From: Opitutales bacterium
GTDB taxonomy: Bacteria; Verrucomicrobiota; Verrucomicrobiia; Opitutales; JABSRG01
DNA: 64,000 nt
Direction: 5' to 3'
Assembly (NCBI GenBank): GCA_028280845.1
Contig: JANQKZ010000032.1
Span: forward strand, 74,490 to 138,489
Below the pieces are notes generated by a model that was not told where the DNA came from, did no database searches, and saw only the letters and a list, made by a program, of their open reading frames with translations. This document shows, piece by piece, positions 1-64,000 of the stretch (positions are counted from its first letter, which is position 1; every line of letters begins with the position of its first letter). A program made the position numbers and the translations under genes.

Positions 1-489
1 ACCCCCTACTCCCACTACATCTTCCGCATGGAGTATCGCTTCTTTGGTGACCAGGCCAAAGGCGGACCGGATTGGGCTTACCGCAACAGTGGTGTCATGG
101 TCCATGGGCAATCCCCCGAATCCATGGGGCTCGATCAGGAATTCCCCGTATGTGTCGAAGTCCAGGTCCTCGGTGCCGATCCCGGCAAAACCCGGAGCAC
201 CGGCAACCTCTGCACCCCGGGGACCATGGTCTTCATGAATGGGGAACTAAATGAAGACCATTGCACCGATTCGTCCTCCAAGAGTTTCCCCGGCGACCAA
301 TGGGTCACTCTGGAAATCCATGTCAATGGAAATGATGAAATCATTCACTACATCAATGGAGAAGAGGTCCTCCGCTACCAGCAACCTCACAAAGACGATG
401 GCACCATGCTCTCCGCTGGCACCATCTCCCTCCAGGCCGAAAGCCATGGGTGCGAGTTTCGCAACATCATGATCAAGGTGCTGGAATAA
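1..489 (+). CDS. DUF1080 / 3-keto-disaccharide hydrolase domain protein, 5' partial
   Basis: Open frame from base 1; DUF1080-type motifs NSGVMVH, EVQVL, and C-terminal GTISLQAESHGCEFRNI. Confidence 0.85.
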   Translation, partial: TPYSHYIFRMEYRFFGDQAKGGPDWAYRNSGVMVHGQSPESMGLDQEFPVCVEVQVLGADPGKTRSTGNLCTPGTMVFMNGELNEDHCTDSSSKSFPGDQWVTLEIHVNGNDEIIHYINGEEVLRYQQPHKDDGTMLSAGTISLQAESHGCEFRNIMIKVLE

Positions 490-554
490 GCCCTCACTTT
501 ACGGACCACTCCTTTTGCATTGCGGTGGCACAGCCAGAATTCCACCCTCAAGCC

Positions 555-1025
555 ATGGCTGGACATGAGGACCCCGTAAAGACCATTGCAATCGGCTGTG
601 ACCCGAACGCTGCCTCACTCAAACAAGTCCTGATCGAGTATCTCCAATCCCTCGGCTTGGGGGTGAAGGACTTTGGCAGCGACGATCCCATCTATGCTAA
701 TGTCGCCGTCGAAGTAGCTCGCGCCGTGGCCGCCGGCCAACATTGGCGCGGCATCATCCTGTGTGGCACTGGTCTCGGGGTTTGCCTCGCGGCAAACAAG
801 GTTGAGGGCGCCTACGCGGTCACCTGCACCGACCCCTACTCCACCGAGCGATCCATCAAGAGTAACAATGCCAATATTTTGACCATGGGCTCCTTAGTCG
901 TTGGCCCGGAACTCGCCAAGTCTCTGGTTACCACCTGGGTGAATGCTGAATACGAGCCCGGCGGCCGCTCCGAACCCAAAGTGGCCCGCATCCGCGAGCT
1001 CGAACAGGAACTCCGCACCCCCTGA
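555..1025 (+). CDS. RpiB/LacA/LacB family sugar-phosphate isomerase
   Basis: IAIGCD N-terminus, GIILCGTGLGV catalytic Cys motif, ANKVEG, SNNANIL; start moved to ATG 555. Confidence 0.9.
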   Translation: MAGHEDPVKTIAIGCDPNAASLKQVLIEYLQSLGLGVKDFGSDDPIYANVAVEVARAVAAGQHWRGIILCGTGLGVCLAANKVEGAYAVTCTDPYSTERSIKSNNANILTMGSLVVGPELAKSLVTTWVNAEYEPGGRSEPKVARIRELEQELRTP

Positions 1026-1037
1026 TTTCCTCCCCCA

Positions 1038-1070
1038 GTCATTGCGAGGAGCCAAGCGACGCGGCAATCC
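1038..1070. repeat. REP-like palindromic element GTCATTGCGAGGAGCCAAGCGACGCGGCAATCC
   Basis: ATTGC (1041-1045) pairs with GCAAT (1064-1068); resembles a widespread GTCATTGCGAG...GCAATC intergenic repeat type (recalled, not searched). Confidence 0.6.
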
Positions 1071-1117
1071 CATCTCCCTTTCCCCATTTCTATTTTCCAT
1101 CTCTACCCCACACCCCC

Positions 1118-2116
1118 ATGCAACGCATCTTCAACGACCCCGATGATATCGTGAACGAAATGGTCGACGGCTTTGTCGCCGCCCACCCGGACATTGTCAC
1201 CCCAACGGCCAACCCACGAGTGCTGAAAACCGCTTTCACTTACCCGGAGCCCAAAGTCGGTGTCGTTACCGGAGGCGGATCCGGACACAAGCCCGCCTTC
1301 ATCGGCTATATCGGTAAAAACATGGTGGACGCGGTCGCTATCGGTGAAATCTTCTCCTCCCCCTCTGCCAAAAATTTCCTCGATGCTTTCAAGGCGGCCG
1401 ACCAGGGCAAAGGAGTCGCCTGCCTCTACGGGAATTACGCCGGAGACAATATGAATGTGAAAATTGCCATCGAGGACGCCGAAGACGATGACATCGAAGT
1501 CAAAACCGTGGTGGCCAACGATGATGTCCCTTCCGCGCCAGGGGATGAGAGGGAGAAGCGGCGCGGCGTAGCCGGAGAAGTGCTCATGTGGAAAGTGGGG
1601 GGAGCCAAGGCAGCAATGGGAGGGACCCTCGACGAAGTAATTGCAACCGCTCAAAAGGCTATCGATCATTGCCGCAGTGTCGGCATCGGCCTGACGCCCT
1701 GTACCATTCCATCCGTGGGTAAGGCGAACTTCTCCATCGAGCCAGGTAAAATGGAAGTGGGGATCGGTCACCATGGAGAACCAGGCATCCAGGTGGATGA
1801 TTTGAAGAGCGCAGATGAAATGGCCCAGATGTCTTTGGATATTATATTGCCCGATTTACCTTTCGCTTCGGGCGACGAAGTCGTCGCCTTAGTCTCTGGC
1901 CTTGGGGCGACTCCAGTTATGGAGCTCTACGTCTACTACCGCAAGGTAGCTCAACTCCTGGGAGATGCTGGTATTTCCGTATACCGTCCATTCGTTGGAA
2001 ATTACTTTACCTCTCTTGAAATGATGGGAGTCACCCTGACCCTCATGAAGTTGGACGAAGAACTCAAAACCTGCATGGATTTCGAAGCCTACTCCGTAGG
2101 TCTCAAACAAAGCTGA
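1118..2116 (+). CDS. dhaK: Dihydroxyacetone kinase family substrate-binding subunit DhaK
   Basis: GGGSGHKP, GEIFSSPS, NYAGD, RRGVAG, EVGIGHHGEPG, TSLEMMG. Confidence 0.93.
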   Translation: MQRIFNDPDDIVNEMVDGFVAAHPDIVTPTANPRVLKTAFTYPEPKVGVVTGGGSGHKPAFIGYIGKNMVDAVAIGEIFSSPSAKNFLDAFKAADQGKGVACLYGNYAGDNMNVKIAIEDAEDDDIEVKTVVANDDVPSAPGDEREKRRGVAGEVLMWKVGGAKAAMGGTLDEVIATAQKAIDHCRSVGIGLTPCTIPSVGKANFSIEPGKMEVGIGHHGEPGIQVDDLKSADEMAQMSLDIILPDLPFASGDEVVALVSGLGATPVMELYVYYRKVAQLLGDAGISVYRPFVGNYFTSLEMMGVTLTLMKLDEELKTCMDFEAYSVGLKQS

Positions 2117-2120
2117 CCCC

Positions 2121-2762
2121 ATGCCCCAATCCTTCCCCAACGCAGGAAATGCCATCATCGTCCTCGCCCTCCGCGATGTCATCGTGGAGCACAAGGCCTA
2201 CCTCAGCGAGGTCGATGGAGCCATTGGTGATGGAGATCACGGGATCAATATGGCCAAAGGGTTTTCCATGGCCGCCGACAGCCTCGATCCAACCGCAAGT
2301 TTGAGTGAGGGATTCAAGCACTTAGGCAACACCTTGTTGGAGGACATCGGTGGATCCATGGGCCCTCTATATGGAAATTTCTTCCGCAAGATGGCCCGGG
2401 CATCCCGCAAGGAAGCGCGGATCACAGCAACCGTGTTCGAAACGATGCTGTCCGATGCCGTTACTTCACTGGTGGACCTGGGGGGCGCCAAGGTAGGAGA
2501 CAAAACCCTCCTGGATGTATTGGACCCCGCTATGACCGCCTATCGCGAAGCGTTGGCCACCGGTGAGTCCTTTGAAAACGCCCTTGGCATCCTTGGTGCT
2601 TCGGCGGAAGCAGCCAAAGAGGGAACCAAAGACATGGTGGCCAAACTGGGCCGGGCCGCCCGACTCGGCGAACGCTCTCGAGGTGTAATCGATGCCGGAG
2701 CGGCATCTTGTTCCCTGATCCTCAACACCCTCTCTGCAGAATTCACCAAGCGGCTAGGATAA
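2121..2762 (+). CDS. dhaL: Dihydroxyacetone kinase family nucleotide-binding subunit DhaL
   Basis: DGAIGDGDHGINM, GGSMGPLYG, GDKTLLD, GRAARLGERS, DAGA; starts 4 bp after dhaK. Confidence 0.93.
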   Translation: MPQSFPNAGNAIIVLALRDVIVEHKAYLSEVDGAIGDGDHGINMAKGFSMAADSLDPTASLSEGFKHLGNTLLEDIGGSMGPLYGNFFRKMARASRKEARITATVFETMLSDAVTSLVDLGGAKVGDKTLLDVLDPAMTAYREALATGESFENALGILGASAEAAKEGTKDMVAKLGRAARLGERSRGVIDAGAASCSLILNTLSAEFTKRLG

Positions 2763-2776
2763 TCCCTCTTCCCTCC

Positions 2777-4261
2777 ATGAAAGCAATCCGTTACCTCCTG
2801 TTAACCCTGTTCCTCCTCGGGTGGTTGTACGGAACTGATGAACCATCCCAACCCGATATCCTATTCATTGCGGTCGACGATTTAAACGACTGGATTGAGC
2901 CTCTCGGCGGACACCCTCAAGCCATCACGCCCAATTTTGAGCGGCTGGCGAAAATGGGGACGATATTCCCCCATGCGTATTGCGCAGCCCCTGCGTGCAA
3001 CCCTTCCCGAGTGGCCGTCTTATCCGGCATGGCGCCTCATCGATCCGGGATCTACATCAACAATCAACCCATGTGGAATAGCCCTGCCATCCAGGAAGCA
3101 GTCATGCTACCCAGTACTTTCCGGCGTGCCGGGTACCGGGCTATCGGCTCGGGCAAGATTTATCATTCCAACTTCCCGGATGCCCAATCCTGGGACGACT
3201 TCTGGCCCTCTTTAGATCTCCAGCGCCCCTGGACCGCCCTTCCTCCCCCCGCCGACTTGCCCTTGAATGGCATTCCGCAAACCAGCCAGTTTGATTGGGG
3301 AATCGTGGATGCCCGGAAAGAGGATTTAGCAGACTGGAAAGTGGCCGATTGGGTCATCCATCAACTGGAGCACCCACCCGAGGACCAACCCATGTTTCTC
3401 GCTTGCGGCATATACCTCCCCCACCTCCCCTGGTATGTCCCCGAGGCCTACTTTGAACCATTTCCCATTGAATCCATTCAGCTCCCGGAGGTCCTCAACT
3501 CCGATCTTGAAGACCTCCCCGTGGCCGCCAGATCCTTCATCCGCTTAAACGACCACGATAATGTGCTCGCCCACGACCAATGGAAATATGCTGTTCAGGG
3601 CTACCTCGCCTCCATTAGCTACGCCGATATGATCCTGGGGCGCCTTCTGGATGCCTTGGAGCAGAGTCCACGTGGCCACAACACCATTGTGGTCCTCTGG
3701 TCCGACCATGGATGGAACCTGGGAGAAAAACAGCACTGGCGGAAGTTTGCCCTTTGGGAGAACACCACCCGATCCGTCCTGATGTGGGCTGGCCCCGGTA
3801 TCCCTCCCGGTGAAGTCAGCGAGGCCCCGGCCAGCTTGCTCGATATCTATCCAACCCTGGTGCGTATGGCAGGAATTGAAGAGACACCAGACCTTTTGCG
3901 CCAAATGGATGGCACGCCCCTGACCTTTTGGTTCGAGAACCCCGCAAGGGAAAGGGGAAAACCCGTGCTGACCACCTGGCATAAAGAGAACCATTCTTTG
4001 CGTTCCAAACGCTGGAGATATACTCGCTACGCCGATGGTTCGGAAGAACTCTATGACCACCAGAATGATCCCAACGAGTGGGTCAACCTCGCGGGCAAAC
4101 CCGAATTTCAGAGCGTAATTCGACAACACGCTAAGTTTCTACCACAGCACAACGCGGATCAAACACCTGCAGACGGGGAAGAACCTAGCTATTACGAGCG
4201 CCTCGAGTTGCAATTTCCCGAGCTCAAAGACATCATCAGAGAATATCAGTCAGTGGATTAA
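2777..4261 (+). CDS. Formylglycine-dependent sulfatase (S1; iduronate-2-sulfatase/choline-sulfatase-like), secreted
   Basis: Signal peptide, IAVDDLNDW, CNPSR, GKIYH, PHLPW, SDHG, WRKFALWE. Confidence 0.93.
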   Translation: MKAIRYLLLTLFLLGWLYGTDEPSQPDILFIAVDDLNDWIEPLGGHPQAITPNFERLAKMGTIFPHAYCAAPACNPSRVAVLSGMAPHRSGIYINNQPMWNSPAIQEAVMLPSTFRRAGYRAIGSGKIYHSNFPDAQSWDDFWPSLDLQRPWTALPPPADLPLNGIPQTSQFDWGIVDARKEDLADWKVADWVIHQLEHPPEDQPMFLACGIYLPHLPWYVPEAYFEPFPIESIQLPEVLNSDLEDLPVAARSFIRLNDHDNVLAHDQWKYAVQGYLASISYADMILGRLLDALEQSPRGHNTIVVLWSDHGWNLGEKQHWRKFALWENTTRSVLMWAGPGIPPGEVSEAPASLLDIYPTLVRMAGIEETPDLLRQMDGTPLTFWFENPARERGKPVLTTWHKENHSLRSKRWRYTRYADGSEELYDHQNDPNEWVNLAGKPEFQSVIRQHAKFLPQHNADQTPADGEEPSYYERLELQFPELKDIIREYQSVD

Positions 4262-4347
4262 GACGAAGGCGGTGCATAGCGCTTTTAATGTGCGTGCAGC
4301 GAAAGCAGGGAACCCATTCCTGAAAGCGATCAAGAAATTGACATGCC

Positions 4348-4551
4348 ATGGACTCAAGAGAAGCGGATATCAGCCACCTCGAACGGAAAATTGCTCAACT
4401 GGAACAACACGTGTCCGAGCAGGATAAAGCTATGTTTGGGTTTTCCAAACAAATGGACCAGCTCCGCGAACGCTTGGACAAACTTCAGAACCAGGTGGAT
4501 GCCGCAGACTCCGCCGGCGCCGAGCCCATGGAGAAGCCACCCCATTATTGA
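4348..4551 (+). CDS. slyX: SlyX family protein
   Basis: 67-aa coiled coil ending in the diagnostic EKPPHY. Confidence 0.85.
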   Translation: MDSREADISHLERKIAQLEQHVSEQDKAMFGFSKQMDQLRERLDKLQNQVDAADSAGAEPMEKPPHY

Positions 4552-4555
4552 GACA

Positions 4556-5371
4556 TTAAAGCCGGGGAACCGTAAGTCCACCGTCGACCAGAATCACCTG
4601 ACCGGTCGAGTAGGGAAAATCTCCCCTCGCCAGCGAGGCGACGACCTTTCCACTATCACCGGGCTCTCCCCAACGGGGCTGCAGGCATAAGCCTTCTTCA
4701 ATCATTTTGTCATATTTCTCTGCCACCGCGGAGGTCATATCCGTGCGCGTCACGCCCGGGCGCACTTCATAAACCGGGATGCCCTCTGCTCCCAGGCGGA
4801 CAGCAAAGACTTGAGACATCATGGCAATCCCCGCTTTAGCTAAACAATATTCTCCGCGGTTGATGCTCGCCAGGGTAGCCGAGATGGAACCAATGTTGAT
4901 GATCTTCCCCTCAAAGCTGGAGTCGGCCTGCTTCGCGGCCACCATCTGGTTCGCAATGGCCTGGGACAAAAAGAAGGCCCCTTTCAGGTTGATGTCCATC
5001 ACCCGGTCATAATTTTCCTCGGTCGTTTCGAGCACATCGAGGCGCTGCTTGGGGGCGACCCCAGCATTGTTGACCAGAAGATTCAGGGCACCTCCGGCAA
5101 AGCCCTTCACGACAGACAGGATCGCCTCGCGGCCCTCCGCTTCACCAATATTCCCCTGCGCATAGGTCACCTCCACGCCCAGGGCTCTCAACTCATCCAA
5201 CACAGGCTGCACATCGGCCGCTGCCCGCATCCCGTTAATGACCAGGCCCCACCCCTCAGCGGCCAATGCCCGTGCAATCCCCAAACCAATCCCACGGCTC
5301 CCTCCGGTTATCAGGGCAAATTTTGGTCTTTTGTTTTTCGTTTGTTGTGTCTCGTTTTCTGGACTACTCAT
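4556..5371 (-). CDS. Short-chain dehydrogenase/reductase (3-ketoacyl-ACP-reductase-like, probably sugar-acting)
   Basis: TGGSRGIG, NNAG, catalytic YCLAK, VDGG; last gene of the GH88 operon. Confidence 0.92.
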   Translation of the reverse strand: MSSPENETQQTKNKRPKFALITGGSRGIGLGIARALAAEGWGLVINGMRAAADVQPVLDELRALGVEVTYAQGNIGEAEGREAILSVVKGFAGGALNLLVNNAGVAPKQRLDVLETTEENYDRVMDINLKGAFFLSQAIANQMVAAKQADSSFEGKIINIGSISATLASINRGEYCLAKAGIAMMSQVFAVRLGAEGIPVYEVRPGVTRTDMTSAVAEKYDKMIEEGLCLQPRWGEPGDSGKVVASLARGDFPYSTGQVILVDGGLTVPRL

Positions 5372-5806
5372 TAATATATCAAATTGGGAGGTGGTAATAT
5401 GGGAACGTTTACTCGATTCGAAGATATTGAAGCCTGGAAAGCGGCTCGGGAGCTGAACAAGAGTATCTACTCGATATCTGGATCAGGATCCTTTGCAAAA
5501 GATTTTGCCTTGAAAGAACAGATACGACGGGCCGCCATTTCAATTAGCTCCAATATCGCGGAGGGGTTTGGGAGGAATTCATCAAAGGAGTTCAAAAATT
5601 TTTTAGGATATGCTTCTGGCTCTGCTAATGAGGTTCAAAGCCAACTTTATTTAGCGCTCGATCAGGGTTATCTCACGAAGACCGACTTCAAGTCCATTGT
5701 AGAGGATGCTGAAAGAACTAAGAAGCTGATCGGTGGACTCATTCACTATCTCAATAGAAATTGATTAGTAGAGAAACGAACGGCAAAGAACGATAAACTA
5801 AAAACC
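5325..5806. mobile_element. Putative inserted cassette: four-helix-bundle gene between inverted five-heptad arms
   Basis: Arm 5325-5359 (GGTCTTT TGTTTTT CGTTTGT TGTGTCT CGTTTTC) and arm 5772-5806 (AGAAACG AACGGCA AAGAACG ATAAACT AAAAACC) are imperfect reverse complements in register; interior is AT-rich and antisense to the operon. Mobility is inferred. Confidence 0.6.
5399..5764 (+). CDS. Four helix bundle protein (23S rRNA IVS protein / bAvd-like family)
   Basis: FEDIEAWK, QIRRAAISISSNIAEGFGR, ASGSANEVQSQLYLA; Shine-Dalgarno GGAGGT at 5387-5392. Confidence 0.93.
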   Translation: MGTFTRFEDIEAWKAARELNKSIYSISGSGSFAKDFALKEQIRRAAISISSNIAEGFGRNSSKEFKNFLGYASGSANEVQSQLYLALDQGYLTKTDFKSIVEDAERTKKLIGGLIHYLNRN

Positions 5807-5819
5807 AGTTGGCAATCTC

Positions 5820-6965
<1,146 letters not shown>

Positions 6966-6972
6966 AAAATGA

Positions 6973-7046
6973 AGTTCTTCGTTTTTTGTTATTTGAAAAA
7001 ATTTGACCGCTCAAACGATATACGACCCACGACAAACCACTAAACG
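6973..7046. repeat. Heptad-built imperfect inverted repeat without cargo gene
   Basis: Left AGTTCTT CGTTTTT TGTTATT; right AACGATA TACGACC CACGACA AACCACT; same TCGTT/AACGA 7-nt phasing as the arms at 5325 and 5772. Confidence 0.5.
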
Positions 7047-7864
7047 TGGTTAATATAAGCCTCCTTGATTTTAGATAGGTATGTATCCGGATCCGTCGCC
7101 CACCAGCGGTTGGAGAAGATCTCCACTTCGTTCCACCCCTGAAACCCGGTCGCCTCGACCCAGCTACGGATCCGGGGAATGTCAATACACCCTTCCCCCA
7201 TCAGGCCTCGATCATTCAAAAGATCCTCGGTCGGAGTCTTCCAGTCGCAGACATGGAACCCGCAGATCCGCTCGCCGGCCCGCTGGAGCTGCTGCTCCAG
7301 GTCAGGATCCCACCAGACGTGGTATACGTCGACAGCTACCCCCACGAGGGGAGAGTTCAACTGATCCATGAGGTCGTTTGCCTGGCCAACCGTATTCACC
7401 GCACTACGACAATCCGCATACAGCGGATGCAGCGGCTCAATCGCAAGGATCACCCCCAGGGCCTGGGCATGATCGATCAAGGCGGCTATTCCTTCGGTAA
7501 TCTGTTTCCGCGCCTCCACCAGAGGAACCCCCGGTTCGGCCCCACACACCAGAACGACCTGAGGCGCCCCAACTGCCTGGGCCTCATCCAGACAGCGGCG
7601 ATTATCATCCAGGGCGGCTTGCCGTTTCACCGGGTCTGTCGATACAAAGAACCCACCCCGAACCAGCGACACCGCCTCTAACCCATGATCATCCAACAGG
7701 GTCTTCGACTCCTCCAATGATCTCCCTTCCAGCCACTGCCGCCAAATTCCCATGCCACGCACGCCCCCCGTCGCGAACTTTTGGCAAGCCGTGGGAAAAT
7801 CCCACTGCTTCGTCGTGATGGTATGGATGGCGAGTCGAGATAAATTGTCCATGATTTGCTCCAT
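7040..7864 (-). CDS. Sugar phosphate isomerase/epimerase (xylose-isomerase-like TIM barrel)
   Basis: LAIEPLHP, DVYHVWWD, FHVCDW, DRGLMGEGCID, EVEIFS metal-binding motifs; start may be 7852. Confidence 0.9.
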   Translation of the reverse strand: MEQIMDNLSRLAIHTITTKQWDFPTACQKFATGGVRGMGIWRQWLEGRSLEESKTLLDDHGLEAVSLVRGGFFVSTDPVKRQAALDDNRRCLDEAQAVGAPQVVLVCGAEPGVPLVEARKQITEGIAALIDHAQALGVILAIEPLHPLYADCRSAVNTVGQANDLMDQLNSPLVGVAVDVYHVWWDPDLEQQLQRAGERICGFHVCDWKTPTEDLLNDRGLMGEGCIDIPRIRSWVEATGFQGWNEVEIFSNRWWATDPDTYLSKIKEAYINHV

Positions 7865-7876
7865 GCAAAGTGTTTC

Positions 7877-7922
7877 GTGCTTATCGTTCCCGGTTAGGCG
7901 TTAATCATTAAACGCTAAGCAC
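7877..7922. repeat. Intergenic hairpin GTGCTTATCGTT...AACGCTAAGCAC
   Basis: 12-bp inverted repeat with one mismatch (7877-7888 and 7911-7922), between the GH88 and isomerase genes. Confidence 0.6.
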
Positions 7923-7927
7923 TATCT

Positions 7928-9298
7928 TCACTTAAAAAAAGTGAGATAAGGCCCGTCTTCCAACAGCCGTTGAATATAAACGGCCAGTTCCATGAGATGG
8001 TAATCGCCCCACATGGAGGATTCCCCGCAGGCAATCGCCTGCCCCGCGGGCACATGATCCCAGCCATTCGGCTGGTGGTAAATGCTATGCAACAACAAGC
8101 CCTGGTGATTCGGATCCAGGGAGAGGTAAGCATCACTGAACAGCGCAGCTGAGGTGACGAGGGCGGCCTGCTCATACTGAGCCGCCGCCGGGTTACCCTT
8201 CGTTTTCAAATAACGGGCCAACCGGAACAAACCCTGGGCCGTAATCGCAGAGGCCGTGCTATCCACAGGCTCATACGCATTGAAAGGATCAGCCGGGCGA
8301 TCTAGATAATCTCCCAGCTTATAGAGATTGGGAGCGCCCTGGTCCCAATAACTGATTCCATCGGTGGGGGTGTTCTCAATAAAGTTGTCGGCTACGGCCA
8401 AGGCGGCTTTCTCCATGAGGCCGACCCACCGATTCCTACCGCCAAAGGGCTCTAAATCGGCATCATCCAGTTGCGCCAGAAACTCCAGTTCCTCGGCAAA
8501 TCCACAAGTCGCCCAGGCCTGCCCACGGGTCCAGGTGCTGAACCCGGTGTAGCCCTGCTGGGCATTGGGACAACGGAAGGCTCCATCTTTGGTATTGAAC
8601 ACGGCTTCGTGCGCCGTGCGCCCGCGAACATCATAGGAATCCCGACCCTCGCCATAAAACACACTAAAGAGGGCCGTGGATTCAATGTGGAGTAATGCCC
8701 GCTCCAACAGACTGATGGCTTTATCCCCTTCTCCCATTAACACATGCCCAAGGCGATGGGCCTGCATTAAAATCCGGCAGGATCGAATCGTGTCCACAAA
8801 CAGAGAATGGGGGCCATTGAAGCTATGGATAAATCCGCCCCCCTGGCGATTCGTCCATCGCGAAGCTTGCACCGCGCCGGACACCTTGATGGCTAATTCA
8901 TAAAAATGGCGCTCCCAGTCATTATCCGGGAGGATCCCTTCCAGCATAAGTCGGCGAAGGTTTCCATAGGTAGAGAGGTTGTTGAACCCGTGATCATGCA
9001 CGCCGATATGGCTCACATGACTGGCCATCCGGCTTACCGTTCGGCTTCGCCCGGACTCAAGGCTTTCCTCGTCGCCGGTTGCGTCAAAATGAAGAATAGC
9101 AATCCCGTAGCGAAAGCCCTCGGTCCACTCGGTCCACCCCCGAGTGGTGTATTTTCCATCCACCGTAAACACGGGAGACCCCTTGGCGTCGTCATATTCA
9201 GAATCGATGGACTGCACCTTCTGCTTCGCCAGGGCAAAGCACTGGTCAATGCCTCCTCGGAGTTCTTCCAATTTTGGAGCGGAATTTAAGTTTATCAT
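7928..9298 (-). CDS. Glycoside hydrolase family 88 (unsaturated glucuronyl hydrolase-like), no signal peptide
   Basis: WTEGF, HDHGF, FVDTI, STWTRGQAW, DSTASAI, WGDYH motifs of the UGL (alpha/alpha)6 barrel. Confidence 0.85.
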   Translation of the reverse strand: MINLNSAPKLEELRGGIDQCFALAKQKVQSIDSEYDDAKGSPVFTVDGKYTTRGWTEWTEGFRYGIAILHFDATGDEESLESGRSRTVSRMASHVSHIGVHDHGFNNLSTYGNLRRLMLEGILPDNDWERHFYELAIKVSGAVQASRWTNRQGGGFIHSFNGPHSLFVDTIRSCRILMQAHRLGHVLMGEGDKAISLLERALLHIESTALFSVFYGEGRDSYDVRGRTAHEAVFNTKDGAFRCPNAQQGYTGFSTWTRGQAWATCGFAEELEFLAQLDDADLEPFGGRNRWVGLMEKAALAVADNFIENTPTDGISYWDQGAPNLYKLGDYLDRPADPFNAYEPVDSTASAITAQGLFRLARYLKTKGNPAAAQYEQAALVTSAALFSDAYLSLDPNHQGLLLHSIYHQPNGWDHVPAGQAIACGESSMWGDYHLMELAVYIQRLLEDGPYLTFFK

Positions 9299-9311
9299 TT
9301 TGCTTTTGTGC

Positions 9312-9388
9312 TCTCACCAAGACTCAGAGATCGCGGAGCGAACTCTTTCATGCGGGATGACTCTCTATGGCTCTGTGTCTCCGTGAGA
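9312..9388. repeat. Inverted repeat made of 8-9 nt CACRGAGA-like units
   Basis: TCTCACCAAGACTCAGAG (9312-9329) versus CTCTGTGTCTCCGTGAGA (9371-9388): 15 of 18 complementary. Confidence 0.65.
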
Positions 9389-9409
9389 AAATGGATCTTT
9401 CGTTTTTGG

Positions 9410-9952
9410 TTAGAATCGGTGGGTCTTTTTCAAATGAACAATGAAAAGCCGGGTGTCTTCCACCACTTCGTAGGTGTGTGGTAAAACAGCATCAAATTTC
9501 AGAACCTCCCCCGCCTTTAGTTCGTAATGCTCTTTAGGGAGTTGAATGCGAATTCGGCCCGCTTTGACCCAGCAAATCTCGAAGTCATCGCCGTGCGCCT
9601 CCGGTCGGGTTAACTCACTTCCCCGGTCGGCCGACACGGAGAAGCACTCGATTCCCTCATAGTGTACCTTTTCGAATCTGAAATCGCCCGACTGATACTG
9701 TTCCGCTTCCTTCAAATGCGCTGCCGTAGATTCGGAAAGTCCGAGCAGATCACTGGCCGATAATCCGAATACCCGGGCCAGCCGGTAAAGTGTATCAATC
9801 TCGCACACATGCTGGTTCCGCTCAAGGCGTGACAGTACAGCAATCGACACCCCGCTCTGCTCCGACAGCTGTTCCAGGGTCATGCTGCGGGTCTTCCGTA
9901 ATTCACGTATCACCGAAAAATCAAGGGATGCTGGTTTGGACCCATTTTTCAT
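9410..9952 (-). CDS. XRE-family HTH transcriptional regulator with C-terminal cupin
   Basis: IRELRKTRSMTLEQLSEQSGVS..LSRLER HTH; HGDDFE...FDAVLPHTY cupin. Confidence 0.9.
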   Translation of the reverse strand: MKNGSKPASLDFSVIRELRKTRSMTLEQLSEQSGVSIAVLSRLERNQHVCEIDTLYRLARVFGLSASDLLGLSESTAAHLKEAEQYQSGDFRFEKVHYEGIECFSVSADRGSELTRPEAHGDDFEICWVKAGRIRIQLPKEHYELKAGEVLKFDAVLPHTYEVVEDTRLFIVHLKKTHRF

Positions 9953-10001
9953 CTTGCATAGTAAATTTATACAATATTCTTATATTACAAGAAAATTTTT
10001 C
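9953..10001. promoter_or_regulatory. 49-bp AT-rich divergent promoter with possible XRE operator
   Basis: Very AT-rich spacer bounded by TCTTGCATA and TATTACAAGA, an imperfect inverted repeat. Confidence 0.45.
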
Positions 10002-10874
10002 ATGACAAACTTGATCTTTCCCGCCTCCGCGGCCCTCTTGTATTCGCTGGCCTCTTTCATCAGTAGAAGAGCACTAGATGAAGGTGCCGGCATTATGCGT
10101 CAGGCGTTTATCGTAAACCAGGTTTTCGTCTTCTGCTTCCTGCCCTTTGCCCTCTTCGATAAACACCCGCCCGACTGGTCCTTATGGGCCTGGCCCCTGC
10201 TCACTGGTTTTTTCTTCTTCTTGGGCCAGGGACTGACCTTTGCCGCCATCCGCACAGGAGACGTCAGCCTGCAAACCCCCATCATGGGAACGAAATCGAT
10301 CTTTGTTGTAATCATTGCCGCAACGGTGGGAGTGGAAGTCATTGGGCTTAAAATCTGGGTGGCGGCTTTCCTCGTGGCGGTCGGCGTCATCCTTCTGGCG
10401 CTACCCAAAAACATCGACCGAAAAAAGCGGAACCACACCCTCCTATTCGCCCTGAGCAGCAGTTTGAGTTTTGCCGTATCTGATGTCCTCGTGTCAGCCC
10501 ACGCTGCGGCCTTTGGCCCCGGGACCTTCCTGCTCATCGCCATGCTCACCTGTGCGCTCCTTTCCTGGAGCCTCGTATATTTCTTTCGCGCCCCACTCAA
10601 AGAAATCTCTTCCAAGGCGTGGCCATGGGTGATCGGGAGTGCGCTCCTCATGGGTGTCCAGGCTGTTCTCCTCAACCAATACATCGCCCAAACCGGGAAA
10701 GTCGCCGAGGCCAACATCATCTATTCGACCCGTGGACTCTGGAGTGTCATCCTCGCGTTGTTCCTTGCCGGAACCATCATCCACCAGAGCGATCAGCTGA
10801 CCCGTTCCGGGGCCATGCAACGGTTCCTCGGGGCCGGGACTATGATGGTCGCCGTGGTTCTGCTATTTGTTTAG
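10002..10874 (+). CDS. DMT/EamA family transporter
   Basis: About 10 hydrophobic helices in two repeats; AAIRTGDVS...PIMGTK motif; start moved to ATG 10002. Confidence 0.85.
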   Translation: MTNLIFPASAALLYSLASFISRRALDEGAGIMRQAFIVNQVFVFCFLPFALFDKHPPDWSLWAWPLLTGFFFFLGQGLTFAAIRTGDVSLQTPIMGTKSIFVVIIAATVGVEVIGLKIWVAAFLVAVGVILLALPKNIDRKKRNHTLLFALSSSLSFAVSDVLVSAHAAAFGPGTFLLIAMLTCALLSWSLVYFFRAPLKEISSKAWPWVIGSALLMGVQAVLLNQYIAQTGKVAEANIIYSTRGLWSVILALFLAGTIIHQSDQLTRSGAMQRFLGAGTMMVAVVLLFV

Positions 10875-10888
10875 AGCTTCTCCACAAC

Positions 10889-12259
10889 ATGAAAGCCTTA
10901 CCCATCCTCCTTACCCTTTGCCTCGCCGCCCCTTTTCCGTCAGGGGCCTTCGGCGAAGCCCGGCCCAACGTCCTCATGGTCTTGGTGGATGATCTCAACG
11001 ACGTCCCGGGCTTCATGCAGGCCTCCCCCGATGCCCAGACCCCCTACATGGACCGCTTGGCCCGATCCGGCATGGTGTTTGGTAAAGCGCATTGCCAATA
11101 CCCCCTCTGTGGACCCTCAAGAGCCAGCTTCATGTCCGGCCTGCTGCCCTCCACCCTCAATTTCACCAGCCACATGAAGGATGCCCAGCTCGAGGCTCGA
11201 GCCCACGAGCTGGGCACCCCGCTGCTCCACACCTACTTCCAGCAACATGGCTACAAGACTCTGGCGGTAGGCAAAATCTGTCACAACCATGTCCCCGAGG
11301 GCAGTGTCCACGCCTCCGGCGGGCGCGGTTCCTTCCGCGAGGGGACCGGCCGGCTCCGCGCCAACTGGCACCAGGAAAACACCAGCACCGACTGGGCCAT
11401 GGCTCCGGAGCAGGATGACCAGCTCCCCGACTACCACGCGGCTCAGTGGGCCGTGGACCGCCTGAACGAACAGCACGACCAGCCCTTCTTCCTCATGGTC
11501 GGCTTCCTCCGACCCCATGTTCCCTGGTACGTGCCCGAGCCCTGGTTCCGAAAGTACCCCGATCCCGCTGCGCTGACCCTGCCTCTCTATCGACCCAACG
11601 ACCTGGAGGACGTCTCCGTCTACGCGCAAAAAATCAGCATCCTCCCCCAATACCCCCGGACTGATTGGGCCATCGAACAGAACCAGTGGAGCCAGATCTT
11701 CCACGCCTACCTCGCCAGCACGAGCTTTGTGGATCACTATGTGGGCCAGGTCCTCCAGGCCCTGGAACAAAGCGCTTATAGCGAGAACACCATCATCGTC
11801 CTCTTCTCGGATCACGGGTACCACCTTGGCGAAAAGAACACCTTTCAAAAACAAACCTTGTGGGAACGCTCCTCCCGGGTGCCCCTCATCATCGCCGGAC
11901 CTACCATCGAGCCCGATCAACGCACCGACCGGGTGGTCAGCTTGCTCGATATCTACCCCACCCTCGTCGAGCTGGCCGGATTACCCCCTAACCCCGCCAA
12001 CGAAGGCCGCAGCCTCCTTCCCCTGCTCCAGGATCCCCAACGGGTCTGGCCCTATCCCGCCATCACCTACTGGGAGGGTAACAACGTCGCCATCCAAACC
12101 GAGCAATTCCGCTACATCCGCTACACGGATGGCTCCGAAGAACTCTACGACCATACCACCGACCCGCATGAATGGAACAATCTCGTGAAGGATCCCGCCT
12201 TCGACACAATCAAGCGACAGCTCATCCCGGCCATTCCAGAAAACGCCTTCACCGACTAG
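10889..12259 (+). CDS. Formylglycine-dependent sulfatase (S1), secreted
   Basis: Signal peptide, PNVLMVLVDDLND, CGPSR, GKICH, RPHVPW, SDHGYHLGEK. Confidence 0.93.
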   Translation: MKALPILLTLCLAAPFPSGAFGEARPNVLMVLVDDLNDVPGFMQASPDAQTPYMDRLARSGMVFGKAHCQYPLCGPSRASFMSGLLPSTLNFTSHMKDAQLEARAHELGTPLLHTYFQQHGYKTLAVGKICHNHVPEGSVHASGGRGSFREGTGRLRANWHQENTSTDWAMAPEQDDQLPDYHAAQWAVDRLNEQHDQPFFLMVGFLRPHVPWYVPEPWFRKYPDPAALTLPLYRPNDLEDVSVYAQKISILPQYPRTDWAIEQNQWSQIFHAYLASTSFVDHYVGQVLQALEQSAYSENTIIVLFSDHGYHLGEKNTFQKQTLWERSSRVPLIIAGPTIEPDQRTDRVVSLLDIYPTLVELAGLPPNPANEGRSLLPLLQDPQRVWPYPAITYWEGNNVAIQTEQFRYIRYTDGSEELYDHTTDPHEWNNLVKDPAFDTIKRQLIPAIPENAFTD

Positions 12260-12354
12260 AGGTTTCTCAAAATCCGCAGCCTGTCCCGAAGCCCCCCAAG
12301 CGGAATCACAAAGGGCGCGTTTTTCGTTTCATAAGCAAGCGGGAAATCCTGTTT

Positions 12355-14700
12355 TCAAAGCTCACGAATCCAAATGTTTCGAAACTCCACAGGGTGGCTT
12401 TCTCCCTTCAAGGCAAGGGGCAGTTTATCTTCGTGTGCCTGGTAAGGTTTGATCTTCCTGTGCGCCGTTGGGCCAAGGATTTCGGTGTCATCCTGGACCA
12501 GGATCCCATTGTGGAAGACGGTCACATGGGCAGGCTCCAGGAGTTCTCCATCTTTAAACCGGGGAGCCCGGAAAATGATGTCATAACTCTGCCATGCTCC
12601 GGGAGCACGACTCGCATTTACCAGGGGAGGGGCCTGCCCATACACGGATGCCGCCGATCCATCGGGGTAGATTTTTGATGAGTAGGAGTCATACACCTGG
12701 ACCTCATAAAGGCCCATGAGGACGATTCCACTATTGCCCAGGCGACCCAAGCCCGTTGCCAAACTGGGCGGATTCGGCGTCCGCCATTCTACACGAAGCT
12801 GGCAATCACCAAAGCGCCCTTTGGTTTCCAGAAACTGATCCCCGGCGATTAACACATTACCCCGAATGGTCCAGCCACCGCTGTTTTCAAATTGGTCCAT
12901 AGATGAGCCATCAAAGATGACGACTGCGTCCGAAGGTGCTTCCATTATCCCCTGTGACTCGGGGGGGATCACCCGGGGTGGCTGCGGGCGATTCACATCG
13001 TGCAACCGGTACTCCGAGCCTGGAATAGTCAATGGCTGCTTCTCCTTAAACCCTGGATGCTCGAAAATAAACCAACCCACCTCGCCCGACGCGATGATCT
13101 CTCGAGGGGTGACCTCTGGGCCTAAACCGGTTGGCGAGTATCGGCGGGACTTCGCCAGGACGACCTTATCAATCTCTATCCCGTCCTCCCGCATCCAGAT
13201 ATTCAAGGTAGCGGGTCCTGCTTCCGTTATCTCTATGGTAGGCCGAGGGCCATCCTTACTCCGGCTATCCCAAAGCCATTCCTTAGAATCATTCTCCATC
13301 CGGTCGGCCGTATCCACGGGTAACCCATTCAATCCAACGTGATAGGAGTTTGCATATACGTTTTCCCCTTTTGCGCGCGTCCACACATAATACGAGCCAG
13401 GTTCTGAAAAATGAATTCGGTAATCCAGCTTTGGGCTATCCCGATAAGGATCCCAGGTCATGAAATCTGTATCCCGGTCTCCCTTCGAGGCGGAGCCACT
13501 GACCAAGTCTGGTAGCGCCTGAACCTTATAGCCTCCCGAGGCCGTTTCGTCTTCAACGAGGAGCCATTCGTGCTTTCCCCCGGGAATACTGGCGTCGAAA
13601 TCTTCAGCCTCAATCGCAATGATTCCCTCTTGAGAGGATGCCTGTTCAATCCGTGGCTTTTCCGGCGGCGGGTTAAATTGAAACAGGTAGACGTAGCCTT
13701 CATCGCCACTTGCCGCCACCAGGTTGTCCGGGTTCACTGCTAGAAATTCCACTTGTCGGCTATACTCCTGACCCTGTGCCCAGCCTACCAGAGACCAATC
13801 GTCCACCCGCCAAACCCGAATCACCCCATCATAAGGCCCACCGGTGAAGACATATTTTCCGTCGGCACTCCACTCCACCGCTTCGATGTTGGGCTGATTT
13901 CCATCGTCATCATCGCCGGGAAGGGCCACAGCATCCGAATCATGCTGCAGGTCGGCGACCAACCGTCCGGTTTCCACCTCATAGATTCGGCAACGCTGCT
14001 TTTGTCCCGCCACCGCAAAATAGCGGGTATCCGGTGAGAAACGGACGGACTTCACACGGTCTATCCCAAAATCCACCTGATACAATGGCTTCCAATCGAT
14101 ACTTCGCGTCACGATGGCGGCCGCCCCATCACTCCCGGTTAACAACAGGGAACTGTCCGCGGACCAATCAATGGAATTGCATTCCCACCGTGTCGGATGG
14201 GGAATTTCCACCAGTTTCTCGAAGTCCGGCAAGCTGTAAACCACGGCCAATTGGTTTTCAGCCACCGCCACCCACTTTCCATTGGGCGAGAAGGCCGCCC
14301 CATCCGTATTGGCCCCCCGGCCTAAATTCTTCACCATCTCGCCAGTAGATAAGTCCCATATCTTGGCTCCGGTATCATTCATCCCGGTTAGCATCCATTG
14401 GTCATCCGGCGAAAAGGTGATCGCGTTCGTCTCGCCCCCACTTCCATTTACATCCGTCTCACTATGCCTAACGGTGAACACCAAAGCACCGTCCGCCACC
14501 CGAAAGAGTTTGGTCAACCCTGAGTTGTCACTGGCGGCAATGATATCCCCCGCCCAGTTAAACTGACAACCATCCGAGGCACCGGCTGCGCCATCCTCGT
14601 CGACTTTTATTTTCCTGACTAACTCCAGCGTCGGTTTCGCCTGGGCGAAGGCAATCCAGGGGATAACAAACAGGGCAACTATTGAGGTATATATTTTCAT
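12355..14700 (-). CDS. Secreted multidomain protein: WD40 propeller, CBM-like jelly roll, DUF1080
   Basis: Signal peptide MKIYTSIVALF; WD-type repeats (FSPDDQW..AKIWD, IRVWR); IAIEAEDF...WMREDGIEIDKVVL module; C-terminal APSDAVVIFDG...GNSG...YEVQV...VEFRNIW. Confidence 0.85.
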   Translation of the reverse strand: MKIYTSIVALFVIPWIAFAQAKPTLELVRKIKVDEDGAAGASDGCQFNWAGDIIAASDNSGLTKLFRVADGALVFTVRHSETDVNGSGGETNAITFSPDDQWMLTGMNDTGAKIWDLSTGEMVKNLGRGANTDGAAFSPNGKWVAVAENQLAVVYSLPDFEKLVEIPHPTRWECNSIDWSADSSLLLTGSDGAAAIVTRSIDWKPLYQVDFGIDRVKSVRFSPDTRYFAVAGQKQRCRIYEVETGRLVADLQHDSDAVALPGDDDDGNQPNIEAVEWSADGKYVFTGGPYDGVIRVWRVDDWSLVGWAQGQEYSRQVEFLAVNPDNLVAASGDEGYVYLFQFNPPPEKPRIEQASSQEGIIAIEAEDFDASIPGGKHEWLLVEDETASGGYKVQALPDLVSGSASKGDRDTDFMTWDPYRDSPKLDYRIHFSEPGSYYVWTRAKGENVYANSYHVGLNGLPVDTADRMENDSKEWLWDSRSKDGPRPTIEITEAGPATLNIWMREDGIEIDKVVLAKSRRYSPTGLGPEVTPREIIASGEVGWFIFEHPGFKEKQPLTIPGSEYRLHDVNRPQPPRVIPPESQGIMEAPSDAVVIFDGSSMDQFENSGGWTIRGNVLIAGDQFLETKGRFGDCQLRVEWRTPNPPSLATGLGRLGNSGIVLMGLYEVQVYDSYSSKIYPDGSAASVYGQAPPLVNASRAPGAWQSYDIIFRAPRFKDGELLEPAHVTVFHNGILVQDDTEILGPTAHRKIKPYQAHEDKLPLALKGESHPVEFRNIWIREL

Positions 14701-14722
14701 TCTGAAGGTGGGGTCTTGGGGG

Positions 14723-16306
14723 TTATTGAAGCCAACTTGGGACGGAATCCTCCGCCAGCCAGGCCTCCACGCGTCGATCATGCCGATCACCCTCCCAGGT
14801 ATCCGTTCCCGCCGGCAGCGCATCATGAGCAGGCAACCATTGTCGATGGGCCTCAATGACCTCGGCATAAGCCGGATTCCCGGCGAGGTTGATATGCTCT
14901 CCAGGATCCCTGCGGTGATCGTAAAGCTCCTCCGTGCCATCCCGGTAGCGGATGTATCGCCAGTCATTACTGCGGACCGAATGATTCCGGTAATACCAGG
15001 TGCTCAGGACAGGGCGGTCCCACGAGGAAACCTTCCCTTCAATAAAGGGAACCAGCGAAACTCCTTCATTCTTCGGAGCTGGGGGGAGCTGGCTGAGCTC
15101 CACCAGCGTAGGATAGAGATCCAACAAACTGACCACCTGGTCCACCCGTTGTCCGGGGCTGACCTGGCTGGGTGCTTTGATCACCAGGGGAACCTTGGTG
15201 GATTCCTCCCATAAGGATTGCTTTCGCCAATGCTTTTTTTCTCCAAGGTGCTGCCCGTGGTCCGACCACAACACGACAATGGTGTTATCGGCATGAGGAC
15301 TCTTTTCCAGGGCAGTCAGCACTTTGCCAAGCTCATGATCCACAAAGGAGATACAGGCCAGATAACCATAAACCAACTCCTGCCAATAGGTATCGCTCAG
15401 GCTGACCACGGCGTTATGGTCCCCGATTTTTATCGTCCCATAAGCGATAGATTTCCCCAGGAGCGGGATATCCGACATCTCATCGTCCGGCACATCCGGT
15501 ATCTGGATGGAGTCCAGATCGTAGAGGTCAAAAAACTCCTTCGGCGCGGTGTAAGGGACATGGGGCCGCACAAAACCCACAGCGAGAAAGAAGGGTTGGT
15601 CATGGTCCTTTTCCAGCTGATTGACCGCCCATTCCGAGATGAGCTCGTCAAACATCTTACCTCCCGGCATATCTTCCCGGTCCAGTGCACCCCAACAGAG
15701 GGAGTGCCCGTCGGCAAAGTCCGCTCCGTAATGATTCACGATCTGGCTCCCCGCTTTAGGGAAGGGATAAAACTTGGTCCCACCATACCCATCTCCCCGG
15801 TCCCTCAGGTCTTTCGGCACCTTGTAATCCGGGGCGACCTCATCCCAGAAGTCATCCGTCCGCTCGGGATGATCCGACACCCCCCGATGGTAGATTTTCC
15901 CCACCGCCATGGTCTTGTAGCCGTTATCTTTGAAGTATTGGGAAAGCATCTTGTGGGTTCCCATGACCTGATCGTAGGTCTTCCGCATGCTGGATATGGA
16001 GGTGTACCACCCTGTCGTGCTCGGGTGAAGGCCGCTCAAGAGGGACGTGCGCGAAGCAAAACAAACCGCCTGAGAACAGTGGGCATTGGTGAACAACACC
16101 CCTTGATCCATGAGCCGGTCCATATTTGGGGTGATCGCTTGCGGATGTCCCTCCATGGCGCCGATCCAATCGTTTAAATCGTCAATCGCGATAAAGAGCA
16201 CATTGGGCCGCTCTGGCAGGTCCGCTTGCGCCCAGGAAGTGGCAGGAAGGCTGCCAAGCAGCAACAAGGAAGACAGAACATAGCGTGGGTTCATCAAAAG
16301 ACTCAT
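14723..16306 (-). CDS. Formylglycine-dependent sulfatase (S1), CxAxR variant, secreted
   Basis: PNVLFIAIDDLNDW, CFASR, GKIYH, RPHVP, SDHG, WRKQSLWE; start may be 16294. Confidence 0.92.
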   Translation of the reverse strand: MSLLMNPRYVLSSLLLLGSLPATSWAQADLPERPNVLFIAIDDLNDWIGAMEGHPQAITPNMDRLMDQGVLFTNAHCSQAVCFASRTSLLSGLHPSTTGWYTSISSMRKTYDQVMGTHKMLSQYFKDNGYKTMAVGKIYHRGVSDHPERTDDFWDEVAPDYKVPKDLRDRGDGYGGTKFYPFPKAGSQIVNHYGADFADGHSLCWGALDREDMPGGKMFDELISEWAVNQLEKDHDQPFFLAVGFVRPHVPYTAPKEFFDLYDLDSIQIPDVPDDEMSDIPLLGKSIAYGTIKIGDHNAVVSLSDTYWQELVYGYLACISFVDHELGKVLTALEKSPHADNTIVVLWSDHGQHLGEKKHWRKQSLWEESTKVPLVIKAPSQVSPGQRVDQVVSLLDLYPTLVELSQLPPAPKNEGVSLVPFIEGKVSSWDRPVLSTWYYRNHSVRSNDWRYIRYRDGTEELYDHRRDPGEHINLAGNPAYAEVIEAHRQWLPAHDALPAGTDTWEGDRHDRRVEAWLAEDSVPSWLQ

Positions 16307-16530
16307 GGGTTAAAAGAAACTTCGTGGTAGAGTTGGCCATCGCTTCCCATCCGCTCGTCGATCGAAGTAGACCGAGCCCAAATGATCGCCGTGGTGTCGC
16401 TCATCTCACCAACCCTTATTTCAGTCCCCTGAAAAGGGGGCTCCTCCACCTTCGCAAGCAAAAGGAAGGGAAAAAATACTATAGGAATAACAGGCAAGAG
16501 CGAGTCAACGCCTCGGGAACACGGCTTCAT
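16303..16530 (-). pseudogene. PhoD-family phosphatase remnant: N-terminus joined to probable C-terminus
   Basis: PPFQGTEIRVGEMSDTTAIIWARST aligns with GPFLGNGVKIGEVDQNSAILWVRLT of the PhoD at 45291-46754; ends HEVSFNP versus HREVLGNP; catalytic core absent. Confidence 0.65.
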
Positions 16531-16605
16531 CGGTTGGGGGGAAGTTGGGGAACTGAACAACGCCAACATGCTTATACCGATCGCATGGGGTCAACGCCGA
16601 CCGAC

Positions 16606-16619
16606 CGTGACGCGTCACA
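16606..16619. promoter_or_regulatory. Palindromic operator copy 1 (CGTGACGCGTCACA)
   Basis: Lies in the divergent region between the sulfatase operon and GH2; matches copies at 26966 and 31841. Confidence 0.65.
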
Positions 16620-16719
16620 ACCGCCCGAGCTTGAAGTAAAGTAAGGGAATGATTGAAAGTCTCCCCTGCACAAATAGTAAGATGGGATCCAACCTTACCC
16701 ATCCGATTCGGCTATCCCC

Positions 16720-19602
16720 ATGAATGTCCTACAACGTGTGCTCATCCTGGCTTGGGGAGGAACCTTCCTCCTGTTTCCAGACCTCAACGCGGTGACCGAG
16801 GAGCGGTCGACCTACCAGACCCAGAGAATGTATCTCTCGGGAAAAGGCCCTTCCGTTGCCATCCCATGGGAATTCTTTTCTACCACGGGCCAAAACAGCG
16901 GAGAATGGACCACCATTCCGGTTCCATCGAATTGGGAACAGGAGGGGTTTGGCGGGCTTAATTATGGACATGACGACCCAGATGGAAAGCACGCGGAGGT
17001 GGGCATCTACCGCACGCGCTTCCGCGTTCCAGAAGCATGGAAGGAGATGTTGGTCCGTCTCGTCATCGAAGCCTCCATGACCGAGACCTCGGTCAAGGTA
17101 AACGGGCAACCTGTCGGTGCCCTTCAACAGGGGGGCTACCAGAAAATCCAGATCAACTTAAACCCGGAGAAAAACGATTCCCTTCTCTACGGCGCCGAAA
17201 ATGAGCTGGAAATCACCGTGGCCAAAAAACCCTCCAACCGCAGCCTGGATATCTCCGAAAGAAAGGCCGATTACTGGGTGTTTGGCGGTATTTACCGACC
17301 GGTATACCTCGAAATCTCCCCACGGACCCTGATTCATCGGGTCGCTATCGATGCCCGAGCCGATGGTCACTTCGAAATGGATGTGTTTCCTCAGGTACAT
17401 CGACCCAAACTCCGGGATCCTTCTGCCCAAAACCGGGTGGACGCCATCAGGGCGACCCTGGAGACGCTTGACGGGCAGCCCATCGCTCCCGCCATGTCCA
17501 GCCCGTTATCGGGCCATGGAGCAGCCCGGGTGACTTTGGAAACTCAAGTGGATACCCCTCGGCTCTGGTCCCCCGAGTTCCCCAACCTGTACCAGGTCAG
17601 GACCCAACTGCTCATGGAAGGCGAAATCCTGCATGAAGTCGTGAACCGGTTTGGATTCCGAACATTCGAATTGAGACCGGGAGATGGCCTCTATCTCAAC
17701 AACCGCAAACTCAAGATCCGGGGCATCAATCGCAATGGTTTTCGCCCCGATACGGCGCGTGCCCTCGACCCCGAAGACGCCTGGGAGGATGCCCGGGCTA
17801 TCAAGGCGATGAATGCCAACCTGGTGCGCGCTCACTTGCCCCCTACCAAGGCCTTTCTCGAAGCTTGTGATCAACTCGGTTTGTTGTTCATTCTCGAATT
17901 GACCAATTGGCAGGCTCCCGCCACCGACCCGCTGATTGCGAGAAACATCGCCTATGCGTTGGTCACGGATTACCAGAATTATCCCAGCGTGGTCTTCTGG
18001 GCGAATGGAAACGAGGGTGGATTCTCCCGGGAGGTGGATGATCTCTTCGCCCTTATCGATAAGCAGGGCAGGCCCGTGCTCCATCCCTGGGCCTTGTTCG
18101 ACCGGATCAATACTTACCACTACCCGTCCTATGACCAACTCGCCACGCTCTTGCAGCAGGAAGAAGTCGTCCTGCCCACCGAGGCCCTGCACGGGCTCTA
18201 CGATGGCGGCCATGGCGCTGGCCTGGAAGACTTCTGGACCCTCTCCCTGGAGTCCGAGCAATCCGCCGGTCTGGTCCTCTGGTGCTGGGCGGATGCCGCC
18301 ATCCAACGACTCGATCGAGGTGGAGAGTTGGATACCGACGGGGATCACTCCGCCGACGGCATCGTAGGCCCCTATGGGAAGAAGGAAGGCAGCTACTATA
18401 CCGTCCGGGAAATCTGGTCCCCGGTTCAGGTGGCCAGTGAATTCAGTCTCCAGAATTTTGATGGATCGGTGCCCGTTGAGAACCGGTTTCTCGAAACAGA
18501 CCTGAACCAATGCTCCTTCCACTGGAAACTCATTCAAGTCTCCGCTCCGGTTGGAGGCCCTGCCTCCACTGCAGTGCTGAGCCAAGGCTCAGCTGAAGCG
18601 GGCTCCATCCCACCCGGATCGTCCGGGGAAGTCACCCTCCCCCTCCCGGCAGACTGGGATCAGGCCCACGCCCTTGAGTGGATTGCTTCGGATCCCCACG
18701 GCCGTGAGCTCATGAACTGGGTTTGGAAAATCCAGGAAGCGCCTAAACCTAAATTAACCTCCCTCAACCAGCCTCGCCTGTCCAGCAGCCATCACTTCAC
18801 GGTGCATCAGGGCTCCCGGGTCTGGTCCTTTTCCCCAAAGAATGGGCGCCTTCTCGCTGTCTCCGACAATGGAAAGCGATTGGGACTTGGCAATGGGCCC
18901 GTCCGCCTTGCCGCCGATTCCACCGGACAAGCCATCCCGAGTCCTTCCGAATGGCACGTGGAGGCCAGGGAGCGACCCAACGCAGTCACCATTCAGGCGA
19001 GATCTATCACGGACCGATCTTCGTTTATCTGGACCGTCCGCGAAGATGGCGGGGTAACCTTGGAATATGATTTCCAGACCGGCGAAGAACTCTATTCCCA
19101 TCTCGCCATTGGGTTCGACCTCCCAAAAGAGTCCGTCATTTCCAAAAGCTGGTTGGGCGACGGTCCTTTCAGAATCTGGAACAACCGGCGCAAGGGTCCC
19201 CGCTACGGTCTTTGGGAAAACACCTACAATAATGGGCTCAGCGGTTACATGGGACATTGGCAGATCCCGGAATTCAAGGGAGTCTTCGGCAATGTGGATT
19301 GGATGAAGCTGGAACTGAAATCGAGACTGTCCTTACTCCTGGAAACCGAGACCATCCGCGACATTGGGGTGCTGCGCCCTTTCCATCCCACCTTTAAACG
19401 GGCATCCTGGAGCTACCCCGACTCAGGCGGCCTGTTTGTCTTTCATGTGGTTCCTTCAGTCGGCACCAAGTTCAAACCAGCCGAGGAATTAGGCCCACAA
19501 TCTATGCCTCAATCGGTTTCCTCAATGAACGGGGTGCTGCATTTTCACCTCTTCCCAGAGAATAAGCGGGGAGCCTCTGGCCACGGAGTAGCTTTAAAAT
19601 GA
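16720..19602 (+). CDS. Glycoside hydrolase family 2 (beta-galactosidase/glucuronidase-like), secreted
   Basis: IPVPSNWE, DYWVFGGIYRPV, LWSPEFPNLY, FGFR, KAMNANLVR, WANGNE (acid/base), PTEALHG (probable nucleophile). Confidence 0.92.
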   Translation: MNVLQRVLILAWGGTFLLFPDLNAVTEERSTYQTQRMYLSGKGPSVAIPWEFFSTTGQNSGEWTTIPVPSNWEQEGFGGLNYGHDDPDGKHAEVGIYRTRFRVPEAWKEMLVRLVIEASMTETSVKVNGQPVGALQQGGYQKIQINLNPEKNDSLLYGAENELEITVAKKPSNRSLDISERKADYWVFGGIYRPVYLEISPRTLIHRVAIDARADGHFEMDVFPQVHRPKLRDPSAQNRVDAIRATLETLDGQPIAPAMSSPLSGHGAARVTLETQVDTPRLWSPEFPNLYQVRTQLLMEGEILHEVVNRFGFRTFELRPGDGLYLNNRKLKIRGINRNGFRPDTARALDPEDAWEDARAIKAMNANLVRAHLPPTKAFLEACDQLGLLFILELTNWQAPATDPLIARNIAYALVTDYQNYPSVVFWANGNEGGFSREVDDLFALIDKQGRPVLHPWALFDRINTYHYPSYDQLATLLQQEEVVLPTEALHGLYDGGHGAGLEDFWTLSLESEQSAGLVLWCWADAAIQRLDRGGELDTDGDHSADGIVGPYGKKEGSYYTVREIWSPVQVASEFSLQNFDGSVPVENRFLETDLNQCSFHWKLIQVSAPVGGPASTAVLSQGSAEAGSIPPGSSGEVTLPLPADWDQAHALEWIASDPHGRELMNWVWKIQEAPKPKLTSLNQPRLSSSHHFTVHQGSRVWSFSPKNGRLLAVSDNGKRLGLGNGPVRLAADSTGQAIPSPSEWHVEARERPNAVTIQARSITDRSSFIWTVREDGGVTLEYDFQTGEELYSHLAIGFDLPKESVISKSWLGDGPFRIWNNRRKGPRYGLWENTYNNGLSGYMGHWQIPEFKGVFGNVDWMKLELKSRLSLLLETETIRDIGVLRPFHPTFKRASWSYPDSGGLFVFHVVPSVGTKFKPAEELGPQSMPQSVSSMNGVLHFHLFPENKRGASGHGVALK

Positions 19603-19696
19603 GCCCGCGATTACCTCCTCATCTTCCTCCACCGGGTTCTGCAGCCATTTGCCCTTTTCCAGATTTCGTGAATGTTTTCAGAAGCAGAATCTCCAT

Positions 19697-20875
19697 ATGA
19701 GACCTTTCGCTTATTCGACATTAATTTTGATCGCAGCCTACATGGTCCCGCCACCCTTGGTGGGTCAACGGCCACCCTCAGTCTCCCCGGAAGAGGAACC
19801 CACACTCCAGGATTCTATCTTTTTTGGCATTCAAATCATCGCCATTCTTGAGGAAAAGGAGTTCCCGGTCATCCATTATGAAAACGATACGCCTTTTGTC
19901 CAAGTAGCGGGGAAACGAGTTCCTACTCCCCCGAATGCCGTCTTCAAGTGGAAGCGGGCGATTAAACACAGCGAGAGCTTTCTCCCCGTCCTCACCTTGA
20001 AAGCGGAACCTCGATCCACCCGATTTAATGAACTGTCCGAATCCTATATCCAAGCCAACATGGACATGGACCGGCAGGCGACCATATCCGAGATGGCTCA
20101 ATCCGGCGAAGATCCCCGAATGCTCATGGGAGAGGGTGCTCATCGATATATGTCCGCCGAAGCCATGGGGCTGGTCGCTCAAGACAATATCGCTCAACTG
20201 GAAGAAACCCAACGGGAGATCGACCGTGAGCTGGATGAGAGCCTGAAGCAGTTTGATGCCCTGGGCATCGTCCTGGAAATGAAACCGGAGGAGCCGCTCG
20301 AAGACTGTTATTTGTTTGTCCGTGTGAAGTATCGCGAACAGGGAACCGGGCCCGAAGCTATTCAACAACTGGGTCGCTTTTTTGAATTGAAGGACCTCCA
20401 TCCCAATGACAGAAACCGGCATTTCATCGAAGTGACGGGATTACCCGAAGGACCCATCATCGAAGAAACCAACTATTTTTTCTTTTCCGGCGAAAAGGAG
20501 ATCCCGACCGATTTTTCCGAACAGCGCATGTTGCTGACCGAGGCGGAAGCCTTCGATTTCCTCTACGCCGATTTCATTTCCAACAGCGAAACCTCGACCC
20601 AAAGCCCCAGTCTGTTCAAATCCCTCTCACGGAGTGAAGCCCTTTCCCGGGTTTCGCCGGATACCATCTCCAAAGCAATCGTTTCCCTGGAGGTGGATCC
20701 CCTCGGTGAGGTGACTGTCCTCTCTGTCCAGGGGGTGCCTCCCTCCGACCAGGCCATCCTCACTTCCCTGGTTTCCACCCGGAAATTCTTCCCCGCCTTG
20801 AACACCGGTGTCCCTGTATCGGAGCAAATCGAGATCCCTTTCTCCAGCCTGCTCGAGCATTCTGCATCGAGGTAG
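19697..20875 (+). CDS. Hypothetical exported protein with TonB-C-like C-terminus; paralog of 55018-56202
   Basis: N-terminal hydrophobic segment; shares DCYLF, EIPT, AFDFLYAD with the paralog; ends RKFFPALNTGVPVSEQIEIPF. Confidence 0.7.
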   Translation: MRPFAYSTLILIAAYMVPPPLVGQRPPSVSPEEEPTLQDSIFFGIQIIAILEEKEFPVIHYENDTPFVQVAGKRVPTPPNAVFKWKRAIKHSESFLPVLTLKAEPRSTRFNELSESYIQANMDMDRQATISEMAQSGEDPRMLMGEGAHRYMSAEAMGLVAQDNIAQLEETQREIDRELDESLKQFDALGIVLEMKPEEPLEDCYLFVRVKYREQGTGPEAIQQLGRFFELKDLHPNDRNRHFIEVTGLPEGPIIEETNYFFFSGEKEIPTDFSEQRMLLTEAEAFDFLYADFISNSETSTQSPSLFKSLSRSEALSRVSPDTISKAIVSLEVDPLGEVTVLSVQGVPPSDQAILTSLVSTRKFFPALNTGVPVSEQIEIPFSSLLEHSASR

Positions 20876-20883
20876 AACCTGCT

Positions 20884-22644
20884 CTAGACGGATAGTTTAT
20901 CCTTTTTTTGCCTTAGCGTTCGCCTTGCATAGAAGAGCAAAATCGCTCCAAGGAAAAGCAGGAATCCCGCCACGCCTCCGATGGCTACCCGGCCCTCGAT
21001 CGGATTGGGAATGAACATGAGCAGGGCCACAAAACTACCATAGATGAGCGAAAACATCCCGAGGGCCTTGGCTTGAAATGCGGTATTGTCGCCTCCCACC
21101 TCCTGCTCAAAGTCCACCGGACGATCCAGGTCTTGGAAAAACTCCTTGGCCTCTTCCGTACCTCTCCGGTTGAACCCCATGGAGCCGAGACAGAAAAGCG
21201 AACATAGCGGCACATTGATCAGGAAAGACCAGGTGATGGGATGCGCCACGATGTATTCCACGTCCTCGGGACCCCAGAACCAACCCAGGATTTCTCGGCC
21301 CCATGAAGTATCCAGACCTCCAAAAATCAGCATGGAAACCGAGGTGCCCAGAATGATGGTAGCCACCGCCCCCCAACGCGGAATCCGGGAAAAAAACAAT
21401 CCCCAAAACACAGGAACCGCAATCGGCACGGTCAGGCGGGCATTCAGGTGCTGGTATAGATCGAAGAGAGAGATCTTCCCCCCCTGCACGATGTAAATTG
21501 AGGTGAAAATGACCAAACCCGAGAGGGCAACGGTGGCCCACTTTCCTGCCTGCAAAACATGGTGCTCGCTCATCTTCCTCTTGGAAAACAGGGGGACGTA
21601 GACACTCTTCACGAAATACCCGGCATTCCGGTTCAGGGAGTTCCCCAGCGAGGATACGGTAGAAGCAATAATTGCCGCCACCAGGAGACCGAGCATGCCA
21701 TCTGGAAGCAACTGCACCGCCACCGCAACATAGCTGGCTTCAGAAGGGATGGCTAAATGATCGTAGGCTTCCGCCAGCCCCGGAGAAAAGGCTTCCGCCA
21801 CCATCGGAACCAAATACCAGACGACCGGTAAAATGATATACCCGCAGAGCGGAATGAGGGCAGCCCGCCGGGCGTGTTTGGAGTCTTTCGCCGCAATATA
21901 ACGATGGGCCGTCGTCAGGTTATTCCGGGCAACAAGACTCATCAGAATGAAACCGAACACCCACCACAGGTCGTAGGTTTCACTTCGGGGCAAAATCGGG
22001 TTCCAGTGCCCCTCGGGGATTCTATCGAAAAATGCCCCGAAGCCTCCCAAATGGAACACCGCGAGAAGAAATACCGATATGCTCACCCCAACAATCAGAA
22101 CCAATTGAATAAAGTCACTGGCGATCAATCCCCACCTACCGCCATACCAAGCGAGGAAGGTCACCAGGACTCCGGTAAAGGTGATAACCCGGGTTTGAGA
22201 AACCGGAAACACACTGGCCAATACAATCGACAAGCCCACTATCCACACGGTCATGGTCACAATGCTGGCCAACAGGCTCAACCAAGTATAAAACTGCTCG
22301 ACCCCACGGCCGTAGCGTTTGCGTACCGCCAGCATAGCGGTCACCACCCTCAGCCGACGGAATTTGGAGGCAAACCAGCCATAGGCCAGGAGGTAGCCCA
22401 GCACATCGCTCAGGGGGATAATGAAGATGATGACCCCGTAGGTATAGGCAATATGCGCGGCTCCGGTAAAGGTCCAGGCGCTGAAGTTGGTGATGAACAT
22501 GCTGGTCCCCAGGAGCCACCAGACGACCTTGAACCCACCGGCAAAATACTCTCTGGAGTCTCGATTCAGCCGGTGGAAAACCACTCCAATGGCCAGGAGC
22601 AGCAAAAAATAGACCCCAATCGACAGATAGTCATAGTTACTCAT
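20884..22644 (-). CDS. Sodium:solute symporter (SSS family), probable sugar uptake
   Basis: EYFAGG, SAWTFTG, SDFIQ, LLPDGMLGLLVAAIIAST; many TM helices; 8-bp overlap with the LacI gene. Confidence 0.9.
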   Translation of the reverse strand: MSNYDYLSIGVYFLLLLAIGVVFHRLNRDSREYFAGGFKVVWWLLGTSMFITNFSAWTFTGAAHIAYTYGVIIFIIPLSDVLGYLLAYGWFASKFRRLRVVTAMLAVRKRYGRGVEQFYTWLSLLASIVTMTVWIVGLSIVLASVFPVSQTRVITFTGVLVTFLAWYGGRWGLIASDFIQLVLIVGVSISVFLLAVFHLGGFGAFFDRIPEGHWNPILPRSETYDLWWVFGFILMSLVARNNLTTAHRYIAAKDSKHARRAALIPLCGYIILPVVWYLVPMVAEAFSPGLAEAYDHLAIPSEASYVAVAVQLLPDGMLGLLVAAIIASTVSSLGNSLNRNAGYFVKSVYVPLFSKRKMSEHHVLQAGKWATVALSGLVIFTSIYIVQGGKISLFDLYQHLNARLTVPIAVPVFWGLFFSRIPRWGAVATIILGTSVSMLIFGGLDTSWGREILGWFWGPEDVEYIVAHPITWSFLINVPLCSLFCLGSMGFNRRGTEEAKEFFQDLDRPVDFEQEVGGDNTAFQAKALGMFSLIYGSFVALLMFIPNPIEGRVAIGGVAGFLLFLGAILLFYARRTLRQKKDKLSV

Positions 22645-23698
22645 TCCGTGACGGCAGGGAGGGCCCTTCGACCCATTTCCCCAATACTTTCAGCACATGT
22701 GGCTCTCGAGACAATCCCCGTTCCCCACGGTTGATTTTCCCCGCGATCAAATCCACCGTGGCCGCCCCAACCGACTCAAAGCGCTGGTCCACCCCGGCCA
22801 GATTCACACTGTCCGGATACCCCGGCAGCAGGTCCATCAATGCAAAACTGACGTCTTCCGGAAAACGGATCTCCAGCTCACCCATGAGTTGCATGAAGTA
22901 ACGCTCTCCTAAGATAGCCTCCGGCCGATTTTTCTTCATCCAACGCTCCAGGCCACGATGCTCATTTTCCCCGATTTCAAACTCAAAAGCAGGCAGAACC
23001 GGGAGATGGGGATTATTCCGTTGAAATATCATATAGGCCGCCAGCCACCTCCCCTCACTACGGTCATTGATCCACTTGCGGGCTCCAAACCCGATGCGCT
23101 CGTAACCCTGCTTTTTGATCTCTTCCAGGGCCAAAAGCGCCGAGCCGAAGTGCGACATCACGGCCCGGTCCGCATTCTTCGCCTTGGTCACGGAAAAGCC
23201 AATGCCAGCCACAAAAAATTTATTCCAATCGAGATCGTATTCGTAATGCTCTGGGTGCTGGCGACTATCAATGCTCGGAATGAGGACGGCCTGGATACCG
23301 CGTTGATACAAGATCTGGGACAGCCGCTTGTAGGAATGGCCGCAATCCTGAACCATGAAATCCTCGACCTGGAAGCCCAACCGCGCAGCCCGCTGCTCCA
23401 CGCCCCGCCGATATAGTTTATGCGCATAGTGGCCCGTACCCCACTTGATCTCCTGAAAGGGTGGCGGTACGATGGCCAATACGGTCCGGTCCTCTTTGAC
23501 GCGCCGCTGGCGGACACTCGACATCAACGCAGTGACCATCGGATTCGACTGATAACCCAGTTCCACCGCCAGCTTCTGGATGCGGTCCCGCGTGGCCTGT
23601 GAGACATCCGGGGCATTATTCAGCGCACGCGAAACCGTGGTCCGTGATACTCCAGCATGAGTGGCCAATTCGCGAATGGTCATAGCGTAGGGTGCCAT
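22637..23698 (-). CDS. LacI family transcriptional regulator
   Basis: TIRELATHAGVSRTTVSRALN HTH, LGYQSNP hinge, C-terminal WVEGPSL; start 23698 or 23683. Confidence 0.92.
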   Translation of the reverse strand: MAPYAMTIRELATHAGVSRTTVSRALNNAPDVSQATRDRIQKLAVELGYQSNPMVTALMSSVRQRRVKEDRTVLAIVPPPFQEIKWGTGHYAHKLYRRGVEQRAARLGFQVEDFMVQDCGHSYKRLSQILYQRGIQAVLIPSIDSRQHPEHYEYDLDWNKFFVAGIGFSVTKAKNADRAVMSHFGSALLALEEIKKQGYERIGFGARKWINDRSEGRWLAAYMIFQRNNPHLPVLPAFEFEIGENEHRGLERWMKKNRPEAILGERYFMQLMGELEIRFPEDVSFALMDLLPGYPDSVNLAGVDQRFESVGAATVDLIAGKINRGERGLSREPHVLKVLGKWVEGPSLPSRNE

Positions 23699-23761
23699 TG
23701 TGAAAGCCCTTATTTCATTATGCAATCTTGCTTACCCGTAAAGCTGCCGGACCAAATAGGT

Positions 23762-23886
23762 GCAGGCCCCGGCCAACCCTCCAGGCAGGGAGACGCCATC
23801 TGGAGGCATCGCTCTTCCTGAAGGGAGACCCCATGGCCTGCCTCATTACAGGTAGACCGGGGACTGGCCCCTCGGCGAGCCCCCGG
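23762..23886 (-). terminator. Two GC-rich hairpins downstream of the TBDR (terminator or mRNA stabiliser)
   Basis: Long imperfect stem GCAGGCC (23762) to GGCCTGC (23841); second stem CCGGGG (23857) to CCCCGG (23886); no clear U-tract. Confidence 0.45.
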
Positions 23887-23910
23887 CTTGGTTACTGAAC
23901 ACTGCTACCC

Positions 23911-26883
23911 CTAAAAGCGTACTCTGGCGGACAATTCCCAACTCGACGGGGTAATATTCCGCACCCGAAGGGTCTCTTCACCGGTGAACTGATCCACAAA
24001 TCCGCTGAAGGGTTTGTAACCATCCCGGTTCGACCAATCGGTGATGTTCCGGAAGCGCAGCGTAAAGTCGGTCTCCTGCTCAAAGATCCTCGTGGCGTAG
24101 AGGAAGGTCAGATTCATCGGATGAGTCGATCCGCCGTACCATAACACCCCATCGTTGGTAGACATGAGATAATCATCACTGATTTTTCCATCGAGCAGGA
24201 CTCTCAGCCCATCGGCGAAACTCTCTTCCGGGAATTCGTAGTCCACCACATAGCTGAACCGCCACGGGCGGGCCCGCGTCCCGGTGATCAGGCCGGAGCC
24301 CTGATTGAACTCGAGCACGTTCTGGGCGTCTTCCAGGTATTCCCGAAGATCCTCTTCAAACCCGGGCAGCTCATCGGGATCATAGTTGGGATCGTTGGGC
24401 CAGTTCGCCTCAATGATGGGCGCGCGAGCCGCTGCCCGTGCTTCAGCCAACTCGACCTGAGCCGCGTAATCGGAAAAGTCGCGCTCACTTTCTATGTCGA
24501 CATAAGCCAGGGCCAAGCGGGCACGAAAGCCCCCGATGCGTTGCGTACTCATAGTGAATTCAAAGCCCTTCGACGTTTCATCGGCCGTTACCTGACGGTG
24601 TTCCTGATTGAGGCCGCGGGCGATCTCCACAAAGCCGGGATCCCCCGGTTCTGCTGGCATGTAGGTCATCGTTCCATCCTGATCGATCAGGATCTCTCCA
24701 TCATTGAACAGCATTTCCAGCTCACTGGCGTTGTTACTCGTACTGAACCGAAAGGCGACATTCTCCCGGTCCACCTGGAACACGGCTGCCGTAGCTACGA
24801 TTCGACCGTCTAGAGCATCGCCCTTGACTCCGAATTCAATAGTTTTGCCCTTTTGCGGGCCCAGCACGCGGCCAAGGAAGTCTTCGGTACCCTGCCACCG
24901 GAAGGAGGTGGAATAGTTGCCGTAGACATTGAGATTATTCAACACTCCATAGGAAAGCCCAAGGGAATAAGTGGTATCGCTTTGATCAAACTCGGGCAGA
25001 TACTCGTATTGGTCCGGAGCTTCTTCCGGGCTGCCCAGGTAGACATCCTGACCCCACCAGGCCAGCTCACCATATTCGGCTACCAGCTCTTCCCGGCTTC
25101 CGGTTGGCAGGATATAGCGCTTCAGGTTAAACGCATCATAGCGCACCCCTAAAAGAGAAACCAGTCTCCCTCCGAAATAGGAACCCGAGGAGGAGAGGGA
25201 GGCGGACTGGGTAAACCGCTTATCCGTGTAGGGCTTGTTCGACGTCGTATACGCCACCCACAGGGGCTCAATCACACCAGGGACATTTGGAAGAAGATCG
25301 GGAGCCAGGCTCGCCGTCAGCTCCGGGTTCCGCAGATCAGGAACCGGATTATCCGCATCGAAATATACCCGGGTCCGCAGGCGGTGACTCCCTTCCAGGT
25401 CTTCGGTCACATCATACTCCCCCGTGTCGGGGTCGAACGCTTTGGCTCGATTGACCAGACGAAAACGGAAACTGGTCGCCAGGTCATCCATGTAGGACCA
25501 GGTCCCCACCAGGAATTGTTCAAACCATGGGGTTTTCAAAGGATAAGCCGCCGTGAAACGCACATTATTCAATTTATTTCCGAACTCTTTCCGATCGATA
25601 TCGGTATCCAGATAGTAGCGTCCATCAGAGTCCATGCTCATGGTCGTTCCATAACTGCCATCGTTCCGAATCTGCGACTGGGTCTGCCGATTGACAGAAG
25701 CTTCCAGGAACAGGTCTCCAATCCGTTGCTCCACCCAAATGGAGTAGTTCTCCACCGGCCGGTCAACGAAGTCCTGGGTACCCCGCGTGTTGACCTGGAT
25801 GGGGATGGGACCGGCAGTGAACTTCGGGTCGCCGGAGGAGCGGTCCCTGACCACCTGGGTCAGGTTCTTGGCCAGGGACAGGTCGTCGCCGGTCGCCCCA
25901 TTGCGACGGTCATTTGAATCGATCGTGAAGGGAGGCAGGAATCCGCCCTGCCCGTCCGGCTCGTAAAAGAGGCGCGTCCGGGGATCATAAAACTCTCCAA
26001 AACTGGTATAGACCTGGCGGCTGGATGAAGAAAAGCCCCGTCCCAAAGCAGCGCGCTGATTGACTTGGATCTGGGTATTGCCCCGTTGCCGTTCGAACTC
26101 GAGCTTCTCATATTCCGCCCGGATGATGGTGTTCTTAAACGGTTTGTAGGTGGCAGCAAGGTGGTAGCCAAATAATTCATCTGTCGCAAAATCAATATAG
26201 GGACGCTGGTTGCGCTGCACCATATTGAACCGGACATAAAAATTGTCTGTGATCTTCCGATTCACATCTAAGGTAAACCGATAGGCATCATAGCTGCCAT
26301 AGGAGGCTCGGATCGCCCCAAAGTTCCGGTTCTGGGCCCGCTTGGTGTAAACCGTGGCCAACCCGCCCGGAGAGGTATCCCCGAACATCAGAGAGTTGGA
26401 CCCCTTGTTAAAGTCGATCCGCTCTACGTTGTAAGTATCCGTGCGTGGATACCAGGTGAAGAAGTTCCGGGAAGACGCTGCGTTCTCACGCCCGCCCAGT
26501 CCCATGCCGCGATAGGAGGTGCGGTTGTCATCATTGGTGCTATCCACTTGAGGTGCGGTCTCCAGCCCGGCAATGAAGTTGGAGGCTTCGTCCAGGTCAT
26601 ACGCGCCGACATCATCCAAAAACTCAGGGGTCACGGCGTCGATGCTCAGCGGCATGTCCCGAATCGACTGACGCGTCCGCGTTCCAATGAGCGTCGTTCC
26701 GGCTGACCAGCCATCATCGTCGCGCGCTACGATTTCAAAGGGAGACAGTTCTTCTACCTCTGCTGGGGCTTCTTCCTCCTGCTCCTCTGTCTGAGCATGA
26801 AGGGGAAGGGTGAGGGGTAGAAACATCAAGGAAATAAGGTATGCGAAAACATACCTTGCCAGGGGAAGGGGTAGATCTTTCAT
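23911..26883 (-). CDS. TonB-dependent receptor (Opitutae type)
   Basis: Signal peptide, EELSPFEIV, plug (TLIGTR..DMPLSI; DTYNVERIDFNKGSNSLMFG), terminal beta-strand WELSARVRF. Confidence 0.92.
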   Translation of the reverse strand: MKDLPLPLARYVFAYLISLMFLPLTLPLHAQTEEQEEEAPAEVEELSPFEIVARDDDGWSAGTTLIGTRTRQSIRDMPLSIDAVTPEFLDDVGAYDLDEASNFIAGLETAPQVDSTNDDNRTSYRGMGLGGRENAASSRNFFTWYPRTDTYNVERIDFNKGSNSLMFGDTSPGGLATVYTKRAQNRNFGAIRASYGSYDAYRFTLDVNRKITDNFYVRFNMVQRNQRPYIDFATDELFGYHLAATYKPFKNTIIRAEYEKLEFERQRGNTQIQVNQRAALGRGFSSSSRQVYTSFGEFYDPRTRLFYEPDGQGGFLPPFTIDSNDRRNGATGDDLSLAKNLTQVVRDRSSGDPKFTAGPIPIQVNTRGTQDFVDRPVENYSIWVEQRIGDLFLEASVNRQTQSQIRNDGSYGTTMSMDSDGRYYLDTDIDRKEFGNKLNNVRFTAAYPLKTPWFEQFLVGTWSYMDDLATSFRFRLVNRAKAFDPDTGEYDVTEDLEGSHRLRTRVYFDADNPVPDLRNPELTASLAPDLLPNVPGVIEPLWVAYTTSNKPYTDKRFTQSASLSSSGSYFGGRLVSLLGVRYDAFNLKRYILPTGSREELVAEYGELAWWGQDVYLGSPEEAPDQYEYLPEFDQSDTTYSLGLSYGVLNNLNVYGNYSTSFRWQGTEDFLGRVLGPQKGKTIEFGVKGDALDGRIVATAAVFQVDRENVAFRFSTSNNASELEMLFNDGEILIDQDGTMTYMPAEPGDPGFVEIARGLNQEHRQVTADETSKGFEFTMSTQRIGGFRARLALAYVDIESERDFSDYAAQVELAEARAAARAPIIEANWPNDPNYDPDELPGFEEDLREYLEDAQNVLEFNQGSGLITGTRARPWRFSYVVDYEFPEESFADGLRVLLDGKISDDYLMSTNDGVLWYGGSTHPMNLTFLYATRIFEQETDFTLRFRNITDWSNRDGYKPFSGFVDQFTGEETLRVRNITPSSWELSARVRF

Positions 26884-26965
26884 CTTAGTTTCTAGTTTGG
26901 GTACAGGGGGTAAATTCCGCTTTTATTGTGCGTTTCCCCCTTTTGAAATAGCAATATCGAGGTCC

Positions 26966-26979
26966 CGTGACACGTCACG
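26966..26979. promoter_or_regulatory. Palindromic operator copy 2 (CGTGACACGTCACG)
   Basis: Perfect CGTGAC-N2-GTCACG, about 80 bp upstream of the TBDR start. Confidence 0.7.
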
Positions 26980-27027
26980 AAAACCAGCAAAACCGACCCC
27001 TTCTGCTACAAATTGAAAAGAACCTAT

Positions 27028-27639
27028 TCAGCCTTCAGTTAGGCTCGAGCCCAGGAGTGGAGCCACTCGGGAATCGATCGCCTGATCCAGCAGGTCGTCC
27101 GCCGGCGAATTCCCATCAAGGCTCTTCCCCATCACGCGCAAAAGGAAAAGCCGGAGCTGATCCATATGGTAACGGTACAGGTTGATAGGCGAAAACTCGA
27201 TGGGACCATAAAGGACGCGGCCTGCCTCCAACGCCGCTCGCCGGGACTGGTTCACGGACCGGCAAAATGCTGAAAAATCTGGAAAGGGAAGGCCCTCTCC
27301 CACCCCATGTTCCTCAGCCAGGGCCTGGAGGGCCCGAGCCCTCAGGACTGACTCAAGGAGTTGGGCTTCCAGCATCTCACGGGGAACCTGGCCACTGATT
27401 GCTTCATCCCAGAGATCTCCACGCAGGGCCACCCCATGGGTAGCCTTGAAGTAGATAAAGACCTTGGATTCAATGTCCGGTCGGTGCAGGTCGAACTCCT
27501 CTCGATAGACAGGCTCATCTTCGAACCAGGTCAGGATGTCCTCGGGGGCAGGTTTACCGTACGTTCCAATCCAACAGAGGGCTATGCCACCCAGAAACCA
27601 AACCGGCAGGGGGAAGAGATGCTTAGAAACGGGTTTCAT
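27028..27639 (-). CDS. Helical SurA-N-like protein, putative LnbY-type partner of the upstream GH136-like enzyme
   Basis: Signal/TM segment, EDEPVYREEF, RRAALEAGRVLYGP; overlaps the 3' end of the beta-helix gene by 17 bp. Confidence 0.55.
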   Translation of the reverse strand: MKPVSKHLFPLPVWFLGGIALCWIGTYGKPAPEDILTWFEDEPVYREEFDLHRPDIESKVFIYFKATHGVALRGDLWDEAISGQVPREMLEAQLLESVLRARALQALAEEHGVGEGLPFPDFSAFCRSVNQSRRAALEAGRVLYGPIEFSPINLYRYHMDQLRLFLLRVMGKSLDGNSPADDLLDQAIDSRVAPLLGSSLTEG

Positions 27640-29164
27640 GCACTCCAATATCCGGAGCCTTCCCGACCGGCACCGGGTTGCCCCAGAAATCACGGGACAC
27701 TCCTTCAATCAGGACACCGGCATCGATACCGGGTGACCCAGGTTTCAGACGGTATCCGCTGAGGCGATCCGGGTCTGCCATATCAATCCGGGTCCCCCCC
27801 TTGCCGGGATCAACAAACAGGGGATCGTCCGTCACGGCTCCCGGATCACCACCCTCTCCGGGCCAAACCGGAATATTAAAATAGACATTGTTTTCAAATT
27901 TCAGGCCCTTGCCCAGGGTGGCGCTCGGCCCCCAAGCCCCCGACCCCTCAAAATAAAAAATATTATTGGAGAAGGTCGTCTCAATCATCTCCCGGTCTTC
28001 GGCATTAAAGAGGACATGCTCCAGGTCGGCGGAGATATAGTGGGCATTGTTGTAGATGTGGACGTCCTCCACCTTATTGGCATTGCGGAAGCCATAAAAA
28101 TACAGGCCATGGGTTTCGTTCTGGGAGATATTATAGCGGATCACGACCCCCTTATTGTACCGCCGCATGATCCCCATGAACCAATGGTTATCATGACTGT
28201 AGTTGTATTGAAAGGTCGTGTTGCTGGCATCCCAATCCGCATCAAATCCACCGCGGTCGATTCCCCCCTCCCCAATGTTTCCATAGGCCTCGTTGTTTTG
28301 AATGATAATCCCGTCCGTCGTGAAGTTAAAGATGGAGTGGCCCGTCGAATACCGGCTGCTGTTGGCCAGGACGTTGTACTCGTAGATCGCATCCTTACTG
28401 ACTCGGGCGATCACACAATTCCTCCCGGTATCGGTCACAAAGTTGCCCGCCACGTATACGTTCGTCCACAGGTATTCCAACTGATTCTCCTCAATCCGGG
28501 GGAAGGTGGAGGCGTTGCCGATGCCGACACCGCCTACCCTGGCCACGGTGTTGTTCAGGATTCGCAAGTTGTCGATGCGCACGGGAGTATCCCCATAGGT
28601 GTGGACATGGATTCCCCCTTTCAGCTTACCCTCGACCTTGCCATTCACACTGTGAACATAACAGTCCTCAATCAGGTACCCACTCATGACTTCCTTCATG
28701 GGATCATCAATCAGGATATAAATTCCCTTGAGATCCCCCTGCTCGCCTTCCGACCCATCGGTATTGGTCACCTCCAGCCCCCGGACTTCCCAGTACTCGA
28801 CATTGTGGAGGAAAACCGCAGCCTGGTTTTCACCGCCCATACCATGAATGACCGGTCTCGGACCTTCCCCATAACTGCCCAATCGGATGCGTGCTTCCGC
28901 GGTCCCGCTCCCCTTGGGAGCAAACATGCCGGTAAAGACTTCCCCTCGCTTGAAGAGGATGGTATCCCCCGGCTCAAAGTGCTGGGCGCGCAGTGCATCG
29001 AAATCCTCTTGGTCACCAATCCAATAGACAGTCCCTGTTGCGTTCAGCAAGGTGGGTTGAACCGGTGTGAAAACAACCAAACCGGCTGAAACAACCAAGA
29101 GTCTGGTGATGTTTTCCAAGCGGGCAGTTACTGCTCGGGATAGTAGGTAGTGTGGGAACTTCAT
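27623..29164 (-). CDS. Right-handed beta-helix glycosidase, GH136 (lacto-N-biosidase LnbX)-like
   Basis: PGDTILFKRG..F.G...KGSG, LEVTN, YVHSVNG, and NNEAY..DRGGFDADW..TTFQYNYSHDN with the D-x6-D pattern. Confidence 0.7.
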   Translation of the reverse strand: MKFPHYLLSRAVTARLENITRLLVVSAGLVVFTPVQPTLLNATGTVYWIGDQEDFDALRAQHFEPGDTILFKRGEVFTGMFAPKGSGTAEARIRLGSYGEGPRPVIHGMGGENQAAVFLHNVEYWEVRGLEVTNTDGSEGEQGDLKGIYILIDDPMKEVMSGYLIEDCYVHSVNGKVEGKLKGGIHVHTYGDTPVRIDNLRILNNTVARVGGVGIGNASTFPRIEENQLEYLWTNVYVAGNFVTDTGRNCVIARVSKDAIYEYNVLANSSRYSTGHSIFNFTTDGIIIQNNEAYGNIGEGGIDRGGFDADWDASNTTFQYNYSHDNHWFMGIMRRYNKGVVIRYNISQNETHGLYFYGFRNANKVEDVHIYNNAHYISADLEHVLFNAEDREMIETTFSNNIFYFEGSGAWGPSATLGKGLKFENNVYFNIPVWPGEGGDPGAVTDDPLFVDPGKGGTRIDMADPDRLSGYRLKPGSPGIDAGVLIEGVSRDFWGNPVPVGKAPDIGVHETRF

Positions 29165-29271
29165 GGGGTATGGAATGGAAATTAAAGGTTCCTTTGCTCG
29201 ATGACAAAGAGATATAAGGTGGAGAATTCGGGTCCCCCTTGCTCGCTTTTGCAGGGTGGAAATACCATCGT

Positions 29272-31716
29272 TTAGGGAACCACAGTAAATCGCTCCTCCT
29301 GATGGATGCTGACCGAGGAATTGCCGACCATGACCAGAAACTCGCCTGGTTCCACCACCCGTACCATGTCCGCATTGAGCAACTCCATGTGCTCCGGCTT
29401 CAGAGTGAAGTGAACCACTTGGGATTCGCCCGAGGCCAGATTCACCCGCTCAAATCCCCGCAACATTTTGTCGTAGGTGGTGACGGAGCTGACCACATCC
29501 TGAAGATAAAGCTGCACGACTTCACTTCCATAACGCTCTCCGATGTTGGTCACCGTGACTTCGACGTCTACGGAGTCGCCGGCTTGTATTTTATTTTTGG
29601 ATACGTTTAGGCCAGACAGTTCAAACTCGGTATAGCTCAAACCATGTCCAAAGGGATACAGGGGGCCCGTCACCCGGGAGAAGCCGATCCCATTGGGCCC
29701 GCGCTTCGGTTGACCCGCATTGGAAGCCGGCTTGGAGGGAAAGGATATGGGAATCTGCCCGACCGTTTTGGGAAAAGTGACCGATAACTTACCCCCCGGA
29801 TTGTAATCGCCAAAAAGAGTTTCCGCAATGGCCAGCCCGCCCAGCTCGCCGGGGAACCAGGCCTCTAGAATCGCCGGCACGTAGCGATCGGCCCAGTTCA
29901 CCGCCAGGGGGCGGCCATTGATCAAGACGAGGATAACCGGAACTCCGGTTTTATGAATTTCCTGCAGGAGTAATTCCTGGCGGCCGGGCAGCTTCAAGCT
30001 GGTCCGGGACACACTCTCACCCACCGTGCGCTCACTATCACCCAAGACGACAATGGCCAGGTCACTGGAGGTGGCTTTCTCTACCGCCTCTTGCAAGAGG
30101 GCCGCTTCGGTGGCATCCAGAGGCTGAGGCAGTATTTCGGATTCCGGCCAGGTCGGATCTACGATCTCGCACCCCTTCGCATACTCGATCTCAATCTCTG
30201 CACCCACCAGGGCCTTCAATCCCTCCAGCACCGTGACGACCTCGACATTGGAGGGGCCGTAGCGACTGATCGACCCTTCTCCATCATTCGCGTTGGGTCC
30301 CGTGACCAGAATCCGTTGGATTTGCTTCCTGTCCAGGGGAAGAATTCCATCGTTTTTCAGGAGAACCAGGGATTCATAAGTAGCCTGGGTGGCCACCTCC
30401 AGATGCTCGGGATTGCGCACGACCTGGTCCGCCAGTTCCGGGTCCCGGTATGGCGCATCAAAAAGCCCCATTTTGAACTTGTAGGCCAATACTTCCGATA
30501 CCCGTAAATCGACCAGATCCATACGGATCCGCCCGGCTTCAATCGCTTCGCGCAAGGGAAACACAAAATTCTCCGGCTTGGTGAAATTGGTGCGGATATT
30601 GACTCCCGCCTCCAGGCATTGGGCAATCGCCTCCTGGTAGGTTTCCGCGGTCCGGTGTTTGGTAAAGGGATACTCCACCGCATCGCTGTCCGATACGACA
30701 TATCCCGTAAATCCGTACTCCTCCCGCAGGAGCTCGGTCAGGAAATAGGAACTGGTGCTGACGGGGATCCCGTCCCAATCGTTGTAGGAACTCATCACTC
30801 CCATACCTCCCCCGTCTTGGATGGCCACCCGGAAGGGCTCCATGAACATGCCAAGCATTTCTCGGGGCGCCACTTTGGGATCCGTCCGGGCCTTCCCATC
30901 CCGGCCGCCTTTGGGAATGCCATAAACCGCAAAGTGTTTGGCGGTCGAAGCAACCCCTTCCGCCTGGAGACCCCGCACCATTTCCAACCCATAGGCTGAG
31001 GTAAGGAAGGGATCCTCACTGTAACACTCTACGATACGTCCCCACCGGGGGTCTCGCGGCAGGTCGAGGATGGGTGCGTAAATATTGGAATATCCCAGAG
31101 CAAAGGCCTCCCTGCCCACCATGTGGCCAATCTGCCTCACCAGTTCCAGGTTCCAGGTACTCCCCACCCCAATTTGAGCTGGCAATAAAGTAGCGGAGTC
31201 ATGGCACAATCCCCGGATGCCTTCGTTGGTGAAATCGGCCGGTATCCCCAGACGGGTCTCCTCAATGAAGAAACGCTGCACCGTATTCAGCGCCTCCACA
31301 TGCGCTCCAAAAGGATAGGAAAACTCCCGCGTACTGCCCTTGGCCACACATCGGATGGAATTATTCAGATGCTCATCGATATTCCCGATCCCATCTTTCC
31401 AGACCCGTTCATACCATTCCTCCGTGGGCAAGGGGTCTTCCAGCACTCGACAATACCCGTATAGCGTCACCAGCTGGCAGGTCTTCTCCTCCATCGTCAT
31501 CTGCGACAGTAAATCCGCCACCCGGTGCTCCACCGATGCCGCCGGATTTTCATAAATGTCCTGCTTCCCATTCTTATTCAGGTCGATCCAACCATCATGA
31601 TAAATGTCCAGGTCAGCGGCCGAGGCACAGAGATGTCCAATCACCAAAAAGCACCCGGTCACTGCCAGGTATCGGAAAGAGGACCAGAGCGGGGTATTCA
31701 CAGCATTCTCCTTCAT
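29272..31716 (-). CDS. Glycoside hydrolase family 3 (beta-glucosidase/xylosidase), secreted
   Basis: RLGIP, RDPRWGR..ECYSED, KHF, MSSYN, YVVSD (nucleophile), LYPFGHGLSYT, C-terminal Fn3-like domain. Confidence 0.95.
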   Translation of the reverse strand: MKENAVNTPLWSSFRYLAVTGCFLVIGHLCASAADLDIYHDGWIDLNKNGKQDIYENPAASVEHRVADLLSQMTMEEKTCQLVTLYGYCRVLEDPLPTEEWYERVWKDGIGNIDEHLNNSIRCVAKGSTREFSYPFGAHVEALNTVQRFFIEETRLGIPADFTNEGIRGLCHDSATLLPAQIGVGSTWNLELVRQIGHMVGREAFALGYSNIYAPILDLPRDPRWGRIVECYSEDPFLTSAYGLEMVRGLQAEGVASTAKHFAVYGIPKGGRDGKARTDPKVAPREMLGMFMEPFRVAIQDGGGMGVMSSYNDWDGIPVSTSSYFLTELLREEYGFTGYVVSDSDAVEYPFTKHRTAETYQEAIAQCLEAGVNIRTNFTKPENFVFPLREAIEAGRIRMDLVDLRVSEVLAYKFKMGLFDAPYRDPELADQVVRNPEHLEVATQATYESLVLLKNDGILPLDRKQIQRILVTGPNANDGEGSISRYGPSNVEVVTVLEGLKALVGAEIEIEYAKGCEIVDPTWPESEILPQPLDATEAALLQEAVEKATSSDLAIVVLGDSERTVGESVSRTSLKLPGRQELLLQEIHKTGVPVILVLINGRPLAVNWADRYVPAILEAWFPGELGGLAIAETLFGDYNPGGKLSVTFPKTVGQIPISFPSKPASNAGQPKRGPNGIGFSRVTGPLYPFGHGLSYTEFELSGLNVSKNKIQAGDSVDVEVTVTNIGERYGSEVVQLYLQDVVSSVTTYDKMLRGFERVNLASGESQVVHFTLKPEHMELLNADMVRVVEPGEFLVMVGNSSVSIHQEERFTVVP

Positions 31717-31840
31717 AGGATTTGTCCAGGGGGGGATAACAGGGGTTCACTCATGCCCAGGTCGGCTTGTATAGAGCGCTTCCCACGGCATACAGTTCTC
31801 ACCCTGTCCCTTGCCCCCGGCAAACACAACCGGCCAAACT

Positions 31841-31854
31841 CGGGACACGTCACG
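31841..31854. promoter_or_regulatory. Palindromic operator copy 3 (CGGGACACGTCACG)
   Basis: One mismatch to copy 2; upstream of the GH3-GH136-partner genes. Confidence 0.6.
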
Positions 31855-31894
31855 ATGGACCGCTCGTCAAATAATTCGACTGGATTTTCAGAGC

Positions 31895-32509
31895 CTAGGT
31901 TGACGACTCCGAAGGAACCGCCGCCTCTACTGTTAGAAGCCGGGTATATACCTTCACCATCGAGTCCAGATGTTCCTGAAGGTCTTCCTCCTTTTGAACG
32001 AACCGTTTCATCTCTGCCGTCGACAAATTGATCAGGCGTCCGACTTGCTGAATGGTCATGTCCAGGGACTTCAATGACTCCAGATGGAGGTCCTCGGCCC
32101 CTTCGATCGCATCACAGATCTGCACCTCGGACCAACTCATGCCCTCCATTCTCAAATCGTTGGCGAAGGAGTAACTCGACTCATATAAGTCATCCGCCAA
32201 GGGGCTTTCATGCATCAGTCGGAAGGGATCCAACACCCAATATCGAAGAACCCCTCCTAACCTTTCTTCCAATGTCCTCCACTCCTTCAGGCCCTCTGCC
32301 GCCATTTCCCGGAAACGCTCCATATATAACAATATCCCCGCCCGAAAGATCTCCACTTTGTTCGCATACTCCAGATACACCGCCGGCCGCGACATCTCCG
32401 AAGCCTCCGCAATGTCGCCCATCGTCACCCGCTTATACCCATATTTCAGGAATAGCCGTACTGCCGCATCCAATATCCGCTCTTGTTTGGTATTTATCAC
32501 ATCATTCAT
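31895..32509 (-). CDS. TetR/AcrR family transcriptional regulator
   Basis: RILDAAVRLFLKYGYKRVTMGDIAEASEMSRPAVYLEYANK HTH; divergent from the RND genes. Confidence 0.92.
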   Translation of the reverse strand: MNDVINTKQERILDAAVRLFLKYGYKRVTMGDIAEASEMSRPAVYLEYANKVEIFRAGILLYMERFREMAAEGLKEWRTLEERLGGVLRYWVLDPFRLMHESPLADDLYESSYSFANDLRMEGMSWSEVQICDAIEGAEDLHLESLKSLDMTIQQVGRLINLSTAEMKRFVQKEEDLQEHLDSMVKVYTRLLTVEAAVPSESST

Positions 32510-32510
32510 G

Positions 32511-32573
32511 TTGACAGATTTTGTTTTTTTGTCAATTTCTGACGTTATAACAAATTTACAAAAAATGTCAGAA
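32511..32573. promoter_or_regulatory. Candidate TetR operators
   Basis: TTGACA-N13-TGTCAA (32511-32535) and TAACA-N13-TGTCA (32548-32570); TTCTGAC...GTCAGAA also inverted. Confidence 0.65.
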
Positions 32574-33680
32574 GGATATAAATTCAATTCATACCGCATG
32601 CTGCTGGTGGTGGGAACCGTTCTGGGAATCGGCATGCTCTTGGGTCTTTCCGGGTGCAGCAAACCCGCCGAGGAGACTGCCGCCCTGCTGCCTCGCCCGA
32701 TCAAAGTCTTCGAAGTGCACAACGGAGGGGTAGCCCAGGTCCTGGAATATCCAGGCCAGATTGAAGCCGCCCAGATCAGTCTGAAATCGTTTGAGGTGGA
32801 GGGACGCATCATCGAAATGCACGTCAAAGAAGGGCAGGAAGTTCACAAGGGAGAGATCCTGGCTCAACTGGACCCCCGGGACTATCGATCAGATCGCGAT
32901 TTTGCCCAAGCCAACTATGATGCCGCCCTATCTGTAGCCGACCGGGTGCGGCGCCTCTTTCAACAAGACGCGATATCCCGCCAGGAACTCGATATCGCTG
33001 AACGGGACCTGAAAACGGCACAAGCTAACCTGGATCGGGCCCAGAAAGCCCTGGAAGACACCACCATGGTGGCAGATTTCGAAGGGAAAATCGCTCGGAT
33101 CTACGTAGATGACTTTGCCAACGTCGTCGCTAAGGAGCAGGTGCTTGTGCTATTGGACGATTCCAAACTGGAAATCGTGGTTCAGGTTCCCGAAAGTGTC
33201 ATGGCCATTCCGGTTGAGGGAGAGACCGACGCTGAACGGGTGGCCCGGGCCCAGCCTGTTGTTATCCTGAGTGCGATACCAGACAAGGAGTATCCTGCCA
33301 TACTCAAAGAGGCTTCAGAGACTCCGGACCCCATAACCCGCACCTACGAAGTTACCCTTGAATTTGATCCGGAGGAAGACCACCTTGTCATGCCGGGAAT
33401 GACAGCCAAGGTGAAGGCCGTCATTCCCCCAAATGATACCACCCGGTCTGCGGGTTATGTGGTTCCGGCAAATAGCATAGTGACCGATTGGGAAGGCAAA
33501 CCCTTTGTCTGGAAATTAGATCCTGAATCCATGACGGTCAGCAAAGTACTGATCGAGGCCGGGGCCATGACCGAAGATGTAGTATCTGTTCAAGGCGAAG
33601 TCAGCAGTGGTGACCTTATCGCCGCCTCCGGCGTTGCCTACCTGTCCGAGGGCCAGGAAGTCCGCATCTGGAATCCGTAG
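32565..33680 (+). CDS. RND efflux periplasmic adaptor (membrane fusion protein), lipoprotein
   Basis: Lipobox LSGC, SFEVEGRI..VKEGQEV.KGE.LAQLD, DPITRTY, PGMTA. Confidence 0.93.
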   Translation: MSEGYKFNSYRMLLVVGTVLGIGMLLGLSGCSKPAEETAALLPRPIKVFEVHNGGVAQVLEYPGQIEAAQISLKSFEVEGRIIEMHVKEGQEVHKGEILAQLDPRDYRSDRDFAQANYDAALSVADRVRRLFQQDAISRQELDIAERDLKTAQANLDRAQKALEDTTMVADFEGKIARIYVDDFANVVAKEQVLVLLDDSKLEIVVQVPESVMAIPVEGETDAERVARAQPVVILSAIPDKEYPAILKEASETPDPITRTYEVTLEFDPEEDHLVMPGMTAKVKAVIPPNDTTRSAGYVVPANSIVTDWEGKPFVWKLDPESMTVSKVLIEAGAMTEDVVSVQGEVSSGDLIAASGVAYLSEGQEVRIWNP

Positions 33681-33707
33681 GCATTCCACCCAGCACCTTA
33701 ACTAGCC

Positions 33708-36700
33708 ATGAACCCTGCAGCATTCAGTCTTAAACATAAGACGACAACGACTGTTTTAACGGTCGTGCTCTTCCTGGGCGGTCTCTCCAGTTTCCTCAAC
33801 ATGAGCCGCCTGGAAGACCCTGAGTTTACCATCAAAGACGCCCTCGTCGTCACCCCTTACCCAGGCGCCTCCGCCCAGGAAGTGGAACAGGAAGTGACCG
33901 ATGAAATTGAAACAGCGATCCAACAGCTCGGTCAGCTCGACGAAATTGAATCCCGCTCCGAGCGCGGCCTCTCCATCGTCACTGTATCCATCAAGGACTC
34001 GTATGATGCAGCCACCCTGCCCCAGGTTTGGGATGAACTGCGGCGCAAAGTGGGAGATGCCCAGGCCCAACTTCCCCCCGGAACTCAGGAATCCATGGTT
34101 ATTGATGACTATGGCGATGTCTTTGGCGTCTACATGGTACTCTACGGTGAGGAGTATTCCTACGCCGAATTGAAGGAGGTAGCCGATTACCTGAAGCGGG
34201 AACTGCTGCTGGTCCAGGATGTGGCCCGCATTGAGTTGCACGGCTACCGAACCGAGGCCATCTTCATTGAGCCCAAACGGGAAATCCTCTCCCAGATCGG
34301 AATCTCCTCCGAGCAAATAGGCCAGAGCCTGATCCAGAAAAACCTCGCCATCGACACCGGTCGGGTCCGCATGGGCAAAGAGTTCATCACCATCGACCCT
34401 ACTGGAGAAATCAACCGGATCGAAGACTTCGAAGACCTCGCCATTTCTTACTCTGGCCGCCAGTTCTATTTGAAGGACATCGCAGATGTGCACCGAGGCT
34501 ATGTCGACCCCCAGGATGACATCATCACTTACGATGGCATGCCCGGCATAGCCCTGGGAATCTCCACCATCTCCGGTGGCAATGTGGTTCGCATGGGGGA
34601 AGCCATCGACCAACGCTTAGATGAAATCCGATCTGAACTTCCGCTTGGAATGGAGATCGGTATTGTATCCCATCAGGCCACCTCCGTCGTCAAAGCGATC
34701 GACGGATTTACCGCCAGCCTGATTCAGGCCCTGGTCATCGTGGTCGGCGTACTTTTGCTTTTTATGGGGGTCCGGAGCGGGCTTCTGATCGGGTTCATCC
34801 TCCTGCTCACGATTATTGGGAGCTTTCTCTTCCTTCAACCCATGGGCGTGGCCTTGGAACGCATCTCACTCGGGGCTCTCATCATCGCTCTGGGGATGTT
34901 GGTGGATAATGCCATCGTCGTCATTGATGGGATGCTGAATGGAATCAAACGGGGGAAAACTCGCGAGCAAGCCGCTATCGACACCGTGAGGCAATCCGCC
35001 CTTCCCTTATTAGGTGCCACCCTGATCGCCATTTTCGCCTTCGCCGCCATTGGCACCACCGACAATGCCGCCGGTGAATTCTGCCGGTCGCTGTTTTATG
35101 TCATTTGTACATCCCTGCTGCTCAGCTGGGTCACCGCCGTGACCGTTACCCCACTGCTGGCCGTGATCGTCCTGAAGGGCCCCAAGGTGGATATGGGTTC
35201 CAAAGACACGCCAAGTCCTGACCTCTTCAACAACCGGTTCTACCGGGTTTATAAATCGATCCTTCAGGGGCTCATCCACTTCCGCTGGATCACCGTGACC
35301 GTGGTCGGCCTGCTCTTCTTTGCATCGTTGTGGGGCTTCGGTTACGTCAAGCAGGCCTTCTTCCCGCCCTCCACCCGGGCTCAGTACATGGTAGACCTGT
35401 GGCTGCCCCAGGGTGCTCATATCGAGGAGACCCAGGCCCACGTGAACGAGCTGGAATCCTGGTTGAAGGAACAGGATGGCATCCAGCATGTGACATCTGT
35501 TCTCGGTCGGGGCGCCCTCCGCTTCATCCTGACCTATGCTCCGGAAATGGCCAACCCGGCCTATGCCCAGTTGCTGATTGATGTGGACGATGCCAAACAC
35601 ATCCCTGAATTCATCAACAGCACTGAAGCCTTCATTCATGAAAACCTCCCCGACGCCACCGGCTATGGGACCAAGTTTGAGCTGGGTCCTGGGGAGAAAG
35701 GCAAAATTCAAGCCCGCTTTCTTGGTTCCGATCCCAATGAGCTTCGCCGGCTCGCCAGTTCCGCCCAGGAAATTTTCGAATCCCACTCCAATACCAAATC
35801 CGTCCGGACCGATTGGCGCCAACGCGTCAAACTGCTGCGCCCCCAACTGGCTGAGGATCGCGCCAGCCTCCTCGGCATCGGCAAAACCGAGCTCGCCTAC
35901 GCCATCCGTCAGGCCTTTGAAGGCCAGTCCGTCGGCGTCTACCGGGAGGGCGACCTGCTCCTGCCCATCATCATCCGGGCCACCGAGCGCGAGCGGAACG
36001 ACTTCGGCCAGCTCGAAAGCATCCACATCTGGAGCCCGGTCGCCCAGCGGCGAGTCCCCCTCTCCCAGGTGATCTCCGGCACCGAAATTGTCTTCGAGGA
36101 CGAAATTCTCATGCGCCTCAACCGCAAACCCACAATCACTGTTTATGCGGACCCCATTGAAGGAACTGCCAGTGCCCTCTTTGAAGAGCTCCGTCCTCAA
36201 ATTGAAGCACTCGAACTTCCGTCCGGTTACGAATTGGTCTGGTATGGCGAATACAAAAATTCCAACGATGCGAATGAAGCCCTTGCTGCGGGGATTCCTT
36301 TCTTCTTTCTGCTTATGGTGCTCACCACCATCACCCTGTTCAATTCACTCCGGCAACCTTTAGTCATTTGGATGTGCGTCCCCCTATCCATCATAGGGGT
36401 AACGGTTGGCCTCCTGACCACGGGCCAACCGTTTACCTTCATGGCTCTCCTCGGAGTCATCAGTCTCTCCGGAATGCTGATCAAAAACGCCATTGTCATG
36501 ATCGATGAGCTCAATGCCCAGGTGGGACGCGGGAAGGCCCTCTATCAAGCCATCGTTGACTCTGCCGCCAGCCGCCTGCTCCCCGTCGCCATGGCAGCCT
36601 CCACTACCGCCCTGGGCATGATCCCTCTCCTCTTTGACGACTTTTTCGCCGCCATGGCCGTCACTATCGTCTTCGGACTCCTATTTGCCACCATCCTGAC

Positions 36701-36761
36701 CACCCTGGTCCTGCCCGTTTTTTATTCCATCCTCTTCCGGGTGAAACCCACAACCGCATAG
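33708..36761 (+). CDS. RND efflux transporter permease (AcrB/AcrD/AcrF family)
   Basis: 1017 aa; RLEDPEFTIK, YPGAS, GMLVDNAIV, GMLIKNAIV, RLLPV. No outer-membrane factor gene adjacent. Confidence 0.96.
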   Translation: MNPAAFSLKHKTTTTVLTVVLFLGGLSSFLNMSRLEDPEFTIKDALVVTPYPGASAQEVEQEVTDEIETAIQQLGQLDEIESRSERGLSIVTVSIKDSYDAATLPQVWDELRRKVGDAQAQLPPGTQESMVIDDYGDVFGVYMVLYGEEYSYAELKEVADYLKRELLLVQDVARIELHGYRTEAIFIEPKREILSQIGISSEQIGQSLIQKNLAIDTGRVRMGKEFITIDPTGEINRIEDFEDLAISYSGRQFYLKDIADVHRGYVDPQDDIITYDGMPGIALGISTISGGNVVRMGEAIDQRLDEIRSELPLGMEIGIVSHQATSVVKAIDGFTASLIQALVIVVGVLLLFMGVRSGLLIGFILLLTIIGSFLFLQPMGVALERISLGALIIALGMLVDNAIVVIDGMLNGIKRGKTREQAAIDTVRQSALPLLGATLIAIFAFAAIGTTDNAAGEFCRSLFYVICTSLLLSWVTAVTVTPLLAVIVLKGPKVDMGSKDTPSPDLFNNRFYRVYKSILQGLIHFRWITVTVVGLLFFASLWGFGYVKQAFFPPSTRAQYMVDLWLPQGAHIEETQAHVNELESWLKEQDGIQHVTSVLGRGALRFILTYAPEMANPAYAQLLIDVDDAKHIPEFINSTEAFIHENLPDATGYGTKFELGPGEKGKIQARFLGSDPNELRRLASSAQEIFESHSNTKSVRTDWRQRVKLLRPQLAEDRASLLGIGKTELAYAIRQAFEGQSVGVYREGDLLLPIIIRATERERNDFGQLESIHIWSPVAQRRVPLSQVISGTEIVFEDEILMRLNRKPTITVYADPIEGTASALFEELRPQIEALELPSGYELVWYGEYKNSNDANEALAAGIPFFFLLMVLTTITLFNSLRQPLVIWMCVPLSIIGVTVGLLTTGQPFTFMALLGVISLSGMLIKNAIVMIDELNAQVGRGKALYQAIVDSAASRLLPVAMAASTTALGMIPLLFDDFFAAMAVTIVFGLLFATILTTLVLPVFYSILFRVKPTTA

Positions 36762-36912
36762 GGCGCACGCTCGTAAATGAGCGGGCGCGGCGGAAACGAT
36801 TACTACGAATCAGGGGCGAAGACTTGAGGAAGTCCATCAGCCAAGTCGAAGGGCTGCGCCCAAGAGACCAAATCGACCCGAACCCAGGTAGGGCTGGACC
36901 CCCGGGCCAGTC
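36758..36912. repeat. Two REP-like hairpins, each preceded by RTAG
   Basis: ATAG-GGCGCACGCTC GTAAAT GAGCGGGCGC near 36758 and GTAG-GGCTGGACCCCCGGGCCAGTC at 36888-36912. Confidence 0.4.
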
Positions 36913-36939
36913 GGATCTACGGTAATCCCGAGATCCACC

Positions 36940-37986
36940 ATGCCCCATCCCCCATCCCCTGCCTGGAAAAAAACCAAACTGCTCGACTTTAAGCATGGAT
37001 ACAGCATCGCCGTAACCCGGAACGGAACGGAGCCTCAGCTGTTCATCGGTTCAGAGGTGGAAGGCCCCTCCCTGGCCCTCTCCCTGGATGGACAATGCGT
37101 AACTGAATTCGCCAAAGGCCCCGGGGGATCCATGGCCATCATCCCTGCCCCTGACAGAGACCACTGCCTCCTCTCCATTGCTGGTATGTTCCCCCCATTT
37201 ATCGGACAGGCTGGGGCGATCCTTAAACACGAGCGCAAAGAAAAGGGATGGGGTTCCACCGAATTGGTGAAGCTTCCCTTTGCTCACCGCATGGACTTCC
37301 TCGAAACTGCCCTTGGGCGGACCGTCCTCATCGTCGCTGCCGTGGCCCAGGACAAGCATAACCCAGATGACTGGGAACACCCCGGCCCCATCCTGGCCCT
37401 ACCCTGGGATCCAGAGTCCGGCGGGCTCGGTCAGCCCGAAACCCTCGATCTGGCCCTGGTTCGCAACCACGGCATGCTTCGCAAACCACTAGACGATCGA
37501 GACGCCGTCTGGGTGTCCGGGGCAGAAGGCATTTTTGCCATTCAACCCGCTCCCGATCTGAGCGGCTGGGCCATCCAGCAGTGCTTTGATCGAGAAGTGA
37601 GTGAGTTTGTCTTCCTCGATCTGGATGGAGACGGACATGAAGAACTGATCACCATTGAACCCTTTCATGGGAACCTTTTCCGTGTCTACCGCCGGGTTGG
37701 CCAGACTTGGGAACTGACCTTCGAGGATACCCTTTCCTTCGGGCATGGCCTGGCCGCCACTGCCTACCAGGGGTATCCCATGGTTGCCGTGGGCAACCGT
37801 GCTGATCACCGCAGCCTCTTCCTCTACAACTGGAACGCTTCCCCCTTGGATACTCCAAAGAAATCGATCCTCGACCGTGATGTCGGCCCGACCCAAACCC
37901 TGTTCTTCGAGCATGACCATGCCCTCCACCTGCTGTCCTGCAACCCCACCCAGGATGAATTGGCCTGCTACACCTTCAACCCCTAA
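36940..37986 (+). CDS. Beta-propeller protein (FG-GAP-like), resembling the aldos-2-ulose dehydratase propeller
   Basis: His motifs FAHR, RNHG, IEPFHGN..RVY, FGHG and DLDGDG Ca-type loop; no signal peptide. Confidence 0.6.
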   Translation: MPHPPSPAWKKTKLLDFKHGYSIAVTRNGTEPQLFIGSEVEGPSLALSLDGQCVTEFAKGPGGSMAIIPAPDRDHCLLSIAGMFPPFIGQAGAILKHERKEKGWGSTELVKLPFAHRMDFLETALGRTVLIVAAVAQDKHNPDDWEHPGPILALPWDPESGGLGQPETLDLALVRNHGMLRKPLDDRDAVWVSGAEGIFAIQPAPDLSGWAIQQCFDREVSEFVFLDLDGDGHEELITIEPFHGNLFRVYRRVGQTWELTFEDTLSFGHGLAATAYQGYPMVAVGNRADHRSLFLYNWNASPLDTPKKSILDRDVGPTQTLFFEHDHALHLLSCNPTQDELACYTFNP

Positions 37987-38006
37987 TCACTCTCTCCCGG
38001 TTTTCT

Positions 38007-38864
38007 ATGTCTGAAAAAATTGGTTTCATCGGCCTCGGAGTCATGGGGCGTCCCATGGCCAGCCATTTGGCCAGCCACGTCCCACTTACGGTTTACGACC
38101 TGGATCCTGAAAAAACCGCTGCCATTCCCGGGGCCACTCCGGCCACCACCGTGACCGAAGTCGGCCAGGAGGCCAGTTACGTGCTCCTTTCCCTCCTCAA
38201 TTCCAAGGTAGTCGAAGAAGTCACCGTGGGCCCGGAGGGACTCCTCCATGCCATGCCAGCCGAGAGCACGGTCATCGACCTCAGCACCACCGAACCCGCC
38301 GTCTCCCGGTCCGTGGCCCAGACGCTCGCCACTCGCGGAATCCATTTCCTCGATGCACCCGTCAGCGGTGGCGAAGGAGGAGCCAAACAGGGAGAACTCG
38401 CCATCATGGCTGGCGGCGATCCTAATGTATTCAAAAAATCAATACACCTGCTAAACACCTTTGCCAAATCCGTTGTTCACCTCGGCCCGGTGGGTGCGGG
38501 CGGGGTCACCAAGTTGGCCAACAACATGATCGTGGCCTCCACCTTTGCCACCATTGCTGAAGCCTTCGCCCTGGCTCAGAAAAATGGTCTCGATTGCGCC
38601 ACGGTATACCACGCCATCAAAGACGGCTGGGCCGCCTCACCCGTCCTTGATGTAGCCGCCAGGGACATAATCTCCGGGGAGTTTAACCCCGGGGGAACCA
38701 TCGACATGCTCCTCAAGGACATGCACTACGCCCTCAACCTGGCAGAGGAGTCCCAATCCTCCACCCCCATGACTTCGACCCTGGTCGAACTGAACCAGAA
38801 AGCCCAACAGCTTGGCCTGGGTCAGCGCTCTCAAGCTGCTCTCATCCAGCTTTGGACCCAATAA
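38007..38864 (+). CDS. Beta-hydroxyacid dehydrogenase (GarR/MmsB family)
   Basis: IGFIGLGVMG, DAPVSGG, KLANN, KDM. Confidence 0.92.
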   Translation: MSEKIGFIGLGVMGRPMASHLASHVPLTVYDLDPEKTAAIPGATPATTVTEVGQEASYVLLSLLNSKVVEEVTVGPEGLLHAMPAESTVIDLSTTEPAVSRSVAQTLATRGIHFLDAPVSGGEGGAKQGELAIMAGGDPNVFKKSIHLLNTFAKSVVHLGPVGAGGVTKLANNMIVASTFATIAEAFALAQKNGLDCATVYHAIKDGWAASPVLDVAARDIISGEFNPGGTIDMLLKDMHYALNLAEESQSSTPMTSTLVELNQKAQQLGLGQRSQAALIQLWTQ

Positions 38865-38913
38865 CCAACGCCGGGGAGCTCTAGGCAGTATTGTGGGTAA
38901 TTAAAGACGCTGC

Positions 38914-39792
38914 CTAGAGCCCCGCCAAATACCGCATGCTTTCCTGGATACTGGCGATGGGGTTGGGCGAATGGTCTTGCTCCACATGACAATGCTCTAC
39001 ACCCGCTCCCTGAGCCGCTTCAATGATGGGCTCCATGGGAATGATGCCATTGCCGAGCTCCTTAAAAGCATCTGGGGAAATCGAGCCAAAGTGCGGTAAA
39101 TCCATTCCGGCCTTCAAGTCCTTCAGGTGAAGCTGAGACACCCGACCCTTCAACTGCTGGATCAGGTCTACCGGCTCCACCCCGGCTAACTTCACCCAGA
39201 AGACATCCACTTCAAACTGCATGTGGTCGGAGAACTCGTCCATGAACACATCGTAGCCGGATTTCCCCGCATCTATCTTTTCAAACTCAAAACTGTGGTT
39301 GTGGTAGGCCAGCTGAATCCCCGCCTTTTTCGATTGCTCAGCCGCCACATTACACCGCTCCGCAATGCGCTTGTAGTGGTCGAGCGTTTCCCGCTCATGA
39401 CCATGCAGGTAGGGAATCACCAGGTGAGAAATCCCATCATCCTTGGCCTGCTGCAGAATCTTATCAAAAGCACCGGCCCCAGCCTTGTCGGGATGGGTCA
39501 CCGCCTCCCAGGCAAAATGACTCGAATTTACCGCCAACCCGTGATCCAGCGACGCCTGGATCATAGCTTCGCTATTCGGGTAGCCGTAAGCCTCTACCTG
39601 CTTATAGCCAGCTTCGGCTACGGCCTGGATCGTCCCAACGGTATCGGCATTCAGCTCATTCCGTAAAGTATATAGCTGAATCCCGATATTTTTGCGGTAA
39701 GGATTATTCTTCGCCAGGGCAAAGGACTGAAATGTGGCGGAGCTGGCCAGGGTAGCTGCCAGGGAAGACTTGATAAAGGTGCGTCGTCTCAT
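38914..39792 (-). CDS. Tat-exported sugar phosphate isomerase/epimerase (TIM barrel)
   Basis: MRRRTFIK Tat signal, GIQLYTLR, YHNH.FEF, EVDVFW, HLKD, VEQD. Confidence 0.9.
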   Translation of the reverse strand: MRRRTFIKSSLAATLASSATFQSFALAKNNPYRKNIGIQLYTLRNELNADTVGTIQAVAEAGYKQVEAYGYPNSEAMIQASLDHGLAVNSSHFAWEAVTHPDKAGAGAFDKILQQAKDDGISHLVIPYLHGHERETLDHYKRIAERCNVAAEQSKKAGIQLAYHNHSFEFEKIDAGKSGYDVFMDEFSDHMQFEVDVFWVKLAGVEPVDLIQQLKGRVSQLHLKDLKAGMDLPHFGSISPDAFKELGNGIIPMEPIIEAAQGAGVEHCHVEQDHSPNPIASIQESMRYLAGL

Positions 39793-40107
39793 CGTTTAAT
39801 TGGGTTAACTGGAACTGGGGTAAAGGGGATCGTCACCCTTTCGGGAAATTACTTTCATTAACTTGATGCACAAATATCTCAAATCAACCAACCAAAATCC
39901 AGCGGGCAAAACCTAAGAAGAAGGAAAGAAGTGGAAAAACGATTTCCCGAGCGCGTGAACATGATTTCCATCCAGCGGGAAGCAAACGACCTTCGGCTTG
40001 ACGGACACAGCGAGGCGAGGATCGAGAAGTCCCGGGTCAAGATGGAGGAAGTCGTAGCCAAAACGATCCCGGATTATCTAGACCAGACCTGCAGGTTTCC
40101 CAATCGG

Positions 40108-40374
40108 CTAGGAAATACTCCGGTATTGGCGAGGGGAGACGCCATAGTGGAAACGGAAGTAGCGGTTGAAGTTCGCCAGGTTATTAAACCCGCAGGCAAA
40201 GGCGATCTCAGCAACAGTCTGGTCGGATTCCAACAGCTCCCGGGCGGCCCGGCCCAACCGCAGCTCGATGATGAATTGGCTGAAGGGTTTGCCCATCTGC
40301 TGGCGGAAAAACCGACTGAAGGATTGCGGATGGAGCGCGGCGCACTGGGCGACCGATTCCAGGAATTCGCTTTT
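40108..40374 (-). pseudogene. AraC-family regulator remnant (HTH domain only)
   Basis: LESVAQCAALHPQSFSRFFRQQMGKPFSQFIIELRL..VAEIAFACGFNNLANFNRYF..SPRQYR; in-frame TAG just upstream (40375-40377); no sensor domain found. Confidence 0.75.
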
Positions 40375-40711
40375 CTAGAGCCCAGTATGCGCTTCACGAA
40401 AGCCTTCCCCCTTAGACACAGGCTCTACTGCATGGACCAGCTTATCCTTTACCCAGGCTTCAGTGCGATCCCGACCCACAGGAGATTGAGGTGAAACAGG
40501 CAATGTATGAATCCGCCTCCCAGGTTGTGTCCTGATGGATGTATCCAAGCTGGATAAACCTCCCTCATGGAAACCTTGGCCTTGCTTCAGATCGATGCAG
40601 CAGTCTTTGATCCACCCATCCCTAAACCCTGTCAGAATCTCCTCAAAGCCAATAAAGTGGACACCTTCATTGCCAACCGGAAGCAGACGGTCTAAATGTA
40701 AAAGTTTTCTC

Positions 40712-42055
40712 ATGAAACCCAAAATCCCCTTACCCACTTGCGCCCTGCTCCTCTGCTTCTTGCAGCTCACCTTGTCCGCGACCCCTCCCAATGTCATTGT
40801 CCTGTTCGCCGACGACCTGGGCTACGGTGACTTGAGCTGCTACGGGCATCCCACGATCCGCACCCCCTACCTCGACCAGATGGCCGCCGAAGGCTTGCGT
40901 CTGACCTCTTTTTACAGCGGGGCCGATGTCTGCAGCCCGGCTCGAGCCGCGCTCCTCACCGGCCGCTACCCCATTCACGCAGGCATGCCCCATAACACGG
41001 GTCCCGGATCCGACCGCCACCTGCCCAAAAACCAGATCCTGATTCCGCAAATCCTCCAGGGCCAGGGTTACGTGAGCAAGGCCATCGGCAAGTGGCACCT
41101 GGGCCACCAGGATGCGTCACTCCTCCCCGTGGGTCGTGGCTTCGATCACTTTTTCGGGCTCCCCTACTCCAACGACATGATTCGTCCCTGGGTCAATACG
41201 GACGAGCCCATGTATATGTTCCGTGATGGAGAACCTCTGGAAAAAGTTGGCCATGAGCAGAGCCACCTGACCAAGGCTTACACGGAGGAAGCCCTTGCCT
41301 TCATCCGGAAACAGGTCAAATCCGAGACTCCCTTCTTCATCTACCTGGCATACTCCATGCCCCACCTCCCGGTACATGCTCCACCCGAGCGGCAGGGCAC
41401 CTCCACTGCCGGGCGCTATGGGGATGTCATCGAAACCATCGACTGGAGTGCGGGGCAAATCATGGACGAACTCCGCCAATTGGGGATTGAACACAATACC
41501 CTAGTTGTCTTCACGAGCGACAATGGGCCCTGGCATAACCTGCCCGACCGCATGTTGGCCGAGGGCAACGAACGCTGGCACTCCGGCACCGCCGGTCACC
41601 TGAGAGGAGCTAAAACCACTTCCTATGAAGGGGGCTCTCGCGTGCCCGGCATCTTCTGGTGGCCGGGAACCATCCCCTCCGGCCGGACATCCTCCGCCAT
41701 GGCTTCCACCATCGACCTTCTCCCCACCGCGGCTGCCCTCGCGGGGGCAACGCTACCCCAGAACCACGCTGTAGATGGCTATAATCTCCTTCCCTTCCTC
41801 ATGGGAAGAACCGACACCCCCCGCAAGGAATTCATCTATTCACGGGGAGCCTACTTCGAAGCCATCCGCCAAGGACCATGGAAGCTGCGCATCGGGGGCA
41901 GTAACCCGCAGATCGAGCTGTTCCACCTCGATCGGGACCCCTCCGAGATGTACAACGTCGCCAATCGCTACCCGGAACAGGTGCAACATCTGCAAGCCGC
42001 CCTCCAGGAAAGGGCAGCTCATTATCAGGCAGACCTGCGGGAGCTGAAACCATAA
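40712..42055 (+). CDS. Formylglycine-dependent arylsulfatase-type enzyme (S1), secreted
   Basis: PNVIVLFADDLGYGD, CSPAR, GKWHLG, SDNG, YEGG.RVP. Confidence 0.94.
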   Translation: MKPKIPLPTCALLLCFLQLTLSATPPNVIVLFADDLGYGDLSCYGHPTIRTPYLDQMAAEGLRLTSFYSGADVCSPARAALLTGRYPIHAGMPHNTGPGSDRHLPKNQILIPQILQGQGYVSKAIGKWHLGHQDASLLPVGRGFDHFFGLPYSNDMIRPWVNTDEPMYMFRDGEPLEKVGHEQSHLTKAYTEEALAFIRKQVKSETPFFIYLAYSMPHLPVHAPPERQGTSTAGRYGDVIETIDWSAGQIMDELRQLGIEHNTLVVFTSDNGPWHNLPDRMLAEGNERWHSGTAGHLRGAKTTSYEGGSRVPGIFWWPGTIPSGRTSSAMASTIDLLPTAAALAGATLPQNHAVDGYNLLPFLMGRTDTPRKEFIYSRGAYFEAIRQGPWKLRIGGSNPQIELFHLDRDPSEMYNVANRYPEQVQHLQAALQERAAHYQADLRELKP

Positions 42056-42064
42056 GGAACCGAA

Positions 42065-43516
42065 GTGAATCCCTTGAATCGAAGAGCCTTTCTCAAAACC
42101 TCCTTGGGCGCAGCCGCCATGACCCCGATTGCTTCCGCCTGGGCCAAACCAGCTGGCAGTCTGGAGACCGTCCGGATCGGCATCATCGGATGCGGATGGA
42201 AGGGCCTCAGCCATATCGAGACCTTCGATGCCCTGCCCCAATGCCGGGTGGTCGCCCTGTCCGATCCCGACGAAAGCCGCATGCAGGAGGGCCTGACCAA
42301 GCTGGAACCGGGCCGCCCCCCCGCCCGGACCTATCGCGACTTTAGAGAACTCCTCGAGCAACCGGATATCGATGCCGTGGTCATCGTCACCCCTAACCAC
42401 TGGCACGCCCTCATGGCGGTCCTCGCTTGCGAGGCCGGCAAACACGTCTTCCTCGAAAAACCCCTCACCCGGACCTGGAACGAAGCGAGCCTCATCCTCC
42501 AAGCCGCCCAACGCACCGGCCGCATGATCCAGGGCGGCGCCCAGGGTCGCTCCGATGTCGGATTCAACGCCGCCCTCGAATTCATCAAATCCCAAGAGTT
42601 CGGCCGGCCCCAATGGGCTCATGGGTTCTGGTATCGCACCCGCGAGCCGATCGGTAAAGTGACTGGCCCTCAATCGATTCCGGCAAATGTCGACTACAAC
42701 CTCTGGACCGGCCCCGCCCCGCTGAAGCCGCTCATGCGCGAACGCTTTCACTATGACTGGCACTGGCAGTGGGACTACGGCAACGGCGAGATGGGGAACC
42801 TCGGCACCCACCAGGCCGATGAAATTGTCTACGCGCTCGGCCTGGAAGAGCTGCCCACTCGCGCCATGAGCCTGGGTGGTCGCTTCCTCTGGAACGACGA
42901 TGGCCAGACCGCCAACATGCATCTCGCCCTGTTGGATTTTCAGGGGCTTCCTTTTCTCCTCGAGGTCAGAGACCTGCCCGACCGAACTGGAGTCAGCCAC
43001 CCCGCCAGCCAGTACGGCCGCCGCAGCGGAAATCGCATCCAATACGAAGGCGGCTACATCCTCGGCGGACGCGGCGGAGCCGATGTCTACGACGCCGAGG
43101 GCAACCGCATCCAGCGCTTCCCCGGAGATGCCGGCGGCAGCCACCAGGCCAATTTTATCGAAGCCATCCGGCAGGACCATCCTTCCATCCTCGCCTCCCC
43201 CATCGAAAACGCCATCCTCTCCACCCAACTCACCAACCTGGCCAACCTGTCCTACCTCGCAGGTCGCCTAGCCACCACTCCGGAGATAAAGTCGGCTACC
43301 GCTCCCATGGGCCAGGCTCAGCCATCCGTAGATGCGTTCCTCGACCATTTGGGCCGACTAGGGATCCACCCTGACCAGCAGCCCATCACCCTGGGACCCT
43401 GGGTTAAACCGAAAGGACTACACTCCCTACCGATGACCGGAGATTCCAGTCTGGATCTACTCCTTCAGGAAAGGAGCCAAGTCCGCGCCCGGGCGCCTTT
43501 CAATTTCCCCGCTTAG
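42065..43516 (+). CDS. Tat-exported Gfo/Idh/MocA oxidoreductase
   Basis: NRRAFLK Tat signal, IGIIGCG, TPNHWH, HVFLEKP, WHWQWDYGNG. Confidence 0.92.
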   Translation: MNPLNRRAFLKTSLGAAAMTPIASAWAKPAGSLETVRIGIIGCGWKGLSHIETFDALPQCRVVALSDPDESRMQEGLTKLEPGRPPARTYRDFRELLEQPDIDAVVIVTPNHWHALMAVLACEAGKHVFLEKPLTRTWNEASLILQAAQRTGRMIQGGAQGRSDVGFNAALEFIKSQEFGRPQWAHGFWYRTREPIGKVTGPQSIPANVDYNLWTGPAPLKPLMRERFHYDWHWQWDYGNGEMGNLGTHQADEIVYALGLEELPTRAMSLGGRFLWNDDGQTANMHLALLDFQGLPFLLEVRDLPDRTGVSHPASQYGRRSGNRIQYEGGYILGGRGGADVYDAEGNRIQRFPGDAGGSHQANFIEAIRQDHPSILASPIENAILSTQLTNLANLSYLAGRLATTPEIKSATAPMGQAQPSVDAFLDHLGRLGIHPDQQPITLGPWVKPKGLHSLPMTGDSSLDLLLQERSQVRARAPFNFPA

Positions 43517-44505
43517 GCCACCCCGCCGTCCACGTACCCGGGCTGCATCCAGGCCACGTTCTCATGGCGGAAGAAGGGCTCCATCTTGGTACTGAGTGCT
43601 TCCATCTTCGCCTCCGGCAGGGGTTTAAAGTTCCGGACGAGCTCGAGGTTCTTTCTCAGGACCTCCATGCTGCCCTGGCTGATATTCGCCGTCGCGAAAT
43701 GAGGCAGGGTCAGCGAGTAGTGAACCAGGTCGGCCGGATCCAGCTCCGGCACACTTTCCCGGGGCCGAATCACCTTCATGGCGATGACCCCCAGACCGTG
43801 TTGGGCCGCCACAGGCACGGCATGGCCTTCGAAGTCCTTCGGGGTGTTTTTCGATTGATGATTGAGGGCAATCATCATGGCCTCAAAATCGTAAAGCTCT
43901 GCCGCTCGCTTCATACCCTCGGGCGTCGTGTGCCCGGTAAAGCCAATATGTTTGATGACTCCCTGGTCCCGATAATCATGGAGGACGTTCAAAACCTTTC
44001 CCTTGTCCCCTAAGGTCTCGGCATCTTCCACCGACTCGATGCTGTGGACATGAAACAGGTCGATGGTATCGGTATTCAGTCGCTTCAGGCTTTGTTCAAT
44101 TTCAGCTTTGGCCGCGTCAGCATCTCGCTCTCCGGTTTTGGTCACCAGGAATACTTCCTTACGACGACTCGGCAGCAGCTTCCCGATCCGCGCTTCACTG
44201 GAAATCTGTTTATTCCCGTAACTCGCTGCCGTGTCCCAGAAATACACGCCGTGGTTTAAGGCATACTCCAGGATCTCCAGGGCCTCGTCGTCATCCTCAA
44301 TCGCCATCCACCGGCTACCCGTCCCGAAGGCCAACAGGGGGACGTCTACCCCAACCTTTCCCAGCCTGCGAGTAGGCAAGCCCTTTGGATCAAAGGAAGA
44401 GGAGGGCTTCATTCCGGCAGACCCCAGGTGGGGCAACGCAGCGGCACCCGCGGTCGCTACGGCTGAGGTTTTAATAAATTTCCGACGAGGCAGTTTCTTT
44501 TCCAT
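43513..44505 (-). CDS. Tat-exported aldo/keto reductase
   Basis: PRRKFIK, WDTAASY, LVTK, SLKRL.TD.IDL.HVH, IAMK. Confidence 0.9.
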   Translation of the reverse strand: MEKKLPRRKFIKTSAVATAGAAALPHLGSAGMKPSSSFDPKGLPTRRLGKVGVDVPLLAFGTGSRWMAIEDDDEALEILEYALNHGVYFWDTAASYGNKQISSEARIGKLLPSRRKEVFLVTKTGERDADAAKAEIEQSLKRLNTDTIDLFHVHSIESVEDAETLGDKGKVLNVLHDYRDQGVIKHIGFTGHTTPEGMKRAAELYDFEAMMIALNHQSKNTPKDFEGHAVPVAAQHGLGVIAMKVIRPRESVPELDPADLVHYSLTLPHFATANISQGSMEVLRKNLELVRNFKPLPEAKMEALSTKMEPFFRHENVAWMQPGYVDGGVA

Positions 44506-44645
44506 AACGATGTGACTCCTAAGCTAACCATAAAATAACACTAAAGCTCATTAAAGGAATTTCCTTTAGGCTGCAATAGTGACGATCTGCGGTTGTTTGG
44601 TGTCTCTATTTTAGCGGGGTTTAGCATGAATAAGTGGTGCATCCA

Positions 44646-45272
44646 TCAGGGTTCGACCTTGAGCCCGTAAACCTCGATCCAATCGAGCCGCGAGCAGGCC
44701 GGGCTCCGCCCGCCCGCCATGAGGTCGGTAAATCCGACCGATTTTACACGGGAAAGATCCGGATCGTCCATCCATCGGGTCTCCCGGATGTCGTCCGCAT
44801 TCAATCGACGCCAACGGATATCCATGATGTTGAACTCCTTCTCCCGCCAATCCTGGCTCGGCCCATCCGAGGCGTCGCTCACCAGCCAGGTGCCATCTTC
44901 CAATTGCAGCACGATGCGCAACTGCCGGAAACCGGCCTGCTTGGAGCGCCAGCGAATCTTGGCGTGCCCGGTCAAGTCGATGAGGTAATCCCTTGGGGTC
45001 AAAGACACCATCCAGTTGCCCTCACAAAGGCCTGACCAGATATAAAAGGGATCATCAATCGGTTTCTCGTGATTGCTCTTCTTGATCACATTCCGACCCG
45101 GACCGTGCAACCCCAGAATCAGGTCAGGATGCACGACGTGCTCCTGCGTCACCGGTATGGCGGGCGGAAGCTCAGCCCAGTCTTCGCGAAAGAGGAGGTC
45201 GGGCCGATAAGGGGCGTCTTGACCAAAGGCCGACACCAAGGGAAAAAACAAAAGACAATAGAAACGATTCAT
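44646..45272 (-). CDS. Secreted hypothetical protein, possible CIA30/CBM11-like beta-sandwich
   Basis: Signal peptide; aromatic-rich beta pattern ending DLSRVKSVGF...RLDWIEVY; 18 bp downstream of phoD on the same strand. Confidence 0.6.
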   Translation of the reverse strand: MNRFYCLLFFPLVSAFGQDAPYRPDLLFREDWAELPPAIPVTQEHVVHPDLILGLHGPGRNVIKKSNHEKPIDDPFYIWSGLCEGNWMVSLTPRDYLIDLTGHAKIRWRSKQAGFRQLRIVLQLEDGTWLVSDASDGPSQDWREKEFNIMDIRWRRLNADDIRETRWMDDPDLSRVKSVGFTDLMAGGRSPACSRLDWIEVYGLKVEP

Positions 45273-45290
45273 TCTAAAACTCCTTTGAAT

Positions 45291-46754
45291 TTAGGGATTC
45301 CCCAAAACCTCCCGGTGGCGGACCACTGGAACGGTCGACATCGGGAATTCCGGGTCTCGACCAAACCATTCCGCTCGAGCGATTCCATTTTCGATCGTGA
45401 TCCCGAGGAATCCTCCCTTCTCACTGAAAAAGGTATGGTATTCCGGCTGGAATCCTGGATCACCTCCGTAATTGTGCTCATCATTGATCGGACCACAGCC
45501 CATTTCCATGATTCCGGTTTTTGGATCGATGGAGCAATACTGCCAGTGCCGGTCGCCCGTGATGACAAAGGTGTTGGCTTGAGTAGCGATGAAATCCCGC
45601 AGCTCCTGCCCCTCATGCATGAAGCCATCATTGGAGTGATTATCGTTTTTTCGTGGTTTATCTGGCCCCACAATGGGCCCCGGAGTAATGATGAACTTAT
45701 ATTTGGCATCCGATTCTTCGATGGTCCGCTTCAGCCACGCCTTCTGGTCCGCACCCAGGATGGTTTTTTCCGGGCCATCGGGGTCCGTATTCGCGGAGCG
45801 AAAGTCGCGGTTCTCTGTCATCCATATTTGGACATCCCTCCCCCACCGAATGGTCCGATACGTTTTCTCCCCCATGGGCACCTGTTCACGAAAGATCGAC
45901 AGCCCCTCCTCCCAGGTCAAATCCCCGTAGGTCTGCCCCGGCCAGCAATCATTCACTAAGGTGTCATGATCATCCTTCATGAAGTAGGAGCTGACCTGCG
46001 TGTGAAAAGCCAGGTTATACCCATAAGCAAACATCAGATTCCACTTGGCCCGGGCTTCGGCCACATTCTTCGCCAGGGGCGCCTTGTCATAATAAACAAT
46101 GTCACCCGTATGGACAAAAAAGTGGGGGTCTAAGGCCAGCATCTGCTGGTAGGTCTGGTGCCCTTCTGCCCCCGCATCTACGCTCCGCACCGCCTGGCAG
46201 GTGGTGACGATGAACCGGATGGGCCCGGCATCCTCCTTGGCGGGAGCGGTCTTGAACTGGCCCGGTAAGGCTGTCGTGGGTTGGTAGCCCTCCCCCCTCC
46301 GGGCCCAGACCAGGTAGTGGTAGGTCTGACCAGGTTGGAGATTCTCCAAGGGCACCTGCGCGATGAAATCTCGATCGGGATCGACCGAGATCCAGGGGGT
46401 TCCAAAGATTTCCGGAAACCCCTCTCCCGCTGCCATATACTGAATAAAGACTTCCCCTTCGGCCCCAGGCAGAATATCGGTCGGCATGGGACCTACCTCG
46501 GGACGGGCAATCGGTGAACCCTCCGTCAATATAGGCATTCGACCAAAGTCAGCCGTGGGTTCCCTCGTCAATCGAACCCACAGAATCGCTGAGTTTTGAT
46601 CGACCTCGCCTATTTTGACCCCATTGCCCAGAAAGGGACCGTCCACAGCACCCAAGTTTCCAAAAGGTAATAAGACCATAGCAGCCATGCAGATCCGCCC
46701 CGGATCATATTTACTGACAACGGATCTTAAAAATCCAATCATAGTGGTTTTCAT
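45291..46754 (-). CDS. phoD: PhoD family alkaline phosphatase
   Basis: HTGDIVYYD, DDHD, ENRDFRS, ILGADQKAWL, TGDRHW. Confidence 0.88.
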   Translation of the reverse strand: MKTTMIGFLRSVVSKYDPGRICMAAMVLLPFGNLGAVDGPFLGNGVKIGEVDQNSAILWVRLTREPTADFGRMPILTEGSPIARPEVGPMPTDILPGAEGEVFIQYMAAGEGFPEIFGTPWISVDPDRDFIAQVPLENLQPGQTYHYLVWARRGEGYQPTTALPGQFKTAPAKEDAGPIRFIVTTCQAVRSVDAGAEGHQTYQQMLALDPHFFVHTGDIVYYDKAPLAKNVAEARAKWNLMFAYGYNLAFHTQVSSYFMKDDHDTLVNDCWPGQTYGDLTWEEGLSIFREQVPMGEKTYRTIRWGRDVQIWMTENRDFRSANTDPDGPEKTILGADQKAWLKRTIEESDAKYKFIITPGPIVGPDKPRKNDNHSNDGFMHEGQELRDFIATQANTFVITGDRHWQYCSIDPKTGIMEMGCGPINDEHNYGGDPGFQPEYHTFFSEKGGFLGITIENGIARAEWFGRDPEFPMSTVPVVRHREVLGNP

Positions 46755-46828
46755 AAGTTCACCCTAACCACTCTGTTGCCTCTTCACGAGCGAAAATCCA
46801 TTCCAACCGTTACACCCGCGCTATTCCT

Positions 46829-47713
46829 ATGTGTGTTGCCCCCGTTCGATTAAAGCCCCGATTTCTCCTTGGGTTTACCGCCTTTTGGGGGGCGCTGGCT
46901 CTGGCAGTCCACGCCAATTCGCCGGATAAGACACTTGCCTATAAACCGGTGGAGAATGGCTCCCTCTCTCTTCATATCTTTCACCCGAAAGACCATAAAT
47001 CCACAGACGGTCGACCCGCCATCGTCTTCTTCTTTGGAGGAGGCTGGAATACCGGGAGCCCTTCCCAGTTCTACCCACAGTGTGCCTATCTGGCCTCCCG
47101 GGGAATGGTGGCGATCTCTGCAGAATATCGGACAAAGTCCAGCCATGGGACTGACCCTCGGGCTTGTGTCGAAGACGGAAAATCGGCCATACGCTTTGTG
47201 CGTCGTCACGCCTCCGAGCTGGGCATTGACCCCAATCGAATCGCGGCCGGTGGAGGGTCCGCAGGAGCCCACGTCGCCATCGCCACGGCAACCCTCTCGC
47301 AATTCAACGCACAGGGAGAGGACACAGCAGTGTCCAGCATTCCCAATGCCCTCGTCCTCTTCAATCCCGTTTATGACAATGGACCCGGAGGATATGGACA
47401 TGAGCGCGTGAAAGACTACTGGACGTCATTCTCTCCCCTGCATAATCTATCTCCGGATACTCCACCGACCGTGGTGTTTCTTGGGACTGCTGATACCTTG
47501 GTGCCCGTGGAAACTGCGGAGGAATTTCAAAATCGCATGAAAGCATTGGGAGCACATAGCGAATTACACCTATATGAAGATAAACCCCATGGTTTCTTCA
47601 ATCCAGGCAGGGATCCGGAGTCGTTTTATCTGACCCTGACTGAGGCTGATCGCTTCCTTACGAAATTGGGGTATCTCGAGGGTGAGCCTACTCTGGCACT
47701 TCCAGGGGAATGA
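46829..47713 (+). CDS. Alpha/beta-hydrolase (carbohydrate esterase/acetylesterase-like), secreted
   Basis: FFGGGW oxyanion loop, GGSAG nucleophile, GTAD, HGF. Confidence 0.9.
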   Translation: MCVAPVRLKPRFLLGFTAFWGALALAVHANSPDKTLAYKPVENGSLSLHIFHPKDHKSTDGRPAIVFFFGGGWNTGSPSQFYPQCAYLASRGMVAISAEYRTKSSHGTDPRACVEDGKSAIRFVRRHASELGIDPNRIAAGGGSAGAHVAIATATLSQFNAQGEDTAVSSIPNALVLFNPVYDNGPGGYGHERVKDYWTSFSPLHNLSPDTPPTVVFLGTADTLVPVETAEEFQNRMKALGAHSELHLYEDKPHGFFNPGRDPESFYLTLTEADRFLTKLGYLEGEPTLALPGE

Positions 47714-47803
47714 TCTCCCCGGTGGACGAACAGTGAGAAATCGTCGACTTATCTTCCTGCCACACTTCAACTTTGATCTTCAAATTCCGCATTTACTTAC
47801 CCC

Positions 47804-48385
47804 ATGAAACAATCAGAAATCAACGCAGCCTACTTGGAGGCCAAGGCTGCCTTCGAGGCAAACGGTTGGGCCCTCCCCCCGAAACCGAAATGGGACATCA
47901 CCGATTTTGGCCTCGGCGATTTTGCGCGCTATGGCCTCGTCCTCATCAACCTGACAGAGGAACCGGAATACTGTGAAAAGCTGATGTATGCGAGGAAGAA
48001 TCAGTTCACTCCTATGCATAGCCATCAAAAGAAAAAAGAGGACATCATCTGCCGCTCCGGGAAACTGGCAATCGAGGTTTGGAAGGGGGTACCTAATTCG
48101 GATCACCCACGCACCTGCTTCACCCTCCAGCGAAATGGAGAATCGGTCACAATACAAAGCGGGGATATCCTGGTCCTCCAGGCCGGAGAAAGAGTCACGC
48201 TAGTTCCCGGGATTTACCATGAGTTCCGGGGAGCGGACGGCCCTGTCATCATCGGAGAAGTGTCGACTGCCAATGATGATCTAAATGACAACCTCTTTAT
48301 CAACCCTGACATTGGTCGATTTTCCAGTATTGAGGAAAACGCGCGTCCGGCAGTCCAACTGGTGTCCCAGGAACCTGAGCGATGA
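47804..48385 (+). CDS. D-lyxose/D-mannose isomerase family cupin
   Basis: WDITDFG, YCEK, PMHSH..KKEDII, YHEF, GEVSTANDD. Confidence 0.9.
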   Translation: MKQSEINAAYLEAKAAFEANGWALPPKPKWDITDFGLGDFARYGLVLINLTEEPEYCEKLMYARKNQFTPMHSHQKKKEDIICRSGKLAIEVWKGVPNSDHPRTCFTLQRNGESVTIQSGDILVLQAGERVTLVPGIYHEFRGADGPVIIGEVSTANDDLNDNLFINPDIGRFSSIEENARPAVQLVSQEPER

Positions 48386-49401
48386 CACGATCGGGAATCA
48401 TCGCTGGAGGTAATTTTATTGTAGACCGCATCAAGATGTTGGACGTCTGGCCCAGCCAGGACGCTCTCGCCCATATCCATGCCGAGTCCAAGGGCAATGG
48501 CGGAGGCCCTTACAACGTCCTCAAAGACCTACGCAAACTGGGTGCATCCTTTCCCCTTGAGGCAATGGGATTGATCGGAGAGGACGAAGCCGGGCGATGG
48601 ATTCAGCAAGACCTGGAAAACCATGAAATAAGGATCAATACCCTTCGGACCACCAGTGAATCCCCCACCTCCTACACCGATGTCATGACGGTGGAATCAA
48701 GCGGTCGTCGGACTTTTTTCCATCAGAGCGGGACCAACGCCCTCTGGAATCCCACTCACGTCGATTTTTCACAACTAAGCTCGTATCGACATTTCCACTA
48801 CGCCTACCTCATGCTTCTGGAATCCATGGAGAAGCAGGACCATTCCGGAAACCCTGCCGTGACCCAAGTCCTCCAGTCCGCCCAACAGCACGGGCTGTCC
48901 ACCTCTGTCGATTGCGTCAGCTCATCCGCCGGCGGCTTTCCCGATCTGGTCCAGGCCGTCCTACCCTTCACCAACTATCTGTTCATGAATGAATGGGAGG
49001 CTTCCCGGATTACCGGATTAGAAATCGGCGAGGGTGATACCCTCGACATGGACCAGGTCCAGGCAGCCGCCGCTCAAATCTGCCACCATACCGAAACCCT
49101 CCGCGTCTTCATCCACTTCCCCCAAGGCGTATACTCCACCAATGGCCGTGGAGAAGATGTTGTCCAGGGTTCCGTACGCCTCCCTATGGACCGCATCCGC
49201 GGAGCTACCGGAGCCGGCGATGCTTTCTGCGCGGGTACCCTATTTGGCATTCATGAAGATTTGCCTATTCCAAAGTGCATGGAGCTTGGTGTCTGCGCCG
49301 CGGCCGCCTGTCTCCAATTTCCCACTGCCTCCGACGGCGTCCTCCCCGTCGATCAAAGCCTGGCCCTCGGCCAGGAATTCGGGTTTTATTCTCTAACTTA
49401 G
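48382..49401 (+). CDS. PfkB family carbohydrate kinase
   Basis: GGGPYN, RRTF, NEWEA, GATGAGDAF; ATGA overlap with the isomerase gene. Confidence 0.92.
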   Translation: MTRSGIIAGGNFIVDRIKMLDVWPSQDALAHIHAESKGNGGGPYNVLKDLRKLGASFPLEAMGLIGEDEAGRWIQQDLENHEIRINTLRTTSESPTSYTDVMTVESSGRRTFFHQSGTNALWNPTHVDFSQLSSYRHFHYAYLMLLESMEKQDHSGNPAVTQVLQSAQQHGLSTSVDCVSSSAGGFPDLVQAVLPFTNYLFMNEWEASRITGLEIGEGDTLDMDQVQAAAAQICHHTETLRVFIHFPQGVYSTNGRGEDVVQGSVRLPMDRIRGATGAGDAFCAGTLFGIHEDLPIPKCMELGVCAAAACLQFPTASDGVLPVDQSLALGQEFGFYSLT

Positions 49402-49433
49402 ATAATAGCATCCCGCATCCATGACAAAAAGGG

Positions 49434-49496
49434 TATTCGATCTCCGACCACCGACCATCCGCCATCGACAATTCACCATCGACCATCGACAATCAA
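49434..49496 (+). repeat. Nine tandem degenerate heptads (consensus CCATCGA)
   Basis: TATTCGA TCTCCGA CCACCGA CCATCCG CCATCGA CAATTCA CCATCGA CCATCGA CAATCAA, ending 3 bp before ATG 49500. Confidence 0.8.
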
Positions 49497-49499
49497 GGC

Positions 49500-50153
49500 A
49501 TGCTCAAACTCACCTACTATCTCGATGTCGTCTCCTCCTGGTGTTTCTACGCGGAAGATACTTGGGCAGAGCTAAAGGAGTTTTACGAAGACTTGGCTAC
49601 TTTTGAATGGAAGGTATCCCTGATCCCGCCAGCAGGCCTTCCCAAGTCGCGGGAGGAAGAGGAATATTATTATCGCCGGAGCGGAACTACGGTCCGCTGG
49701 CAGACTATGCTGAACGGGGCCTGGTTGAATCCCGAAGTGGAGGAATATCTGGTGCCCAACGCCGTCGCAGAGGCAGGAAAAGACTTCGGAATCACCGATG
49801 ACCGAATTCGCTTAGCCCTTGCTCACGCTGCCATGGTGGAAGGCCAATCCATCTGGGATTGGAAGGTCGCCGCAGGTGCTGCTGTTACAGCCGTGGACCT
49901 TGATCAGGAAGCCCTGCTGGAGACAGCCCGGTCCCAGGAGATCGAAGATCGGGTCCGGGCTTCTACCCAAGCGTTCGACAATCTCCAGGTCAATCAACGC
50001 CCTACCTTTATCATTGAAGATGAAATCGGGGATCGTGCCGTCTTCTCCGGCCTCATCCACCTGGACCCGTTGGTGTCGACCATTGAGTCCATGATCGAGG
50101 ATTGCCAGGCCTACCGTGCCTACCACGCCCACCATGGCGAGTGGCCGGCTTGA
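49500..50153 (+). CDS. DsbA/FrnE-like thioredoxin-fold protein with SxxC motif
   Basis: YYLDVVSSWCFY and cis-Pro loop QRPTF. Confidence 0.8.
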   Translation: MLKLTYYLDVVSSWCFYAEDTWAELKEFYEDLATFEWKVSLIPPAGLPKSREEEEYYYRRSGTTVRWQTMLNGAWLNPEVEEYLVPNAVAEAGKDFGITDDRIRLALAHAAMVEGQSIWDWKVAAGAAVTAVDLDQEALLETARSQEIEDRVRASTQAFDNLQVNQRPTFIIEDEIGDRAVFSGLIHLDPLVSTIESMIEDCQAYRAYHAHHGEWPA

Positions 50154-50156
50154 TCC

Positions 50157-50193
50157 GGATCCACAACACATCCCCGATGGAAGCGGTGGATCC
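50157..50193 (+). terminator. Hairpin after the DsbA-like gene
   Basis: GGATCCAC (50157-50164) pairs with GTGGATCC (50186-50193). Confidence 0.4.
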
Positions 50194-50294
50194 TTCCCCC
50201 TCAATACCATCTCCCTATGCACAAATGCGAAATTTATTTCCCGAATTCGATTTAGCGGATTTGATTTCGTATTTAATATGATAAGGTTTTTTGT

Positions 50295-51011
50295 ATGAAG
50301 TTTGTCTTTTGCCTCTTAATCATAGCTGCGTTATCACTGCCCGGGGGAATGCTCATAGGCCAGAACACGAGCTCGGTCTTCAGTCCAGATGTGACCCGAG
50401 GAAAGAATGCCATCGAATACCGGGCTGCCTACGACTCAGATGCGGAGGCGTTTTCGCACCGGTTACATTACCAATACGGGTTCACTGACGCCTGGCGGGG
50501 CCGCGTAATTTTGACCCAATTTGATCGACCAAGCCAGAATCTGGAGCTCCGCTATATTCGCTTTGAGGGTCTCTGGCAATTCCTCGAAGATGGCGAGGCC
50601 GGGTGGGACAGCGCCCTCCGCTTTGAGCTCCAGTTGACCGAGGGCGACAACCCACCCCACCGGGCCCGTATCGCCTGGAGCGGCAAAAAGGACCTCAATG
50701 AGAAATGGCAAATCCGGGGCAATTTCCTGACCGGGCGCCAGTTCGGGAACGAATCCAAAAAGGGGTGGCTCCTGGAGAGCCGGGCTCAAATCACCCGCAA
50801 ACTCAATCCAAACTGGAGTCTGGCGGTGGACTACTTCGGGGACATGAATGACACCGACGAGTTTGGCGCTTTCAAAGATCAGGAACACCAGTTGGGTCCC
50901 CTACTCAAATTCAAGGCGGGAGGCGCTTCCGGCCTCTTTGGTCCCCTCTTCGGAGTATCCAGCTCCGCTCCAGACCTGGAACTGCGCTGTCACCTGATCT
51001 GGAGTTGGTAA
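50295..51011 (+). CDS. Putative outer-membrane beta-barrel protein
   Basis: Signal peptide, alternating amphipathic beta pattern, terminal aromatic residues (LIWSW). Confidence 0.6.
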   Translation: MKFVFCLLIIAALSLPGGMLIGQNTSSVFSPDVTRGKNAIEYRAAYDSDAEAFSHRLHYQYGFTDAWRGRVILTQFDRPSQNLELRYIRFEGLWQFLEDGEAGWDSALRFELQLTEGDNPPHRARIAWSGKKDLNEKWQIRGNFLTGRQFGNESKKGWLLESRAQITRKLNPNWSLAVDYFGDMNDTDEFGAFKDQEHQLGPLLKFKAGGASGLFGPLFGVSSSAPDLELRCHLIWSW

Positions 51012-51088
51012 CAGTTACCCGTTGAACGATGATTGGAAACCCGGCGAATAGCATTGCCGATAAAAATCCAATCCCGCTTCAATAGCGC

Positions 51089-52534
51089 ATGAGCCGTCCC
51101 CTTTGCCTCATTCTGTTATTCCTGCCCCTCGCCTCCATGCTGCATTCCGGCGTTACGGTTTACCCTTACCCCGAAGAAGCCCCAAAGTCTGAACGCTATC
51201 GGGTCTTCATCAACGACCGGGAAGTGTTTGTTTACCAGAACCCCATTGCTTCGATTGTGATCTTCGAGATGGACGGCCCGGTGGAGGTGCGCATCGAGTC
51301 CCAAACCATCATTCGGCATGTCGATGTCCGGCCCCTGTCTCACGAAATCCAGTCCCAATGGGGCGGGAAGGCGGCCGCTTTTACCCTCGACCAACCCAGA
51401 AAACTGAGCATCGAATTCAACGGCCTGCTCGATGATCCGCTCTTTCTCTTTGCCCACGCCCCCATTGCCCGGCCTGCCAACAACCCGAAGGGTCGCCTCC
51501 TCACCTTCGAGGCCGGAAAAGTCCATGAGCTCGGACTGGTAGAGCTCCAGTCTGGCGACCTGGTCTTCCTGGAGGGGGGCGCCATTATAAAAGGAGACTT
51601 CCTCGCAGAAGAGGTCGAAGATGTCGTCATCCAGGGCCCTGGGATCATCGATGCCACCCTGACGACCGAGCCGAGCCCCGATACCGTTTACACCAATCGG
51701 GTTATCTCGCTCTTCCGGTCCCACAATATCCGCCTGGAGGACTTCCTCATTTCCAACGCCGGGAAGTGGCAGGTGGTTCCCGATCAATCCACTCAGGTCA
51801 CCATCGATGGCATACAAATTGTCAGTGACAACGGGACCGACGATGGAATCGATATCGTCCGCAGCCAGGAGGTCATCGTCCGCAACGTATTTGTCCATAC
51901 CAAGGATGATTGCATCGCGATCAAAGCCTTTACCCCCGACCGCCTGCTCCGCCCCAGCCAGAATATCCTCATCGAAAACGGCACCTTCTGGAATACCCAG
52001 TGGGGAAACGGGTTTGAAATCGGCTTTGAACTCCGGACCGACTCCGTTCGCAACATCGTCCTGCGGAATTGTGACTTTATTCACGTGGAGAAGGGGGCTG
52101 TCCTCAGCATCCACAACGCAGACTACGCCGTCGTCGAAAATGTCGTGTTTGAGGACATCCGCGTCGAGGATGCCCGTCAAAAACTCCTGGATTTTGCCAT
52201 CCTCTGGACCAAGTTCAGCGAAGACGGCCCCAAGACCGAAGCCGAGTGGGAACGCCGTTACCAACACGGAGGAGTATGGGACAATGTCATGGATTTCTCA
52301 GAAGCGGAGCGGGAGGCCATCACCCAAAACCGGGGAACCATCCAAAACATCATAGTCCGCAACCTGCGCATCGTTGACGGAGGCCTGCCCTTTTCCATCT
52401 TTTCGGGATTTGATGAAGATCACCTGGTCCAGGACATCCTCATCGAGGACGTCTACCTCTACGACCAGAAACTCACCACCGCCGAGGATCTTAAACTCTA
52501 CACTAAATTCACCGAAGGCGTCACCATCCGCTAA
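51089..52534 (+). CDS. GH28-like right-handed beta-helix glycosidase, secreted
   Basis: GPGIIDA, GTDDGIDI, TKDDCIAIK acidic motifs; repeated NI.F.D/N strands. Confidence 0.8.
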   Translation: MSRPLCLILLFLPLASMLHSGVTVYPYPEEAPKSERYRVFINDREVFVYQNPIASIVIFEMDGPVEVRIESQTIIRHVDVRPLSHEIQSQWGGKAAAFTLDQPRKLSIEFNGLLDDPLFLFAHAPIARPANNPKGRLLTFEAGKVHELGLVELQSGDLVFLEGGAIIKGDFLAEEVEDVVIQGPGIIDATLTTEPSPDTVYTNRVISLFRSHNIRLEDFLISNAGKWQVVPDQSTQVTIDGIQIVSDNGTDDGIDIVRSQEVIVRNVFVHTKDDCIAIKAFTPDRLLRPSQNILIENGTFWNTQWGNGFEIGFELRTDSVRNIVLRNCDFIHVEKGAVLSIHNADYAVVENVVFEDIRVEDARQKLLDFAILWTKFSEDGPKTEAEWERRYQHGGVWDNVMDFSEAEREAITQNRGTIQNIIVRNLRIVDGGLPFSIFSGFDEDHLVQDILIEDVYLYDQKLTTAEDLKLYTKFTEGVTIR

Positions 52535-52688
52535 TGTTCAGGTGGAGGCGGCTCACCCCCAGGTCGCGAAGTTCTGATATCCTCGACCAATCAGAAAAGA
52601 ATGCTTAGGCTCAGCCTGCCCATTCCCCCCCTTCAATTGTGGGAGCGGGCTTGACCCGTGACTTGGCATCTTCAACTCACCACCCCCT

Positions 52689-53702
52689 ATGAAACGCCGT
52701 TCCTTCATCACCACCATCCCCGCTGCTGCGGCTGCCGGGTCTCTACCCGCCTCCGGCAGCTCCTCCAAGCCCGCTCCCCCTACCGACAAGTGGGGCCCCC
52801 TCCTTCCCTCCCGCCCCCTCGGCCAGACCGGCGATTCCGTCACCCTGCTCGGCGTCGGTGGCTTCCATGTGGGATGGACGGAAAAGAACCACGCCGCAGA
52901 AATCATCGAAACGGCCATGGAGGGTGGTATCCGTTTTTTCGATACCGCAGAGAGCTACCAGGAGGGCGAAAGCGAACGCCGCTTTGGCGAATACCTCATT
53001 CCCAAATACCGGAATGAGATTTATCTCATGACCAAAACCACGGCCAAAGATGCCAAAACCGCCCGGGAACACCTGGAGGGCAGCCTCCGCCGCATGAAAA
53101 CCGACACCCTGGATCTTTACCAGATCCACTCCCTCCGTGACCCGGAGGATGTCGACAACCGGCTCGCCAATGGTGTCCTGGATGTGCTGCTCCAGGCCCA
53201 GGAGCAGGGCAAAGTACGTCACCTTGGCATCACCTGTCATACCAACCCGGAGGCCCTCCTCCGCATGCTGGAACAGACCCGGGATACTCAACCCTTCCAG
53301 GCCTGCCAAATGCCGGTCAACGCCCTCGACCCCAGCGCCCATAGCTTCATTCGCCAGGTGCTTCCCTTGCTCCAGGAACGACAAATCGCCCTCCTCGCCA
53401 TGAAAACCTTAGCCGACGGTCGCTTCTTCGCCCTCAAGCGGCGCCCGGAATGGGTCCAATGGCAAACGGAAAACCCGATCATCCCCACCAGCCTGAGCAT
53501 TCGCGACGCCCTCGCCTACGCCTGGTCCCACCCTGTCAGCACCCTGATCACTGGAGCGGAGAATGCTTCCCTCCTGCGGGAAAAAATTGATTTTGCCAAG
53601 ACCGTTACCCCGCTTTCCGCGGAAGAGCAACGGGGCATGGAAGCCATGCTCCAAGCTTACCCCAGCGATGAAGTAGAATATTATAAACGCCCCACAAGCT
53701 GA
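52689..53702 (+). CDS. Tat-exported aldo/keto reductase
   Basis: MKRRSFI, FFDTAESY, LMTK, SLRRMKTD.LDLYQIH, LAMK. Confidence 0.9.
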   Translation: MKRRSFITTIPAAAAAGSLPASGSSSKPAPPTDKWGPLLPSRPLGQTGDSVTLLGVGGFHVGWTEKNHAAEIIETAMEGGIRFFDTAESYQEGESERRFGEYLIPKYRNEIYLMTKTTAKDAKTAREHLEGSLRRMKTDTLDLYQIHSLRDPEDVDNRLANGVLDVLLQAQEQGKVRHLGITCHTNPEALLRMLEQTRDTQPFQACQMPVNALDPSAHSFIRQVLPLLQERQIALLAMKTLADGRFFALKRRPEWVQWQTENPIIPTSLSIRDALAYAWSHPVSTLITGAENASLLREKIDFAKTVTPLSAEEQRGMEAMLQAYPSDEVEYYKRPTS

Positions 53703-53746
53703 CTGAGAGATCCACCACCTGGGCGTCATCTATCGAATAGACCGGT

Positions 53747-53769
53747 CCGGGGCCCATAAGGGGTCCCGG
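53747..53769 (+). terminator. GC-rich hairpin after the aldo/keto reductase gene
   Basis: CCGGGGCCC ATAAG GGGTCCCGG, with TTTT a few bases downstream. Confidence 0.5.
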
Positions 53770-53788
53770 ATCCGGATTTTGGATGACC

Positions 53789-53957
53789 CTATTGACGACT
53801 TCACCTCGCGTGCACCAAGTTACTGCTAGGCTTAAGTGTCTTGAGGTGAATCTGCATGGTAACAGTATCGGGGTTTAGGACGTAATTAAAACAGGGCCAT
53901 AACCATTGGCGAGTAGCCCCCGAGTTCAGTCACCAGGTTAGAAAGGCCAATCAATAG
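53789..53957. ncRNA. Candidate structured RNA (three-way junction), family unknown
   Basis: Closing stem CTATTGA/TCAATAG enclosing two hairpins; pairing inferred by eye only. Confidence 0.35.
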
Positions 53958-54000
53958 TTTTTCATGTCCATGAGCTACGCACATCGGTTAAACTTCAGCT

Positions 54001-54969
54001 ATGAACATTGTGGCCTTGGACGGGTATACCTTGAATCCCGGCGACCTTTCCTGGGGCGCCCTTGAGACCGATAACACTTCTTTCAAGGTTTATGAACGGT
54101 CCACGCGGCAGGAAACCCTGGAACGGGCAGCCAAAGCGGAGGTTCTCTTAACCAATAAAACAGTTTTGGACCGCGAGATCATTGAGTCGCTCCCGGATTT
54201 GAAATACATTGGGGTCCTGGCCACGGGTTTCAATATCGTAGATGTTGATGCCGCCAGGGAGCGGGGGATCCCAGTGACCAATGTTCCCGGCTACGGAACG
54301 GAGGCCGTCGCTCAACACGTGTTCGCCCTCATCCTTGCCCTGGCCCGCCGGGTCGAACACCACGCCCAACGGGTTCGTACAAATGGATGGGCGACCTCCG
54401 ACGACTTTTGTTTCTGGGAAACCGACCAGATCGATCTGGAAAAGAAAAACCTCGGCATCCTCGGTTTCGGCAACATCGGCCGGGCGGTGGCCCGCATCGG
54501 ATCCGCTTTTAGGATGAATATCCTCATCCATAGCCGAAGCCATCCCCGGAACCTCTCCTCCGCCTATGAATTTGTCGACCTGAACACACTGCTTACCCGA
54601 TCAGATATCCTGAGCCTGCACTGCCCGTTGACGGAAGATACCCATTACCTGATGAATCAAAACGCATTTGAGCGTATGCGGAAGGGAGCCTTCCTCATCA
54701 ATACCGGAAGAGGGCCTCTGGTTCACGAAGGAGACTTGGCGGATGCCCTGAAGGACGGGGAGATCGCCGGCGCGGGGATCGATGTAATGGAGGCAGAACC
54801 TCCCCCACCCGATCACGCCCTTTACCAGATCGACACCTGCCTGATCACCCCTCATCTCGCCTGGGCAACACAGCGGGCTCGCCAACGGCTCCTGTCGGTC
54901 GTCATTGATAACCTGACAGCCTGGCTGGCCGGCCAACCGCAAAATGTTGTAAATTCGGTTTCGAGTTGA
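54001..54969 (+). CDS. D-2-hydroxyacid dehydrogenase (glycerate dehydrogenase/hydroxypyruvate reductase-like)
   Basis: LDGYTLNPGDLSW, ATGFN, GILGFGNIG, LHCPLT, INTGRG, TPHLAW. Confidence 0.93.
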   Translation: MNIVALDGYTLNPGDLSWGALETDNTSFKVYERSTRQETLERAAKAEVLLTNKTVLDREIIESLPDLKYIGVLATGFNIVDVDAARERGIPVTNVPGYGTEAVAQHVFALILALARRVEHHAQRVRTNGWATSDDFCFWETDQIDLEKKNLGILGFGNIGRAVARIGSAFRMNILIHSRSHPRNLSSAYEFVDLNTLLTRSDILSLHCPLTEDTHYLMNQNAFERMRKGAFLINTGRGPLVHEGDLADALKDGEIAGAGIDVMEAEPPPPDHALYQIDTCLITPHLAWATQRARQRLLSVVIDNLTAWLAGQPQNVVNSVSS

Positions 54970-55017
54970 ATTGCCAACCGAAGGGATTTTCGCCATAATA
55001 ATAAGCTCCTTATCTCG

Positions 55018-56202
55018 ATGAAACTTTTTTTTATTATAGGACTTGGGATTACCAGTTTGCTGGGTCAGCTCGCAGGCAGTTTGAATCTTCCACCGGCGGT
55101 CGAATTGGAAGAAGGGTTCATTGGACCTCAAGAAGAAAGCATTTTTATGGGGACCCACCTCTCCGCTGCCCATGGTGAACAAAAGCTGGAGGTAGTGGGC
55201 GTCGGACAAACAGGGATCATCGTCCAGAACGGAAACGAAATAGAAACCCTTGAGGGGATCGATGCGTTTTTCTTCAAGCGGTCCATTCGCTACAGTGATC
55301 GGTGGATCCGAATCGAAGAGTTAAGAGTAAAGCCATTCAACACGAAAGCGTATAGGTTTATTGAACAGAATCGGGCCGCCGTCGCCCTGCAGATGAGTCG
55401 GCAAGATCTCATGCAGCAGAGTTTGATGAAAGACGTCTCGCCTCCCATTGGGGTGAGCGCAGACGGCGGAGAAACCGCTGCGGTCGAAGGAGCCATGTCC
55501 CAAACGACTCAAGACAACTTACAGAGTTTTCAGGCCGCGAACGACTTTGTGAACCAGCTGGCAGACGACTTGGGTGGAGGCGAGGGCAGTTTTGATGCGC
55601 TACGCATTTCTATGCAGCTGGAACCCGACCGCCCCATCGACGATTGCTACCTCTTTTTGGTAGCCCGGTATAAAACATTAAATGAGCCGGAGGCCATCGA
55701 GGCGAACCATTTAGGCCTGCATAAAATTGGTGACCTTGAACCCGGCCAAACCACACGAGCCCTGTTTGCCTTCAAAGGGTTTCCCCCGAATTGCCACATC
55801 ATCGACATGCGGTATCATTTCTTCATCGGCGGAGAAGAAATTCCGACCAATTACTCCTACCAGCGGATATTGGTCGATGGGGAGCAAGCCTTTGATTTCT
55901 TATATGCGGACTACATTTCCCAGGAACACGAAGAGAACCGGGAACCCAGACTGTTTCGCAGGATCCTGGTCGATGATTCAGACCTCAACCAATTCACCAC
56001 CATCCGGGAGACCGCCTTATCCCTGACCATTCGAGAGGATGGTTCAGCGGAGTGGTTGGATCCCGAGAAGGCGGCGCCAGAGTATAAAGATAAGATTCAA
56101 GGCCTTATCCTGGCTTCCCGCTTTCTTCCTGCCGTCTATGATAACCAGTTAGTGGAGCAAACCATTTCCATCCAGCTAGGAGACCTCATGGAGTTGAATT
56201 AG
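55018..56202 (+). CDS. Hypothetical exported protein with TonB-C-like C-terminus; paralog of 19697-20875
   Basis: Signal peptide; FDALRI..DCYLFL, EIPT, AFDFLYADYIS; ends SRFLPAVYDNQLVEQTISI. Confidence 0.7.
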   Translation: MKLFFIIGLGITSLLGQLAGSLNLPPAVELEEGFIGPQEESIFMGTHLSAAHGEQKLEVVGVGQTGIIVQNGNEIETLEGIDAFFFKRSIRYSDRWIRIEELRVKPFNTKAYRFIEQNRAAVALQMSRQDLMQQSLMKDVSPPIGVSADGGETAAVEGAMSQTTQDNLQSFQAANDFVNQLADDLGGGEGSFDALRISMQLEPDRPIDDCYLFLVARYKTLNEPEAIEANHLGLHKIGDLEPGQTTRALFAFKGFPPNCHIIDMRYHFFIGGEEIPTNYSYQRILVDGEQAFDFLYADYISQEHEENREPRLFRRILVDDSDLNQFTTIRETALSLTIREDGSAEWLDPEKAAPEYKDKIQGLILASRFLPAVYDNQLVEQTISIQLGDLMELN

Positions 56203-56226
56203 GGCCTTTTCTCTATCGGGAAACCT

Positions 56227-59200
56227 TCACTCCCAATTGACATACCACACCTCGGTGTTGGGACCACCGTGGACACCTTCTCCGGGACCCCCGGTCGTGT
56301 AGAGGAAGGTGGGACTGGCAATGGGTTCATGATTCACTGGGCGCTGCATGCTGCCCATCCAACTGGGGGTATCCGGGTCGGGCTCGCTCACCCGCTCCAC
56401 ATGGAAACTGTTCCCAGAATCCGTGGAGACCATAAGAATAACTTCGCTGGAAGGATGCCCCCAATGGGTATTGTCAGCAGGTTGAGCATCGTGGATTGTC
56501 ACCACGGCCACCAACCTGCCCTGTTCATCAAAAGTAAAGGTACCATCGATCGGCTCCTTTCCCGGAAAGGCCGCTTCGACAAAGGGAAGCAGATCGACCG
56601 TTTTCCATTCGTCGCCAACGAGATGACGGAGCACAACACTCCTCGGTTGCCGGGCAAGCTCGTTCGTTAAAAACCAGGGCTGTCCATCGGGACCAATCAC
56701 CGTGCTTTTTATCCGAATATCCATTTCGGGATCCTTGAGAATCGTGCTGGCGTCTCCGTATTGGGTGGGCAACGCCATAGGCTGCCTATCCTGATTTATC
56801 CAGGATTTCCCTCCGTCCTCCGATTTCAGATAATGAATAGACTTCCCTCGCTTGGCCTCCAATTCGTAAAGGCAGTAGACCAAGTGCAGGTGGCCAGAGG
56901 AATCGACTGCGATCGAATGCCCCGTCCACATGTAGTCCAGAACATCGTTCTCAAAAAGGGCGACGGGCTCGGACCACGTACCTCCGGGTGGATGCTGCTG
57001 GTAGAGGACCCGCCACGGATCGGTCCCACTGCTCCGGTAAGTCAGGTGAAGGGTATCGTCGGGAGCACAGACCAGGCTGGGATAGGTTCCCATATTCCCA
57101 AACTCGACCGGGTCAGACCAGCTCTCAGGATCCCCCGCATTTAAAGTGTAGCGGTGTACAAAAGGCCCATGGTGCGGACCAAAAACGGCATGAATGATTC
57201 CCCGGCTGTCCCGGGTCAGGGCGGGTCCGGCATGGTTGCTCATGCCCTCCCCGATCTGGATGGGTTCCCCCCATTGACCCGTGTCCTTGTCGAGCCGATT
57301 CACCATGATGCGCGCGGGTTGATCGAGCCATCCCACAACACGAGAATCCTTCCAGTCTACAATTTTATGACTCATTCCATAAGCCGTAGCCCGGGTCGAG
57401 CCCGTTCGGGACAAACGCTCTTTTTCCAAGCCGGCATAGCGGGCCACTTCGAACTCAAACGCACGCTCCCTGCCCCCCGCCGGGAAAATATGATTCAGGG
57501 TAATGCGATAGAGTGTGTCGCCCCAACTGTCTTCCATGCGTGGATCCTCCAAGCTGATCTCGGTCACGAGCACATCCAGGTCTGCGGGATAACTTACCAT
57601 CGCGCGACGCTTGCCGGTATCTGGATGCGTGAGGTAGAGCGTACCGGGTGAGCTGCCCTGGCTTGGGATGTGATGAGTCATGAAGTGAAAATCGACCTCA
57701 TTCCGCTTGGAGCCGGATGTGCCACTACGGAATCGGAGGTCTTCCTTGAGGAGAATGCGGCCCGCGGCCCGCTGAAATCGGAAATGCCGGCTGTAGGTCT
57801 CGAGGTTCGCCTCGGGAGGATAGGCGGAAGTGATTTCCATATTTACCCGGGCCTCCTCCAGGGTATTGGTCGATTCAAACGAATCACTCCTCCACTGAAT
57901 CATGTGAGGTTGGGCCTGCTTATTGATATCAGGCAAATTATGGTAGCTGCTTTGCATGGACCAGATTTCGTAGCGTTGCTCGCTAAACGTCTTGGATGTG
58001 TAGGTCCCCACCCCGGTGTCGACCAAGAGGGGTTCTCCATCCAGAAAGACGATAAAATTGCCCACATCATTGTGGTTGTGGCTTTCTGCATTATAGCCAC
58101 CCTTGGCCGCGAGATAAAACCCGGACGCGGTATCGGTCGACTCGCGAATATAGACGGTCTCCAGGTCGTCCAACACGATGAAGGGACTGGGTTCGAACGG
58201 CTTATTGTAGGATTCTAGTTCCTTCCGCACAAAGATGTTCGGCAGTTGCCGCAGGAACACATACTCGGGTCGGTTTCGCGTGAGAAAAGGCTTGCGCGGC
58301 ATTTTGGCCGCAAAAGCTTTCAGATTTTCACTCCCAACCGCCTTCCCGTAGCGAAACAGGATTCCGGGCTCCGGTGTATATTTGGCAAAAGCATCGGCAA
58401 AGTTCACATACCAGGGTGGATTAATGCTGGCATACCACATGAAATTCCCCATCTCCCGAATAAGGGGTTCATCATAGATATCAATTTTTCCCCCGGTGGC
58501 TTGGTATAAGAGTCGTAAGCAATCCAGCATGCGGCCACCGGCGTGGTCCCAGTAAGCGGGACCTTCCTCACACCCCCCGTCATCAGGATAGACATTGATG
58601 AAGCGGTCCAGCACATCGAGGGCTTTCGACACATGCTCAGCCAACGCTTCATCAGACTCATGGAACACCAGGGCACAGAGCAGATAATTTGAAGTGATCC
58701 AAGGGCTCCAGTTGTTCGTAAACGGTTTCTCATAGGCCATCCACCAGTAGTCGGTCCGATTTAGAAAAGGTTCGAGGAGTTGGCGATTGACTTCGTATCG
58801 CATGCGTTGGCGAAACATCGGATTTATCTCATCCAGGTTTGCTCCAAAGAAATATTCGGTTGTCGCCAAAAGGGCGGCTGCCTCAGCAGCCACGAGAGCC
58901 ACGATCGGTTGCTCTGGCGAAGGGAGTCCAGCTCCCGGAAACTCCACATTTAAGTGGGCTGGATTCGCCCAGGTCGTCTGTTCACAGAGCGCCCATACAC
59001 CGTTGGCAATGTCCCGGATGAATCGTCCCTGCCCTTCCAGAATTTCCGCATAGAGCAAGGTTTCCAGGGCTTTCAGTCGAGTGAAGTAAGCCTGGTGATA
59101 GGCGGTATTCGATCCAGTTTCATAAAAGTTGAGGAAGAGGGTCGCCGTCAGGGTCGGCCAATCGTAATCCAGAAAGGCCTCAGCCGCTTGAATGATCGCT

Positions 59201-59532
59201 TCTCGCTCGGATTCGGGCAGGTCCCGATACTCCGTGGACCCAGCTGGTGGAAACGGTCGGAACTCTGGGGCGGCCCGTAAAAACGACAACACATCCTTTT
59301 CCGAATAACGCTGTTTTAGAATATCTCTTCGCTTGTAATTACCCGCCTCCTCTTTCGTGGTCGTGCGGATGTGAGATGTCGGGTTATATTTGGGAGCGGT
59401 GTCCTTGGCCTCCCGCGTCATATCCGGCTTCATTGTCTCGCGGGAATAAGTAAAACTGCCGACGTCCTTTGAAGTAAGAGAGAGGGGAAGGCCAAGCAGA
59501 AGGAACGGTAGAAAAGAAGGGAAAACTCTCAT
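56227..59532 (-). CDS. Heparinase II/III-like polysaccharide lyase (PL33-like) fused to a BNR-4-type beta-propeller
   Basis: NNWSPW, DGGCEEGPAYW, NFADA, KGGYNAESHNHND; C-terminal NHAGPAL..GPHHGP, TYPSL, Asp-boxes SEDGGKSW and STDSGNSF. Confidence 0.82.
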   Translation of the reverse strand: MRVFPSFLPFLLLGLPLSLTSKDVGSFTYSRETMKPDMTREAKDTAPKYNPTSHIRTTTKEEAGNYKRRDILKQRYSEKDVLSFLRAAPEFRPFPPAGSTEYRDLPESEREAIIQAAEAFLDYDWPTLTATLFLNFYETGSNTAYHQAYFTRLKALETLLYAEILEGQGRFIRDIANGVWALCEQTTWANPAHLNVEFPGAGLPSPEQPIVALVAAEAAALLATTEYFFGANLDEINPMFRQRMRYEVNRQLLEPFLNRTDYWWMAYEKPFTNNWSPWITSNYLLCALVFHESDEALAEHVSKALDVLDRFINVYPDDGGCEEGPAYWDHAGGRMLDCLRLLYQATGGKIDIYDEPLIREMGNFMWYASINPPWYVNFADAFAKYTPEPGILFRYGKAVGSENLKAFAAKMPRKPFLTRNRPEYVFLRQLPNIFVRKELESYNKPFEPSPFIVLDDLETVYIRESTDTASGFYLAAKGGYNAESHNHNDVGNFIVFLDGEPLLVDTGVGTYTSKTFSEQRYEIWSMQSSYHNLPDINKQAQPHMIQWRSDSFESTNTLEEARVNMEITSAYPPEANLETYSRHFRFQRAAGRILLKEDLRFRSGTSGSKRNEVDFHFMTHHIPSQGSSPGTLYLTHPDTGKRRAMVSYPADLDVLVTEISLEDPRMEDSWGDTLYRITLNHIFPAGGRERAFEFEVARYAGLEKERLSRTGSTRATAYGMSHKIVDWKDSRVVGWLDQPARIMVNRLDKDTGQWGEPIQIGEGMSNHAGPALTRDSRGIIHAVFGPHHGPFVHRYTLNAGDPESWSDPVEFGNMGTYPSLVCAPDDTLHLTYRSSGTDPWRVLYQQHPPGGTWSEPVALFENDVLDYMWTGHSIAVDSSGHLHLVYCLYELEAKRGKSIHYLKSEDGGKSWINQDRQPMALPTQYGDASTILKDPEMDIRIKSTVIGPDGQPWFLTNELARQPRSVVLRHLVGDEWKTVDLLPFVEAAFPGKEPIDGTFTFDEQGRLVAVVTIHDAQPADNTHWGHPSSEVILMVSTDSGNSFHVERVSEPDPDTPSWMGSMQRPVNHEPIASPTFLYTTGGPGEGVHGGPNTEVWYVNWE

Positions 59533-59724
59533 GGTAGTGGGATCTGAAAGATGCGAAAGAAATGTCGTTACGCCGTTCTCTAAGAGCTTTCCTTTCCCTT
59601 GTCAGGTCTTGCCGCCTGTTTAAGGTAAAGCACCCGATCTCACTTCATTCATTTGCCGCCTCAGGAAACCTGATAACCTGATAAGGTGCAAGGCACGGGA
59701 ATGATCCCGGCCCACCATCTAGCG

Positions 59725-60044
59725 ATGCGTCGTCTTCCCTTCATCCGGGTTCACTTCCTCCTCTTGCTCCTTTTCCCTCCCCTGGTGGGGATATCAACCG
59801 GGCCTTCCCCTTCGCTCCGGCCATCCACGGCGGTTCCGGTGTCCGAGACGAATCGCAAATGACGCCGGAATTGAGGAAAGCCTATACCGATGCCCTCGAC
59901 CGTGCCCTTCAGGCTGGAGGAGGCGCAGGCGGATTGGACGAACAAGGCAATATCGCCATGTCCTACACCGGTGATGGCATGTATCGCGGATTCGCCAAAC
60001 AGGATGGACAGGCACATATCTTCATTTACGAAGACGAAGCATAG
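59725..60044 (+). pseudogene. Isoaspartyl peptidase/L-asparaginase (IaaA) remnant with frameshift and internal deletion
   Basis: Signal-like start at 59725 is out of frame with AIHGGSG..MTPELRKAYTDALDRALQAG, which runs directly into GGAGGLDEQGNIAM...GMYRG...IY, the IaaA C-terminal motif. Confidence 0.8.
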
Positions 60045-60056
60045 CCCGCAGGCCCC

Positions 60057-61208
60057 TCACCAGCCGTTAATCCGCGGCCAGACCGCCTCTATCCTGGTAT
60101 TTCCCGTCCGCACGACGTGGTAGGCCTCGTAAGCAGCTGCCGTCATGCAGGCATGATTGGGGAGGATGCGCAGGCGTGAACCGATCGGGTATGCTTCCCA
60201 ATCAATGGGCCCTTCTATGGACGCGAGGATACCATGCTCCTGGTTGACGTCGCGAACCTGCAACCTCGGTCGTATCTCTCTTTGGTCCAGCTGAGTTGCC
60301 AGGCCATAACCATAATCCACTGGCTGGTTCGCCGTGCCCCGGTCCTTGGAGAGGGCAAGACCTCCTGCATCCACAAGCAGCCAGCCCCGATCCTTTTTAT
60401 GGCCAATAACCGTGGTCACCACAGACAGGACAATGTCCTCTGGCCGGCACACCCCGATATTCGCCTGAACCAGGTCCTGAAAGACATACACCCCGGCCCG
60501 GATTTCGGTCAACCCCTCCCGGGTGGTCCCGGAGAGCGCGGTCGGGGTGGATCCTACGCTGACGATCTCACAGGGCAGGTCAGCCGATCGAAGACGGTCG
60601 GCCGCCAGAACCGCCCCGGCCCGTTCCTGCTCAGCCATCGCCTCCAGGGACGCCGGATCGTTCAACGTATAACTTTCCCCGGCATGGGTCAGCACCCCCA
60701 TTAACCGGAGGGCGGGTTCCCGATCGATCTGCGTCCCCAGGGTGAGGACTTGCGGATCCCCGGGGACCAGCCCTGACCGGTGCCCATCGGTATCCAGCTC
60801 AATCAGCAGGTCCAGGGTGATTCCTTCACTTTGGGCCGCCTGGCCCAGGGCCACAGCATTCGAGACATCGTCCACCAGAAAACGCATCACGGCCCCCTCA
60901 CGGACCAGGGCTGCCGCCCGTGCTACCTTGCCCGGAGACATTCCGACCCCATACAAAATATCATTATACCCTCCTTCGAAGAAATACTCCGCCTCTTTTA
61001 AGGTAGACACCGTGATCCCTTCCCGTCGGTTACCCATAATCTCTCGAGCTACATCCAGGCTTTTGCAGGTCTTCAGATGGGGCCGTAGCGGCAGGGGGTC
61101 CGTTCGCTCCACCATCGTCTGAATATTCGCCTTCATCCGGTCATAGTCGAGGACGAGCGCCGGAGTAAAAACCTCCGATAAGGTTGCTGCGGTTGATTCT
61201 GTCGCCAT
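60057..61208 (-). CDS. DSD1-family fold-III PLP enzyme, resembling D-threo-3-hydroxyaspartate dehydratase
   Basis: TPALVLD, RPHLKT (PLP Lys), DTDGHRSG, THAG.SY, GSTPT, RAGVY, NQEHG, PNHAC. Confidence 0.88.
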   Translation of the reverse strand: MATESTAATLSEVFTPALVLDYDRMKANIQTMVERTDPLPLRPHLKTCKSLDVAREIMGNRREGITVSTLKEAEYFFEGGYNDILYGVGMSPGKVARAAALVREGAVMRFLVDDVSNAVALGQAAQSEGITLDLLIELDTDGHRSGLVPGDPQVLTLGTQIDREPALRLMGVLTHAGESYTLNDPASLEAMAEQERAGAVLAADRLRSADLPCEIVSVGSTPTALSGTTREGLTEIRAGVYVFQDLVQANIGVCRPEDIVLSVVTTVIGHKKDRGWLLVDAGGLALSKDRGTANQPVDYGYGLATQLDQREIRPRLQVRDVNQEHGILASIEGPIDWEAYPIGSRLRILPNHACMTAAAYEAYHVVRTGNTRIEAVWPRINGW

Positions 61209-61311
61209 AATGCTATGGTATTGAATGCACCCGGGTTTCAGAGGCAAGCATGCTCGAAGGGTGCTCGGAATCTTCACCTCCCCTCACTCATCTCAACCCC
61301 TACTCCCTCTC

Positions 61312-61689
61312 GTGGACCCCATCTCAACGGATCAAGCACCTGCCCCCGCAGGCCACTACTCCCAGGGCATAGCCCATGGTCAGCTTATTTATGTCTCCGG
61401 CCAACTCCCCATTGACCCTGCTACTGGAGCTAAGTCCCAGGGCAGCCTGGCGGAACAGACCCGGCTCGTTCTGCAAAATGTCGATGCCATCCTGCGGGCT
61501 GGGGGCAGCTCCCTCCAGCACACACTGAAGCTCACGGTCTATATTTCCGACATTGCCCACTGGGATGAAGTCAACCGGGTCTACGCAGAAATGCTGGGGG
61601 AGCATAAGCCCGCGCGGGCCATTGTTCCCACCCGTGAACTGCATTTCGGCTTGGGCATCGAGATCGATGCTGTGGCCGCTATTCCTTAG
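61312..61689 (+). CDS. RidA family enamine/imine deaminase
   Basis: APAPAGHYSQ, VSGQLP, PAR (catalytic Arg), IEIDAVA; GTG start. Confidence 0.92.
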   Translation: MDPISTDQAPAPAGHYSQGIAHGQLIYVSGQLPIDPATGAKSQGSLAEQTRLVLQNVDAILRAGGSSLQHTLKLTVYISDIAHWDEVNRVYAEMLGEHKPARAIVPTRELHFGLGIEIDAVAAIP

Positions 61690-63127
61690 GCAGATCCTGG
61701 CGCTCCCAAAAGGGGGCACGCTTCAAGCCGATATCTTCGCTGTGGAAGTCAGGATCCAGCCCTTTGGCCCGCTTGGTTTCATAGTCCCGCAAACACCGGA
61801 TGGCCAATGGCGAAAGCAATAAAATCGCGATGATGTTGACCCAGGCCATCAGCCCGACCCCGATGTCTCCCAGCGCCCAGGCCAGGCTGGCCCCTTTCAC
61901 GGTGCCAAACACCACCACCCCGAGAAAGATCACCTTGATGATCGAAAACACCACCTTGCGCGCCGGGCTGTCGTTCTTCATTAGATAGGCCACATTGTTC
62001 TCTGTATAAAAATAGTAGGCCATCAGGGTGGTGAAGGCGAAAAAGAACAACGCGATCGCCACGAAGGCACTGCCGAACCCGGGCGCCAGGCTGTCGACCG
62101 CGGCCTGAGTGAACTGGGGCCCTTCCTCAACCCCCGGCAGGCCCTCCACGTGGAATCCGCCCTCCGGGTGTTTCACATTGTAGGAGCCAGTAACGAGGAT
62201 CATCAAAGCGGTGGCCGTGCAGACAAACCAGGTATCAAAGTAGACCGAAAACGCCTGGACCAGGCCCTGGGAGGCCGGGTGTTTAACCTCCGCGGCGGCC
62301 GCCGCCATGGGCGCGGTGCCCTGCCCCGCTTCATTGGAGTAGATCCCCCGCTTCACCCCCCAGCTGATCGCCATGCCCAGCATCCCCCCAAAGGCAGAGT
62401 CCATCGCGAAGGCGTTGACGAGGATGAGTTTGAGGATGCCGGGGATCTCCGGCAGGTTGGCCAGCACCACCGCAATCGCCAGAAGGATGTATCCTCCAGC
62501 CATGATCGGAACCAGCATCTGGGCCGCCAGTCCGATTCGCTTGACGCCGCCAAATATGATCAACCCCAAACCCACCGCCACAACGGCCCCGCTCACGATC
62601 GGGTCAATTTGAAAGGCCTGCTCCAGTGCCACCCCGATGCTGTTGGACTGGATCCCGGGCAGACAGATCCCCGTTCCAACGATCGTGCAGAGCGCAAAGA
62701 GGATGGCATACCACTTCCAGCCCAAGCCTCGCTCAATGTAGTAAGCGGGCCCCCCTCGATATTGCCCATCCACCCGCTCCTTAAACAGCTGAGCCAGCGT
62801 GGCCTCCGCGTAGGCCGAACCCGCCCCGAGGAAGGCGATGACCCACATCCAGAAGACCGCTCCCGGCCCTCCCATCGCGATCGCCGTCGCCACTCCCGCG
62901 ATATTTCCCGTGCCGACCCGTCCCGATACCGCCAGGGCAAAGGCCTGGAAGGAGCTCACCCCCTGTTCCGACGATCCCCCGCGAAAGAGATAGTTGACCA
63001 TGTCCTTGAGGTGACGCACCTGCAGGAACCGCGTGATGATCGAAAAATAGAGTCCAGCTCCCAGGCATAAGGCAATAAGGACAGGACTCCAGATAAGGGA
63101 ATTTATAAAATCGACAACTTCAGTCAT
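61679..63127 (-). CDS. Alanine/glycine:cation symporter (AGCS/AlsT family)
   Basis: SSFQA, RVGTGNIAGVA, GGPGAVFWMW, GGPAYY, RGIYSNEAGQG. Confidence 0.95.
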   Translation of the reverse strand: MTEVVDFINSLIWSPVLIALCLGAGLYFSIITRFLQVRHLKDMVNYLFRGGSSEQGVSSFQAFALAVSGRVGTGNIAGVATAIAMGGPGAVFWMWVIAFLGAGSAYAEATLAQLFKERVDGQYRGGPAYYIERGLGWKWYAILFALCTIVGTGICLPGIQSNSIGVALEQAFQIDPIVSGAVVAVGLGLIIFGGVKRIGLAAQMLVPIMAGGYILLAIAVVLANLPEIPGILKLILVNAFAMDSAFGGMLGMAISWGVKRGIYSNEAGQGTAPMAAAAAEVKHPASQGLVQAFSVYFDTWFVCTATALMILVTGSYNVKHPEGGFHVEGLPGVEEGPQFTQAAVDSLAPGFGSAFVAIALFFFAFTTLMAYYFYTENNVAYLMKNDSPARKVVFSIIKVIFLGVVVFGTVKGASLAWALGDIGVGLMAWVNIIAILLLSPLAIRCLRDYETKRAKGLDPDFHSEDIGLKRAPFWERQDLPKE

Positions 63128-63374
63128 AGCGTAGCCGTGGCTTGATTTACCAAAGGAAATCCAAGCTCGGTCAAACCCGTAATCCTCTCCTTGCTGAATC
63201 TACATCCGACCAGCCCTACCCATCACCACCCAGGCCTACTCATTACCAATGGTTAAAAGATGAATTCCCTCCACTAATGGCAGAACGGTACACTCTAAAT
63301 TAGCTTCTACTTCTCCTCGCAGTTTCCTTATGATGCTTTTGCAAAAAAGTAGTTCTATCCCATACCCCAATACC

Positions 63375-64000
63375 ATGCTCAACATAGCACTCTTCGGTCC
63401 TCCCGGCGCAGGCAAAGGCACGCAATCGGATCATCTGATCAGTCGGTACAATCTCGGCTACATTTCCACCGGGGAAATCCTCCGGAACGAATTGAAGCAG
63501 GATTCTGACCTGGGCCGCCAGGCCCGCGACATCATTGCGGCCGGGGAGTTGGTCTCGGATGAGATCATCGTACAGATCCTGGAAAAAACGATCGCCGCCC
63601 ACCCCCATGCCAACGGCTTCCTCTTCGACGGCTTCCCCCGGACTACCATCCAAGCCTACATCCTGGAAGGATTGATGACCAAGCTGAACACCCAGCTCGA
63701 CTGCCTCATCAATCTCGACGTTCCGGAAGAGGAATCGGTCCGCCGCCTGCTGGAGCGGGGCAAAACTTCCGGGCGCAGCGACGACAACGAGGAAGTGATC
63801 CGCAACCGGCTCAAAGAATACGAAAAAAAGACCCTCCCCGTCCTCGACTTCTACGAAGACCGTGGATTGCGGATCGATGTCAATGGCACAGGTACCATCC
63901 AGGGGGTGCAGGACACCATCGAATCCATCGCCCACGAGCAGTACACCAAGCGACCGGTCAGCCTGGTCGTGTTTGGTTATCCCGGCTCCGGACGTGGATC
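63375..64000 (+). CDS. adk: Adenylate kinase, short-LID type, apparently with a second tandem domain; 3' partial
   Basis: Not in the ORF track because it has no stop in the window; manual translation gives MLNIALFGPPGAGKGTQ, ISTG, FDGFPRT, GRSDDN, then continues into LVVFGYPGSGRG. Confidence 0.92.
   Translation, partial: MLNIALFGPPGAGKGTQSDHLISRYNLGYISTGEILRNELKQDSDLGRQARDIIAAGELVSDEIIVQILEKTIAAHPHANGFLFDGFPRTTIQAYILEGLMTKLNTQLDCLINLDVPEEESVRRLLERGKTSGRSDDNEEVIRNRLKEYEKKTLPVLDFYEDRGLRIDVNGTGTIQGVQDTIESIAHEQYTKRPVSLVVFGYPGSGRG

Follow-up and report, generated by a model that had tools for sequence, protein, structure and literature searches.

The Gfo–SDR junction and its inverted arms

The window analysed here is a whole stretch of 64,000 nt from contig JANQKZ010000032.1 (positions 74,490 to 138,489, forward strand) of an Opitutales bacterium (assembly GCA_028280845.1). 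A sugar-catabolic operon on its minus strand carries a Gfo/Idh/MocA oxidoreductase gene (5820-6965) upstream of an SDR gene (4556-5371; 271 aa; adh_short; NF009386, 340 bits). Between the two, antisense to the operon, lies an ORF of 121 aa (5399-5764, plus strand) that matches the four-helix-bundle family PF05635 (E 3.4e-35, 120.9 bits against a cut-off of 33.8, 105/106 profile positions) and TIGR02436 (E 2.7e-33, 114.4 bits, cut-off 24). The GC content of this ORF is 43.2%, and that of the cassette, in which inverted arms bracket the gene, is 41.1%, compared to 58.2% for SDR, 57.4% for Gfo and 55.7% for the window. Profile matches, base composition and coordinates all agree with a preliminary description, made from the letters of the sequence, of an AT-rich four-helix-bundle gene of 121 aa antisense between Gfo and SDR. 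The ribosome-binding site claimed for it was also found: a Shine-Dalgarno-like GGGAGGTGG can be read at 5386-5394 (plus strand), and the last base of GGAGGT lies 6 nt ahead of the ATG. No sigma-70-like promoter was detected in a scan of 5100-6000.

Solved relatives of the protein are 2GSC (E 1.3e-14) and 2RLD (E 1.9e-7), PDB entries with five chains each. Pentameric ring assembly is touched on by Lin et al. (2006), as cited in passages of PMC4990558 and PMC10053308. In a 22-sequence family alignment, A1, Q34, S41, N45, E48 and E71 are invariant, numbered after its first sequence, which begins at window position 5420. When the gene was compared with a contig from another study, the listed differences (3/3) were synonymous and in third positions, which would speak in favour of selection on the gene.

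The left arm (5324-5368) consists of five degenerate heptads (5325-5359) and an inner CTACT (5364-5368). The right arm (5767-5807) sets in 3 nt past the stop codon of the four-helix-bundle gene, with an inner AGTAG (5767-5771) followed by five heptads (5772-5806). Paired unit for unit, as had been proposed, the heptads match at 24/35 positions and the inner pair is present. Every left-arm unit has G at position 2 and T at position 3 (GT in phase in 5/5 units), and every right-arm unit has C at position 6. A repeat search recovered the inverted repeat 5324-5357 / 5774-5807 (34 nt, 74% complementary). Arms that paired no better than shuffled controls had been set beforehand as a sign against the element; they are clearly better, with an inverted-repeat score of 33 compared to a mean of 17.1 (sd 2.4) in mononucleotide shuffles (z ~7). 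Of 1500 loci drawn at random from this genome with the same geometry, 1 reached a score of at least 33 and 11 a score of at least 25. The 7-nt periodicity of the window copy is only moderate: identity at lag 7 amounts to 0.61 for the left arm (equalled in 178/5000 shuffles) and to 0.50 for the right arm (equalled in 464/5000), where lag 10 gives 0.52. With 74-75% complementarity, its arms are the most eroded among the clear cases.

As originally noted, no transposase is encoded between the arms, where the only family-matching ORF is the PF05635 gene. Outside both arms, just a 4-nt TTGG recurs, which is within chance and gives no target-site duplication. A separate hairpin (5807-5835, minus strand; 13-nt arms, 92% complementary, 3-nt loop) spans the Gfo stop codon (5820-5822), and GGTTTTT, which is the outermost unit of the arm, comes after it on the operon strand. 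The hairpin was not called in a terminator scan of 5100-6000, which returned just one unrelated terminator-like site.

Insertion and capture of the SDR start

The cassette was inserted in a once-tight Gfo–SDR junction, and the SDR start was captured by it. A Gfo ortholog was found in 16/40 relatives, and the SDR gene comes next after Gfo in 12 of these 16. Eight of the 12 junctions (L013, L016, L018, L019, L025, L026, L017 and L023) are short and cassette-free, with 7-13 residues ahead of the TGG motif of the SDR. The two longest SDR N-termini, with 21 residues in the window and 28 in the relative G022, are exactly the two with an in-frame arm. The alignment of orthologous junctions, suggested in the preliminary description as a check, yielded empty sites with short N-termini. 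Its claim that the left arm lies in the SDR frame and encodes an atypical N-terminus held up as well, the extension tracking with the in-frame arm. Because the junctions of relatives are tight and empty and their SDR N-termini short, we regard the cassette as an insertion, and the SDR ATG and the next 16 codons as cassette-derived.

The start codon (5369-5371, minus strand) borders the left arm on its inner side and is the sole in-frame ATG/GTG/TTG ahead of the SDR TGGSRGIG motif, the next candidates being codons 30 and 36. Read on the minus strand, the left arm forms SDR codons 2-16, and the NF009386 profile match begins at residue 14. The first 17 residues of the SDR are cassette-encoded and hydrophilic. 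The insertion did away with the original SDR start; translation now begins at the arm-edge ATG and runs through the arm, which contributes these residues.

Decayed sense copies occupy the same junction in G003 and G022. The arm unit of G003 differs from that of the window, and that of G022 equals the outermost unit of the window; the G022 remnant is also the second-best match to the C-terminus of the window protein (47.7%). The window and G022 insertions may share a common ancestry or have occurred independently, and their opposite orientation may reflect either an inversion between the arms or an insertion in the other orientation.

Arms around homologous genes in other genomes

Such arms around homologous genes, whose lack the preliminary description had named as a sign against the element, were found both within the order and across phyla. 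Flank inverted repeats with z of at least 3.5 were detected at 31/39 analysed family loci of the order, with a best period of 7 in 23, 8 in 4 and 6 in 4. The cross-phylum sample was drawn with a 5-sequence subfamily alignment, since the 22-sequence alignment was too diverse to search with, and it therefore covers the subfamily of the window only. In this sample of close relatives from more than 15 phyla, 65/77 analysed loci scored at least 25, and the period was 7 in 47, 8 in 10, 9 in 7 and 10 in 1. The genome of the window itself has 11 family matches, 9 of which score at least 25. A copy on a Nostoc plasmid, annotated just as ‘four helix bundle protein’, has the same gene-plus-arms design. 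Plasmid records matching the 121-aa protein are few (13/72,556) and mainly cyanobacterial, and a search for phage matches returned none at E <= 1e-5; no obvious vector emerges.

The units share a conserved core. In 52/65 subfamily loci, the upstream arm has three or more in-phase occurrences of GTT/GTC, compared to 4/23 loci of other subfamilies. As this core is subfamily-specific, sequence-specific recognition of the arms is probable, and not pairing alone. The shared core could in part reflect joint inheritance of gene and arms.

Cassettes are biased toward the sense orientation behind a co-directional host gene. Neighbouring ORFs were called crudely (longest ORF, 90 aa or more, with no check by homology). 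On this basis, 49 of the 62 cassettes between co-directional neighbours have the gene in sense and 13 have it in antisense, 3/87 cassettes lie between divergent genes, and the arms abut the neighbouring ORFs with median gaps of 3 and -1 nt. The window copy, antisense to its operon, represents the minority state (13/62).

Turnover of cassettes and genomic repeat arrays

Close relatives differ in their cassettes. In G005, the orthologous operon carries cassettes at two other junctions. Between G037 and G064, members of the same genus, one cassette is nested in the gene of another, and of two orthologous sites in G064, one shows a gene-less pair of arms around a 21-nt loop and the other a solo array. 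In contigs of four DNA runs, we found an identical copy of the window cassette (second run, same study) and a near-identical piece of 210 nt (another study), and no empty, inverted or length-variant form.

The genome holds 129 heptad arrays of at least 3 copies, compared to its 11 family matches. Among TRF rows with a score of at least 50, periods 7 and 14 account for 47 and 29, and periods 6, 8 and 9 for 0, 1 and 1. Pairing arrays by TRF units gave just four inverted pairs, two of which flank family genes, although degenerate arms escape TRF. Single-linkage clustering of the units was discarded, as it chained 125/129 arrays into one cluster.

Array density was compared in ~200 kb each from four PF05635-rich and four PF05635-free genomes of the order. 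The former had 6, 2, 22 and 2 period-7 arrays and the latter 0, 0, 6 and 1, which is only a trend toward higher density with PF05635. G030 is a clear exception, having 6 period-7 and 7 period-8 arrays in 200 kb and no PF05635 match even at E <= 1; the arrays therefore do not need the gene.

Predicted pairing of the arms in transcripts

MFE and centroid folds of both strands closed the cassette through its arms. The fold energy of the operon strand was lower than in all shuffles (z -2.68, 0/100 as good), and that of the plus strand had a z of -1.28, with 11/100 shuffles as good. SDR codons 5-16 are in the stem in both predicted folds, and the SDR ATG is on its loop side, so a stem cut by RNase III would part the SDR ORF from its start codon.

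Mismatches in the arms were used as a wobble-pair test for an RNA stem, and its outcome is mixed. In the order set, 36 mismatches would be G-U on the sense strand and 43 on the antisense strand (p 0.50), besides 79 transversions; in the cross-phylum set the counts were 97 and 59 (p 0.003), besides 182 transversions. The sense skew of the cross-phylum set would equally result from C-to-T deamination on the non-template strand.

A proposed dispersed gene-plus-arms cassette

On balance, and with moderate confidence, we propose that the window cassette is one member of a widespread class of insertion cassettes, dispersed horizontally and each consisting of a PF05635 gene tightly bracketed by inverted arms. 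Each arm would comprise about five short tandem units, usually of 7 nt. Whichever strand is transcribed, the arms would pair and close the cassette as one long stem-loop, like the ORF-bearing intervening sequences (IVS) of rRNA. With such a stem-loop, host transcripts would tolerate the insert, and as a rule the gene would be transcribed along with its host gene; the four-helix-bundle gene of the window cannot be, because it is antisense to the operon. Within the subfamily, the GTT/GTC core keeps its fixed spacing across phyla as the other unit positions drift, and the arms are probably read sequence-specifically, most plausibly by the oligomeric protein of the cassette itself. The insertion, the captured SDR start, the generality of the arms, the conserved core and the orientation bias are seen in the data, whereas pairing of the arms in vivo, any cleavage by RNase III, binding of the arms by the protein and the way in which the cassette spreads are inferences.

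A purely DNA-level element would account for several of these observations. Here the arms would be recombination or hairpin/cruciform substrates, and RNA pairing would be incidental. Through the arms, either homologous recombination or gene conversion would copy the gene between existing arrays, or a host enzyme would mobilise it in trans. In the order set, wobble mismatches are not in excess on the sense strand (36 vs 43), transversions are as common as transitions, and units of the GTGTCTA type (C37) and the CGGAGGT / CCGACTT type (C42), which form the arms of two paralogs, make up the commonest arrays elsewhere in the genome. The gene-less arm pair at an orthologous site in G064, the cassette nested inside the gene of another, and the opposite gene orientations in the same junction of the window and G022 fit this reading as well. 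We nevertheless consider it somewhat unlikely. The sense bias (49 vs 13) and the rarity between divergent genes (3/87) suit a transcript-level logic better, wobble mismatches in the cross-phylum set lean toward the sense strand (97 vs 59), and neither a target-site duplication nor a transposase was seen at the window copy. Moreover, recombination between arrays cannot explain the first arrival at a site without one.

The cassette could alternatively be a domesticated regulatory device, as the preliminary description had envisaged, with a stem that sequesters the SDR start and processing or protein binding that tunes SDR expression. Tight cassette-free junctions in 8/12 syntenic relatives, the same cassette type at unrelated junctions in many phyla, and the decay of the junction cassettes in G003 and G022 make this improbable, even though SDR codons 5-16 are in the stem in both predicted folds and the arm of G022 is also in the SDR frame. 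With the SDR ATG on the loop side, cleavage would also destroy the message rather than tune it. Hardly credible is the reading that there is no element at all, and that slippage-prone ordinary heptamer arrays flank a small AT-rich gene by chance. Period 7 does dominate the tandem repeats of the genome. However, the arms are inverted copies, matched by 1/1500 random loci, the same bracket surrounds 31/39 and 65/77 homologs, relatives have empty junctions, and the core motif is a trait of the subfamily.

The proposal of a dispersed cassette can be carried further, to a model that we offer as speculative and unlikely. PF05635 proteins would be repeat-array-binding rings, in which each subunit of the pentamer reads one of about five units, as G-T/U-Y triplets 7 nt apart, and each subfamily would have its own cognate unit. 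Gene plus arms would be a self-recognising selfish unit that seeds, uses or leaves 7-nt arrays, and the rRNA IVS merely its best-known landing site. TRAP is an example of a protein that reads spaced triplets.

Proteins of the PF05635/Avd kind are very common and are known by function only from diversity-generating retroelements; heptamer tandem repeats are a long-noted excess in bacterial genomes, without explanation. The cassette ties both to the rRNA IVS, so far treated as an rRNA curiosity. The gene-plus-arms unit occurs in ordinary operons of many phyla, is gained and lost between close relatives, and in the window even gives a host enzyme a new start codon and N-terminus. Starts and termini of genes beside such cassettes can be arm-encoded, which is of concern for annotation. 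Binding of the protein to its own arms, tolerance of the element at the transcript level and its mode of spread are offered as hypotheses.

Comparison with known systems

REP/REPIN elements with their RAYT transposase genes combine one gene with a short element, copies of which stand inverted on either side of it and are dispersed through the genome without the gene as well. The cassette resembles them in its single flanked gene and in flanks scattered elsewhere, and differs in encoding a small four-helix bundle, with no transposase fold, and in having tandem arrays instead of one palindrome.

Heptamer repeats are known from cyanobacteria as STRR. Xanthomonas genomes have GGGAATC arrays with 70-75 convergent pairs (PMC4692102, in part), and TAACTGA repeats occur in Beggiatoaceae and cyanobacteria (PMC4679880, in part). 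Like these arrays, as far as the passages of both papers describe them, those of the cassettes have 7-nt units, usually about 4-6, and are intergenic, near gene ends and seldom between divergent genes. The Xanthomonas arrays are often nearby inverted pairs (PMC4692102, same passages), and the genome of the window is likewise array-rich. The published arrays are not linked to a gene family in those passages, whereas the window arrays form a matched inverted pair around one family. The terms ‘S23’ and ‘four helix’ have no occurrence in the text of either paper, nor does ‘intervening sequence’ in PMC4679880 or ‘intervening’ in PMC4692102. A full-text literature search returned no paper on PF05635 genes with short-period inverted arms outside rRNA, although supplementary repeat tables may bear on this point.

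As for diversity-generating retroelements, the four operon proteins scanned were PF05635, SDR, Gfo and an AP_endonuc_2 TIM barrel, with no reverse transcriptase among them. To our knowledge, short-period inverted arms are not part of the design of these retroelements. The relation of the family to Avd, which had been asserted at the outset, is stated in a passage of PMC10053308, where Avd (4DWL) and the PF05635 representative 2GSC are given as homologous in sequence and structure.

The closest published system is the ORF-bearing IVS of 23S rRNA. In Coxiella burnetii, RNase III excises the IVS (helix 45), whose S23p ORF is immediately preceded by tandem heptamers, and ORF-bearing IVS are also cited for Leptospira, Brucella and Xanthomonas (PMC4990558, in part). 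The window cassette is not inside a 23S rRNA gene, lying between SDR and Gfo, and 5000-6100 gave no Rfam match at E <= 1. Unlike the rRNA insertions, it has a protein-gene junction as host site, its gene is antisense to the host transcript, and an arm supplies the translated N-terminus of the adjacent enzyme. Excision by RNase III was shown for the Coxiella IVS and is only putative for the window cassette; the window copy has a strong Shine-Dalgarno sequence, whereas the Coxiella ORF is probably not expressed (both Coxiella statements after the same passages of PMC4990558). The two systems share the ORF family (S23p = PF05635), the ORF in the loop of an inverted-repeat stem, the lack of a transposase, and a sporadic distribution that suggests horizontal transfer (PMC4990558, in part). 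Heptamers stand beside the ORF in both, and in Coxiella their number varies between strains, according to the same source. The IVS-like inserted element that was first proposed for this locus is thereby borne out in its ORF family, its enclosing inverted-repeat stem and its flanking heptamers.

The PF05635 gene and its arms

The cassette consists of a PF05635 gene and two inverted arms of about five short tandem units, and lies between the SDR and Gfo genes of a minus-strand operon. Profile searches identified its 121-aa ORF (5399-5764, plus strand) as a four-helix-bundle gene matching PF05635 (23S_rRNA_IVP; E 3.4e-35) and TIGR02436 ('four helix bundle protein'; E 2.7e-33), with 2GSC and 2RLD as related solved structures. 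It is antisense to both flanking genes, SDR (4556-5371; adh_short; NF009386, 340 bits) and the Gfo/Idh/MocA oxidoreductase (5820-6965), and a xylose-isomerase-like TIM-barrel gene lies further upstream in the operon. Immediately 5' of the cassette ORF's ATG stands GGGAGGTGG. The ORF is AT-rich, at 43% GC (41% for the cassette as a whole); the neighbouring genes have 57-58%. A contig of a different study spans 5586-5795 with five differing letters, and the three listed are all synonymous third-position changes, a small sign that the gene may be under purifying selection. An Rfam search of 5000-6100 and a phage search with the protein (E <= 1e-5) gave no match, and a plasmid search gave few.

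An inverted-repeat search placed the arms at 5324-5357 and 5774-5807 (34 nt, 74% complementary), and a gapped alignment carries the match inward to a CTACT/AGTAG pair. The preliminary description had paired five heptads per arm unit for unit, and this observation was confirmed, with 24 of 35 positions matching. The match is beyond chance: its score stands at z ~7 relative to shuffled flanks, and the score of 33 was reached by one of 1500 random loci of the same genome under the same treatment (a score of 25 by 11 of 1500). In this copy the 7-nt period is no more than moderate, with lag-7 identities of 0.61 in the left arm (equalled by 178 of 5000 shuffles) and 0.50 in the right arm (464 of 5000). 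Positions 2-3 of the left-arm units are always G and T, and position 6 of the right-arm units is always C. The right arm adjoins a hairpin (5807-5835) that spans the Gfo stop codon.

Insertion at the Gfo-SDR junction

Orthologs of Gfo were found in 16 of 40 relatives, in 12 of which an SDR ortholog comes after it. Eight of these 12 have short, cassette-free junctions; six measure -14 to 33 nt between aligned gene ends, and those of loci L017 and L023 are slightly longer. At the cassette-free junctions 7-13 SDR residues, typically M-K-P-V-A-L-I, precede the TGG motif, compared with 21 in the window. Here an ATG at 5371, on the inner edge of the left arm, is the sole in-frame ATG, GTG or TTG ahead of the motif, and the arm itself makes up codons 5-16. 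One further long N-terminus, of 28 residues, is that of the relative G022, where the arm of another cassette lies in the SDR frame. The SDR extension thus tracks with the cassette, the outcome that the test in the preliminary description called for, and comparison of the junctions indicates that the cassette is an insertion and that the SDR start is cassette-made.

Comparison among relatives further indicates that this junction has been colonised repeatedly. In G003 it holds a decayed copy of ~200 nt, sense to the operon and with its own GCTTAAT-type arm unit, directly after which the ancestral SDR start is intact. In the G022 copy, also sense to the operon, the gene is reduced to its C-terminal half and the arm unit equals the window's outermost one; among the loci compared, this remnant is the second-best match (47.7%) to the window's protein at the C-terminus. 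The window and G022 copies may descend from one old insertion or from two; because the arms form an inverted repeat, an inversion between them and an insertion in opposite orientation would look alike in this pair. In G005 the Gfo-SDR junction is empty and two sense cassettes occupy the next two junctions of the operon.

In this operon of G005, a relative of the same family (locus L058, G005:C27:21000-30500), the repeats at the two cassettes are arms of GTTCGGG/GAACGCC type and an 11-copy TGGAGGC array; 5 kb away, a third family gene stands beside a period-14 array. The junction of G010 (L021) holds 436 nt of other sequence without a family match, including a perfect hairpin pair of 14 nt and an alternative start for a longer SDR.

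Distribution of the design

To the window's own genome belong 11 family matches at E <= 0.001, nine of which have a flank inverted-repeat score >= 25, with arm sequences that differ from one another. In the order, the family was found in 31 of 61 genomes (own included), with 127 matches at E <= 1e-10. An order set of 39 loci was compiled from the best-scoring copy of each of 29 other genomes (29 of their 118 matches) and the 11 own hits, leaving out L044 for its short flank. Arms at z >= 3.5 were present in 31 of the 39, with a best period of 7 in 23, 8 in four and 6 in four.

A cross-phylum scan, using one genome per species and a five-sequence subfamily alignment as query, confirmed at least 559 relatives among 600 candidate stretches. 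The best 80 of these are 47-58% identical and come from more than 15 phyla, including Spirochaetes, Planctomycetes, Acidobacteria, Chloroflexi, Nitrospirae, Bacteroidota, Verrucomicrobia, Thermotogae and Bacillota. After three were left out for short flanks, 65 of 77 loci from this best 80 scored >= 25, with periods of 7 (47 loci), 8 (10), 9 (seven) and 10 (one) and a median arm length of 33 nt (IQR 29-41), or about five units. A Nostoc plasmid copy, whose annotation reads no more than 'four helix bundle protein', is bracketed in the same way and stands between two co-directional genes. The window's cassette is a degenerate example of this general arm design.

In most cross-phylum loci the arms reach to the ORFs on either side, with median gaps of 3 and -1 nt. 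The longest ORF >= 90 aa was taken as the neighbour, a crude call, and 87 contexts (30 in the order set, 57 in the cross-phylum set) were scored with the cassette gene pointing forward. The neighbours are co-directional with the cassette gene in sense in 49 (14 and 35, respectively) and antisense in 13 (6 and 7), convergent in 22 (10 and 12) and divergent in three (0 and 3). A co-directional host gene lies ahead of the cassette gene in 71 of the 87, which fits a cassette that would ride on host transcripts, like the intervening sequence (IVS) in 23S rRNA; the window's antisense copy represents a minority state.

Possible action of the arms at the RNA or DNA level

In predicted folds of 5318-5812 the arms close the cassette on both strands. 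The operon (minus) strand folds at -113.7 kcal/mol (z -2.68), which none of 100 shuffles equalled, and the plus strand at -131.9 kcal/mol (z -1.28), equalled by 11 of 100. We also counted arm mismatches that remain pairable as G-U in RNA on the sense or antisense strand. The 31 order-set arms gave 883 Watson-Crick pairs, 36 sense G-U, 43 antisense G-U and 79 transversions (p 0.50, sense against antisense), and the 65 cross-phylum arms 2037, 97, 59 and 182, respectively (p 0.003). The cross-phylum sense excess suggests selection on the arms at the RNA level; C-to-T deamination of the non-template strand could also lie behind it. A stem of this kind would make the cassette tolerable at the transcript level. 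In the window the predicted stem has the SDR ATG on its loop side, so that an RNase III-type cut would part the SDR ORF from its start. This speaks against efficient excision of the present copy, whose stem is moreover eroded. The regulatory role that the preliminary description proposed for the cassette is not supported.

The commonest in-phase trinucleotides in the upstream arm of the 65 cross-phylum loci are GTT (36), AGT (25), TTC (17), GGT (16) and GTC (16). In 52 of the 65 this arm carries GTT or GTC in phase three times or more, versus 4 of 23 loci of other PF05635 subfamilies of the order, and GT is in phase in all five units of the window's arm. Outside this core the unit positions vary, as does unit length (7, 8 or 9). 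Since a plain stem constrains complementarity and leaves identity free, the persistence of a core among proteins only ~50% identical argues for sequence-specific recognition of the arms, probably by the cassette's own protein. Part of the shared core may also stem from gene and arms being inherited together.

Heptamer arrays and turnover

Period 7 prevails among the tandem repeats of the own genome: at a TRF score >= 50 it accounts for 47 rows and period 14 for 29, compared with none for period 6 and one each for periods 8 and 9. It holds 129 arrays of >= 3 copies, most without a family gene nearby; these are lower bounds, as are the cassette counts, since the arrays probably break the assembly. 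Several contigs start with long heptamer arrays (e.g. C2:12-117, C5:6-88, C29:5-95, C17:229-298, C18:225-297). The two commonest unit families, GTGTCTA/G (23 arrays) and CGGAGGT/CCGACTT/CCGATTT (21 arrays), are the arm units of the PF05635 paralogs at C37:13480-13941 (GTGTCTA type) and C42:65176-65873 (CGGAGGT/CCGACTT type). Four PF05635-rich genomes have 6, 2, 22 and 2 period-7 arrays per ~200 kb versus 0, 0, 6 and 1 in four without a match, a trend only. The genome G030 carries arrays with no PF05635 match even at E <= 1, so the arrays do not require the gene.

Samples of G030:C2 (L189-L198) contain many 7- and 8-nt arrays (e.g. GTTCAAAG, GGTCCTT, GACCAAA), often with two different units side by side, not as inverted pairs. 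In the window, a CGACCAT-type array of ~7 copies (49421-49499; G000:C17:123934-123983 in TRF) runs up to the ATG of a 217-aa ORF (49500-50153), with no inverted partner seen; a period-14 repeat lies downstream of this ORF at ~50236-50268.

Two cassette sites were compared between G037 and G064, of the same genus. At site 1 of G037 (L218, G037:C1:3988000-3993400, local 2320-2973), a complete second cassette with TTAAGTG/TTAGGTG-type arms is nested in the split gene of an outer cassette with GTCAAAAG-type (8-nt) arms; the pieces on either side match close-paralog residues 64-126 and 1-35, with ~36-63 missing. G064 has kept just one of the outer arrays there, beside another gene-less inverted repeat. 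Site 2 has arms and gene in G037 and a gene-less arm pair on a 21-nt loop in G064. At a given site, then, cassettes with a gene, arm pairs without one and solo arrays replace one another.

In L218 and L219 (G037) and their G064 counterparts L231 and L233, arms or arrays adjoin host gene-end hairpins present in both genomes, and such hairpins are possibly preferred as insertion targets. A different, dispersed palindromic repeat of ~35 nt brackets a gene beside the L218 cassette (local ~1003-1040, 1114-1148 and 2265-2300); G064 contains dozens of copies of it at 90-100% identity, lying in either orientation.

Comparison with known systems

No paper describing PF05635 cassettes with arms of short period outside rRNA turned up in our full-text search of the literature, which covered the articles themselves. 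Heptamer arrays are described as abundant, with 70-75 convergent pairs in Xanthomonas (PMC4692102, PMC4679880), and 'S23' and 'four helix' are absent from the text of both papers. The C37 and C42 paralogs with their dispersed arm-type arrays resemble the relation of RAYT genes to REPINs, and PF05635 itself is described as resembling Avd (PMC10053308). Local features of the window's copy are the arm-encoded start and N-terminus of a host enzyme, the antisense orientation and the repeatedly colonised junction. The element is an IVS-type cassette outside rRNA. The Coxiella IVS contains an S23p ORF and is excised by RNase III; it has inverted repeats whose origin is left unexplained and, upstream of the ORF, three tandem heptamers, in numbers that vary among strains (PMC4990558).
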